Part shown: positions 1 to 64,000 of the stretch, in pieces
Layout of the letters: every line of letters begins with the position of its first letter
Numbering within the stretch: the stretch's first letter is position 1
Origin: Spizellomyces punctatus DAOM BR117
Taxonomy: Eukaryota
Strand: one strand, 5' to 3'
DNA: 64,000 bases
Assembly (NCBI GenBank): GCA_000182565.2
Contig: KQ257459.1
The notes under the pieces: model-generated
What the model was told of the DNA's origin: nothing
What the model saw: only the letters and a program-made list of their open reading frames with translations
The model's database searches: none
Position numbers and translations under genes: made by a program

Positions 1-25
1 CTTATGATAGGACACCTTTAACAAC

Positions 26-2260
26 TCAATCATCAACCTTTGCCCACACACACAACCTTCCAACACACATATCCTTGCAGATGATCCAATCTTCTTCATC
101 TGTAACAGTAATCATGTGGTCCTCGGCATCCTTGTAAGTCACTCCGACAACCTTGACTTCCTTTCCTACAACCATGGAAAACTTTCGACTCAATCTGTCG
201 AGCACGTCGGGCAACGGCACAGTTCGCGAGATTTTCAACAAAATAATGTGAGGATCATACAGTGCCTTCAGTTGAATGAAATGGGACGGAAGTTCTGCTT
301 GGGTGGACAAGGAGTGAGACCGGAAGAGGAGGGAGGACCGTTTTGCCTTGTTGGGCGGAATGCCTGGGATTGGAGACAAGATGTCTTGATTTGGTTTTTG
401 GATTCTGGTGATTATTTCGGGTTTACGTGTAGGGGCTATAGTAGTATTACTTCTGTACAGTGGAGCCACCGATGGAGGATCGTCGTGCGTGACGACACCC
501 AATCTGACGGATCCTTGGCGTTGGAGAACTTTCAGATCGCGGTTCCAAGGGGGAACAGTGGACATGTCTTCAAGTTCTTTGGGAATTACTGGTTTCGGAG
601 CGGGTTTCAGCCGCGTGCCTATGGTTTTGGCCCGTTTGAGGAGAGAGCGTTCGCGTTTGACTTCGACCCCAACCGTTGCTGTTCGCTGTAGAGTTTGAAG
701 AGAGGGTTCAGACAGGTTGCGGTGGAGCTCTGGTGGTGGAGGGGCCGAGGAGACAGAGGGGTCTTGAAAGGAGGGCATGAGGTTTGGACCGGCACTGGAT
801 GGAGGGGGACTGACGGGAGAGACAGGAATCGTTGGATTTTTCTCGTTGGATGGACTTGCGATCCTGTCCAAACTGGGTGTACTGTAATGTCGAGTTAACG
901 TCAAGCTACGTTGAAGCGATGAGTTGACAAGAAGGTTCTTCCTTCCCTGGGGTGGTGAAGGGTCTCGTCGTCCTTCCGTGACAGTTCCGGTGCGCTTGGC
1001 CATGGGATGACGAAGGGGACCAGATTGGACAGTGGCGGCGCGAGCGAGGGTTCTCTGTCTCTCGCTCGATTTCATACCAATGGGACGCGGGCTAGTAAGA
1101 CCGGGAGACTGTAACGATGTGGGTGACGGAGTGCGTAACATGCGGAATTGGGCGGTGGAGGGTGAAGGGAGTGCTGATGACTCGTCGCCTCCTGACGCCG
1201 CACCTGCTTCCGCTTCAGTCGAAGTAGCTGATGAATTGGAAAGCGTAGGCGAAGGAGGAACGGGACTTGATGACGAGCTCGCCCATCCGTGAGACTGTGC
1301 CCTTTTAGGGATCTCAGGAGGTGGACCAGAGTAGTCCAGAGGTTGGTTCCTCTCATTTTGTCCGCGCTCTAATGTCGTAAGCACTGGCCCAGCACTTTTG
1401 ACCTCCTGTTGAAGCTGACGAGTTTTGGCCATGGTGTTCGTCCTCAATTCATCCTCCTGGGCCGATTTTACTTCGCCAGCCAGCACAGCAGCGACAAAGG
1501 CTTGTGCATAGTCTTCCATTTCGGCGGTGTTGTTACTACCTGCACTGTCTCGAGATTTGCGGGCCGGCTTGGCCGATCCTGCTGAGGGCGACCGACTGTG
1601 CTCTGGAGACTTTGGAGGAGTCGGGGGCCCCAGAACCGCAGCGAATTCTGCACTTGTTGATCTAAGGAGAGTGTTGAGTCCGCGACCGAGAGATCGCATT
1701 TCAAGCTTTCTGGACATTCGTTTTTCTTCTACGGACTTCAACCAAGGCTCGTCCAAAGGAATGTCTTCATCATCCTCTGGCTTTGCACCTGTCTTCAAAT
1801 CGTTCAAGTCTCGCCCCGGTTCAATGTCTTTGATCCACAGCCCAAAGAATTCGCCAAAGAGGAGATTTCTCGTCACACGCTCTGGCATGGTCAACAGCTC
1901 TCTAGTGTAAGCATCTAACCTTGTTACGCGCTCCTCGCAGACTGCACGAGTGACAAAAAATCTGCTTTTCGGGAGCTGGGGCAATCTCCGGCCGGCGGCC
2001 GCAGAGGGATCCTTTTTCAGCTGTGCGGCAAGAGCCGTGTGAAAGTCTACAAAGTGGTCATAGCGTCTCCAGACAGCATAGGGACGTGGGGCAGCTACAA
2101 ACGAGAGGCGCTTCTTTTTCGCGTTTCCAGTAACTGTTGACGGAATGACATTGACCTTGTACCAAATCTTTCCGTCGTCAAACTTTTGGTATGCCGAAAC
2201 ACGAGCAGTTTCCAAGACGGGTGCCAGCTTTACAGCGGCTGGAAGCGGTCGAGGAGGCAT
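26..2260 (-). CDS. PX-domain + PB1-domain scaffold protein (Bem1/p40phox-like, no SH3), intronless
   Basis: 744-aa ORF. N-terminal PX signature (VWRRYDHFVDFH...LPQLPK...ERVTRLDAY), long Ser/Pro-rich linker, C-terminal PB1 with conserved Lys (IQLKALY) and OPCA motif (YKDAEDHMITVTDEEDW). Confidence 0.8.
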   Translation of the reverse strand: MPPRPLPAAVKLAPVLETARVSAYQKFDDGKIWYKVNVIPSTVTGNAKKKRLSFVAAPRPYAVWRRYDHFVDFHTALAAQLKKDPSAAAGRRLPQLPKSRFFVTRAVCEERVTRLDAYTRELLTMPERVTRNLLFGEFFGLWIKDIEPGRDLNDLKTGAKPEDDEDIPLDEPWLKSVEEKRMSRKLEMRSLGRGLNTLLRSTSAEFAAVLGPPTPPKSPEHSRSPSAGSAKPARKSRDSAGSNNTAEMEDYAQAFVAAVLAGEVKSAQEDELRTNTMAKTRQLQQEVKSAGPVLTTLERGQNERNQPLDYSGPPPEIPKRAQSHGWASSSSSPVPPSPTLSNSSATSTEAEAGAASGGDESSALPSPSTAQFRMLRTPSPTSLQSPGLTSPRPIGMKSSERQRTLARAATVQSGPLRHPMAKRTGTVTEGRRDPSPPQGRKNLLVNSSLQRSLTLTRHYSTPSLDRIASPSNEKNPTIPVSPVSPPPSSAGPNLMPSFQDPSVSSAPPPPELHRNLSEPSLQTLQRTATVGVEVKRERSLLKRAKTIGTRLKPAPKPVIPKELEDMSTVPPWNRDLKVLQRQGSVRLGVVTHDDPPSVAPLYRSNTTIAPTRKPEIITRIQKPNQDILSPIPGIPPNKAKRSSLLFRSHSLSTQAELPSHFIQLKALYDPHIILLKISRTVPLPDVLDRLSRKFSMVVGKEVKVVGVTYKDAEDHMITVTDEEDWIICKDMCVGRLCVWAKVDD

Positions 2261-3143
2261 TCTTGAATGCTTGATTATTGCTTTGGAGTGTGCCCAACTC
2301 GTTCACTCTATATTTATATGTGCTTCAGCCCATGCAAGAAAGAACGAAATGGCAAGAGGCCTTTATAAAAAAAAAAAGGGTCAAGGAGCAAGGGATGGGA
2401 TAATGAAATGCGTATCTAAAAATGCGCAGTAAAATGCCCTGCAGGCAAAAAGAAGGAAGGGATCCGCTGTGACTTTTGCGCAGCTCTCCATTCCAAGCAG
2501 GATTACTTAAGACAAAAGGGATGAAAAGAAACGAGAGCGACTGCGCCTCACTTGACGGCGCATTTCTTTTTTTTTCATTCAAATTTCCCCTTTCTTTTCT
2601 CTCTTCTCTCCACGAAAGAGTTGGCAAGTTGGCTTCCTTTGTCCAATGCTGAGGGGATTCATTTCCCAACGCGCGTTTCTTTTTTTCCCACAGGGAACCC
2701 ATAGTCCCGTACCCCACGAGGGACGCAACTCTCATGCTGATTCATGAAAGGGATGTTGCCCTAAAAAGCGATGAGGGATAAGGTTAAGATCACGTGTCAG
2801 GAGAGAAAGTCATTCCAACCACATTCCAATCACACAGACAAAAAAGGGTCACAGCAGGCAGCACAGCGTGGAAAGACGCAACGGTGACTAAGCGTCCGAC
2901 ACGCTCCCCTCATTGCGCAAAATTCACACCAGAAAAAGGCATGTGGGGGTTCATTGGGATGGGCAGGCGGGCAGGTGAAAAACGCAACACAGCCCACATT
3001 TAAACCTTTTGATCAACCCCATCGCCCTTCTTCAGCTTTTATTGCTGGCTATCCCATTTGTCTTTTATTGTGCATGTCAAGACATGGTATCGGCATAAAA
3101 AGTCTGTTTTGCAGTGACTATTGATCGCGTACGATTGCGTACG

Positions 3144-4978
3144 ATGCTGGATCTGACGACGACAACAAAGGGGAATCCGCGTCTCTCTGTCGCTTTCATT
3201 GTCTTGATCCTCTTGTTTGTTTCGACTACGACGACACATTACGGCGCGTTCGCTCACCCCGTCACATCTGAATTCTGTCAAAGCTACAACGACGCCTGCT
3301 GGGAAAAGAGTCTGGCCTGTGAAGAGTGTCAACGGCACAGCGTCTTGTTTGTCTGCAAGAATAGTGCCAACGGCAACTGCATTTCCTGCTCGTGTGGCAA
3401 TGTGCAAGTCTTTTCACCATTGGCCTGTTCGACTGTCAGGTCCCTCATGAATAATAGGACAGGTGAGTGGCAAAGCGGGCAAGGCGGGCGGGGCGAGCAG
3501 GGCGATACGCGTCGCAAAACGTGCAATGAACAAATCAGAGGGACAAAGGGTTTGTTCATTTGGGACAAGTGCCTTGCCGACTTTCTCCTACAAAATTCTG
3601 TTCACATTGGCTGTCGCCAATACGACACTTTGAACGGATTGCGGCTTTCGCGGTACGACATGTGACGCAATATGTACGACAGTCTATTGACCAAGCGTCC
3701 CAATTTGGTACGACGGGCCAGACCAGGGCACTGGCTTGGACACGCGCGGCATAAATTACTTTTTGGATTTTTCATTGAACGCGTCCATTGACATTTTTTA
3801 CAGTTGCAGACTCTCGACCGCGTACTACACCCACCCCACATCCATCTCACCCAACTCCGTCCATCCCCCATCGCGGCCATGGAAATAATGGATCTCCAGG
3901 TCCATCAGATCAACATCCTTCGGGAACACGCCCGGCTGAAGAAGCCAAACAGGAACCCGCTGAAGGGAAAGAAGCGGAACGATCTCGTGCCATTGGCGGC
4001 GGCGTGGGAGGAACCGTGGGCGGGATCATCGTCTTGGCTACAGTAACAACCTTCTTTGTGACGAGAAAAAGGAGGAGGTTTGATTTCCCGCGACAGGAGA
4101 GTCAAGAGGAATTGACCCTGAAAAGGGACGAAAGCGCTGATGAAGAAGAGGATCATCCAAAACGCAGCGCGCCGTCTATGACGACTGTGGCAAATGCTAC
4201 ACCATCACCTATGCCTCCGCTAGTGCTCCTCGCTCGATCCGACACACTTTCACGCGCGAAACCGAGCAATGTTCCCCAGTGGACCGCACCTTCTTTAACC
4301 GGTGCGGTTGGTTCAATAGGAACAGCATCACCCGAGGCGGATACATCCATGGATCACCCTGGATACCTCCAACAGCAACGCGAGCGGCAAGAAATGAAAA
4401 GACACTGGAGAAAGACACTAGAACGACGTTCAAAGGAGCTGGATCGCGAACGTATTGAATGGGAGGGATTGTTGGGCCCAAAGTCCCCCGCGCCGGCTGC
4501 GACACGCGATTCTCCTCTTGCGCGGAACATTGGATCAAACCGCACTTCAAACACTGCCCCGCTACGCCCTTCGCCTCTCCGATCGGCCTCGATAGTGTCA
4601 ATGTCAACAACGTCAACAAACAGTGACTTGTCATCATCACCGCCTACTCCCATCTTTTACCCAGCAGATCGCTTATCCGTATCAACTACATCGTCGACAT
4701 CCTCTTATAATTACCTCATTTTGTCTTCACACAAACCTGAACGGAATGACGAGCTCGAAGTCTCTGTCGGAGACCGGGTCAGTATATGGCGAGTATGGGA
4801 GGACGGCTGGTGCCATGGAGGCATTCTAGAAAAGGGAGGCACATGTGCTGGGCGGGAAGGTGTCTTTCCCATCAAGTGCGTTCGCGTACGTGAAGGCGAG
4901 GACGGGGAACGCGGAACGATATGTGGCGATACGTACGTATCGAGATGGGATAGCCTCCTCGCGGATAGTGCAACTTAA
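3144..4978 (+). CDS. Single-pass membrane protein: signal peptide, Cys-rich ectodomain, TM helix, cytoplasmic C-terminal SH3 (multi-exon)
   Basis: Hydrophobic leader (VAFIVLILLFV); Cys-rich segment (C..Y..AC...LAC..C...C...NCISCSC); donor GTGAGT at 3463; TM GGTVGGIIVLATVTTFFV followed by RKRRR; SH3 motif HKPERNDELEVSVGDRV...DGWCHG...EGVFP. Joining of the exons is inferred. Confidence 0.65.
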
Positions 4979-5277
4979 TGTGGAAATGCAGGTCATTTTC
5001 TTTGTTTTTATCTTTACGATCTTTTTGTGTGGTATAGTCTGATTATTGTCTAATGTGTACAAACGCGCAAGGTATTATGTGGCATTGGGTGGTGCAGATA
5101 TGCGAGCAACAGTGCCCTGAAAAAATATATAGTTTGACCAAGTTCCCTTGAGGGTGTGGATGAATGTCTGGTTACGAGACAGTCATGCAGCATTGTTGTT
5201 CATCTCAACACGGGCGGTAGCCACTTTTTCTATTTTCTAGACGATATACGTCGTGAAACTAAAGCTAGAGTCCTTTA

Positions 5278-7417
5278 TTACATATCACCGCCGAGACCCA
5301 CCATGGCCCTATTACTTTTCTCAGCTTGCACTGCCATTGAGAGAGCTTGTGTATACGCTCGCAGTGTGCTTGTGTTCGACTTGTTCGCAGAAGAAGCAAG
5401 ATCGTGAGACGTCATGGTCTAAAATTGCACACAAGAGAACCTACCGAGACAAAAAAAGCGTGTGCCAGGAACGGAAGTTTGCGGAGCGTTCTACCACTGA
5501 ACCCCTTGAAGAAATGTTAATTACCTTTCTTTTGCAATCGTGGTTCTGGAAATATCAGTAACCAACCTCACAGTCCCCAGCAACTTTCCAAAGCTGCAGG
5601 CTCTCTTCCCGTCCTTGCATTCCCCCCGTCGGGCAGGTATATAAATCGATTTCGCGGTAGTCGACCAAGGGAGTTTCCTATATCAAATCAAAGATTGTTA
5701 AGTCTCTAGGAGTCGGATGAGGTGAACCGACCGCAATACTGACGGGTTGTTCTATAATTCGTTTTTGAATTAACTCTGTCAAGCAGCTTGAAAGAATGGC
5801 GTAACGTGCTCGGTGAGATGGTGGAGGGATGAATTGCTGGGTCGTGTGAGTTGGGACAGACAGCTTATTGATCCACAGATTTAAACACATACTTTAATAT
5901 CTACTCGATCTATGAACGCCACATCTGCAAAGAGGCACCATTAGCTTCATCACTTGGATCAAAATCGGTAGGAAATCAGTACCTATTGCTTCGGTAATAT
6001 TGGAAGTAGTCAAAATGAGAACCTTTCGGTTTCCAGGTCAGTAAAGGCGATCGTGGAATCATTTCGAGGTGTACATTCACCAACATTTTTGCGTTTCCGT
6101 AACTGGTCGAGTTGGGTGAGCAGAGCATTAACCTTTCAAGAGATTTGCAACAGAGTCAACTAGAGCACTATCCACCCACAGGTGCATTCATCCCGCCTCT
6201 CAAATGTAACTTACCACACGTATTGCATCCGATGGTTCCATCCCTGATAAAGCAGCCTTGCGTGCAGCCGACAGGCTCTCAACCTCGTCTATCGATGCAA
6301 GTGAGACCACGAGAATCTGTAATCCTTGTCAACCGGTCTGACTTACCTATAAGAACACAAACAAACGCATCGTCGTCCTCCAGCATCTCATGTATCTGCT
6401 GAAACATTTTCATGACAAGTTTACCACTCTCGGAAAAGAATTTCGAAAATAAACTAATCACGAATGGTACAGTTACGACTACAAGATGGTTACATCAATT
6501 AGACTGAGTTTTAGAAAAAGATACCTGTGCGAATTGATCTCAATAAGTTTCCCATGAGAATATCTATCCGCCAGCCTGATCGCCAATTTCTGCACCGTAG
6601 AAGTCAGTAGATTTTTAGGCCAATCCGCCTAACCTGCCTTCCATTCCTGCTGGTACTCTAGCATACCTGTGCAAGAGCCCGACATAAAGAAGTTTTACCC
6701 GTTCCCGGCGGCCCATGTAGCAGTGCAACGCGATTCACGCTGATAATATGAGGATCTACCCCATTATCACCGAATAGCATGGAGGTATAGACATAGTCGA
6801 GGAGGTTGAGTTGAATATTGTTATCATAGATCAGACTATGGTGTAGCAGATGACGATCACTACTTGGCAGCAATATTGCGGCCTCACCCGCGGTTGTTTG
6901 CATTTACCTCTCCCATAGCCCATGCAATCCCTTGGCGGGTAGGATCCAATGGTTGGAGGTTACCACATTTTCTTCCTCACTGATCTCATCTACGCCTTCC
7001 TCTTCATTCAATTGAAACACATGAATGGAAAGGATGATGCTGCTTAAAGCTTGTACTTCTGTTTGATCTTGTGCCCCTAATGATTTGCGCACAAATTTAT
7101 AAGAGCTACATATCCAGCTAGGTATAAGTACGCAGACCCACCGTGAACCTCGCACACCCTAATCCATTCAACATTTATTCTCAGAAAATCCACATCTTGA
7201 AAGTCGTCTTTGCTTAAAGTTGTATGGACTACCACAGACGGATATGTCGTGAGAAGAAAGTCCTGCACATGGCGGCGAGTGAAGTCGTAGCGCGCTGTGC
7301 TATGTGGAGCAAGACATACTTCAACTATCTTTACGAGTTAGTTTGGCCATCTCCTTATGTAGCATGCCAAAATTCAAACGTACTGTGAAGAAGCGGTTTT
7401 AGTGAGTCCGCTGTCAT
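5278..7417 (-). CDS. PCH2: Pachytene checkpoint protein 2 / TRIP13 AAA+ ATPase (many introns)
   Basis: Exons spell HWILPAKGLHGLWE, Walker A LLHGPPGTGKTSLCRALAQ, SLFSKFFSESGKLV, Walker B VLIDEVESL, DAIRVVNALLTQLD, TTSNITEAID, GFSGRTLRKLPFLAH. Predicted ATG 7417, stop 5278. Confidence 0.93.
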
Positions 7418-7617
7418 GTTGAGGAACCATAATGGCGAACGAGGATGGCCATCTGAGAGCACGATGGGTTGATGACTCATCATGTCTTTCATTTATCCAT
7501 AAGCAGATAAATGAAGCCATTAAACTGGTTCTAAAGGTCATTGGCCGATCATGATGCGAGCTGGCATTTCGCAAGCAAACAGCATTTACACACTCTGCTT
7601 TACCAATATCACAAAAT

Positions 7618-8249
7618 ATGCTGCCCCGTTACACTTTCAATCGGTTGCTTTCAAAGACTGTCCTTCGAAGATTGCCACTTGCACGCACGCACAGAGTTGC
7701 ATTGCCTACGAAAGGGATTAGTATGGCTCCGATAAGACGAGACTACAGTGTTGGCAATACCCGCTCCGATATCGTTGACATCTCTGAGGTGAAACAGTTG
7801 GTAAACGGAGAGCGCAAGGAGGTACCCATTCCATCTATGCTTGCGGTCATATGTGAGGATAGAGAGGCTTACACCTGCTTTCTCCCAAGGAGTATGTCTT
7901 GATCGATGTTCGCGAACCCTCCGAGGTTTCTCTTGGCCGCATCCCAACAGCCCAGCATATACCTCTCGGGAATGTCCAAACAGCGCTGCAGCTACCAGAC
8001 GAAGAATTTGAAGCAGCTTATGGGTTCCAAAAACCGTCCATCGATGATAATGTCATTTTCTACTGTCGGTCAGGAAAGAGAAGTGAAGCCGCATTGGGGG
8101 CGGCCCATGGACTGGGATTCAAAAAGTACGTTAGGCTTGTTGTAAAAGCGCTGTAACTACATGCATGACTAACTTTGTCCTTCACGTCACGAAGTGCCAG
8201 GAACTACAAGGGGAGTTGGTTGGAGTGGAGTGCCAGCAACCAGCAGTAA
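7618..8249 (+). CDS. Single-domain rhodanese / thiosulfate sulfurtransferase (RDL1/RDL2-like), likely mitochondrial
   Basis: Arg-rich presequence; IDVREPSE, GRIPTA, active-site loop YCRSGKRS, NYKGSWLEW; stop 8247-8249. Head-to-head with PCH2, about 200 bp apart. Confidence 0.88.
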
Positions 8250-9395
8250 CCTGTCCTCTGGTGATTACAATGATATCGTGAAATAGACGGACTTACCTCT
8301 ACGACGAATGCGAATATGAAGTGAACACCGCTGATTCTGGTCTCACTCCAATATATTTCAGACCATGATCAAAAGAACAGAACGATGAATCATTCTGAGA
8401 GACTAACCGCATGTCGCGGATCCTCAAACTCCCTGTCCTCTATATGGGTTACAAGCACGAGATAAGGGGCACATTTGGTGGATCCAAGGGAGATGCTCTC
8501 CCATCTCACCCTTCCACCGGATTTTAGGTCATATGACGGGGAGTATATATGTAACCAAACTCTCATGAACCGGCGATTGCAATTTCGTCGCTGCCAGATG
8601 GATACGCCAACCTTCAGCGGCAGCCCCCAGATATGACCTTACTGGTGGTGGGACCCGCTCTCATGGAAGGATTCAATCAATGGAGAAGAGTAATCGCCCC
8701 CTCCCTTCTGCGGATGGCGCCTCCGCTGCGGTGTGGGGTATTCAAATAGTTGTTGAAAAGCGTAGCACCACCGATTGGCGAGAATCATTTATTCCTCCAA
8801 ATAGTCTCCCCGTCCTCAGCCGGCCTTTTACCCCAATGTTTACTGCCTCTTTTAGTTCCTTCTCTTGTCCCTCTTTGTAACATACCCATGCAAGCAAGTC
8901 ATCTATTCTTGCAGTAACTGGGCCGACACTGGCCTCCTTAGAGTTGCATCTCTTGAAGGGAGTGAACCAGCAAATAACCTTCAGAAGGTATTCATTTGAC
9001 AAGCAACTTTCGTAGTATCGATACGAGATTATGCGATACCAAGGGTGCCTCTCCCTTGTCTCCCACGAAGAATTCGAAATCTTCTTCTACTTAGATCCGC
9101 GCGGCTCGAAATTGGCCTGGTATAATTTTCGGCAGGAGCAGCTGCACCGTTCATCGACAAACTCTCTTCTGTTCACATCGACACTTCATGATGAAGCATG
9201 CTGGACTTACTCCTACAGGTGAGAGTCACACCATTGCCAGGTTAACGGATGTAAGGCCGCTCATGGTTTCGCAACAAGTGAACAAGTGGCGTACTCTGAA
9301 GGATGTCGCCTTAAATTATGAGAATATGTACAATATATACAACGGACTTCATCATCATAAAACGTAGTCATACATCTAAAAAAGGCTTTACCGCA

Positions 9396-11158
9396 TCATG
9401 TCGATGCAGAGGTTGTTGGACCTGGCCACGACTTGAATCGTGCGGAGCGGAATGCATTTTCATATTCCGAGCGTGCCGAACGAAATGTGGCTTCAACATT
9501 TGGATCAAGTCCATAATCAACCAATCCTTCGACTTGACCGCCTTCTTTCAAAGCACGGACGGCATCAAACCAGAAGTTCAAAGATTTTGGTCCTGAATCG
9601 GATCTCCCCGAATTGCCGCCAGCCGTTGCTGAGGTAGAAGCAGTTTTTGGGACAGACCCAATGAGCGACGGTGCAGCCGACTTGTCCAAACCAAAACCCC
9701 CAGTCCCAGCTTGTTGCGTTCCGGTGATTGTATTGCCATTCTGAGCGGCGGTGTTTCCTCCCAATGGTCCGAAAGGAGACCCTTTGCTTTCAACGCCACC
9801 GAACCCACTACGTTGGGCGAACGCTGACCCTTGTACAGCAAATGCACTTGTAGCTAGGATCTCACTACCCTGTTCATTGCTACCCTGTGAATTCTTTCCA
9901 AAGCCCGTGTGTTCCAGACCAGCTGTCGCTCGGCTTCCAAACTGGCTGCCTGTTCCCGGTTGACTGGCCATCGATGCATGTGTGCCAAAGGCATGCCCGC
10001 CTTGAACGACACTTCCAAATCCAAGCCCGCCCGTGCCTGTTAAAGTATTCTGTCCAAGCACCGTATTATTATTATTATTATTATTCGTAGGCGTCCTGCC
10101 AAATGTACTCGTGACTCCGAACGCCGATCCTTGCGGTATTCCGTTACTATTGGAAAGGGTGCTAAATCCGGCGAGGGAGTTTCCTCCAGTTGATGTCGGC
10201 TGCCCCATCGTTTGCCCGTTCCCAAAAGCGCCAAAAGCCCCTGTGGTACTGCCAAATCCAGTGCTACTTGCGCTATTTGTGAATGCGCTGTGCGATGGCC
10301 CAGTATTACCACCGGTAGCTTGTCCTGAGCCCCCAAAAGCACTCGTGATTGTTTGGGATGCGCCAAAAGGTCCTCCGGCGTTAAAGGTACTAGGTGCCGT
10401 CCCGAATGAATTACCACCCAATGCCGTGCTTAGATTGGTTACCTGCTGGCCTCCGCGAGCTACGCGCAGAGCCGCCTCCGGATCTCGAAGAATTTCCTGC
10501 TTCCTTTTCTCAACCGCTGCCAATCTTCCCTGCCAATTGGCCATCTGGAAAACAAAACTTAATGAAACCCACAGACAGAGGACCTAATACAACATAGTTC
10601 ATATTTCAAGCTTACAGCATTGTTAACGGACCCTGTCCTCTTAAATTCGTCATAGAATTCCCATCGCATCTCCTCAAATGAGAAATCGGCTTCACGTATC
10701 AGGTGTATCTCACCGAGCCCGTAGGAGGTTAATGGCCAGATACCGCTAGCAGACTCCAAGAGATCGAACTTCACCGTTTCCCCTGATGGTGGTGCTGCCC
10801 TACCATTCCGGCAGGTTTGAGCAATTTGAATACTGAATAGTATTATTTACAAGTCACCTCTCCACCTTGTATTCGCTTCTGACTTGGATCGTTGCCCGTT
10901 GCTGAAATCTTGGCGCCCAAAGCCGCCTTGGTTCCCTCCCTCAAATCTGTTTCGAGGACCACCGCCAGAAGAAAAGCCTCCGCCGCCTCCGTATCCGCTC
11001 CCTCCTGCAAGATCGGAAGAACAGTGGGTACGACTGAGAACACATCGTTTCTAACAGGGAAGATCATATTGGTACCTACCCGACCCTGTTGGATGCTCAT
11101 TTCTGCAGCTTCGACCGAAGCGGCAATTTCCTTGCAGGAAAAATTTGCACACCGGCAT
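9396..11158 (-). CDS. NUP42: CCCH zinc-finger FG-nucleoporin (Nup42/Amo1/NUPL2-like)
   Basis: Starts [22 protein letters not shown] (CCCH finger); WPLTSYG and [11 protein letters not shown] motifs; long FG/SAFG-repeat exon 9396-10544. Confidence 0.8.
10065..10085. repeat. (TTA/AAT)n microsatellite encoding poly-Asn in the nucleoporin
   Basis: tattattattattattattatt; minus-strand frame reads NNNNNNN. Confidence 0.8.
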
Positions 11159-11717
11159 GTTGAATCGTCAAGAAGCCCTTCATGTTGTTGGAGACGTTCG
11201 TCAGAGACTGGATTCACAACATGCATATCACGTGCAATCTGATCGAGTTTATTTGAATGCCCGCCTTGGCCAAGGAAGCTCTTCAGAGGTACATAATCCA
11301 GTTGTTTTGCTGATAACTGTTCCCTGCCAAAAACGAGCACGCTTTTCGAACATCCTGAAAGCATAATAGATTGGAGTAGGAGGAGAGCTACGACGCGAAC
11401 CAGTTTAAGTCTCGCAGGGTGGGATGGCTCACGCCTTCTTCGCGGTGGGCTCGTCCCGTAGACCCCGTGGGTAAAAAGGCATGGCTCTTTCTTGAAGATG
11501 GTCTCAGGGAACCACCTCTTCGACAGAATGGAGGACACCTTGTGGGACTTTTCCCAATTAGTCTCATGGGCGAGTTCCTCTGCATATCTGGTTCAATTTG
11601 TGAAAGCTGACTGAAGAATCCCAAAAGTGATGAGTAATAATGATACCAATATAAAATGGCTACCCACAAGGTCTCCGACTGCATGCTACTACTTCTTGCA
11701 AAGGCAGTTAAAACATA

Positions 11718-12184
11718 GTATGGAGGCGATTGAAAATGGCACTATGACCCATTATTATCCGGATTAATCCGGTTAATCATATCGCATAATCAGCACCCCT
11801 TCTATCGCTCAAAACGGTGTGGCATGCATGTAATGTTTTTTTTAAAACTGCGGTGAGGCGCATGCCAAAGGTCTATAAAAAGGGGGCCTTTGCTGTCTCT
11901 TCCCTCTTTCCTCTTTACCCCGTATTTTCCCGAGTCTAATTCCCATTACCTTAGTATCTGAAACATCCTCCGACTAAGAATTTCGGAATCAAGGGCTTAG
12001 TAGGATTTCTCTCGTGTGGTGGGCTTAGTTACCCGGTTAGAACAACCGTAATGTATTGCATGTGTAATTGGGCCTAGTAGTAGTTGGTTACTAGTAAGGG
12101 GGAGTAACTTGGCTTTTCCGAACCAGTTATCGCTGGTTTATTCCCTGGTGTAGCAGCTAGTGCCAGTTTCTGTCACCTCTACAC
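11718..12184 (+). mobile_element. Non-autonomous repeat copy 1 (TA-flanked, short terminal inverted repeats; MITE-like or solo-LTR-like)
   Basis: Extensive identity to the reverse complement of 58578-59319. Termini TA|GTATGGAGGCG ... CACCTCTACAC|TA; internal TATAAAAAGGGGG. Confidence 0.75.
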
Positions 12185-13371
12185 TAGATGAATATATACT
12201 CTTCGTAGAATCTGAAAACTCAATTAAGGTCTGGAGTTAAAGGCACCTGGACTCATCGCCTGCACAATTGCACATCCACGACATTCTCCTCGCCGCACGA
12301 CCACTATCGCCACCGCAATTATCAAACACAATCATGCTTCGAGAAGATATCGAGCTCAGAACGAAAGCATCACGAAAAATGATTTGCGATGCTTGAACAG
12401 CAAATAATCATACACATCTGATCCTCCGACATCACCTCAGGGACCCTAGAATAGCACTAATCGCGCAATCAGAGCAGAAAGCGGGTTACAATATGGAAAT
12501 CATCACAGAAAACCAATTGCGGCAATTCTCTGAGTCCCCAATGCAATGTTAGCAGTGTAAAGCAGAATTGTCGATCGACAAACGCTCAATTAATTCCCAA
12601 TTATCAGTCTAATCTAGGCTACTAATTGGATATTTTGACAACAGTTTTCATCGCGGATCGCCGTGCGAAGGCAGACAACTTCTTCATTCCACGTTTGTAT
12701 CAGTGATCGACATTATCAGCACTCAAGGGTCACCGATAATTGGCCCGATGAAGGATGGTCTTGTTTCCATGCACTCATACTGTAGTACAATCGAGGATGC
12801 TGTCAGTGGACGATGGATAATCTCTGTTTGATATTATTCGTCCCGTCGCTCGAGAACAGACTTATGAGGAGAGTGTACGTAAAGAATGTGTCCGCTATTA
12901 AACGTATATTGAATGAGGTACGTAAGAACATATCCTTGGTGAGTGTGGACATCTGTGTGTGCTTGTTCTGCAAAGGATAAGGCGGGAAGGATATCAATGC
13001 GCCGGCGAGGTGGTGCGCAGACGCCCTTGTCGGTTCAGAGAACGATGGAGTTTTCAACAGCAGTTCCGTATATTCGACTCACATCCATTGTTTGACATGT
13101 ATCCGTTGAGATTGCATGCACAAGACTAAGTGGATCGAGAAGGAAGATCGCGACGTATTGATGGATCTGAATGTGAAACGTGAAGAATATATGGGTGATG
13201 TTTCGGACATCACGCTCGACCCTCTGTGCTGAAGTCTATAAAAATTGCTTTCAGGACATTCGTACAATCCCACACGGTACGTTCACATGCAAGTGAATAA
13301 GCTAGTCCTTGATTGTCTCTCGCACAATAGAAGCCGTATCTACTTAGGTTCGATTATAGATCAAAGCACAA

Positions 13372-15028
13372 CTAGTCTATGCAAGCTTCACTTCTCAAAT
13401 AATCCTCGACGTCTATCACTACACGTTTCTTTCGCGCTTCTTCAGCAGCAAATACAAGCACATGGGACATCAGGGCTTGTTGAGGGCTGCATCCGAGTAA
13501 TGAAGCGTTTCCTTGCGCCACAGCCTCAATGAACGTTGCCATAAGACCATAATCCCCTCCACCATGCCCAGAACCGCCACCATTAATTCCTTGCGTTTCT
13601 GTCCCTGGATCTATTACCGTCGTTTTACCGGTTGCAAAATCTGTGTAGCGAATGGTTTGTGAATCCCCAATAATCGCGCCACGTGATCCATGAATTCTAG
13701 TTTGTCTTTCACAGACTAGTTCGCTGAATGCGACCATGGTGAAGCTCGCAGTAGCACCACCTTCGAACTCGATGTTTACAACTTGATGATCACACACGTC
13801 GTTATCTGATTCATAAACACATCGTCCGTAAGGACCAATTTTCAATGCTTCATGAACATTCTCCATGTCCACCTCCACTTCCCCACCCCCACAAACAACG
13901 GATGCAGGCCATCCCCTATCGTCGTGCTTGCTCTTATCGAGGTACAGTTTGAGGGCGGAGTAAGGACAATCCTTTTCAAATGCACAATCGACGCATCGAG
14001 TCGCCAAGCCGGCCGCTGCGGGCTTTTTATCGCGGCGGAAATGTGAAAGACTTCCAAAACTATGGACTTGACGTGGGGGATGATTGGTGCCCATATAATG
14101 ACACAGGATGTCAAGATCGCTGAAGACCAGAAGACTTAGTATTTGCTCTGAAGACGACATTCAACCTCTGCCTATTTGAAGACATCACTTACTGACAGGA
14201 CTTCGCCTGTAAGATAGGAAAGAAAAGTATATGGGATGCCTTTGAGTAGTATTCGACATCGCTACAGTCCAGCACCAGAATAAGCTCACCATCAGAGAAA
14301 ACGTTGCTTGTTCTTCGCAGCGCCAGTTTCCACGAACGTAAGAGTGGGCGAAATGCCACCAGCCCACGGGTTCGACGTGGACAATGTTGATCACATCCCC
14401 GCACGCCTTCGCTTCAAGCAGTTGCTTCAGGGAACGGTTGTACGGGCTGTAGCGTAATACATGACAAACCTATGAGAGAACCATACATTGAGATTATATG
14501 TTTGTTGAGCGAGCTCATGTCAGACACGCACATCCGTACCGCAAATATTATGTTGGCCTGAACCACAGCACGAGTCATTGCAGCACACTCTTGGGGACTG
14601 ATGGCCATTGGCTTCTCGCACAAGATATGATATCCCAACTTGGCAAATTCAACTACGCATTCGGCGTGCAACTGGTCCAGCGTACATATGACGACTGCGT
14701 CAGCCAGCTTTGGCACCTTCACCATCTCCTTCCAATCCAGGAAAACATTCTGGGCAGGTATGTCCACGTGTCTCCGCAGAAACGCTTCGCGACGGCGGCT
14801 CACAGGTTCCGCAAGCGCTACGACTTGGCATAACAATGGGTTGTGCAGTGCAAAGCTCGCGTATACCTGGTTGGATGCTGGTTATCACAAAATTCCTCTG
14901 GTACACATCAGGTAAGAAAAAGTCACCTTTCCCCGCTCTCCAGCGCCAATCACGGCAATTTTCACCGGTAACCTATCTGTGACTTGATTTGCTGCTTCTC
15001 CAGTTCCCGCCTGAAGCAAAGGAGTCAT
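13372..15028 (-). CDS. Gfo/Idh/MocA-family NAD(P)-dependent oxidoreductase
   Basis: KIAVIGAGERG Rossmann motif, HILCEKPMA, HSYVRGNW, GPYGRCVYESDNDVCDHQVV, GSGHGGGD; several introns. Confidence 0.9.
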
Positions 15029-15595
15029 TTTGAGGAGGAGCTTGCGAAGTGAGTTGACTTTGTGCGGGGAGGGGGGTTGATCCTTTGACGCCACGCTTAC
15101 ATAATCCACTCCTCCGCTGTTCAAGTGATCTTACTGTCCATACTATTCTTGCGTTTCTGGTCGCCGACCTGAATCCAAAATTGGCTTCCAAGACGAAGCG
15201 AAGGTCCTATTGAAGCGGCTTTGTGGTTAAAGCACACGAATGTGAACAGACAGCGTCATGCGCAATCAAATGGCGCATCCTGATCCGCATGTACGCGGAG
15301 TTAAAATTCCGATTGTATTATTATGAACAAATGCGCATGGGCTAAAAATAGTGATATAAGATGCTTACCAGTGTGGGTAGTGTGTCTCAAATATCACTAA
15401 CGAATCTGACTCTGTTGACAGACCAAGTCGTTGAACCTGCTTCTTCACTGTCTTCTTTGTTGGTTGAAACCTGTTCAAGTTCCAATATACACGTCCACAG
15501 TATATTGTGCTTCCCGGAGCAGCAATTGCCACCGACTGTAATCAAGGTTCATTTCGTTGCACTGCTACTTTAACGACTTTCCCAGTCGCTCTACC

Positions 15596-16533
15596 ATGGC
15601 AAAAGTGTCGGCGGATACAAGCGAAATACAAGAGCTGGTAGGTCCGCCTCTACCGATGGCTGGAGAGCTATATTGCTACATAGCATTAACTGTGAGAATG
15701 TCTAGGTTGTGGTGGGGTCTGGTGGTGTCGGCAAGTCATGTCTGACCGTCCGATTTTTGAAAGACGAATTTACAAATGACTACGATCCCACAATAGGTTG
15801 GTACCTCAGTTCGGACCGTTGCAGCCCTGATAAAGATAATTATTCCTGGCGCTAATGTTTCCGCCGACGACGTAATTTTTCTCTTGTCAGAGGAGAACTA
15901 CCGAAAAAATATCACAGTGGATACATCCCCATGTACTGTGAATATCATTGACACCGCTGGACAGCACGAATATACAGCCCTTCGAGACCAACATCTCAAG
16001 GAAGGGAAGGGCTTTCTACTGGTTTTTGCTGTAAATGATAAGAGTACATTCGAGGAGGTGAGGCAGCTGAGGGAGCAGATTGTCAAATTAAAAGATACCC
16101 GACGGGTTCCACTAGTTGTCTGCGGAAACAAATGTGTAAGTTCTTTTGACTCGGGTGTGGGTTTGTAATATGAACACGCGGAGGAAAGTTGAAAAACTGA
16201 CGAACCTTCATGTGTGGACTCAAAGGATTTGCCCGAAGATCAAATTGAAGTAGATGACAGCTCAGTAGATTCTTTCTGCCAACAGTGGAAAATCCCATAT
16301 TTGAAGACATCAGCAAAGGTAAGGACTATCCTATGGGCCCATCCTCGGATTAAATGGAAAAGAGCTTTACGTTACGGTTTCTTATAAACATTTAGGATAA
16401 CATCAACGTAACCGAATCTTTTCACAGCCTGGTACGGGAATGTCGAAGATATTTTCCTCCTACTGTTAGCGGTCGAGGAAGACCAACAAAAAAGGATGCG
16501 AAGAAAAAGAAATCTATGTGCACGATATTGTAA
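15596..16533 (+). CDS. Ras-family small GTPase
   Basis: GSGGVGKS, effector loop [21 protein letters not shown], polybasic tail and CAAX box CTIL; stop 16531-16533. Confidence 0.92.
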
Positions 16534-17099
16534 GAATTTATGGATGTTAATTTGGGATTGACGTGGGCGTGCCTTGAACGCCAGTGTTCAGAATATGGAT
16601 GCGGGGCGGTAGACTCACTGTACTCTTCTTTGTAAACCGTTGGCGATTTAGTTGTAGTTTTGGCAGCGGAAAAAATCACTACTTCTCTGATTCCTCCATA
16701 TAGCCTACCTAGCTTGATTATTATTCACCGTGTAGCCATTTATCAGGGGCAATTAAAGTATCCATCCGATTCTGCCGCTGCCATTGTAATGACGAGTAAT
16801 TTCCTTTACGCTCCTCCCCTCCCGCTCTCCCGCATCGATCATCTGGGCTTGACAATGTACTTGGAATTGTGGTGGGCAATCATGACATGGATTATATCCA
16901 TATTATGACATGAAATCGTTATGTTATCTGCTTGCTGATACCTCTTTGTTGCAACCGCCATTACGCAACAGCAATATCTCTCAAGGCATTCAGTTAGGGT
17001 ATTTACCAGGTTCGAAACACGAATTTGGTGGAAATCCTACAACTCAGAACCCTTGCAGCAAGAAAGCGTATCTTTTCAAGGCCCAAATTTCGATAGATC

Positions 17100-17211
17100 T
17101 GAGCATAGTGGGTAGCTTCAGGGCGAACCCATTTGCATATGATTAGTGAAATTGGGATAGCTAGTCTAGCAACATTAGAGTGGAAGGATATTCACCGTCG
17201 CCTGCACACTA
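17100..17211 (+). repeat. Diverged partial copy (one terminus) of the TA-flanked repeat family
   Basis: Ends in CCTGCACAC|TA like copy 2; patchy similarity to the reverse complement of 58578-58720. Confidence 0.35.
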
Positions 17212-17628
17212 CAATGGTAGAATTATACTGACTATTTTTCCAATTATTGTACTCCTACACTATCATGCTGATTTGGTAATAGCAGGTCTGGCCGGGATTC
17301 CAGGAATTAGGCATTTAATCAGGTGACTATCTGGTGAGTCATGGCATGGTGAGAAACTGGGTAAGGCATTGCCGTTTTAGCAGGAGACACCTATAGCAAG
17401 AAGACGGGACATACTGGGCCGGGGAGGGTGGCTAGAACGGTACCGCGGGTGTAATATCTTGATCCAGCACTTGTTGAAACGTACCGACAAGAAATAAACT
17501 GTTTGGTACGCCCTAAGGGAACGTAAAAGACCACAATTACCAAGTACAAGCACATCGGGGCGATCTCAAGCAGCAGAGTTTAATAACAAAGCGCTCCTTG
17601 CCTTGCGTTTGGGACGCTGTTAACCACG

Positions 17629-20600
17629 ATGAGGTTCCCTGCCGCGGTAGACTGGTTGCTGCTAGTGCGATCTCCTTTCCGCCGCCGTCGTCGTCGTGGT
17701 AGAAAGTCTTTAAAATTGCGTGACCGTGCTCCGAAGAGATCTTTACTGGGTATAATTGACTGGTTTACGGGATCGGAAGGATATCAGCCCGCCTGTTCGT
17801 CGGACATGACTCGCATTTTACTGCGATGTCTTACGGGCCTGTGTTTGTATGCAACTGCGGTAGCGTGTAGAAATCTGTACGTTCTCCGTACAATGGGCTG
17901 GCCAATTCTGAATGAGGATCGTACCGGAACTACGTCTACGGTAGCTGCGGAGCATTATCCACTGTGTGTTGTGATTGGTAGGGAAGTGGCTACGGTTATG
18001 ATGATGGGGCTTTGCATCAGCATCCTAAGCTGCAGCGGGCTTACACCTCAACGACTATGTTCATCCTTGATCTTGTTTACCGCAACCCGAGATCCGATAG
18101 TTTATCTACTTAGAACTTCTTTTAAGGCGGAAGAGGATATAGGTGAAACTGTGGGCGCTACGTCTGGTAGACTTTTGCTGAACTGTTTCAAAGACGGGCT
18201 CGTTCTGTTGGGAAAGAAGATGGCGACTCTTTACGAACATCCACCAGGGCAATCTGAAATATTCAAGGGAATCTGTCATGCGTTCGAACATATCAAACTG
18301 GACGGCTTAATTTATTCGGGCCTCAGTATTCCAGCTCTCCTGGTGCTGTATGCCGTCTTCAGGTACGCGGAAGTCGAAATATCCGATTACAAGCACACTG
18401 TCCCGGAGAACCCAAAACTCAACGACGACATCAAACATTCTCGACAAATACCACTACTGGCAGCGGTTGCGTCGGCCCATGAGTCCACTGTATGGAGAAG
18501 CGCAGCGCACTACTTCGGGAAGGAGCTCCAAAATTCTATCGCTGCGGCAAAGCGCGCTATCGATCATGCTCACGTGCATCCTGTTATGCATGAGCAGTAT
18601 ATGCATTTCGTCACGTTCATTTCCGGTAGGTGATGCTTGTTTCCAAGATACTGGCATACGGAGGCGAAGCTAACTATTTTTGCCTATTGGAGCCTTGGAT
18701 ACGACTATAGAGAATATGGAGCACATCTCCTGGCAACTTGAACATTACGAAGCTACGGATGGTTTACCCAAGGCAGATGCCGCGGTGGTGAAGCGGCTAG
18801 TTCACCGAATGCTCTTTGATCCAGTTGATCTAAATGAACGAGTTGGAGATGCACTGGCTAGCTTAGCGGACAGCAAAGGACTAGAGTTGATTGTCCACAG
18901 CCCTATCTTGAAAGGAAAAGAGCAGGAAATATTTCTCGTTGTAGGTGATGAAGACTACATCAGACAAATCTTGATGCAGGTATGTAGTTCAGGTGACGTT
19001 CTGAATACATCCGATGATTATATCCTTCATATATTATTGCCCGACCAAGATGCTCGCACCAATTATTGCCGATGCTCCAGAGTATACCCGCGTCGAACTG
19101 AATCTTGTAACATCACCGCCATGGTCCCCAAAAGAAGATCTCGATCAGCCGCGGGCTGGTATGCCTAGAAAATTTCACATGGACGTCAAATGGCGGGTAG
19201 GCGCGAAATTCTCAGTTAGTAAAACTACGAACTTATAACCAAATGATGGTTTCACTTAGATACTGTATCAGGCTGGTGATATGCGCCATCCGCCACCCGT
19301 GGTCTTGAATCATTATATGAGCAAGATCATCAAACAACTCGCAGGTCATTTGAGAGGGCCAAAAGTTGTGTCCGGCCAGTGCGTGTTGGAGCTGGCCTTC
19401 GAAATGGAGACAGTGAGATACCGGAAAGAAATCTCGAAAGTCATGGAGTTGCCGCTTTCCAAACCTGTTACCTTACGCGCTACGGACGAGCTCTTTCGCT
19501 TCGTCAAGAGTTTGCAAAATTACCGGGTGACTGTACTCGCTACTAATCATTCACAATTCACTCATAACATTACGCAATACATTGAAAATTGGGGAATGGA
19601 CCTGACTTGTAAGTCGTTGAGAGGTTTACCTCGTCATTACGCAGCCTAGATTGACCAGTTTGCAGATGTTGCGACAGAAGACATGGATGTAATACCCGAG
19701 ATCATGACCGACCTGGACCGTCGAAGTGATGGGTACCGAAACTCGAAACAGCTTCAAGTACTGAAGAACGCTGTGATAATTGACGACGATTTCGGAATCT
19801 TGGATCTAGTCATTCAGCATCGCATAGACAACCTTATCCTTGGGACTGTCATCATCTACTTCACGTCTCCTACGAACCACGCTCGCATGAATGAGTATGT
19901 GGAGACCACTGCCGAGAACTATGGCGAGCTTATGCCAGATGTATATGTCATTACAAAACCGGCGGGTCCACGAAAGCTTCTGCAGGGATTCAAATGGATT
20001 ATGACCGAGCGACCTGACGACACTGCCTTGGAGGATCATGACGGTCACAGAATCCGCACCAAACGAGTTGACGTAGCCGAAGGTTCTGGAAAGACTAGTC
20101 GACAAAAGGGCAGCACCAGTAATGTGCTGAAAAGCGTGGATGTCTGGGACACAAGAAATAGCACATCACCCAAGCGCAGCAGTCGCGCATCTGCATCGTC
20201 TCCTCCGGGCCATAGTCACGATGGGGCCTCAAGTCTCTCCGGGAGTACGAGTTCGTCAAATAAATCGGTTGCGTCAAATCAAGCTTCCACGAATCTTCCA
20301 GCTCATCCAGCGCAAGCAGCCACCTCAACCACAGTGGCGCCTCAGGCACCGTTGATTTTTACACCAAGAATCAAGGTTCTTATTGCGGAAGGTTTGTGTG
20401 GTCGCGCTGTTATGCGTTTAGGAAACTGTTCGAGCGCTGATGAGCAACTATGCCTTATGTATCAGATAACCCTATCAACCAAACGATTTTGAGTACTTTC
20501 CTTAGGAAGAGAGGTATTAGTGCCACAGTCGCTGCCAATGGCCATGAAGCCTTGATCAAGTACCGGGCAGGAAAATATCATATTGTTTTGGTAAGATTTT

Positions 20601-21280
20601 TTTATTAAGTGGGTGCTTCTGACTCACATGGACTAATGACGGACTTTGTCATGTATGGCAGATGGGTAATGCTTGGTTTGCTTGTAATGCAAGCAGCGAA
20701 GAAGCTGACCGTCTTTGTCCCACCATGTTTATAGATATTGTCATGCCAGTGATGGATGGTATCCAAGCCACACGAGAGATTCGCAAATTGGAAAAATCAA
20801 GAGCGCAATCCGAGCCTGGTCGCTTGTTGCCATCAACACCGGATGCTGTTATAGTTGCCCTCACAGCATCCTCGTTACCAGCCGATCGAGATGCTGCCCT
20901 AGCAGCTGGTTGTAATGATTATTTGATTAAGCCAGTGAGTTTGGGTAAGCGTTTGGATGTCATTCTGTCCACCGCCATGTCAAATCTATCCGCTCATCTG
21001 CGTGTGCTTGTTTTCAGTTTGGTTGGAACGTAAAATTCTCGAATGGGGTGCGATGCAAGCCCTCATTGACTTTGAGAATGTACTCGGACAGGATGATGAG
21101 CCGCCAACGACTACTCAAAAGCCGAGAGGGAAAGACCGCCTACCAGCATTTCCCAAACCTGCCATTGCAGGGAGTGCCCCTGCAGTTCTGTCCGTGGGTT
21201 CCCAAGCCGTTGATCATCCTGAGGCAAGTTACATTTTGGGTGGCCAGCAGGTTCGGTCCCCAGCAGATGAGAGGCAGTGA
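17629..21280 (+). CDS. SSK1: Ssk1/Mcs4-type response regulator with degenerate kinase-like region and N-terminal hydrophobic segments
   Basis: VGDALASLADSKGLEL, GDEDYIRQIL; receiver domain IKVLIAEDNPINQ...IVLMDIVMPVMDG...VIVALTASS...GCNDYLIKP; Ssk1 hallmark WLERKILEWGAMQALIDF. The 5' start is less certain. Confidence 0.88.
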
Positions 21281-22022
21281 GCTGTATGCGTTCAAACATT
21301 CCTTGGAACTGTTCATTGTACCGGCTTGAAGCAGTCATAGCATAGGAGAGGGTTGAATGAAAGTCAGAAAATTCATGTATTTATATTTTGTGGGTCATTT
21401 TTTATTTATGTAGTACTCAAATTGTGTGCCACTATCAGCCAAACCCACCATTGAAACTGCTTAGAGCAATTGCACAAAGCTGGTGGAGTTGAAGGAGGTA
21501 GAGCATGTCAATACATTACTGCTCACTTATGGAGTGATGCCCAACTTGTATGTTTTCAATCAGTACTGTTTGCAAAGGAAGCCTGGTTAAAAGGTCAGTA
21601 ATATTTACCAAATATAAGTGATTACCAGCACATTCTATCTGAGGAAGGTCCTTACTTATAATATAGATAATAAATAAAGTATATATTAGGTATATTAATA
21701 AGGTCAACTTAATGGCACAATAACCAAGTATAGTTACTAAATAAGAATATATATATATTACTAAGTAATTTACCCCTACTTTGGAGAAAGTTAGACAGAT
21801 AACAACTATGTTGTGCATGCTTTAAATAGGTAGCAATGCTTTGTTATCTTCATACTAGCATACAAGTGTAGATTGAGAATCAAGAAAAGTGCTCAGTTCT
21901 ATAGAAGATCTATAGATATCTCTTGCCTTTCAAATCTGATACCTGTGGCCAAGAACTAGTTTCTATGTACCAAGTTCAATAGTAAGAAGCCAGGTATCTA
22001 GGTGAGTAGTTCATGTGAACAA

Positions 22023-22534
22023 TGTTGAGATTCAGGCTTAAACCATGCTGTATGATCTATAAATCATGTGAGATCATGCTGGGATGTCATTAGACAGTTC
22101 ACATCTGATTTGGCTAAAGTTACAACATGGGGAATTGGACTTAGAGTAATCAGAATGATCACAGATGCATGTGGGAATGATTTAAAGGGGTAAATCATCA
22201 TGTAAGTGCTCTTAGAAGGTCTGGAAGGTTTGTCATGATCTAGATCTTCAGGTAACATTTGCCAAGGCATGGCTGAAGCTGCTGAGCATTGCTGAGCATG
22301 GCTGAGCATGTAAACAAGTGGGCTGAAGCATGTAAACAGTAAACAAAGGTGGAGGGAGGCTGGAGAATGTACTGGGTTATATAAAGGGGACTTTTGAACG
22401 TCTCTGGATTAATACAAGCATGTTATCCACAAGTTACTGCACCCAGAAGTCTTACTAGCAGCCACAGGCATTACTAGGCCTTTCAGAAGTGATTTCTACA
22501 TGGGAAATCAGTGTTCCAAGCACTAAGTTCAATA
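22023..22534 (+). mobile_element. Copia LTR, solo copy A
   Basis: TGTTGAGATT...AAGTTCAATA; near-identical to 32141-32674. Confidence 0.92.
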
Positions 22535-22828
22535 ATCTGTAGCTCTTGGTCTTGCTGTGGTACACTCTGCAGTTGCTGCTGAGTGCTCCACATCAAGTTT
22601 TCATCAAAGATGATGTCCCTTGACATGACAACTTGGTTCATTTCAGGTACCCACAGTCTGTAGGCCTTACTCTGAGTGCTGTAGCTGACCATGACTGCCT
22701 TCTTGGCCTTCTCATCAAGTTTTGACTGCTTTTCTTTTAGAATATGAGTGTAGGCCACACAGCCAAACACTCTGAGGTGCTGGAGATCTGGTTTACTGCC
22801 TGTAAACTCTTGAGATGGTGTTAATTGG
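22535..22828 (-). mobile_element. Inverted fragment of Copia integrase C-terminal region
   Basis: Reverse complement matches about 30010-30303 (FGCVAYTHI..KLDEKAKKAVMV.YSTQSKAYRLW). Confidence 0.9.
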
Positions 22829-23115
22829 TGTTGAGATTCAGGCCTAAACCACGCTGTATGATCTATAAATCATGTGAGATCATGCTGGGATGTCATTAGA
22901 CAGTTCACATCTGATTTGGCTAAGTTACAACGTGGGGAATTGGACTTCGAATAATCAGAATGATCACAGATGCGTGTGGGAATGATTTAAAGGGGTAAAT
23001 CATCATGTAAGCACTCTTAGAAGGTCTGGAAGGTTTGTGGTGATCTAGATCTTCAGGTAATGTTTGCCAAGGCATGGCTGAAGCTGCTGAGCACTGCTGA
23101 GCATGGCTGAGCATG
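22829..23115 (+). mobile_element. Copia LTR copy B, truncated by Gypsy LTR (probable 5' LTR)
   Basis: Begins TGTTGAGATT; interrupted at GAGCATG|TGTAACAGG; shares diagnostic variants (GAATAATC, TGGTGATC) with the 3' LTR at 32141. Confidence 0.88.
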
Positions 23116-23757
23116 TGTAACAGGCTAGCAGGGACAAGAAGACAACAGAAAACTAGGGAAGACTTGGTTACTACTTCTTATTTTCCCTTTGAGGGGCCTC
23201 AGAGAGGTTGTAACAGGCTAGCAGGGACAAGAAGACAACAGAAAACTAGGGAAGACTTGGTTACTACTTGTTATTCTCCTTTGAGGGGCCTCAGAGAGGT
23301 CCTCTTTTTATAGACAAAGGGGCTGACAAATGCTATATCCTAACTACCCAATCAGATCTCACCCACATCATCCTAAACTATTTGTCAGCCTATTGCACCA
23401 TTTGCAACCAATCAGAACTCATACATGTCATCCTAAACTATTTGTCAGCCTATTGCACCATTTGCAACCAATCAGATCTTATACATGTCATCCTAAACTA
23501 TTTGTCAGCCTATTGCACCATTTATAGCCAATCACAAGTGAGACAAGTCATCCTAAATACACTGTGCCACTTGATTGAAAGGGGCAGATGCCAGTGTGTC
23601 AGGATACTCATCTAATTTAGCCAGAAATGGCTAAATCTGCTTATTTATCTAATTCTGGTCAAATGAATGCTGACACCATCAGCAAAGTCATGTGACCACT
23701 AGTTTGGAACCACATCTAACAGTATAACCCTAGCACTGACAGAAGAATTCTGTCACA
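23116..23757 (-). repeat. Gypsy 3' LTR (642 bp)
   Basis: Direct repeat of 28634-29214; contains a 93-bp terminal duplication and three 60-bp CCAAT units plus a partial one. Confidence 0.93.
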
Positions 23758-23773
23758 CTCCCCCACTTTAAGA

Positions 23774-26700
23774 TTAAGCTCCCTTCTGGGCTAGGAACTC
23801 CTTCAAGATTTCTCTGCTATGGGGTAGGAGGCTTTCTTCTGGTTCCCAGGTGTTCTGAGAGGAGGGATAGCCTTTCCACTTGATGAGGTAGAGATTCTTC
23901 TTCCTTCTGATCTTGTGGTCCAGAATCTTCTCAACTTCCCAAAACTCTTCTCCTTGCTGGATAATGGGCTCAGGCTCAGGTGGTACTGGTCTGGTAGGGA
24001 AGTCCTCTGTGGGGTCCAGGTAAGGCTTGAGGAGTCTCACATGGAACACTGGATGAATCTTCATGGTGCTGGGGAGCTCCAGGGTGTAATTCTGAAATTC
24101 ATCCTTGGCCTTGATTCTGTAAGGTCCAAGCCAGGGGTGAAGAAGTTTCTGGGCTGGCCTCTGGGCTTCTTCTTCTGGGGTGATACCTTCTCTAGATAGC
24201 CAAACTTTGGAGCCTAGGGGGTAGCTTGGGGCCTTGCTGAGAGACTTGTTGGCTTGCTGAACTTGTCTTTCTTGGGCCAGGACCATGTTATCCTTGGCTA
24301 CTTGAAGCAGTTGCTGAATATACTGGTGGAAGTCTGTTGCTTCAGGATCATTGCTTTCTCCTGGTGGTGTTGCTGGGGTCCTGGGATGCTGGCCATTCTC
24401 CAAGTAGAATGGGGTAAAGCCTGTGGTTTCTGAGACACTGTTGTTGTAGGCAAACTTAGCAAAGGGGAGAAGATCTTCCCAATTCTTCATGTTGTACTCC
24501 AGGAAAGCTCTGAGGTAGATCTTCAAAGTCTTGATGGTTCTCTCTGCCTGTCCATTGGTCTGCTGGTGTCTGGCAGTGGCTAGGAGGGTGTTGCAGCCTA
24601 AGAGTTGCATCAAGTTGGACCAGAATGAACTGGTGAACTTGGTGTCTCTGTCTGATACAATCACTTCTGGGAGGCCATGGTGCTTGAAGATGTGCTTCAA
24701 GAAGAGCAGGGCCAGGTCCTTGGCTGAGGCTCTGGTGGTGGTGGGGATGAAGTGGCCTCTCTTTGACAATCTGTCAACAATGACAAAGATGGCATTGTGA
24801 TCAGAGGAAGTCATAGGTAGGTCAGGGATCAGGTCAATGGAGATCTGGCTCCATCTGGTCTTAGGTACTGGGAGGGGCTGCAGCAAGCCTGCTGGTGGTT
24901 GCTGACTAGGTTTGCTTCTCTGGCAGGAATCACAAGACTTGACATACTTCTTAATGTCCTTGTACATCCTTGGCCAGTAGTAATGCCTTGCTAGGGCATC
25001 ATGGGTCTTAGTGATGCCAAAGTGTCCAGCATATTGAGTGTCATGGGTTTCTTGGAGTAGGCTCAACCTTAGGTCTGGGTCACTAGGAACAAAGATCCTG
25101 TCCTGGAAATAGAGTAACCCATCTTGATGGCTGAGGTACTTGAGCCTTTGTTGCTTGTCTTCTGGTCTCCTGGGGTCATCCAAAGCTTGGAGGAGCTCTT
25201 GAAGTTCTGGGTCTTCTGTGGTACTGGTCTTCAATCTCTCTTGAAGGGTGCTGGTGGTGTGGGTCACAGCATTCAACTCTGCTGTCACCAAGGCCTTGCA
25301 CTTGATGCATCTTGGGGCCAGGTCTGGTCTTCTAGACAGGATGTCTGCCACTGTGTGGAGTCTTCCTGGGCCATAGCCAATCTCAAAGTCAAAAGATTGG
25401 AAATTCATGACCCATCTGGCTTGTCTTCTGGTCAAGAAGGGCTGGTTCTGTAGCCACTTGAGGGACTGGTGGTCTGAGATGACTTTGAAGGGGGTTCCTT
25501 CCAGGTAGGGCCTCCAAACTCTGAGGGCATCATGGATGGCTAACAGCTCTTGTTCTCTGGTGTCATATCTGGTCTCTGCTGGGGCCATCTTCCTGGAGTG
25601 GTAGGCAACTGGTCTCATGCCTTTCCCATCATCCTGTCCAAGCCATGCTCCAACTGCATAGCCTGAGGCATCAGGGAAGACAGTGGTAGGCAAGGCTGGG
25701 TCAAAGGGTCTGAGTACAGGGGCTTTGGTAACCATATCCTTCAGCTGCTGAAAAGCTTTCTCCTGAGGTTCAGACCAGGTCCAGGGCTTGTCATTTCTCA
25801 ACAGGTCTGTCAATGGTGCAGCTTGCTCTGCCAGGTCCTTCAGAAAGCTATGGAAGTAGTTCACCAGGCCCATGAACTGTCTGACTTCAGTGACACTCTG
25901 AGGGGTGGGCCATTCTTGAACAGTCTGCACTTTCTTGGGGTCAAGCTTGACTCCTTCATGTGAGACTACATGGCCAAGAAACTCTACTTCTTGCTTGAGG
26001 AACTGGCACTTGCTGGGGTTGGCATACAGCTTGTTCTGCCTGAAGGCTTGCAGAACCTGCTTGAGGTGGTCCAGGTGATCTTCTGGGGTCTTGGAGTAGA
26101 TGAGGATGTCATCTAGGTAGACAATAACAAAGATGTCCAAGAAGGGTCTAAGGACATCATTCATCAAAGTCATGAAAGTGGCTGGGGCATTGGTCATTCC
26201 AAAGGACATGACCAGGAACTCAAAGTGACCATATCTGGTTCTGAAGGCTGTCTTGGGGATGTCTTCTGGGTGGACTCTGATCTGGTAATAGCCTGACTTC
26301 AGATCTAGCTTGGTAAACACCTGGGCTCCATTCAGCCTATCCATCAGCTCATCAATCCTAGGGAGGGGATATCTGTTCTTGATGGTGATTTTATTCAGAG
26401 CCCTGTAGTCCACACACATCCTCAAAGAACCTTCTTTCTTCTTAACAAAGAGGATAGGTGCTCCAAATGGGCTCTTGGAGGGTCTGATGTGGCCTGCCTC
26501 CAGAAGCTCTGAAAGCTGCTTCCTCAGTTCTTCTAACTCCAAAGAAGAGAGGTGGTAGGTTGGTCTCCAGGGGGTCTGGTTGGGGTCACTGAGTTCAATT
26601 CTGTGATCTACTGATCTCTCAGGGGGAAGTCCTGGGGGAAGCTCTTCAGCAAAGACATCTTGATAGTTTTCAAGAAGCTTGGTGACTTTGGAATCCATGG

Positions 26701-27239
26701 TGTCTGGAGGGGTGCTGGTATCTTGAGGGTTCTTGAGATACACAGCAAAAGCTGTTGCTGTCCTCTTCTTCAGTGTTCTGGCCAACATCTTTGCTGATAC
26801 CATGGTGATAAGATTGGACTTCTGGGATTTGTTGGAAGAGCTGGCCTGCTTAACAAACCATCTGACTCTGGGGTGCTGGGAGGTGGTGAAGGTCACAGTG
26901 TTCTTGTTGTAGTTGATACTGGGATTCCTCCAGGCAAACCAAGGTATACCCAGGATCAAGTCAAACTTGATTGGGGCTACTATAAAGTCTGACTGTTCTG
27001 TGTAGGTTCCTACTGAGTACTGAAGACCTTTGACAAAGCCTATTTCTTGGTGCTTTCTGTCATCAGCCATAGAGATTTCTGCTCCAGGGAGAGAATGAGT
27101 CACCAGTTGTGCCTTCTTGACAAAGGACTGTGACACATAGAGTTGGTTTGCCCCATTATCCAGGAGAATGGTTACTGGGATTCCTTGGATTCTACCTTGC
27201 ACAGTCAGCAAGTGACTCTGGGGAATCCTTGGCCCTTTG
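23774..27239 (-). CDS. pol: Gypsy pol: aspartic protease, reverse transcriptase, RNase H, integrase, chromodomain
   Basis: [60 protein letters not shown]...[19 protein letters not shown]. No stops across the ORF. Confidence 0.96.
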
Positions 27240-27752
27240 TATTGAAACTTAGCGCTTGGAACACTGATTTCCCGTGTAGAAATCACTTCTGAAAGGCCTA
27301 GTAATGCCTGTGGCCGCTAGTAAGACTTCTAGGTGCAGTAACTTGTGGGATAACACGCTTGTATTAATCCAGAGACATGCAAAAGTCCCCTTTATATAAC
27401 CCAGTACATTCTCCAGCCTCCCTCCGCCTTTGTTTACTGTTTACATGCTTCAGCCCACTTGTTTACATGCTCAGCCATGCTCAGCAGTGCTCAGCAGCTT
27501 CAGCCATGCCTTGGCAAACATTACCTGAAGATCTAGATCATCACAAACCTTCCAGACCTTCTAGGAGCGCTTACATGATGATTTACCCCTTTAAATCATT
27601 CACACACGCGTCTGTGATCATTCTGATTACTCTAAGTCCAATTCCCCACGTTGTAACTTAGCCAGATCAGATGTGAACTGTCTAATGACATCCCAGCATG
27701 ATCTCACATGATTTATAGATCATACAGCGTGGTTTAAGCCTGAATCTCAACA
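27240..27752 (-). mobile_element. Copia solo LTR copy C, inverted, inside Gypsy gag
   Basis: Reverse complement of the Copia LTR (TATTGAA...TCTCAACA); flanks CTTTG and CTTGA do not match. Confidence 0.92.
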
Positions 27753-28091
27753 CTTGACATGGCTTTGCCACCAGACTTCAGCATGGAGTTCCAAGTAGGT
27801 GGTGGCTACTAACAGTTGGCCTTCTGGTGATAGATCTGCAGCTGCCTGGAAGTACTCTTCAAGTCTGAGGAGGTATGTCCTAATCTCTTGGACATTCCTG
27901 TTGCCTTTGTAGGGCTTCAACTTGCTTTGGAGGACTTTTACCAGGGATTTATCTACTCTGGGTTGGTACTGAGCAGTGGCTGGTGTGGTGGAGTTCAGCT
28001 GCTGGAGCTTTGCTTGATAAAGCTCCTGCCTGACCTGGTCTATGTCAAGCTCAGCAATGGTGTTGAAGAGAATCTCTTCCTGGCTGGTCAT
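27753..28091 (-). pseudogene. gag: Gypsy gag N-terminal fragment
   Basis: MTSQEE...LKPYKGNR...YLLRLEEYF...ATTYLELHAEVWWQ capsid-like motif, cut by the Copia LTR. Confidence 0.85.
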
Positions 28092-28145
28092 GGTGGTAAT
28101 GGGGTGGAGTCTTGGGTAGTTACAATATTACTTGTAACAACAACA

Positions 28146-28283
28146 ATAGGGTGGGTCACAGGCCCAAGAGATGCAATGTTACTTGCAGTCAAGATAGGGT
28201 GGGTCACAGGCCCAAGAGATGCAATGTTACTTGCAGTCAAAATAGGGTGGGTCACAGGCCCAAAATATGCAATATTACTTGCA
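28146..28283. repeat. 48-bp tandem repeat (about 3 copies) in the Gypsy 5' leader
   Basis: ATAGGGTGGGTCACAGGCCCAAGAGATGCAATGTTACTTGCAGTCAAG repeated. Confidence 0.9.
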
Positions 28284-28633
28284 AGTACAACTGGTGGGGA
28301 GGATACAGGGGGACTCTACAGCTTCTTCACAATCCCACAATAGAAAAACTCTATCTGTTTTCTCAGAGCTTCTGATGCTAACCAAGTGGTGTGTCTGGTG
28401 GTAGTTCTGGAGGTTGTGCTGGGGGTAGGTTTGTGGTATGGGGTGGTGTGAGCTGGTCTGTAGGAGTCCTTGAGGGGGGTTCTGGGCATAAGTTGGGTCT
28501 GAGATAAGAGGCAGGGGTCTTCTGATATTACTCAGAAGGTCTAGGGCAGGTTCTGGGGGTCTGGGGATCTTAGCTTCTGATCTCTCACAGAAGGTCTAAG
28601 AGTCTGGGGTTGTTGTCTAAGGTGGTGCTACCA

Positions 28634-29214
28634 TGTAACAGGCTAGCAGGGACAAGAAGACAACAGAAAACTAGGGAAGACTTGGTTACTACTTCTTATT
28701 TTCCCTTTGAGGGGCCTCAGAGAGGTTGTAACAGGCTAGCAGGGACAAGAAGACAACAGAAAACTAGGGAAGACTTGGTTACTACTTGTTATTTTTCTGA
28801 GGGGCCTCAGAGAGGTCCTCTTTTTATAGACAAAGGGGCTGACAAATGCTATATCCTAACTACCCAATCAGATCTCACCCACATCATCCTAAACTATTTG
28901 TCAGCCTATTGCACCATTTGCAACCAATCCGATCTTGTACATGTCATCCTAAACTATTTGTCAGCCTATTGCACCATTTATAGCCAATCACAAGTGAGAC
29001 AAGTCATCCTAAATACACTGTGCCACTTGATTGAAAGGAGCAGATGCCAGTGTGTCAGGATACTCATCTAATTTAGCCAGAAATGGCTAAATCTGCTTAT
29101 TTATCTAATTCTGGTCAAATGAATGCTGACACCATCAGCAAAGTCATGTGACCACTAGTTTGGAACCACATCTAACTAGTATAACCATAGCACTGACAGA
29201 AGAATTCTGTCACA
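28634..29214 (-). repeat. Gypsy 5' LTR (581 bp)
   Basis: As the 3' LTR but one 60-bp unit fewer, plus small indels and substitutions. Confidence 0.93.
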
Positions 29215-32159
29215 AAGAGCCACTGAAAACGGTGCCAAAGTTGAGTTTGGCAGCAAGGGATGCTGTATCAAGACTTCAGATGGTCAGGAGGCAATCCAGG
29301 GAACTCTAGGCGGCGGTCTATACATGTTTCATGCAAGAGAACATGCAAACATAGCCTCTGGAATGAGTTTGGACCTCTGGCATCGCAGGTTAGGACACCT
29401 GAACGTCAACAGCATCAAAATCTTGGCTAGGAACCAGCGGGGAAGCGGTCTGGAGGTCAAGAATCACACAGAAATATCACCATGTGAAGCCTGTGCCATT
29501 GGAAAGATCACCAGGCGTCCCTTTCCAAAGGGAGAAGCAGCTAGAGCGGCTCTACTGCTGGGGGTGGTTCACAGTGATGTGTGTGGGCCCATGAAGACAC
29601 CAAGTCATGGTGGGGCAAAGTACTTTGTCACATTCATTGATGACAAGTCAAGGATGACAGCAGTTTATCTTCTGAAGGAGAAGAGTGAGGTTCTCAGCAA
29701 ATTCAAGGAGTTTGAGGCCTGGGCAACCAACTTCATGGGGCAGAAGATCAAAACTCTCAGATCAGACAATGGGGGAGAGTATGTGGGCAAAGAATTCAAG
29801 AAATTCTGCAAGCAGAAGGGAATTCAGCAGCAATTCAGCACCCCCTACACACCAGAGCAGAATGGTGTTGCTGAGAGGATGAACAGGATGCTGGTGGAAA
29901 TGGGAAGGTGCATGCTGCACCACAGTGGACTCAGCTACAAGTTCTGGGGCGAGGCAATCATGACAGTGGTCTATCTCAGGAACAGGAGCCCCACTGCAGC
30001 ACTCAGCAACCAATCAACACCATTTCAAGAGTTTACAGGCAGTAAACCAGATCTCCAGCACCTCAGAGTGTTTGGCTGCATCACCTACACTCATATTCCA
30101 AAGGAAAAGCGGTCAAAACTTGATGAGAAGGCCAAGAAGGCAGTCATGGTCGGCTACAGCACTCAGAGTAAGGCCTACAGACTGTGGGTACCTGAAATGA
30201 ACCAAGTTGTCATGTCAAGGGACGTCATCTTTGATGAAAACTTGATGTGGAGCACTCAGCAGCGACTGCAGAGTGTACCACAGCAAGACCAAGAGCTACA
30301 GATGCCTCTGGGAGGGGAGCCTTTGTTCTTGGACGACCAAGAAGGGCTAGGGACGGTTCAAGAGACTCAGGGACCATCTAGCATCACTCCAGACAACTCT
30401 TCAGCATCAGAAGATGATGGGGACGACTTCCAAGATGCTGAGGAAGTGCCAGAACTCAGCAGGAAGAGTGCCAGATTTCACAAACCACTGGGAGAGTGGT
30501 GGATTGCAAAGCCAACTCAGTCAAACCTGGCTTTTGCCTTCACCATTGGGGAAGTTCCACAGGAAGAACCCAGCACTCTGGCTGAAGCTAGGACCAGACA
30601 TGATGCCAAACAGTGGGAGGTGGCTGTCAAAGCAGAATATGACTCTCTGATGGAGAATCAGACATGGGACTTAGTCAAACTACCACCAGGAAGATCCACA
30701 GTTGGCTGCAAGTGGGGTTTTCAAGCTGAAACTCAAGTCAGATGGCTCTGTAGAGTGCTACAAGGCCAGACTGGTAGCCAAAGGATACTCCCAAGTTGAA
30801 GGACTGGACTACAAAGAGACATTTGCCCCAGTAGTCAAGTTTGCAACCATCAGGACGGTCCTGACACTAGCTGCCATGAAGGACATGGAGATTCACCAAA
30901 TGGATGTCAAGACAGCATTCTTGAATGGGACCATTGAGGAGGACATCTACATGGACCAACCAGAAGGCTTCACCATGGCAAATGGACTTGTCTGCAAGCT
31001 AAAGAAGAGTTTGTATGGGTTAAAGCAAGCTCCAAGAGCCTGGAACAAAGTCATTGATGGGCAACTCAAAGAACTTGGCTTTGAAAGGTGTGAATCAGAC
31101 CACGGGCTGTACATCAACAAGAAGATGGGCATCCACCTTATCCTATATGTGGATGACCTTATTCTGGCATCAAAGGACGACCAGGAGTTGTTAAAACTCA
31201 AAGAAGAACTCAAGAAGCAGTTCAAGATGGCTGATATGGGCCAGTTAGAGCATTTTCTCGGCATTCAAGTGGTCAGGGACAGAGCCAACAGGTCAATCTG
31301 GCTCTCCCAACAGCGGTACCTCGGTCAAACATTGAAGAAATTCAATATGAGTAACAGCAAACCAGTTGCCACACCACTAGAGAATGGCCAGAAGCTCACC
31401 AAGGCCATGTCACCACAAACTGAGGCAGAACAGCAAGAAATGAACGGGGTTCCTTTCAGAAGTGCTGTTGGAAGTCTCATTTATGCAATGCTGGGCACCA
31501 GACCAGACATAGCAGCGGCAGTTGGATCAGTCAGCCAGTACCTTTCCAACCCCGGACATCAGCACTGGATAGCAGTCAAACGGATCATGCGGTACCTGAA
31601 TGGCACCACAGACCTAGGACTTCAACTGGGTGGCATTCAGAGCAAGTGGGAGCTATCTGCATACTCTGATGCAGATTGGGGCGGTGATTTGGACTTCAGG
31701 AAGTCTACCACTGGCTTCTTAGTCAAGATTGGCAGCAGCACAGTCAGCTGGCAAAGCAAGAGGCAACCTACAGTCGCTCTATCATCAACAGAGTCAGAGT
31801 ACATGGCTCTTTGTCAAGCTACCAAGGAAGTTATCTGGTTCAGAACACTCCTAGGCGAGCTAGGACATCAGCAAAGCGGTCCTACAACATTGTATGGTGA
31901 CGATCAGGGCGCCATAGCACTTGCCAACAACCCAACACATCATGCAAGGACCAAACATATTGATGTGCGGCACCACTTCATCAGACAAGCAGTAGAAGAC
32001 AAGAAAATCAGCCTCAAGTACTGTCAGACAGAAGAAATGATGGCTGACATTCTCACCAAGGCTCTACCCAAGACAAAGCACCTTAAACTTTGTGGTAAAA
32101 TGGGTCTCTGTCAGAAATCAGATGATTCACTGAGTGGGAGTGTTGAGATTCAGGCTTAA
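29215..32159 (+). pseudogene. pol: Ty1/Copia pol (GAG-pre-integrase, integrase, RT, RNase H), 5'-truncated, one frameshift
   Basis: LWHRRLGH..CEAC, HSDVCGP, LRSDNGGEY, QMDVKTAFLNG, LYVDD, YSDADWGG, ARTKHIDVRHHFIR. Extra G in the run at 30714-30717 breaks KWVFK. Confidence 0.95.
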
Positions 32160-32674
32160 ACCACGCTGTAGGATCTATAAATCATGTGAGATCATGCTGG
32201 GATGTCATTAGACAGTTCACATCTGATTTGGCTAAGTTACAACGTGGGGAATTGGACTTAGAATAATCAGAATGATCACAGACACGTGTGGGAATGATTT
32301 AAAGGGGTAAATCATCATGTAAACACTCTTAGAAGGTCTGGAAGGTTTGTGGTGATCTCGATCTTCAGGTAATGTTTGCCAAGGCATGGCTGAAGCTGCT
32401 GAGCACTGCTGAGCACGGCTGAGCATGTAAACGAGTGGGCTGAAGCATGTAAACAAGTGGGCTGAAGCATGTAAACAGTAAACAAAGGCAGAGGGAGGCT
32501 GGAGAATGTACTGGGTTATATAAAGGGGGCTTTTGAACATCTCTGGATTAATACAAGCATGTTATCCCACAAGTTACTGCACCCAGAAGTCTTACTAGCG
32601 GCCACAGGCATTACTAGGCCTTTCAGAAGTGATTTCTACATGGGAAATCAGTGTTCCAAGTGCTAAGTTCAATA
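32141..32674 (+). mobile_element. Copia 3' LTR copy D
   Basis: Preceded by PPT TGAGTGGGAG; TGTTGA...TCAATA; carries a private 22-bp duplication at about 32423-32466. Confidence 0.93.
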
Positions 32675-32909
32675 GTGGGACCTCAGGGGACACCAAATGC
32701 CAGCATATCACTGGAATAAAATTGAGATGCTGCTGGGTGGGAGCCTTTCTGTTCTTGGATAAGAAGGAAGAGCTAGGGCCAAAACTGGAGATCTAGCAAG
32801 GCACCAGTAGGTTCATGGGGATGTCATACTTGTGAAAGAATGCTTCTTTTGGATACTTGTATACAGTTAAACCAAAGTAGTAGAGTAGCATGGGGTGTAG
32901 AGTAGCATA

Positions 32910-33520
32910 GTGTGAGGTTGAATTTTTAGTTTCAACCTAGTCTAAAAGATGGGCAGGACATGTGTCTAAAACAAATGATCAATAGAGATGCATCTGTCTG
33001 CCTGCATCTTGTCCAGGCCTGCCCAGAACAAGTGAGGTACTCCATATTTATATGTTCATTTGCCTGCTAAACTTTGAGACTAGGCTGTATCAAGATATTT
33101 GTGTGTATCTCCTGGTGTACCAACCCATGGTTGATTCTTTTTTATTAGTTCTAGATAGGGTAAATAGTCAGCCACTGCCTTGGCATTTCCTTGGCATTTT
33201 TGTCTATAAAAAGGGGGTGCTTTCACACCACCACTCAATAACAACCAACCTTGCTCTCAAGTCTTTTCTTTCCCCTGTATCTTCTTGTCCCTGCTGCTAT
33301 TATTATAAGTTATTAATTAAGTATGTATATATCTGAGGTAGATAACATTTGCTTGTTCTTCTTGAGTCTTCCTTTTGCATACTGTTCTAAGTTCTACAAT
33401 ATAATAAAAAATATCTATATGTAACTATAAGATATTGAAGTCCAGATTATTGAAGATATAACTCAGTATAGTAATCAGTTAGTATATTAAAAATAATAAT
33501 AATTTATTTACTACCACACT
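32910..33520 (+). repeat. Decayed relative of the TA-flanked repeat family
   Basis: TA|GTGTGAGGTTGAA start, GTCTATAAAAAGGGGG core shared with copy 1, CTACCACACT end; no CpG. Confidence 0.35.
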
Positions 33521-33659
33521 GTTACAGTGAATCAAAAATGATATCCACTCTTATCTAGAAGTACATATATGCAAGGGAAGTCTCTTGTACATCCTTTAAT
33601 ACATATTGCATAAATACTAAATAATGTGCAAAGCATCTTGGTTGTGCAGACAGAATTCC

Positions 33660-36600
33660 TCACTTAAAATGGAATCCAGAGCTGCATGTGAAACGTTAGT
33701 GCATGAAATGATAAGAAGATTTTATTGACTCATACTTACCTCCACACTACAGCTTTGGACAGCTTTTCCTCCAGTTTCTCTCGGTTTGAATATCTATAAA
33801 GACATATTTGATTGAAGCAAGTGTGTGATATTGGCAGGTTTTCCGAGTCCTAATAGATGGATGATAAAATTCGAGGTAATGAATTAGGCTATCCATGAAC
33901 AGCATATGATGTTGCCATTCTGCTACCTCGCCAAGACAGGACACTTTGAAAGCCATGTTCTGTATCCCTGTTGCCGGTATTCGATCGGTCCCTGTTACAA
34001 ATAGCAGGAGTTTTCTTTTCATCTCGGTGGGATACGCATTCACAATGTCCCAGAAATTGCGAACTGTTCGATCTGATGAGGTGAAACTGACACGAGCAGG
34101 ACATAAGATGAGATGCTCCAAAGGGAACGACCGGGTGATGCCCGTACCCTTCGTATTCAGTCACACCCTCGAGACCGTGAATATCAAGTTCTGTGCCGCC
34201 ACACACCATGAGTTCAATCTCCGCTGGGCGGAAGAGCGACAGGGCATTTCCGCCGCATACGTAGCCAAAGCCAGCTTTAAAGGCTGTAAACTGTGTCTCG
34301 ATCGAGTCATTGAGCACCCAGTTGACATATCTGTCGACGAACTCCTGTTTGTTGTCCTTCGTGACAGGTATCCTATCTCCATTGGGAACAAGCGGTACCT
34401 ATTTCCGCACGAGCATGAGATTGAAGTCACCATATCCTATATTATCAGTGGGGTTCACCTGCTTAACCTCGCCGAAGGCTTCATATTCTGCCACAAAGTC
34501 ACGGCAGAATACGGTCTCCACATCGTCACCATCGTATGACAGTAATTGTTCAAGACCTCTGCCCAAAGCAGGTCGCAACTTTTTCAGGTCTTCCAAACCA
34601 CAAACATGGCCAAGAAGTTTTTTATAGCACGCCGGTGGAAAGTGAACCTGTTTTCACCATTTGTGTTGAGCATTTATGGACATCATGAACCAAAGACACT
34701 GCAGTCCTACATCCAAGATGTTGGAGTTATGTATCGCCAGGCCAATGATTGTTCCTACGAGTCGAAACTCTTCGGTATTCTCAAACGATGCCGGGTTAAA
34801 CCAGCACAAATGGCTGTCGTCGTCAAATGTAAACATCCCATATTGCGGATCGAACAGATCCCGCACCAGTAGAAGAAACCACTCCTTAGTGAGGCCGCCA
34901 GCATCTACTCCGTCTTCGTCTGATGTGATATATAAATTCCATCGGTTGGCGTCATACAGTCTGCTGCGTTATGTGGCAATAAATATGACTTACTGACGAA
35001 CTCAATTCGCAGTTTTTTTTTCAGATCAAAATGTCGTGACTGCAATTGATTTAGAGAATCCTCTATTAAGGCACTTCTTCGAATGCGGAGCGACAAGAAT
35101 GGGTCCGTGACCAATCCGTGCAGGGCTGTGCGAAAGAAAGCCTCCTTGAATCTTGAATAGATGCGAGTCACTACTTTACGAATTAAACCCGTCGTTCAAA
35201 TGGTTGTACCTCTCTGCCATTTGCCGTTTGGCATCCGCTTCCATGATCTAGCCTTTGTCAACAAAGGTGAACCGGCAAAAACCATAGCTCAAAACTGGAT
35301 TACCTGCATTTTTCCCCCAAGCGAGACAAGAAATGGATATTGACAGAAAGCGAACGCACTGGAGAATTGTTCAATGATGTGGTGCTTCGAGTATCAACCT
35401 GACTAAGGCTACCAACCCGGTGCGATCACCTTGCCAAATTTGGAAATCTCTGTACAAGTTGATATAATCCACCACAGTATTGTAGAAATCGGCCATCGGT
35501 AGCTGCTCCGCACGATGGCCATTTGCCGCAGCTAGAGAAAAGAACGTCAACGATGTTCACACTTGTAGGTGCCCCATAGCGTCGAGAACTTACAGAGAAG
35601 AGCCATGACACGGGCTGCTGACCGCGTTGCCCAGTCTGAAGGATAGTTTTCTGTCATCCCTAACCCTCTCGATAAGAACTTCTTCCCGTGGCACTCTCCT
35701 AACAGCGCATACATACCCTCTTTCTGAGCTAACCGAAAGCTTATGAAATGATTGACCATTCCAACCCGTTTTTGAAAAACTGACAACGGGAGTCTATTTG
35801 GAATTGAACTTGAATATCTGCCACTCTATGATATTCATCCGAACCGGAGTGTACCGACCTTGCAAACCAGTTGACCACATAATGATGCAAGTCATTTGAA
35901 AGACAGGACGTCAGACCAAGGATACGTGCGAGAATGTCGTGATAATAATTGACCTCGACATTTGTGCCATGCGTCGAAAACATCGGGCACTGCAACGGTC
36001 ATATAGTCAGCCAGATGACTTCAATCTGAGTTCAGAAAACAAACCTCTAATAAAATCATCAGGAATCTGATATCTTCCTTTCGCACCAGTTGCCTGCTTA
36101 TGATACTCAGCCCATGACACTTTAGGTGCAAATTTATCATGTACAGTGCCAAAACTTAACCTGCCAGGTCGTCGGACAAGCTTATCAATGCCAACCATCA
36201 TGGCCCTTTGCAGCTTGGGTCCCTAAATCGACGTTTAACAACAAGATCTTTCTTCAGCTGCATCTCCTGCCAACAGTGACGAGGCTCACTTGTAACATTA
36301 TCAAGCGATATGCTTCTCGAACGTCAGTCAGTGCCACACCTGGTGTGTCCAGATTAGCTTCTGAATACTTAGCATATAGATTTAGCACTATTGATCAGTG
36401 AATATCCAACAACTCTGCGCGCGATGTTACATTCGAGAAGCTTTCGTTCAGCGCATAATATTTTGAAAAGCAGTCGTGGATGACAATCTCCGCATGAGCC
36501 TCATCAGTTTTGACATCGTTGAATAAGGTTTGAGCACTTTGAAGCGTCAGTGGTGCTGCAGAAGACGCCCCTAAATTCACAGTCGGTATAAAAAACCACA

Positions 36601-36960
36601 CAGCAGTGTAGAAGCAATGCGCATCACCATACCCTGTGCAAGTGGAAGAGGTGTCAGATCCGTTACACAGTCACAGACGGTGCAGCGAAAGCAAGATACA
36701 CTAGCAGGAAAACGGAGGAGGTTATAGCAGCACAAGCAGGTTGCCTTGCTTTCTTGTTGCTGAGTCGGTATCATGGGAAGGGTTGGGCATGGGGAATGGA
36801 ATTGGGAGCCGGAGGAGTTTGAATGGCGAGTGCTGGGTGAGTCATCACGGCTGTGCCATTTCTAGTCACATGACTCTACGGTACGAGCGACAAAACAGGA
36901 CCAGCCTTGCGTGCCGACACAGTTCTTCCTCTCTCATTTGCGGTACATCCATCCATCCAT
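33660..36960 (-). CDS. HUL4: HECT E3 ubiquitin ligase, Hul4/HECTD2 type (many introns; start approximate)
   Basis: CLCC..LLRFP...FRCTVC; DLKKKLRIEF; DAGGLTKEWF; LFDPQYGMF; LLLFVTGTDRIP; catalytic LPISHTCFN; final exon SGFHFK-stop at 33660. Confidence 0.88.
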
Positions 36961-37313
36961 CTTAGGTATTTATCAAGTCCGCTGTGCTTCGTAGGTTATG
37001 CATGTTGTGTGCATCCATCCTTCCGGCGAGAAACCGATTTCGGTGTTTGCGCGATGATCGTTGTGGGGCGAAGGAGGAGATGGATACACATGGGATAGAA
37101 CATGGCACCGGATGGGGGGGAATTGGACAATAATGTCGGGAGATAAGAATTGGGGAAGCACAAGCTTAGAAGCAAGCCTGCTGCCTGTGTAGTGTGGGGA
37201 AGGGGGAGACAGCTGGGCAGATGATTCCGCGAGTTCACGGGGTTGTGAATTGATTGCTTTCAGTTCACTCACCCCGATATCGTTTCCGTTACCTTGTTCT
37301 CTAGACAATCAAG

Positions 37314-37997
37314 ATGTTGATTCCGAAGAACAACCGCAAGAAGGTACTTGCTTCTATTTTGCTGATACTTGAGTTGTGTCTGATTTTGTCCAATTATCGC
37401 GGTTAGATCTACCAGTACCTCTTCCAGGAGGGAGTTATGGTGGCGAAGAAGGACTTCAACGCTCCTAAGCACCAGGACGTCGATGTCCCGAACCTTCAGG
37501 TCATCAAGGCCCTACAAAGCATGGCCTCCCGTGGTTATGTAGCCACCCGGTTCTCGTGGCAGTACTACTACTACTACTTGACCAACGAAGGTATTGAGTA
37601 CCTCCGTGAGTACTTGCACCTTCCCCCTGAGATCGTGCCCCGTACCTTCATCAAGACCACCAAGAGCGGTCCCCGCCCCGGTCGTCCTGGTATGTCGTCC
37701 TCCATTTGATCATTTTGAATATCTTCTCTAAACACCTAACCGATCCCGCAGAGGGTGACCGTCCTCCTCGCGGAGATGGTGAGCGCTTCAGGCCCCGTGG
37801 TGACGGTGAACGCGAATACCGTCGCCGCGACGACCGTCCTGGTGAAAAGAAGGAAGGAGCTGCTGGTGATTGGAGGCCGGAATTCGTAAGTGCTGGCAAA
37901 GATGCCTCTGATCAATGTCTTTTTTAAAACATGCTCATCGCGTTGTCATGTGTAGCGTGGTGGTGTTGGTCGTGGCGGCCCCCGTCCCGCTCAGTAA
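37314..37997 (+). CDS. RPS10: 40S ribosomal protein S10 (eS10)
   Basis: [28 protein letters not shown]...[25 protein letters not shown]...RGGVGRG; 3 introns. Confidence 0.97.
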
Positions 37998-38661
37998 GCC
38001 GCCCAAGCCTTGCAAGGAGAGGGCACTGTAGATATGGAGCCAACTTGTTTGGGAACCATTTACCTGTATCAATATAGATGCACCGCATCCTCACTTTATG
38101 CTTTGATGACTTGAAATGTGCGACCCAACGCTTTAAGTCTAATGCAAATCCTGCCATTGATTTGCTGATGTGCACAGAATTGGTCCCACGATTTCCAAAG
38201 TTTCTCTCCCGGAAAACATTCAGCAGATGATGTGTGCATAGTTTGCCTAATGGAAACAGCCCAGACCCCCTTCCGGGACCATATTCAATCACACTAATCA
38301 CGCTTTCAGGCTGCACCCGTGTTGACCGCCTCCAAAGCACCTGCCCTAAGGAGTGTATCGGTACAACTCACATCAATGTCTGCATTGGACAAATGGATAT
38401 GAGTGTAAATAGGTGGCATGTGAAGTACAGTACCAAGCAAAATGATATAATTCACATCAAACTACTGTGCTTGTCCGGTGCATACATCGATACGACTTGC
38501 GTATACAAAAGCTACTGGAAACGTTCGACGGCTGGAACGTATCCTAACAGTATGTATAACAACTTCATAAACAACTCTAGTCACAAACAAGAATGTACGG
38601 ATGTAGGCGAAATCTTATTATTATTGATGACGCTGTAATATACACCGCCATAACAATGATC

Positions 38662-39591
38662 TTAACGGTAGCGACGGAGAGACAAAGTGTTGCGACGGAG
38701 CCAGCTGGCGTAGCGACCACCACCCCTGACTTTGTTGTGCAAGTGGCCCTTGCCAATGCCACGATTCTTCTTGCCAATAGCAGTGAGACCGCGAGACTCA
38801 CGGTGCTTGTGCACGGGCTTCACGATCCAGTTGATGCGGGGATCGCGACGGATGGCCTTGTGCTGGGGGTCCACCAGGATAACCTCGAAGAACTTGTAGG
38901 TAGCGTCCTGCACAACACATGTTAAATACAATCAAGTACAGAAACTCACCCGCCAATTACCTGGTTCACCCAGTACGAGTTCAAAACGCGCAAGTTAGGG
39001 CACTTGCGACCGACGCGTTCTTCCGCCGTAGCACGAGCTGCTCGCTGGTACTTGAGCTCACTGATACCCTGGCTAGCGGGCTTACCATAAACCTGGCCCT
39101 TAGGTGCAAGCCTCTTACGGTTACCGCGGCGAACTCGGATGCGGTAGATGACATAGCCCTGCTTGGCCTTGTATCCCAAGCGACGAGCCTTGTCCGGGCG
39201 GGAGGGACGGGATGCCCGGTGGATGACATTCAATTGCCGGTATTCCCAACAGCGGACGCGGAGAAGGAACCGGAGAACATCCGATTGCTTCTTCTTGTAC
39301 AGCTCTTCGAGATACTGTAAAATGACTATGTCAGAAGGAAGATGTCGACAATATTGCATGCATTATTAGATTACCTTGTAAGCTATGGTGAAGGATCAAA
39401 GTTGCAAAGGATATTTCATATAGGAACGAGCAGGGAAGAGAACAGCATTAATGGTCAGGGCCCCAAAAAGGTCATCAATCTGGCCACATTAACACCCTCT
39501 ATGTGGTGCACTCATTCCCAGTAATACAGGGAACGGGCGTGTGGCCGATCTATAAAAGGAGCACAGGACATGCCAACTACTAACCACCCAT
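38662..39591 (-). CDS. RPL15: 60S ribosomal protein L15 (eL15)
   Basis: [32 protein letters not shown]...LSLRRYR; includes an 8-nt exon 39375-39382. Confidence 0.97.
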
Positions 39592-40227
39592 TTCGAATTA
39601 TCTACTGGAAAAAGTTAAAAAAGGGGAAATATTGGGTTAGTGACTGCCAGCTCAAAAACACACTGAAGGCACCAGGGTAGACACTGGAGAACAATTCTTT
39701 CCGTCCATCTCTTCCTCCGCCCATTGAAGTCAACCTCGTGCGATCCTTGTAATGTCTTTCGGAAAAGACCCATTTCTTGCGCTGACACATGCGCACCCAC
39801 ATTCTTCCCCATGACACCAACCCTCTGTCCTGTCACCAGCCCTACCGAGTCCAACCCGATCACGCACAAATGCCAACAGATGGATGGATGGATGGATGAA
39901 TGAACCTTGCAATACTCACCTCCAAGACGTCGGTGGAACGCTGACGACTATTTGGATCTGCTCTCGAGAAGGAAGGAAGACGGGTCTCACCAAAGCTGAA
40001 TTTCAGTTGGCACGGTTATGTCACGTGTAACTATATCACGTGCCATAGTCCAAAGGCGCGAGAGCGCTTCGGCCGGGAGCACCACACGTTCAACCGTGCT
40101 CATGCAGCAGAGCAGTGAACGTTAAGGGAGCCGACTCGGGAGAACATAGTTGAAATACTTCTTGAAGCTCGCGTGCAATGTGGCGACTCTGATTATTTCA
40201 TAGATATTGAGCCCGGCGTCATATCCT

Positions 40228-42948
40228 ATGGTGGTCCTTCTGACGGTTAACTTGGGCGACCCCACGAACGCCCGAGGGAGTGACGGCATCTTCTTCTCAG
40301 GAGAAAGATTCACATGTAGCTTGACGTTCTCAAACGTAGTATCCTCACCAACATCGCGTTACGGTTCTGAAAGTACCGACCCGAAGCGGAATGAATCTGA
40401 TGGGGAGCACAGTCAGACTCTGACTGCGTACAGCCCAACCACAAGAAGTCCCAACTCGTCCTTATCGGAAACGGGGTCCGACGGCGTTCACGCATTCTCA
40501 GAAGTACCCCAGTCACATTCTGACACAGTGAGCAGCGGTTTGGAGGCTGTCAAAGAAGAAGGAGATGGCGGTCGAGTGAACGCTCCAAGGCCGGATACAG
40601 GTTCCAGGCCACCACCGAGGGGCGCTGGCTCAGGCCTTCGACTATCTCGACCAAAGCACGTAGTCTCTCGTGGACCGCTAAGCGCTGGAGGTAATGGCAC
40701 TCGGAATGCGTCTCTTGAAAGCATGACTTTCAGTCAACTGCTTCGGAAGTCTATTTCTTTGTCATCCTTGCGATCTGCGGTCGGCTCTACGCTGGGTCTT
40801 CTTGGATCTAGTGCTGAACATGACCTATCTCAATATCCACAAAGGCGAGGGCACATGCAAGTCATTCGACAATTGCAGCCGGCCGAACCTCCGCGTGCCC
40901 TACGGACTACCGGAGCTCCCCGTGCCCCTCTACCCTCGAGTTTACATGCATCACCCCCGTCTTCACCAGCACCTCTCTCCCCTGTAACCATACCACCGCA
41001 AATTGAAGTACGCGGTGCGAATAGGATATCCCTGCATACTGTTTCCATGCACAGTCCGAGTAGTCCAGGCTCCTCCACGTCGGACTTGCATTCGGCTCCC
41101 GGTACCGCGCATGTACAGCAGCGTTTCAGCAGCAGTTACGGCGATCTCACTAAACAATATCCTCCTCTTCCTCGGAATTCCTTCGACACATGGCATTCAA
41201 CCAGAGGCTCTGCTCCATCCCCAATGGGGTCCAAACCGGAGTCTATTACCTGGGCTTATGTGCAGATGACTGGACATTTTTCTGTGGACCCAGCATTCAT
41301 AAAAGCCAGCGCATTCGAAGCTCTCAAGTCGAAAGTCATGTACCGCTCTGCCGCAGTTACTGGAGGGGGCGTAGGGGGTGGCGGAACATTGGGTATCAGC
41401 TCCACTACAAGCTCGCCGAATGATCGGTCTGCAGGTATACTTATAGACGCTGACCAGCGGAACTCCCTGACATCCCAATTTAATCACGTATACACTTGGC
41501 AGAGACCAAAAACCTACCCTTGTACAGCACGCCACCGTCTATTCTCTTTACAGACTTGTCTCTGGCACCAGGCGAAAGTAAAACATGTGCGCAGTGGATG
41601 TGAGCCAAGATGCTCTTTGCGGCGTTCGCCGGTTTCGAACGCGGTCAATACTTACTGACTCGCGAATTTTTGTATTCATAGATAAGTACGAAATTCTGCT
41701 GCCCGCGAATTTGCCACCATCTCATAGAGGCAAAGCGATCCGTTTCTCCTATAAACTCATTGTTGGAATTCAACGAGGCGGTATTGCGCACAGATCCCAG
41801 GTTATCCAATTGCCGTTCCGAGTTTTCAGTCAAGTTCATGGTGAGTGTGCTTTGTGATTCAGCTTGTGTGGAGTTCGAGAGTGGAAACTAAAATCCGGCG
41901 CTCGGATGACAATATAGATGATGGCTCTCGGCCGATATACGAAATAGCAAACCCAGTCGTTATAAATAAAGATGAGGCGGTTGTTTCTACCGAGACGGTG
42001 CATCATGCTCTGCCCCCGACGTTGTTGACCCTGGACCGAATAGGTCCGTTGTCCTTTGATTGCATCTGGTGAAAGTGTACCGGTACTGGTGGTATTTACC
42101 AAACTCATAGATAACCGCAGGGCGACAGTCCGACCCCGCTCAAAGACGAAGTCGCTTCTGGAGAAGGACGACATTGTAGATTGCATGGCGCGAACCATAA
42201 ACCTCTGCCAGCATACTAAGAAAGGTGTAGCTTGAACGTGCGAATTTGAATCTTGAAATGGACAATTGGAAGTACTAAATATTACGCCAGTATCATATGA
42301 CATATGCAAGAATAACGAACATGTCGCACAACTAATCCTCCCTCGGAATGTTTATCGTTTGGGAGAAACCGTGATGGGGATGCTGGACTTTAGCAATAGC
42401 TCAATACCATGTTACCAGGTGGGTTCGGTTAATTTGCTCGGTTTTCCACTAACACATTAACCCAATTGTTCCTGTAGCTGTCTGCCTTCCTGGAGAACAA
42501 TGAGCATATTGAAGAACCCTTTGCAGTACGATCAAATGAGCAGTCCTCGCGGCTCACACGACGTGTGTACGCCGAGCATCACAGATATTCTCTCAACACC
42601 CAGCGCGCACACATCGAACTCTTCCTGCCCGTAAGCTGCAGTCCTGAATTCCAAACATCAGCAGGTAAACTTTGTAGCCTGTCATGATAGTGTTGAAGTT
42701 GTATTACTGTGATTTTGTAACGTTATTTCGCTTGTTTAGTGTCGGTCCAGTGGTGCTTACGATTGGAATTCATCACTGGTTCAAATACTCGCCTTCATCT
42801 GCGTGCTTCGAACGATGTCCACTTCGCGCACATGCATGCCAATCCCACTGCAGCCGTAGAAGCGTTCGACTGTGTGATTCCCTTACGAGTTTACGGTGCA
42901 AAGACCGCACGGACTACCCAGAGTATGCAGCTTTTTGAAATACCATGA
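40228..42948 (+). CDS. RGP1: Rgp1 (Ric1-Rgp1 Rab6/Ypt6 GEF subunit)
   Basis: FFSGERFTCSLTF; ESITWAYVQMTGHF; YSTPPSILF; LPPSHRGKAIRFSYKL; YRLGETV; VQWCLRLEF; FDCVIPLRV. Confidence 0.85.
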
Positions 42949-43070
42949 TTTAAATGGAATAAATTATACCAATATCCGCGCATGTGCACCTCACATGGCA
43001 TTTTCGTTTGCAACGCCTATAGACTTATTCACCCTTCAAGCATAGCAGGAACAATGCAGCCCGGGTTTTG

Positions 43071-46000
43071 ATGGCATGGCCTACAGTCTTTGTTGCAACC
43101 ACAATAGACCAGTTCAAACCGCCGGTAGCTAGTCTACTACGAGTTGTATTATGTAAGCATGCGTCACGTGCAGTAATTGAAATGAAGAGCACAGCCACCA
43201 TATCTAAGTTCTTGGGAGGGTCGTGGGAAAGTTGCCTGCCGGGACATGCCAGAACTACACCCGCTTCACCACTATCGTATATATCGAGTTGTGGAGCTCT
43301 TACATGGGAATAGGGATGGTGCGTTTCTCTCCAGTGGTTATGATGGTAGCTGCGCAGAGAGTGCATGGCCGCTGTTGGTTGGGCAATTCGTCACAAAGCG
43401 GGTTGCCGAGGCGACATATCCTCAAAACGGACTATCTCAGTCTCCGGCAGCTATTTGCTTCTGTGACAGTACTGGTGCGGTCCCCTGCGAACTGGTGTCC
43501 TTTGATATGTCCTGGCTCGGACGTGATTGTTGTTTAAAAGGCTGGAACGTCGTTCCGATATTTTCAGCGCCCAAAACGGTGAATGAACGTCCAGACAGGG
43601 ATGAGCTAGTTCCTCTCAGTAATGCAGTGGATTGCACATACTCGTCTTCTTATTTGGAGGTTACGACAAAGCCGTACTTGCTTCCTGCGAATCACTTTTT
43701 GACAACGTGCTGGTCATATTCATTTACAAGCATCGAATGTGATATTTTAGCCGAAGCTTCAAATGCAGAAGGGATTTTCGTCAGTGAAAATCCATCAAGG
43801 TCGGTCGATGAGAATGGAGGAAGAGAGAAGACTGGTCACAAGCCAGATGTTCAGGACGCTGCGGAGCCAGATTACAATCGAACTAAATCCAACATCGTGT
43901 CTGTCGAGGGGGTGGTTCGCGCTCGCAGCGTATTGAATATTGGAGATCGTCAAACATCCTTTTTTGTGGAACTGACCTGTGATAGACTACTGAATGCTAT
44001 GGGAAAACAGCTGACACTATTGGAGACTGGAGAGGAAACACAAATCCCAGCTGATCTGCAAGCGATCGTTACTGTTTTCGTACTTTACAGAGAGCCCAAG
44101 GAATCTTTGAAGGACATATTACCCTATTACGAGAGCACTCGGATTGGCTGTCGGTATCTGCTGGTCGGATTACAAGCGGCGGCCGTCAAGTTCGATCAGG
44201 CAAACGGAACATCTCGGAAAAAGAAGATCCTTTTGTTTTCGTTATCCAGCTCGAAGATGATATTTCTGGACTCATTTACCTCTTCTCGACCCACATCCCC
44301 GCAAAAGTACCCATTTCGTCCCTTCCCTCTATCTCCATCTTCAGTTCCACGTGCCAGCGTGCAACCAGCCTGTTCAGAGTTTTCTCCCAGCATATGTCAG
44401 ACATACCTTCTCTCGTACGTGGGCCACATCGCAAGGATTCTTGATGTAGGTGCCGGGATATATGAGCTCGACGGGAAGAATCTGCTCTACACTACCTTCT
44501 ACTATCTACCTGGTTCGGGAAGAGGTTTTCGGGTCGGAGCGCAGATTGAACTTCACAACGTACACATGGTTGTCGGTAATGTCCATCTGCCGCGCTTGCC
44601 GTACGACTCAGATACGGGTCAACCAAAGCAAGCGATCTTTCTTGCCTGTCCGTGCTCGACGCTGACCATCCGTGCTTTCTCTACGAGCAATATCCCATGC
44701 TTCGTGTGTCCCATTAAACAGCGTACAGATATTTTGGAGAAATTGCGAGGCTTCAATGTCCCTGACATGCTTCTTTTTAAGAAATTACAGAAGCACTTGC
44801 GGAGTTTAACTTTCGCGGGAGCTATAGACAGTCTCGAGGGGATAGTAGGTGACTTGCAGTGGAGCAGGGCCCAAGTGATCAATCTGCTGATGCAATTCGG
44901 ATATACCCCATTTGAACCCAGTCTTCAAAATATTCTGCTGAATCATGGCGACAACTGTAGGCTGGCGAACTGGCGATATCCGATTCCGGACGTCGTATCC
45001 ATTGCGCATCTCCGCGAGGCTCCAGAGGTGGTAGAATTTGTTGCGAAGACATCTTATCAAAGAACTATGGGATGGGGCTATAGACGATTTGATCAAGTTG
45101 AGCTGAAGATGGAACGTTCTTGGCTGATTGGTTGGTTAGTCGGAGATGACACCGGGAACCTTCAGCTTCGCGATCGGTCCGGGAAGATACTAGTGGTGGT
45201 GGACTCGGGTAACCGTATCATCGATGTGGACGATCTGGGACAACTTTGGGCCATCAAAAACTTCCATCTAGTCGTGGAAACCTTCGGCCCTTCCACGCCA
45301 GTCAAGGTCTACTTGAACATTTGTCTCTCCACCGCTCACTGTATTGGACAGCCAAGTTCTCATGGTGCGACTTCACCCCGTGAAACGTTCGCGCCGACGG
45401 ATATGCTCTTTGTCTGGCATCATTCTCCCCTGCCCACAGCTCACATAAGTACTGACGGAGGCGTGGTACCTACGGTGGTAATCCAGGGAGCTTCGTTTCA
45501 GGTGGCCATGGATCGACTGAAATGCTGCCGCACAACCTATGTCGAATTTTCTAATTGTGGGTCAGTGATTACCAAGGCACTCAGCCCCGATCAAGTGTAT
45601 CTCATTCGTGACGCTGAAAATGTTGATCAGGACCAAGAAAATGTGGGCGCCACTTTCAATACTCCGCTATACCTTCGATTTGCGAAAGGAACACGTCTAA
45701 AGAAGGCAGTTGTAGGAAACGCAACCACCTGTCATGCAGACACAGCTAGTGATGGTGTTCATCCGTCATTTTCGCTCCCTGATAGTGATATCGAGCAACT
45801 AAACAGGGCACGATACAGTGAGACATATAGAAGCGTGGGTGCGTTAGTGAGCCGTCACCTAGATATGCACGGCGATCCAGATGACCTTTGTGACTATTTG
45901 GTCTGCATGGAAGGCATCATTCAGCTGAAAGAGCTTCGGGAAGCTGCTCCAGATGAGGTCATAAATTTGCGGCTCGCACTGGAACTTTTTGAGAAACACA

Positions 46001-46986
46001 CGATCGGGACAGCAAGGCATGACCGGATCCTTTTTCTTCGTGTACAGGATCCCGAGACATTTGACACCATTGATGTGTATCTGGATCTTCGCCGACACAC
46101 CTTCCCACTCGGTCTGCTCCCAGGTAGTTTCGTGCGATTTCGAAAACTAGCGATCCGGCTATCCAACAATGGATCAATATATGGCCAATCTATTGCCGAA
46201 ACATCCATTTCAATCTCGAACCAATCTAAAGTTGCTCACGCCCTGCCGGAATCCTCCCACCCGAAAGTCTTGTTCAAGCTGGCTGCATTTTGGGGTGGGG
46301 TCACTGCACATCGCGCATATATGCACGTGAAATGCACGATAACTTGTATTTTGGAAGTATCTCTTTGGTATGCATGCCTTTTATGCCGATCAAAGATTGT
46401 CAGCCAATCCTGTCCTAATGAGTGTGCGCAAATGCATCATTCTCTACATGGGAAAGCACGTATTTTTGTTGAGGATGGAACGAGTGAAGCGTTGTTGTTG
46501 GTTGACGATGTTGATACGGTGCTTGCGCTCTTGCAAGCCAAGTCAGGTAAATTGCGAGGGCAACTGGAGACTGTGATACGCCGAACTGGTGAAGAGACAT
46601 TTGTTGCGAACCCTCCATGGCTGGCCGAGGCGGGGGCTGAAGAGCCGAATCATGTCATGAAGGATAGGACGAATGGCATCCAATCCCACCAGGGATCTTT
46701 GGGTCCGTCAGATGATTCTGTCGACGACCTTTTTAGGTCATGTTGCAAACGCCCGGAACTGCTCCGTGCAGTCATATTGCGCTGCAAGCGTGTATCGAAG
46801 CGGGGGGGTGCAACAAAATCTTTCAATGAGCAGAACGATTTGAGACGGAGGACGTTCAAAAGCAGCGACGGTGTACATTTACCGACAGTTGCACAAGCTC
46901 GACTGATCATCCAGGCTACAGATTTAGAAGAGGTGGATGCGAAAGCAGAGGCGGCACGGCTGCTGGCATTGTTGACTTGTGGATAG
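43071..46986 (+). CDS. CTC1: CST complex large subunit CTC1-like, multi-OB-fold (start approximate)
   Basis: 1246-aa open exon; GFRVGAQIELHNVH, GNLQLRDRSG, FPLGLLPGSFVRF, C-terminal CxxC...C...C and ARIFVEDGTSEA match recalled CTC1 motifs. Confidence 0.75.
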
Positions 46987-47223
46987 CACGACAGTGCAGG
47001 CGGCGCTAGAATTCGGTTTCTAAGATTGCAGAGAATGCTGGATTGGACCTTTGTATATAATAATAATGATAATAGAACCATAATGATTATTTTTTGTTCA
47101 TAACAATTAATACAGGGCAGTTGTATTCACACTAGCCAAATAATGTAAAAGGCATTTCACGTAATATGAAATAGAGACAAAACTCAACATGACATTTACG
47201 CTGGAAACTGAAACTATCCATCG

Positions 47224-50200
47224 TTAATCGGAGGCAAGAAAATCTGAATAGCTTTCACGCATCTTGTATGGCAAGGAAAGAAAAGGGTTTAATAGCCTAA
47301 AACCGTCAAAAGAAATGGAATCAAGACTCTTACCTCTTTGGTTAGTGGAGACGTCTCGACGTAGTCCGCCAAAGTCATGGCCATTTCACACCATTTTTTT
47401 GCATTAGCTTGTTCGTTCAAGCTACACCGGAAGCACGGAAATTAGATTTACCAGAAGAATCAGCTGGTTGGAGCAGCTTCCTCACCTCCAGTGTTCGCAA
47501 CCGATATTCCTGGATCAGAGCTCTAATTGAGCGCCCCCTGACAACACTTTGCGATGCAGACAGAACTTACCAAGCTGCAACCATCAACCACTCTACTTCT
47601 TCTTTAGGATATGGGTTTTCCTGGTGGAAGGGGTTAATCGTCTCCAGCAGGCATTCATACCTTATGTCGTCACGTACTTGTGAGCTTGACTTCAGAATTG
47701 CGAGAACTTGGTCGTACAGGCCCATGGCTGCGGTTTTATTCGATACCAACGATGTGCGAACGAGAACGCGAAACCTCAAATATCGTCAATTATATCTCGA
47801 TACTCCAGGCAGGAACAGGCGCGATCGCTAACTTACCATTGGCTGAATCTCTTCACGTCAAATCCTGGATCATGCTTCAAAATTGCATTTAACGCAGCCT
47901 AATCGAGGAGTCTGAGCGCCTGCATAAAAATGCTTGCTGCACAAAAGCATACCTGGATTGTAAGAAATATAACTGTACGTAGTGATGAGATGCACGCCGA
48001 TACCGCGGAACGACCGTACGGAACTCACCTGCGCTTGGACATTTCTGTCGAGTAACGATATCTATGTACAGTGTCACAGGCAGTCTCTCGCAGGAGGATA
48101 ACGCGGGCACCAATTTGGGCTGCCTACCTGCCAACCGTTCGAAAATTTGAACGGGTGCTCCTACAGAATTCGCATACTTGAGGCGGGCAGTGTCAACTCA
48201 AGAGTTATCAGCTTTTTATCACACAACAGTCGAAACGACGACGCACTTCAAGTACAGGTTCAAGCTCCGACCATGCCTCCATTCTCACGTTAATCTCAAA
48301 CTCGAGGTAGATACTTTGATGAAGGACGGGATCGTCCAGTTTAGGTACGGTGACTGCATTGCCCTGAATACGTTTGCAAATCTCTCTCATTGTCTTCAAG
48401 GCTGTCATGGCCTTCCTTAGATGTTCCACGCTCTGCACCGACGATTGCCGGGCAAGTGAGACGTTGCCAGCAGCGGTGGCAAAAAGGCTATTGCAACGAT
48501 GAGCGCGGATACAGATTACTCGAAACTGCAAAACTTACTGACCAGATCTTGCGGCTCTGCAAAACTTGTACTGTTTCCTCCTCTGATAGGCTCAATATGT
48601 CCGCCGTCAGATGGTACAATTCACAAGCTAGCTCAATTTGGTTTGCCACTGCGCTGGAGAGAGCGCAATTCCAAGCGACACGGCATAGCCAGTCCACCTC
48701 TGCAGCGTATGCTTCCGCTGATAGTGAACTCGAGGCTTTCCAGCCTTCCAGCAGACAATAAGCTTGGGGACAACAATATTTAGAAGTGTAGACGGGGCGG
48801 CAGATGGCACTGATTTTTGGTTCCCAACCTTTCTTGATGAAAATTACCAGGTCAGCGAAGATTGCTGCCCTAGGCAACAACACAACAACAAGTTGATGAA
48901 ACATCCATGAGGAATTGCACGCATGCCTTTTACATGAACGTACTCATCCCCTGAGCGGACTTGTGCCTTTGTCAACCGTATTAGGCACCTGTAATTCCGT
49001 GTTTGATGGTCAGATTTTGATACCAGTCGATGCGTATAGTTCATGCACTTGCCGTAAGACGGTCAGCAAATTTGCTCCGTTGTCATTGGCAGTCCAGTCC
49101 ATTGGCGAGAGGACGATGTGCTTCAAGACTTCTTGAATAACTTGCTTGTTGCCTTTCTATCGCAGAGTGAGCGCGGCAAAGATTCTGATTGCGGGTCACC
49201 TGGAATATACTACCTTGAACGCCGCTTGTGCGGCACTGACAAAGTATTGAAATGTATCCTTCCCACAAGGTATGCTCTTAAGGTGATCTAGTGCTGAAAC
49301 ATATCATATCAGTGACAGACAATTCTTTGGGAATGGGGATAACGTGGCAACCTCGCTCTTGATTGGATTGCTCCAGCAATATGATGTAACTGAGAAAGTC
49401 GTTGGTGGGTGAATTCTCCTTAGCGGCGGCTTGTGAAATTAAGTTGAGTAACAGTTCGCCGACAAAGTTTGCGTACACTTGACACCTTGTAGACAGCAAT
49501 CGTAAGCTTGACTGTGCTGTCCAAGCTCTAGGTAGCATATAGAAAGTTTTCGATGCACGAGAGCTACAGCAATTTCAGCGTAGGAAACGTCTGCACTACA
49601 TATAGACCCGACCATACCAGTATTGCGTGAGTCCATTGGGTCATCAAGTAGAAGTCGGGTGCTGCATTTGAACCACTTAATGGCATCCGCCCAATGACCT
49701 TCCTATCGTTTCAAACGGTTATTAGACGTAAATCTTTTTGGTCGGCTGACGGTCTTACCTGAGCGGCCCTATCCGCCGCTTGCCATAAAATCAACTGCAG
49801 GTAGAGTTAAAACTGCAAATTCCGAACGGACAAACTACCCATCTTAGCATACTCGATAAGTTTTTGCTAATGGAACATTCGTGTCTGTATCCACAACTTT
49901 GTCTGCCGTAACAACTGTCAGGTTTCCGCAGAACCCGTTTTGAGATAAGAGACCGGCATTCTCGTACCTATCAGATTTTCTACTTGCGCGGTGACCTCAT
50001 CGTCCACATTGGTTGCAGTCATTAACAGGTACATCTTAAGGATACGCAACCTCTCCACCTGACGGTCCTCCAACGAGACTGCTGATTCTTCAAGCCTGTG
50101 CAGGAGTACGTCAACAGCCGCCGCGGCCACAGTTGGGCTGTGCATGGAAGGGCCGTGAGTTTTCAGGGCGCATCTCATGCAGCCTTGAGTTGCAACCCTT

Positions 50201-51983
50201 ACCTTGTGTGCCTTGCCATGATATGAAGCATTCCCAGAAACCTATCTCCAGAACATTTGATACCAGATAAACAGATACCATTCTACTAACATTCTTACAG
50301 TTTGAACTGCTCCGGGTCCTTTACGGTACTAGCACAGTGTTCGACTGCCAATTTGTATACTATAAACGCGGTCGGTGAATGACGTGAATTCATCACTATT
50401 CACACGTCATATAAAATACCTTTATCCATTGCAAGTTGCTGCGGAGGATTTTTCAGGGTAAGACATTTAATCTTCAGGTGATATCCAAGAAGCGTACTAG
50501 GGGATGCCTGTAACATTCATTCCACCAGTGTATAAATGTTTGAACGTGCTGCAAATAACATCATATTGAAGTATACTCACTTGTAGAATCAGATCGGCAG
50601 ACTGTTCAGCCGCCTCTAATGCGTTCATGTCCATGTACGATGCAGCCAAAAAGAGGAGGATCTCTGTCTAATGGAAACAGTCAACGCATGAAGTAATATA
50701 AGTTCAAATACAAGCCTAGAACCTACCTTGAGCGCGCATCCATTTGCCGACGTTTGATTTTTAGATTCATCTAACAAGTCTATCCCAGTTCTGCACCATT
50801 GTACTGCATCAGCAGATTTTGTGGCCCTGCGTGCACAGTTCAGACAGATTTGCGCAACTTCTTCTAGCTGAAATTCAATAGCGTGAAGACAGTACTTGCA
50901 TCCAGAAAATAGATGTGCGTCTACTGTGAGATACCTCCCCAGTACCAAGGTACGCCTTGGCTTCCGTATTCGTAACATTATGCATGAGCATGAATGCTAC
51001 GGCAGACTCCGAGGCGACAAATTCCTGAAATTGTCCGGGCCATCAAAGAGCCAATCACGTCATTTGATCAGGGTACATACGCACAAGTTCTCCTTTATAA
51101 GCTGCAGTAAGGACTGCCAGCCTTTTTGCTTCTGCAACCTCAATAGCGCACTGTCCAGAATACTGCAAAACATTGGTTATTAAATGACACTTCCGAAACT
51201 CCGTGAAGTATTTGCGACGGCGTGTACCTTGCCACACTGTTCGTAGAGCTCCCTTGCTTTGTTATAATCGCCAGAATCTAGCATAAAGAATATATAGCAA
51301 GAACACGGGGAGGTATGACCACTGTCATTTTACCGAACCAACTTCGCCCAGCTTTTAGCGCAAGATTTGCCAGTTTTGTAAGGGCTATCACAAGTGTGAG
51401 AAGGAACAACTCCGCTATTATGCATTTAGACAATATTGAATGCACCTCTGCTGTTCATTTCATCTGGAGCCGCTAACGTTAAGAGGGCGAAGGCTGCCGA
51501 TCGCACTTGACGAGAACATCAATGAAGGAGATTCGACCGGTGGACGTCATTGCACAAGGTACCATACTATGTGCAATTTGGGTAAGGATCTTTGCGCTCA
51601 TCCTTTTTGCGGAGATCTTTATCTTAAGGGACTCGTTCCATATGCGTACACCTGGGTAGGTGTCCCGTTCGAAGTTCGCTCAGTTGCGCAGTGACCAGAT
51701 TGCGCGAAAGTATTCACCGCACCAGTGTCATCAAGCCTGTCTAGTAGATCTACAAAGGTAGCATTCTGCTTATCCTTGGCACTTCTCATCTTTTCGACTA
51801 TCTCCACGATCCTCTCACAATGACCGCATGTTTGACCACATTCACTATCCTTTGCGAATAGACTGCCAGAAAGCTCTATTTTCCCAAATTCTAGTGTCCG
51901 TTGAGTAGTTCACGGTTGCATGGCTTACCTTCTATCTCGCGAACCAGAATTTCATAACCCGATGTCGGCGTAGCGTCCCGCAT
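47224..51983 (-). CDS. SPO22: Meiotic TPR protein Spo22/Zip4/TEX11 (highly intron-rich)
   Basis: Helical-repeat exons: LILWQAADRA..WADAIKW, HRKLSICYLELG, EVDWLCRVAWNCAL, YPKEEVEWLMVAAWN, WCEMAM. Predicted start MRDATP at 51983, stop 47224. Confidence 0.75.
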
Positions 51984-52581
51984 CGCTCGAGGGTCAACGT
52001 GGGAAACTGTGGGCCACCAGGTTGATCGGGACTGCTTACAAGGACCACGTGGCGCTGCGTGGCGCAAAATGTATTACATAAGCACATACCATTTGCCCTC
52101 AGACTCTGTGAGTGCATTGGTCGGCTCTCGACCACCTAGCTCACGTTGCATCAAGTAAGAGTATAGGTAGTCTTTGTAAGGGGCAGTAAACATTGTACTG
52201 GGCGAATAACCGCTGATCGGATCATATCTGAAGAAATCACATCCGGTCCTCAACGCCTAGACCGAGCATATAATGATCGATGTCATCTGAGATGCAACTT
52301 TAAATCTGTAGATACAATTGGCATGGTCCCCTCTAGTTCTATTCTTGAAAAGCTATTGGAAGACGATCAAATCGTTAGTTCTGGTCGCCTCAACCCGTCG
52401 CCATATACGCGTCACGTGACCGTTAAATGGAGGTGTTTGATTGGCTGATGTTTTTTCACCATTTTTCGCCAACTTGGACATTGCGAGGGACCTTTCCTTT
52501 CTTCCTTCACCTACCCGAACATCACCCCACACGGACGCTTGATCTCCACGTCCCGGGCCACACAGGAACAGAACAGGCAGG

Positions 52582-53501
52582 ATGAAGCACAACAACGTTT
52601 TACCCAATGCGCACTTCCGCAAGGACTGGTTAGCATCGATTTCACGGATTCCACCAATGTCGGGACATGGGTACAAGACATTGACGTGATTTTGGTTTTA
52701 GGCAACTCCACGTCCGCACGTGGTTCGACCAGCCCGGTAAGAAGAAGTCGAGGAGAGTCCACAGGATCAAGAAGGCTGCCCAGATTGCCCCTCGTCCCGT
52801 TGATGGTCTTCTTCGTCCTGCTGTCCGCGGTCAGACCGTCAAGTACAACATGAAGTTGAGGGCTGGTCGCGGTTTTACCTTGGAAGAGCTCAAGGTTAGC
52901 ATCTTAGATTATTTGGGATCCAGGGCAATCAGGTGGATGGAGTTCGGAAGCGTGAGGACATGGTGGCGCGGAGCTGAGTGGTAGTGGACGGATGGGGTGT
53001 TGTACGATATGTGTTAACACATCTCGTCTCTTTTAATGTGTTTTCAGGCAGCTGGCATCCGTCGCAAGGAAGCCCGCACCATTGGTATCGCCGTAGACCA
53101 CCGCCGGAAGAACCGATCTGTCGAAGGTCTTGAAGCGAACGTCCAGCGTTTGAAGGAGTACTCTGCACGACTCATCGTCTTCCCCAAGAAGGCGAACAAG
53201 CCCAAGAAGGGTGATGCTGATGTAAGACTATGCAGCTACCGGTGAGGTTCTACTCACCACAATTGCTGACCTAAACCTTGATAACTTGCAGGCCGCCACT
53301 GTTGCCGCTGCCACTCAATTGCGTGGTCCTGTGCTCCCTATTGTCCAACCTGAGAACACCGACATTGAGAGGCCCATCGGCGAGGCTCCCAAGGTCCAGG
53401 CATACGCTACCCTCCGCAAAGCTCGTTCTGACAAGCGCCTTAAGGGTGTCCGGGAGGCTCGTGCTAAGGCTGCGGCAGAGGAGGAGAAGGCCAAGAAATA
53501 G
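52582..53501 (+). CDS. RPL13: 60S ribosomal protein L13 (eL13)
   Basis: [16 protein letters not shown]...TWFDQPG...[12 protein letters not shown]...[10 protein letters not shown]; 3 introns. Confidence 0.97.
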
Positions 53502-53868
53502 AATTAATAGCCTTTTCTTTGGTGCATATTGTGGTTCAATATTTGAGCATTTGAGGAACATTTGTTGTGAGGTATCTGTTTTATATGGCTTATCACATAT
53601 CATGACGCTTCGTCGTCTGATGTGAATGATGACTGTGAATGTGCAAAAGGGATTCTGTAAATTGGCATACAAGTGAATCGCTCCAGGGCGCCAGTTTGAT
53701 GGTAATGTCTGTCTGGCAGTAGCGACTTCGCAGGTCATTGCCAATGTTATTTGTAGTTTGGGTCTAAAGGCAAACGCTGACACAATGATGAGAGTGCCAC
53801 GTGATCACTGAAACGGGAGTATAAAAGAGCAAACGCCTTGCACTCCTCCATCTTTGAAGCAAGCAATC

Positions 53869-54404
53869 ATGGCACAATACGAGCTGTACCGGCGGTCGTC
53901 GCTTGGCATGGCTTTGACGGATACACTCGATGAATTAATTACAGAGTCGCATATTGATCCTCAGATTGCTATGAAGGTCCTTGCGCAGGTGCGAAAGAGA
54001 GTTGGGGGAACGGTTGGCTTGCAAATACAAGTGTCGCCTACGCTTGCACACTTTGTGAAATGTTGATTTTATGGGTGTTTTGTATGGCGTCCGTCACGCA
54101 ACCTAACCCGACTCCAACCCTCCTTCCTCAGTTTGACTTGACAATAGCCGAGGCCCTTCACAACCGAGTGAAAGCCAAAGCTGCCATAAAGGTAACCCGC
54201 CATCTGATCCTATCAACCTAAATCAAGCACTTACCGAATGGAATTTAGGGTCACTTGCACGTCTACCGCTTTTGCGATGATGTATGGACATTTATCGTTG
54301 ATCGACCTACATTCAAGCTGGAGGGAAGTGAAACCGTTCATGCGGATCGGATAAAAGTGGTGGCATGCACGGCGAGGGCTCCGCCAGGAGGAAAGCCAGA
54401 GTGA
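53869..54404 (+). CDS. TOA2: Transcription factor IIA gamma subunit
   Basis: [21 protein letters not shown]...FD...[15 protein letters not shown]...KVVAC; TATAAAAG about 50 bp upstream. Confidence 0.95.
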
Positions 54405-54820
54405 AGGATTGGCAACTTTTAGGTTGTGTTGAGCTTGGATCATTAATTTTCGGTAGTATGAGTTGCGGCTTTGGTCGCTCTTGATGTTTTGTTTGGTGTA
54501 AATTGATTTTCTCGTCTGTTCCTTTCAACAATGCCGACCCGCCATTTAATCTGGCACTGCGCCTTATTTGCCCCTAATACTTTTCAATATTTGATTTTGT
54601 ACATACATTACATGGTGGTTACTTTCACCTAACTCGTATCAGAAAATAAACACTGAACCCACATCCACCACAGTCTAACTGGTAACAAAAAAAATGCATA
54701 TAACAGTAACACTAACTAACTTCACAATGCCGCTGATGAAAATAACAAAGGTAGCAGACGTTTCCCATCGCGAGACCGATCTGGCTTACAGCTAGACCAT
54801 CATGATCGCGGCGCACGGTA

Positions 54821-56232
54821 TCAATCGCCGCCCAAATTCTTAAGAGCATTTCTCAACAATTCCACATCGAACCTATCTTCGTCCCCCTCCCATAATCGAT
54901 CGTCTCCGGTCATATCTGGGAATCGCTCGCTGGGTGGGAGGATGTCTGTTTGTGGTATAGTGGGTGTTTGACTCATGATTGAAAAGCGACCAGCGCGTTG
55001 GGTTTGGTAATTATGGGGAAAGTCAGAGGAGTCGGAATACGCTCCCAGCTGTGGGTGGTTTAGAGCAGAGATAGAGTGAAGCGACATGCAAACAAGTTAT
55101 ACCTTTTTGAGGCCTTCGTATATTGTTTCGTAATTTTGCAGTTCGCCTCGCACACCGCTTGCACAATTTTCTAATATAAATTCCATATTGTGATGTGAAA
55201 GGGTATCATGCAGCGTTTGATTTTCTACTGTTAGTCGCTTAATCTCATCTGCTATGCTCATTCGAACATTTAGAGACTAATTGATGCACGAAATTGAATG
55301 ATAAGTGCATTGCGATGGAAAAGTCAAAGTGCAGGTCCCTGAAACGTACGGATTGCAGGGCTTTAATATCCCTTTGCTTCTTCTTCCCCAGTTTATATGA
55401 TTTATCCTCTTCCTGATGTAATCGCTCCACAAGTTTGTTTATTTGGTCTTTGTTTTCGTTTTGTCTCGAGGTTACTCTCGTCATAATATTTTGGATATTT
55501 TGGGTCAATGGTGCTTCAAACTCGCGCTCTAGGCTTTCGGCCTGCAAGACATGTACGATATCAGGTTGTGTCTAGTCCGCTTGTTTTTGAATTAATGCCT
55601 ACCCAAATTTGATGAGCGTTTGCAATGAGATGTGTACTGTCAATTAAAAAATCCAGGTCGCCCACCACATGAGGTCGCCGTATGTGCGCTAACCAGCAAG
55701 ATCAATTACGGTCAAGATTTGCACAGGGAACCACACATGCGCTCACCTGCTGGAACAAACTCGGCCAAATCCTCCAAAGCCCTCACAAAGGTTTCGCTAG
55801 CAGCAGCAAGAGCTTGGACCTGCCGTCTATACACCGCCAGCGCTTGGACAAAGGACTGATATTGCCGCATCGTCAGCCGCGGCGGAGGGAGCCTTGCTTT
55901 TATTACTCGCGGGTCGTTGGGTCCACCTAGGTGTAAACGCAATAAGTGACTTTCCAGTTGGTTGGGGAGTGACAAACACGCGACATACCAGCAACACTGG
56001 CGGACGAGTCAAACCTGCCCGCGGAGAAAGGTGCAATCGCGTGCTGACCCATATGAGCTCGTTTCTCATCCAAACTGATACCAGAGTCACCACCGTCTCT
56101 CCGCTGAAAGTGGTGCGTTGGGTGTTTGAGGACATCGCCCATAGCTGCTGCGGCTTGTGCTTGTTCAGCGGAGAGGAGGGGAGTAGGATTTGAGATATCC
56201 TGCTTGGATATTCTCAGAGGTTTTGGTGGCAT
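54821..56232 (-). CDS. Ivy1-like I-BAR/IMD coiled-coil protein
   Basis: YQSFVQALAVYRRQVQALAAASETFVRALE, HLIANAHQI, LEREFEAPL resemble the fungal Ivy1 IMD domain. Confidence 0.55.
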
Positions 56233-56489
56233 AACGGCGAGTAGCTGCCTGCGTCCGTAACAAATCTAAAAACGTTGAAAAGATGTAGCAGTTGTTCAAT
56301 GAGGAAGAAATGTTAAAATTGGGGGGATGAGGTCCAAATAGCTTTTCAAAACGAACGCGGGAGAATTTGTGTGAACTTTGACGCTTAGCGCCTTGCTGAA
56401 ACGCAGCATTCATTTATCCCAATATGGTAGTAACAGTGACTATGCCGCCTATTTTCCTATTATGGCTACATGCTGATGTGGTAAGCTAT

Positions 56490-58253
56490 CTACGCTACCT
56501 TTGAACGAAGAGGACCCGTAAACCCTCCTGCACTGCGACCGACACCCAACCTGTGCTTCAGCTCATTCAATATCGCTTTCCGATCTTGCACTATCCCACC
56601 ACCCCCTGCAAGCACGTCGGAATTCTCAAGTGCACGTCTCTGGAGATAGGGAATCGTCACACCAATAGGTCCGTACGGTATGTACTTAAATACCTTGTAT
56701 CCTTTGCTCGCCAACGAGAAAGTTGTCCCATCTTGCATACCCATCAGCTGTGCAAACGCCACGGATCCTTCTCCTGCCGGAACATTGAACTGATTCATTT
56801 GCTGGCATGCGTGTTCCACCGAATTTTGGTTATGCGATGCGACAACAAAACTAAGCGGACGAATGTTCCCTTCCACTGTTATATTCGAGTCAGGGCTTTG
56901 AAACCCGGATATTTTGTTCACCAGGAAATCGATGGCCTTGTTGTAGGCAGCATGGGTAGCTTCGATGGTAGGTTGAATAGGATCTGGAATTCCTAGTTCC
57001 TCGGCACGCTCCCGTTCGGCATGCATATAGGCGCCACGCACTATTTTGACGCCAAACGAGTATCCGTTCCGCTCTGCCCTCTCCACATCTAGCACCAGCC
57101 GTTCGTATCCGTCCTTCAAATACAACTGGTAGGTATTGTACAAGACAGGACCGCGTCTTCCGGCCTCATTAGGACCATGGTGCGGTGGGTTGAATTTCTT
57201 GCACAGATTCAATCCAACATCATCAATAGCCGGCTGGAAATACGTTTGCTCCGCGTCTACTAGAATTCGGACGCGGAGGTCACGGGCGTGCTGTGCGACG
57301 ATATCAATATCGGGAATGACAAGGTCTGTAGTATCGAGATCGTCGGCGGATATGAGTTGATTATCGGGTGTGACTGGTTCAATGGGAGGACGGATGAGGG
57401 AGCGAGATGCAGATGAGTTGTAGAGTGAGAACGTATCCGTGACATCAAGCCAGTCGATGAAGCCGTCCTTATCGCGATCCGTAGCAGCGAACAGTGCACT
57501 TGCCGTGTCGCCTCTCAGATGAGGAAATGTAGCTGAAAGCTCCAAAAATTCTTCCAGACTCAGCCTACCGTCTCCGTTTCGGTCAGCTTTCCGGAAAGCC
57601 GCTTGCAGTAGCACAAGCGTATTGCTCCAGCGCTGGAGAATCAATGGGGGAACGAGCGCAGTGACTTTTAGCGCAATGAAGCTTCCTGGTGTCTTGCTGG
57701 CTATGTCAATACTCTCTTTAAACATCCCAGCAACTTTACGAGCTTGCTCTTGCGCAGCAGGTCCTGAAAGCGAAGCCGCATCCACATCCGCTTCAAGGGC
57801 CAGGTCAAGGATGCTGCCAATTTTTAGGCTCTTGAAGTTTTCCATGGTCGGAACAACCTCGGCAAGGTCTTCTCCACCTGTCGCAGAAAAACATATACGT
57901 GAGTCCACAGTTCAGAGAGGTCAGGCTCATCAAATATGCATACCACAAAAATGTCTAAAGAAAGTCTGCTTGATGACGGCATAAACCGGCCGAGTCAGTT
58001 TCATTTTTTCGGCCCACTCCAAAATCGTGGGAGATGCCTCCACTATCTTTGGCATTGCACATAGTTGAAAGACCAAGAGGGAGTTTAGCAGTTCTGCGGT
58101 AGAGCGGGTCTTGTAGGGCCGAACACTGTCTAGTGACGAATTGTGTGCTTGGGTTGCCAACGAGCGAGTTTGAATGAGGGAGCGAGCGAGGCTGAGAGAA
58201 CAAGAACCGTGCGGCGGTCGGATGCGAGTGAGTTGACGGAGTGGAAGGGACAT
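56490..58253 (-). CDS. PUT1: Mitochondrial proline dehydrogenase with EF-hand pair insert
   Basis: Presequence; TFFRHFCGGE; IALKVTAL; LVDAEQTYFQ; NTYQLYLK; KIVRGAY; VASHN; FAQLMGM; KYIPYG; YLQRRALEN. Confidence 0.95.
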
Positions 58254-58577
58254 GGCCAAAGGTTCAAAATGGTTGCTGGAAGAAAACGAACGCAACAACA
58301 AACAGTCGGCTGAAAAACGAGGGCAGCTGATATCAACCAGTTGCTTATATAATCCCAATCGCAAATGGAAATTAAACGACCGCGCATTTGGAGCTACAAA
58401 TCCCGTACTGCCAGATAAAGGTTTTTATACACCTTCCCGGCAGCCGCGACGAAAAAAATCCCGTCCATCCCGCAGCCGTCTGCTTGCTTCTGCATGTTAC
58501 ATTGAAATGTCCAATACGGCGACGGTGCTCGTCCGCCTTAACGGCTACTTTATTCTTGTCCACCTATCTTGTCACTA

Positions 58578-59319
58578 GTGTGCAGGTGGTAGAAAATGTC
58601 ACTAGGGACAAATTCTCCCTCCAACCCACTACAGCCGGTTCTAATTTACAATTAGCCAGCCTGTCCAACCCTTCATAACCTATCCTGCAAACGAGTTCCA
58701 CCCCTATCCTAACTCGCTACAGGTTCCAGCCTGGGTTGAACTGGGGTACATGAAAAGCTAACTACGACTAGGCCCAATTACACATGCAATGCATTACGGT
58801 TGGTTCTAACCGGGTAACTAAGCCCACCACACGAGAGAAATCCTACTTGATTCCGAAATTCTTTGGTCGGAGGATGTTTCAGATACTAGTAAAATCAGAA
58901 TACTTAGACTGGGAATATGCATGGGAAAATACAAAGATAATGCATACCTGCGATCGTAGCAATATAGTAGTAGCAGCGTTTGCAAAGGGTTATGTTGTTG
59001 TTGTAGTCGGGAGGGCGAGGTCCTCGGCACCAGAGCAGTACTCTCATGATGGACTTGAGAGTTGCTTGAGTGTTGTGCAGATGCTTTGAGAGTCGAGGAT
59101 GGGTAAAGAGGGAAGAGACAGAAGGCCCCCCTTTTATAGACCTTCAGCATGCGCCTCACCGCAGTTTAAAAAAAAACATTACATGCATGCCACACCACAG
59201 TTTGGCGAACATTACAATACATGCCACACCGCTTTGAGCGATAGATGGGGGTGCTGATTATGCGATATGATTAACCGGATAAAAATGAGTCTTAGTGCCA
59301 TTTTCAATCACCTCCACAC
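58578..59319 (-). mobile_element. Non-autonomous repeat copy 2 (TA-flanked, terminal inverted repeats)
   Basis: TA|GTGTGCAGGTG ... CACCTCCACAC|TA; inverted homolog of 11718-12184 with extra internal segments. Confidence 0.78.
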
Positions 59320-59877
59320 TAATAAATCGTTGGTTCGGTAACATTCCGATGTTAGCACGTGATATCACATGCCATCATGTGCTTGCAGAGTCGCAGCGAC
59401 GAGGTCACGTCGTTAAAGGTGACTGTGCCTCTACACGTGAATACCCAAATTTGGATCACTTGACTCTTCCCCCCCTCCCCTTCCGCCCAGCTCCAAAGGA
59501 ACTTGCTTTTCCTATCGATGGGTCGGGCTCGTTTCCCACGCAGGCAATCTGAGATTTACTTGCCATCTCTACACGCTTTTTGCCAACGACCTTTACACGA
59601 TACCGACTTCTAGTCTGTTCCCCTTCTAGTCCGTTGGGTGACCGCCCTTTTGCCTTTTTGCAACCGTTGGATATCTGTTCCTCGGGCTAGGCTTGGCAGC
59701 ATTTGAAGCAGGAGCTTGAAAGTTTACGCATATTTGTTGCGGAAGAAAGCTCTCAAGTGCAAATCTTGTACTTTGACATTGCACCGGCGGTTTGGCTGTA
59801 AGTATTCTTACTTCCCTTTGGTGCTGTTATGAGTGAGGACCCGTACTGACTGACCGATTTGGCAGCGCCACCAACTA

Positions 59878-62800
59878 ATGTCGGGAAGTGTGGACTCTGT
59901 ACCCGGGCGTACCGCGCAATTTCCTGGATCGGGCAGTAGCTCGAGGTACCGGCAATCCCTTAATCTGAATAAAGCTTTCAAATCGTCAACGCCAACGCAT
60001 AAAGGTGGTTCCGGTTAGTGTTCCTTCACTTCAAGTGTTTTTATTGAAGATGTCATTCAGAATCGCTGACACATTGTTTTTCATGTTCATCCCAGCTGCC
60101 AGAAATGGATTGCAAGTTCTCGGAAGTACTAGACCACGCCTACAATCATCACTCGTTGCTGCTCCCAAGCCTGTTGACTTACCTAGTTTGCGAAAGGAAA
60201 ATGCCGGGCTGGACCCTACAGTGAGTTTAGTGCCCAGTGGAGGGTCAGGATGGGCAGTAAGAAATAAGGAATCTGATGAAACGGTGGGAGCTGTTGAGCA
60301 TGACAATGCGGCATCAGGGTCAAGTGAAGAGACAGGATCAGCACAGGGGCCAATCAGAAAATCACCACGAAATTGGGCGATAACGGCGGCGAGCTCATCC
60401 CCGCTGCCTTCTTCCCCTGACTTTCCAACAGCGGCTGAAGCGTTGAAAAATCAAAAGCTGGAGAAGAAGGATGGCACTGGAGAGCTGAAGACGGGAAAAG
60501 AGGCACGGGCTACTTCTGCAGGCGGGGACAAGATGGGCGATAACGCGGAAAAGGCATTTGATATTACCAAGCAAGCCGAGGCACAACGGCCTGAGTCTGG
60601 TGGGTGTTCTCCTCAACCATGCCATTGCAATTTATGGGATCTCATTAGAATTGCATTTACGCCGTTTTCAGTCCCCCCAATCAAGAGCGCATGGCAAATC
60701 CCAGCGCCTCCCTCTCAAAGGTATGTTTGTAATAGTACTATTACGAAAGCAAAAATGGTCAGGTTAATTGAGATGAAGTGACTACAGCAATACCGACGGT
60801 CCGCCACACGAAAAGGACCATACTTGGGTCGATGATGATGATGACATGGATTTTTCAAAAGTACCAGTCTTTCAGGCAGGTGTGGATGGCGTGGAAGTTG
60901 TGGAGGAAGTGGACGTTCATCATCAAGATGATGTTGGCCTTGGGCTAAAAGGGGCTGACAGACGGGAACCTGTATCAAAAATTGTGGAACGACCCATTGA
61001 GCGACGGCACCCTGATGATCATTTGGGTAGTCGTGGCGACAGGCATCGCTCACATGATGTTGATCGAGGATGGCGAGGCCCACCGCAGCCGGGACCGTCA
61101 AGAGACCGCTACCCTGTTTTTCATGATCGTAGAAGGGGTTCAGTGTCCGCGAATGACGTGAATCACACAGAATGGGGGAACTGGAGATCAGAACGACACC
61201 AGAGCGTCGTGGAGCGGGATGAGCGAAATCGATTTTTGAATGCTCATCCACCGCAGCTTCTACAGCGCGCCACGCGGCCCGGTGACCGATCAGATCGCGA
61301 CCGATTAGACGATAAGCATGAAAACATACCGACTGGGCGACCAGAAGCTAGCAAACCCGAGGAGCCGAGGGATATGACTGTGAACACTGTGGATCATTTG
61401 ACAGAAATACCACAACCGGAGAGCAAGCGACAGACTCATCAGGAGGATGGCGAACACCCTCGGCGTACACCACCCGGGTGGCGACCGAAGGTGGCTGAAC
61501 CACGGCGGGACGACAGGCAGGACCATAATATTCGCGAGCATGAGCGGGAAGGTGTACCGAATGGGCGACCAGAAGCTGACAGATCCCAGGAGACGAGTGA
61601 AAAGATCGAGACCATTAAGGACCATTCAACAGAAGTGCCACCACCGGAACTCAAGCGCCATAGTCCGCCCGAGGATGTGAAGCACCTTCGGCGTGCAGCA
61701 CCCGGATGGCGACCAAAGGCGCCTGAATCACAGCAGGAGCTTCGTCCATCCATTCCTCGGCGGGACGAAAGGCACGACCGTGGTGTTTTTCGCGACAAGC
61801 GTGAGCGGGACCTGGATAAGATATCCTGGAGGAAAGACCCTGACAAGCCAGGTGACCGAGTTGTTGCTATACTTCAACCTGAGCGCAAACCACTGGGATC
61901 GTCGCCAAAAGAGGAAGCGATGGTGCATACGAAAAGTGCGGAAGTGCACGGGGACAAACACGACCATGCACCAGACATAATCAGCAAGGGCATTGCACCG
62001 CGCGAGGTCCTAACAAAGCGTGCAAGTGATGGGCCGCAAAGCCGCCGCGAGAGTCAGGACCGAGTGGCCACAGAGCTTTCTAACGGTAAAGCTGCCCGTC
62101 CATTGAGCCGGACATCACAGGCACGTTCCGACGCACGCAATCTTGACGCTTTCGACTCTGTTATGACGAGCATCAAGCAGATGATTGATACTTCTGGGCA
62201 CCTAATCGAGCAGGCAGACAGCGACACTACCCTCGCAGATGTAGGAATGATTGATTCACCACCAAAGGGAAACGGAGCAGCAGAGCCTCGTCGTCCTGAC
62301 TCAAAAGACACGGCCAAGAACGTCCACATCAAATCTGAACAATATTCCAATGATCGGGAAGGAAGCAGGAGCAAGAATTGGAAAAGCCAATTGCAGCATA
62401 CACTAGCTGAGAGGACATTCCGTGATGAAGGCAAGAGTGGGAAGTCCCAAGGGTCACATTCTGCAGAAGGCGGCTTTGAGAAAAAAGGTAAACGGCTCAC
62501 TAAGAGGAACAGTAAAGTTGGGAGAAGGGCGTCTGTTGAAACGACTGCGGCGACCGTGGAAAAGCCGTTAACAGTGATTGTGCGGAAACCAGGTGCGTAG
62601 TTTCACCGCGAGTAATTGACTGGACTACGCCCTAATGTTTCTCTCATTGCAGCATCGAGTGACGATATTGCAGCAAAACCATCAGCAACATCTGTTGTTG
62701 ATAAGGTTGCACCGTCAAAGCCCGACGAATCGGGGGAGTCGTCCGGCTCCCCGACTTTCTCCGTCGCCATTCCGCCCGAGATTGACTTGAGTAGGAAGGT

Positions 62801-64000
62801 CAACTTCTTTGCTATGCCGGATATCCTTTCTCCTGAACCGCCACCCCCATCAGCCAACGTCTTGTCTGCCGAAAATGACATGACGGCGTCTGATAACGTC
62901 ACTAACGGATTGAAGTCTCCGCTTGCGCCGAAAGAGGATGTGCTTCTTGATGCCTTCAAAAACGAATCTCCAAACCCGCAGCACGGAGAACGTCGCTTGA
63001 ATGTCCTCGAAAATAAGCATGCCATACCTCGCCATCCTGTGGAGGCGTGGGCGACCATGCTGCAGCCAACTACCACAGTAGATTTAACTCAACCTTGGGC
63101 GGCAGCGGTCCCAGCTACGTTTAGCCCTCGCACCACTTCCTACCGATCGACTGACTCAGGGTTGCTTTCTCAACCATCGCTCATGCTCCATCCGACCGCC
63201 CAGCCGTTGATTGTACCCCAATATCCAACGGCCCATCCCCAAATATGGCATAACAAGGACTCTTTCCATGGAGCTACGGTTTCATCTCAAATAGGCCCGA
63301 GTATGCAATTACTCGTTCCCCGACAGATGATGACGCAACAGTTCCCATATCCGTGGATGGTTGTACCAGGTGGGATGCAAGCACTTAAGCCGCAGCAAAC
63401 AGCATCGTCTTATCCCCAGGTCGCCGTGCGGCCGGCAGGGCCGCCAGTGCAGATGACGCCTCAGCAGTTCCAGGCGCTATGGAAGGATCAAGGAGTTTTG
63501 GCTGGTATGCAAATGCATCCACATACGGGATCCACAGTAAAAGCAAGTCAACAGCAAGCGTTACCCACTAAGCACGTGGGACGGTTCCCTGAAAGGCATC
63601 GGTCGTATCAAGGGGACGTGCCGCGGTCAAATGCAGGTGGAGGAAAGCCGGTTGGTTATGGGAGGCTGCAGCCCTCTTCGTCGCAAAATCTACCTACGAA
63701 TTCTGCGCCCATTCACCTACCTTTGGGTTCAGCTCTAGCCGCTACGGTAACACCTGTCCCAGCGGTAGATTCTAATCCAGCCCAAATTCCAAGTGGCGGT
63801 GCTGAAAGCAAGCATCCGTCACCAGTTCTTCCTGCACAGAATTCGGAGGTTGGCAGAGCACAGCGGGTACCACAGCCTCCTCCCGCCGTGCCTGCTCCAT
63901 CCTCAAATCCCACGCAACAACCTTATATCTCTCCACCAGCAGCAACGCAAGCGGGCAAAGCAGGTCAGGTTCCGCTCAAATCAGTAAAGCATGGAACGCC
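59878..64000 (+). CDS. BAT2/PRRC2-like proline-rich coiled-coil protein (runs off the window end)
   Basis: BAT2_N-like motifs YRQSLNLNKAFK, RNGLQVLG, PKPVDLPSLRKENAGLDPTVSLVPSGGSGW; then DFPTAAE, TWVDDDDDMDF and a long charged low-complexity region. Confidence 0.75.
61329..61790 (+). repeat. Diverged in-frame tandem duplication, period 228 nt (76 aa)
   Basis: CCGA(C/A)TGGGCGACCAGAAGCT at 61329 and 61557; both units contain P.GRPEA...DH.TE.P.PE.KR...ED..H.RR..PGWRPK. Confidence 0.8.

Follow-up and report, generated by a model that had tools for sequence, protein, structure and literature searches.

Loss of CpG dinucleotides in methylated transposons is usually taken as decay of silenced copies. 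A Ty3/gypsy retrotransposon in a 64,000-nucleotide stretch of contig KQ257459.1 of Spizellomyces punctatus DAOM BR117 (the window, referred to throughout at its full length) raises the question of whether CpGs can be lost from a lineage that goes on replicating, and whether such a loss amounts to an escape from host silencing. Both had been proposed from a first reading of the sequence, hereafter the original prediction.

Structure and CpG content of the element

Chromoviruses are Ty3/gypsy elements with a C-terminal chromodomain, such as MAGGY, and are known for heterochromatin targeting. The element is assigned to this group on sequence features, namely its domain order, the chromodomain, the TG...CA LTRs, a primer-binding site and a polypurine tract; the insertion inside other transposons is a further likeness. 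The minus-strand ORF at 23774-27286, which runs into a nested LTR, is open for 1,170 codons without stops, and the expected RT (YLDD), RNase H, integrase and chromodomain were all matched in it. Pfam hits follow the order RVP_2/Asp_protease_2, RVT_1 (1.5e-42), RT_RNaseH (3.8e-32), Integrase_H2C2 (8.5e-25) and rve, with the chromodomain at the C-terminus (PF00385 Chromo, E = 3.1e-18, residues 1116-1165 of 1170), giving the arrangement PR-RT-RNase H-IN-chromodomain. Both LTRs read TGTGACAG...TGTTACA, the 5' LTR is then followed by TGG..., and a purine-rich tract stands ahead of the 3' LTR.

Table 1. Features of the chromovirus copy and its immediate context; positions are those of the window.
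Feature	Position	Strand	Description
Chromovirus copy, whole	23116-29214	(-)	Ty3/gypsy; 5,586 bp of its own sequence once the nested LTR is left out
3' LTR of the chromovirus	23116..23757	(-)	642 bp, TG...CA, three 60-bp units, 0 CpG
Polypurine tract	23758..23773	(-)	Purine-rich, from the pol stop codon to the 3' LTR; read from the sequence
pol ORF	23774..27239	(-)	Protease, RT (YLDD), RNase H, integrase (HHCC, D-D-E), SH3, chromodomain; 0 CpG
Nested foreign LTR (LTR_B)	27240..27752	(-)	LTR of the neighbouring copia element; 513 bp, 10 CpGs
gag fragment	27753..28091	(-)	N-terminal, 113 codons, 0 CpG
Leader	28092..28633	(-)	Three 48-bp tandem units (28146-28289); primer-binding site adjoins the LTR (TGGTAGCACCACC...); 0 CpG
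5' LTR of the chromovirus	28634..29214	(-)	581 bp, two 60-bp units, one CpG at 28930
Left context	22023..23115	(+)	Full LTR_B (22023-22534, 1 CpG); copia fragment of 295 bp, inverted; a further LTR_B, first 289 bp only (4 CpGs)
Right context	29215..32674	(+)	copia internal region (integrase and RT ORFs), then LTR_B (32141-32674, 7 CpGs)

The window copy itself is a dead, rearranged and gag-truncated member of its family, as judged from the cut gag, the missing target-site duplication and the near absence of reads in one RNA run. It is not an intact simple insertion: gag ends at the nested LTR_B, which has replaced its C-terminal part, and a target-site duplication, looked for at this copy, was not found (flanks CTCTT versus CATGC). 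Loose ends of family contigs at 27239 and 27753 indicate that other copies continue differently at these points. We rejected the divergence of the LTRs as an insertion date because the flanks are mismatched and the two LTRs may stem from a recombinant. The protease motif DNG, found in place of D-S/T-G, was considered as an inactivating change and rejected as well, since the middle column is variable among 120 homologs (S 69, C 17, G 9, K 4, gaps 14).

A script counted 11 CpGs in the whole range 23116-29214, an observed/expected ratio (o/e) of 0.033. Ten of these (27253-27728) sit in the nested LTR_B, which had been overlooked when the range was described as nearly devoid of CpG; for the element's own sequence the description holds, with a single CpG against 312 expected from base composition, where a few hundred had been estimated, and an o/e of 0.003. 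No CpG was found in pol, in the gag fragment or in the leader, as first read by eye, and the CpG-free state covers coding and non-coding parts alike, LTRs and leader being as empty as pol. The GC content is 47-49%, with no shift towards AT, and a CpG-less gap of 4,280 bp between 22974 and 27252, the longest within the window, spans pol. The flanks of the window have a CpG o/e of 0.87 and 0.83, and seven host ORFs carry 855 CpGs in 13,362 bp, in agreement with the CpG-rich flanking genes of the original prediction. Even if the chromovirus had the o/e of 0.2 of the neighbouring copia element, the probability of finding at most one CpG would be about 5e-26; the scarcity is far beyond chance. On the element strand, the lone CpG at 28930 stems from a T>G transversion; every sister repeat unit of both LTRs reads TCTG at this place, so the CpG is a derived singleton, the new mutation that had been suspected.

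CpG decay in the transposon nest and the state of the family

The original prediction depended on CpG methylation in the host. That the host is S. punctatus was confirmed by a proline dehydrogenase matching a named sequence at 100% identity. For Spizellomyces, a statement in PMC12695648 reads '5mC is confined to transposons', and methylation maps of S. punctatus are published there. Indirect support comes from the excess of CG versus TG/CA changes in LTR_B: among four copies, 17 of the 36 variable columns are of this kind, and the rate of change at CpG bases was about 33 times that of transitions at other bases, as estimated from only 13 sites in these four LTRs. The LTR_B and copia pieces of the left context (22023..23115) served as a control for decay in situ. 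At 22574-22797, five of the seven listed differences are CpGs of the majority form lost at this locus, and neighbouring pieces of the nest have a CpG o/e of 0.05-0.42. A mechanism of CpG decay thus appears to exist in the host and to act at this locus.

With decay active in so CpG-poor a nest, the window copy alone might have lost its CpGs after insertion, by deamination of 5mC or by a RIP-like process. We regard this as highly improbable. The nested LTR_B retains 10 of its 12 ancestral CpGs, which excludes decay in situ as the cause of the element's loss, and about 8 substitutions separate the two chromovirus LTRs, with no CG versus TG/CA change among them. In addition, the ORF is open and its Arg content normal, with AGR codons only (see below), and the contigs of the majority form show no CpG at any listed difference.

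The family was compared through collapsed contigs of run X1, which carries the flanks of the window, with partial agreement from X9 and X15. In X1 the single-copy flanks were matched without difference at a word depth of about 2-2.8 and the interior of the element was covered by contigs at a depth of 18.6-23.5, word depth in this run not being equal to copy number. The interior contigs differ from the window copy by 11 of 1,006 and 13 of 2,298 letters, and the copy lies ~0.7% from the majority form. All 62 X1 pieces are at least 90% like the window copy, with no old diverged copies among them, and none of the family contigs examined gave a full-length copy whose gag was intact. The differences from the majority form considered here are the best-supported 40 listed, with 69 more beyond these. 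Of these, 23 fall in pol (14 transitions and 9 transversions) and one lies at 23730, between pol and the adjoining LTR, and in the X1 majority none of them involves a CpG; transitions touching the CpG state amount to 0 of 14 listed in pol, where 4.6 were expected (P about 0.004). Decay of the copy in situ by 5mC was rejected on this count, the LTR_B neighbours showing the very pattern that the chromovirus lacks. RIP or RIP-like hypermutation was also rejected, with a GC content of 0.47-0.49, the small distance from the majority form, the mixture of transitions and transversions and no stop in 1,170 codons. These results support the view that CpG-lessness belongs to the replicating family lineage and not to the window copy alone, as the original prediction had held.

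Codon usage, protein constraint and relatives

The Arg codons of pol are 66 AGR and no CGN, exactly as deduced beforehand, while host ORFs use 249 CGN and 85 AGR; the element thus differs from its CGN-rich host in codon usage and, at an o/e of 0.003, from the copia transposon (0.20) in CpG content. There is no NCG among 280 NCN codons and no NNC|G codon boundary, where 103.7 were expected; counted over sites, CpG at codon boundaries is 0 of ~198. C is the preferred third base of NNY codons elsewhere in pol (152 C:47 T), whereas before G the count is 0 C:64 T. Fourfold sites before G hold 75 A, 31 T and 19 G, and elsewhere 50 A, 70 T and 34 G (P = 2e-5).

At the protein level, 315 of 365 conserved columns are retained, and YLDD, HHCC, D-D-E and the chromodomain are all present. 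Conserved Arg columns are still Arg in 18 of 24, lower than the overall figure, and His, the kind of replacement that deamination produces, accounts for two of the six changes. The listed pol differences from the majority form comprise 13 synonymous and 10 non-synonymous ones, over 663 and 2,373 sites respectively (ratio about 0.2, P = 3e-4). Taken with the AGR-only Arg codons, these comparisons support purifying selection on the pol protein during the loss of CpG, the second half of what had been proposed for the lineage.

Absence of CpG is not a feature of chromoviruses in general. All 48 metagenomic relatives compared (32-62% amino-acid identity) carry CpGs, with an o/e of 0.10-1.49; a 49th, whose 75% identity rests on a 36-residue match, was set aside from this range. 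The CpG-free state is therefore, on these sequences, not ancestral. For the two that rank nearest in identity across a long match, the CpG o/e is 0.87 (L040) and 1.17 (L033).

The family could also have turned CpG-free in another host and then reached S. punctatus by recent horizontal transfer. No X1 piece (0/62) falls under 90%, as a recent arrival would have it; C makes up 43% of third positions at fourfold sites, against 22% in host ORFs; and the best protein match is only 64% identical and metagenomic, the named ones being algae and plants at 35-48%. However, the two closest relatives with DNA share the C-rich third positions (32-33%) and yet have normal CpG, no CpG-free, donor-like relative was found among the 48 loci, and in both X9 and X15 the family is accompanied by LTR_B pieces, a pattern that this organism, or a sister to it, should give. 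We consider such a transfer unlikely; if it did occur, a purge at the level of the lineage would still hold, in a different host. A published CpG-free retrotransposon family of S. punctatus or another chytrid was not found in the full texts searched, though the family may appear among the repeat annotations in the supplements of PMC12695648.

Candidate explanations and known systems

Taking these observations together, we consider it probable that the window copy is a dead, rearranged member of a Ty3/gypsy chromovirus family in S. punctatus that is young, multi-copy and, taken as a whole, CpG-free. The loss would be driven by how readily CpG mutates once methylated, transposons being methylated in this host. 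Purifying selection would weed out lineages in which CpG decay alters amino acids, and selection against CpG-bearing, methylatable copies probably sharpens the loss; over a long time, CGN Arg codons would give way to AGR, and C-ending codons before G to codons ending in A, T or G. The end product would be an element without CpG substrate for the host methyltransferase.

Another course would be a purge of the lineage by mutation pressure and selection on the protein alone: directed by the chromodomain, its copies would always reside in methylated heterochromatin and their CpGs would mutate extremely fast, the element gaining no advantage. CpG decay is active in the nest; the copia internal region is AGR-shifted too (40 AGR:9 CGN) at an o/e of 0.20 with open ORFs, which suggests that depletion is general among the host's transposons; and no transcripts were seen on pol in RNA run X24, of which about 6% was read. 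The shift to A at fourfold sites before G can arise in a toy lineage model, serving as illustration only, as half of the CpG decays damage the next codon. Master copies resident in heterochromatin, if their CpGs mutated at a very high rate, could also arrive at the CpG-free state without any gain to the element. However, at 33-fold mutability several to a dozen boundary CpGs should persist by a rough estimate, where none is observed; the o/e of the copia element of the same nest, if shared by the gypsy element, leads to the vanishing probability given above; and protein damage alone yields T/A ratios of 0.5-0.8 in the toy model, whereas the shift actually observed, measured against other contexts, is 0.29. 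We find this account rather doubtful.

The preferred reading, in which selection against methylatable copies adds to mutability, leaves room for a stronger proposal, put forward here tentatively: that the family evolved to do entirely without CpG, in coding as in non-coding parts, as a counter-defence to the 5mC-based defence that its host, an early-diverging fungus, mounts. With no substrate for the methyltransferase, the family might be neither marked nor mutated at CpG and hence stay young. That the CpG-free state is a working escape from host silencing, as the original prediction went on to suggest, is not supported, because gag is truncated, the flanks are rearranged, and the pol bins of X24 have a depth of 0-0.06, except for reads of a diverged relative. 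Moreover, silencing by histone marks or RNAi requires no CpG.

Should the CpG-free state lower silencing, it would be a simple and general route for mobile elements past a DNA-methylation defence, and would explain the further layers, histone marks and RNAi, of methylating hosts. If it brings no benefit, the family would offer a natural measure of the strength of CpG mutability in chytrid heterochromatin. Were the counter-defence real, it would be an arms race at the dinucleotide level in a laboratory-transformable host, a transformation method for S. punctatus having reportedly been described by Medina et al. in 2020.

Known 5mC-driven depletion is partial, with an o/e of about 0.2-0.5, and has accumulated in decaying copies. 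Depletion of CpG in methylated transposons by deamination of 5mC is treated by Zhou et al. 2020 (PMC7431005), and for Agaricomycotina and Ustilaginomycotina by Horns et al. 2012 (PMC3318451). The present case is like these in that the host methylates transposons, CG to TG/CA changes dominate in LTR_B, and a CpG-poor nest lies inside CpG-normal DNA; it is unlike them in that depletion is near total, in the replicating form, with an open and conserved pol. The same chemistry has apparently run its full course in a lineage whose enzymes were preserved, leaving CpG methylation without a target. Depletion itself is known; what is new here is its extreme, apparently methylation-driven extent across a whole family with readable enzymes.

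A gypsy-like family persisting under a C-to-T genome defence is also seen in the gypsy burst of Microbotryum, with RIP-like TpCpG hypermutation (Horns et al. 2017, PMC5381629). There, in the text of that paper, shedding of the target is only suggested, and copies bear scars of hypermutation (PMC5381629). Here, compared with what that text describes, the target dinucleotide is gone element-wide, with no scars or AT shift, and in all CpG contexts, not just TCG.

Vertebrate RNA viruses and retroviruses suppress CpG strongly, though not totally, in a manner linked to the CpG sensor ZAP; no ZAP-like CpG sensor is known from fungi. Unlike the case considered here, the pressure on those viruses comes from an RNA sensor; like them, the chromovirus is a replicating retroelement in which genome-wide avoidance of CpG is kept through synonymous choices.

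Anatomy, CpG content and integrity of the element

A single minus-strand LTR retrotransposon fills the interval 23116-29214 exactly. Because a single ORF carries protease, RVT_1, RNase H, integrase, SH3-like domain and chromodomain, the element is a Ty3/gypsy chromovirus; its pol includes the YLDD and D-D-E motifs, the HHCC finger and the chromodomain. Both LTRs read TGTGACAG...TGTTACA and differ at about eight substitutions and one 60-bp unit; a primer-binding site (TGG...) stands next to the 5' LTR, and the pol stop is separated from the 3' LTR by a purine-rich tract. Tandem 60-bp units occur inside the LTRs, three in the 3' LTR and two in the 5' LTR (23116-23557 and 28634-29013); 93 bp are duplicated at the end of the LTR, and the leader contains three 48-bp units (28146-28289). 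The protease active-site triplet is D-N-G (27165-27167; pol residues 27-29), D-S-G in most homologs; as this column varies across 120 homologs, protease inactivation is not inferable from it. In the element, ApG exceeds expectation more than any other dinucleotide (o/e 1.60).

Features of the chromovirus, the surrounding nest and a host gene (LTR_B, LTR of the neighbouring copia element)
Feature	Position	Strand	Remarks
3' LTR	23116-23757	-	642 bp
pol ORF	23774-27286	-	1,170 codons
5' LTR	28634-29214	-	581 bp
LTR_B nested in gag	27240-27752	-	self-comparison; repeat length 514-535 bp across copies
LTR_B copy	22023-22534		self-comparison
LTR_B copy, first 289 bp only	22828-23116		self-comparison
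LTR_B copy closing copia element	32141-32674		self-comparison
copia integrase and RT ORFs	29180-32159		open, 540 and 495 codons
Host ORF	56490-57911	-	100% identical to proline dehydrogenase of Spizellomyces punctatus DAOM BR117

A script counted 11 CpGs in 23116-29214, an o/e of 0.033, compared with 0.87 and 0.83 in the left and right flanks and 0.1-0.36 per kb in the transposon nest around the element (about 21-34 kb). Ten of the 11 fall in the foreign LTR_B nested in gag, so that the element proper (5,586 bp) has one CpG where 312 are expected. No CG occurs from 22974 to 27252, the longest CG-free gap of the window (4,280 bp), and the second longest (1,202 bp) also lies inside the chromovirus. 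The remaining CpG, at 28930, reflects a T>G transversion (element strand); every sister repeat unit reads TCTG there. The original prediction of a CpG-free chromovirus, with this lone CpG as a new mutation, is thus borne out.

That prediction also held pol to be intact, and the ORF is indeed open; the copy itself, however, is not intact. Its gag ends after 113 codons at the edge of the nested LTR_B, and no target-site duplication was found at the element flanks (CTCTT and CATGC). Contigs of sequencing run X1 diverge from the window on both sides of the nested LTR_B (loose ends 27239 and 27753); therefore, other family copies carry gag sequence absent here.

In the nest (22023-23116, 27240-27752 and 29215-32674), pieces of one copia family and the chromovirus are mixed and rearranged: there are four LTR_B copies in both orientations and an inverted 295-bp copia fragment (22535-22829 versus 30303-30009), and the copia 5' half is absent where the chromovirus starts. 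Recombination between LTRs, or inversion, would explain this arrangement better than simple nesting. For the proline dehydrogenase ORF, the next-best matches are from other Spizellomycetales (62-71%).

CpG loss in the family or in this copy

The contigs of X1 match the single-copy flanks with no differences at a word depth of about 2-2.8, and cover the element interior at 18.6-23.5, where word depth is not copy number and contigs collapse copies. Relative to this copy they differ at 11 letters in 23494-24498 and 13 in 24513-26810, and many letters of this higher-depth majority form are seen again in runs X9 and X15. Among the listed interior differences, beyond which there are 69 more, none creates a CpG (0/23 in pol; 0/1 at 23730, between pol and LTR). 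The pol differences from the majority comprise 13 synonymous and 10 non-synonymous changes on 663 and 2,373 sites (ratio about 0.2; P = 3e-4 against neutrality), and of the 14 recent transitions within the family none touches a CpG state, where 4.6 would be expected (P about 0.004).

LTR_B serves as a control in situ. Across its four copies, CG versus TG/CA accounts for 17 of the 36 variable columns, transitions are about 33-fold more frequent at CpG bases than at other bases, and one copy retains only 1 of 12 ancestral CpGs; in 22574-22797, five of seven listed differences are majority CpGs lost at this locus. These results show that deamination-type decay is active at this very locus. Since the nested LTR_B still retains 10 of its 12 CpGs, the surrounding 5.6 kb cannot have been emptied by decay in situ.

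Codon choice leads to the same reading. As had been predicted, every arginine codon of pol is AGA or AGG (66 AGR, no CGN), with 5 and 0 in the gag fragment, against 85 AGR and 249 CGN in seven host ORFs. Deamination of CGN yields stop, Cys, Trp, His or Gln, and never AGR. The Arg content of pol is normal: where at least 80% of 120 homologs have Arg, 18 of 24 columns are still Arg (the rest being two His, three Lys and one Leu), and 315 of 365 conserved pol columns are kept. None of 280 NCN codons is NCG, and a C-ending codon never precedes a G-starting one (103.7 expected); NNY codons before G end in C 0 times and in T 64 times, while elsewhere C is favoured (152 C, 47 T). Five lines, namely the majority contigs, the AGR codons, the codon context, purifying selection on pol (conserved columns and the excess of synonymous changes) and the LTR_B control, point to CpG absence as a property of the family, as proposed for a lineage replicating under protein constraint. 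Post-insertion decay of this copy is rejected, being countered by the nested LTR_B, the all-AGR arginines and the CpG-free listed differences.

At fourfold sites before G (23774-27238, minus strand) we counted 75 A, 31 T, 19 G and no C; in other contexts C occupies 207 of 361, the remainder being 50 A, 70 T and 34 G (P = 2e-5 between contexts). Simple C-to-T decay would raise T, not A, at such sites. A can turn into CpG only by a transversion, and its excess agrees with a long evolution in which new CpGs cost the lineage; the cost could come from damage to the following codon when they decay, or from silencing of the copies that carry them. A toy model reproduces the direction of the A shift, and nothing more.

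Relatives, methylation and expression

All 48 relatives from metagenome contigs (32-62% amino-acid identity) carry CpGs (o/e 0.10-1.49); among those with a long match, L040 (62%; o/e 0.87) and L033 (61%; o/e 1.17) come nearest, and one further relative, at 75%, matches over only 36 residues. The best protein match (64%) is metagenomic, and named matches are from green algae and plants (35-48%). The purge is thus specific to this lineage. The copia element of the same nest is likewise shifted with open ORFs (40 AGR to 9 CGN; o/e 0.20; 22 codon-boundary CpGs versus 87.7 expected), so lineage-level CpG avoidance seems general for the transposons of this host. The chromovirus goes furthest: were it at the copia CpG level, the probability of at most one CpG would be about 5e-26.

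The prediction depended on a host with CpG methylation, and PMC12695648 reports that 5mC in Spizellomyces is confined to transposons, so a lack of host methylation does not count against it. The family is CpG-free and evolved under protein constraint, and the host it lives in puts 5mC on transposons and shows CpG decay. Methylation-linked CpG mutability probably drove the purge, and selection against methylatable copies probably sharpened it. By a rough reckoning, the 33-fold mutability of LTR_B would leave several CpGs standing where codons meet, so that mutation pressure alone would require a rate several-fold higher in master copies. Chromodomains have a role in targeting to heterochromatin, and such a rate is conceivable for an element kept there by its chromodomain.

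That methylated transposons are partly depleted of CpG is textbook knowledge (PMC7431005 and PMC3318451). A full-text search of main articles, with repeat annotations of this genome perhaps lying in supplements, returned no transposon family, in chytrids or elsewhere, that completed CpG loss while its pol stayed open. We file the family as an extreme form of known methylation-linked CpG depletion, with the lineage-level reading supported.

In RNA run X24 (raw, about 6% read), pol bins have a depth of 0-0.06, compared with 0.1-0.5 in neighbouring host DNA. The sole pile on pol (25449-25545; depth about 4.6) comes from a diverged relative, its reads having a loose end at 25448 and five differences in 65 bases, two of which create CpGs; elsewhere in the genome there is a diverged relative, or a captured fragment, that is expressed. 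From one run and one condition, this is weak evidence that the chromovirus pol is silent, and the proposed escape from silencing finds no support. At the edge of the transposon nest, the CpG-poor stretch 20932-21575 is an expressed unit (X24 depth 19-45 on one strand), and the ORFs upstream of it, including a response-regulator-like ORF at 20623-21033, have a depth of 0.1-0.5.
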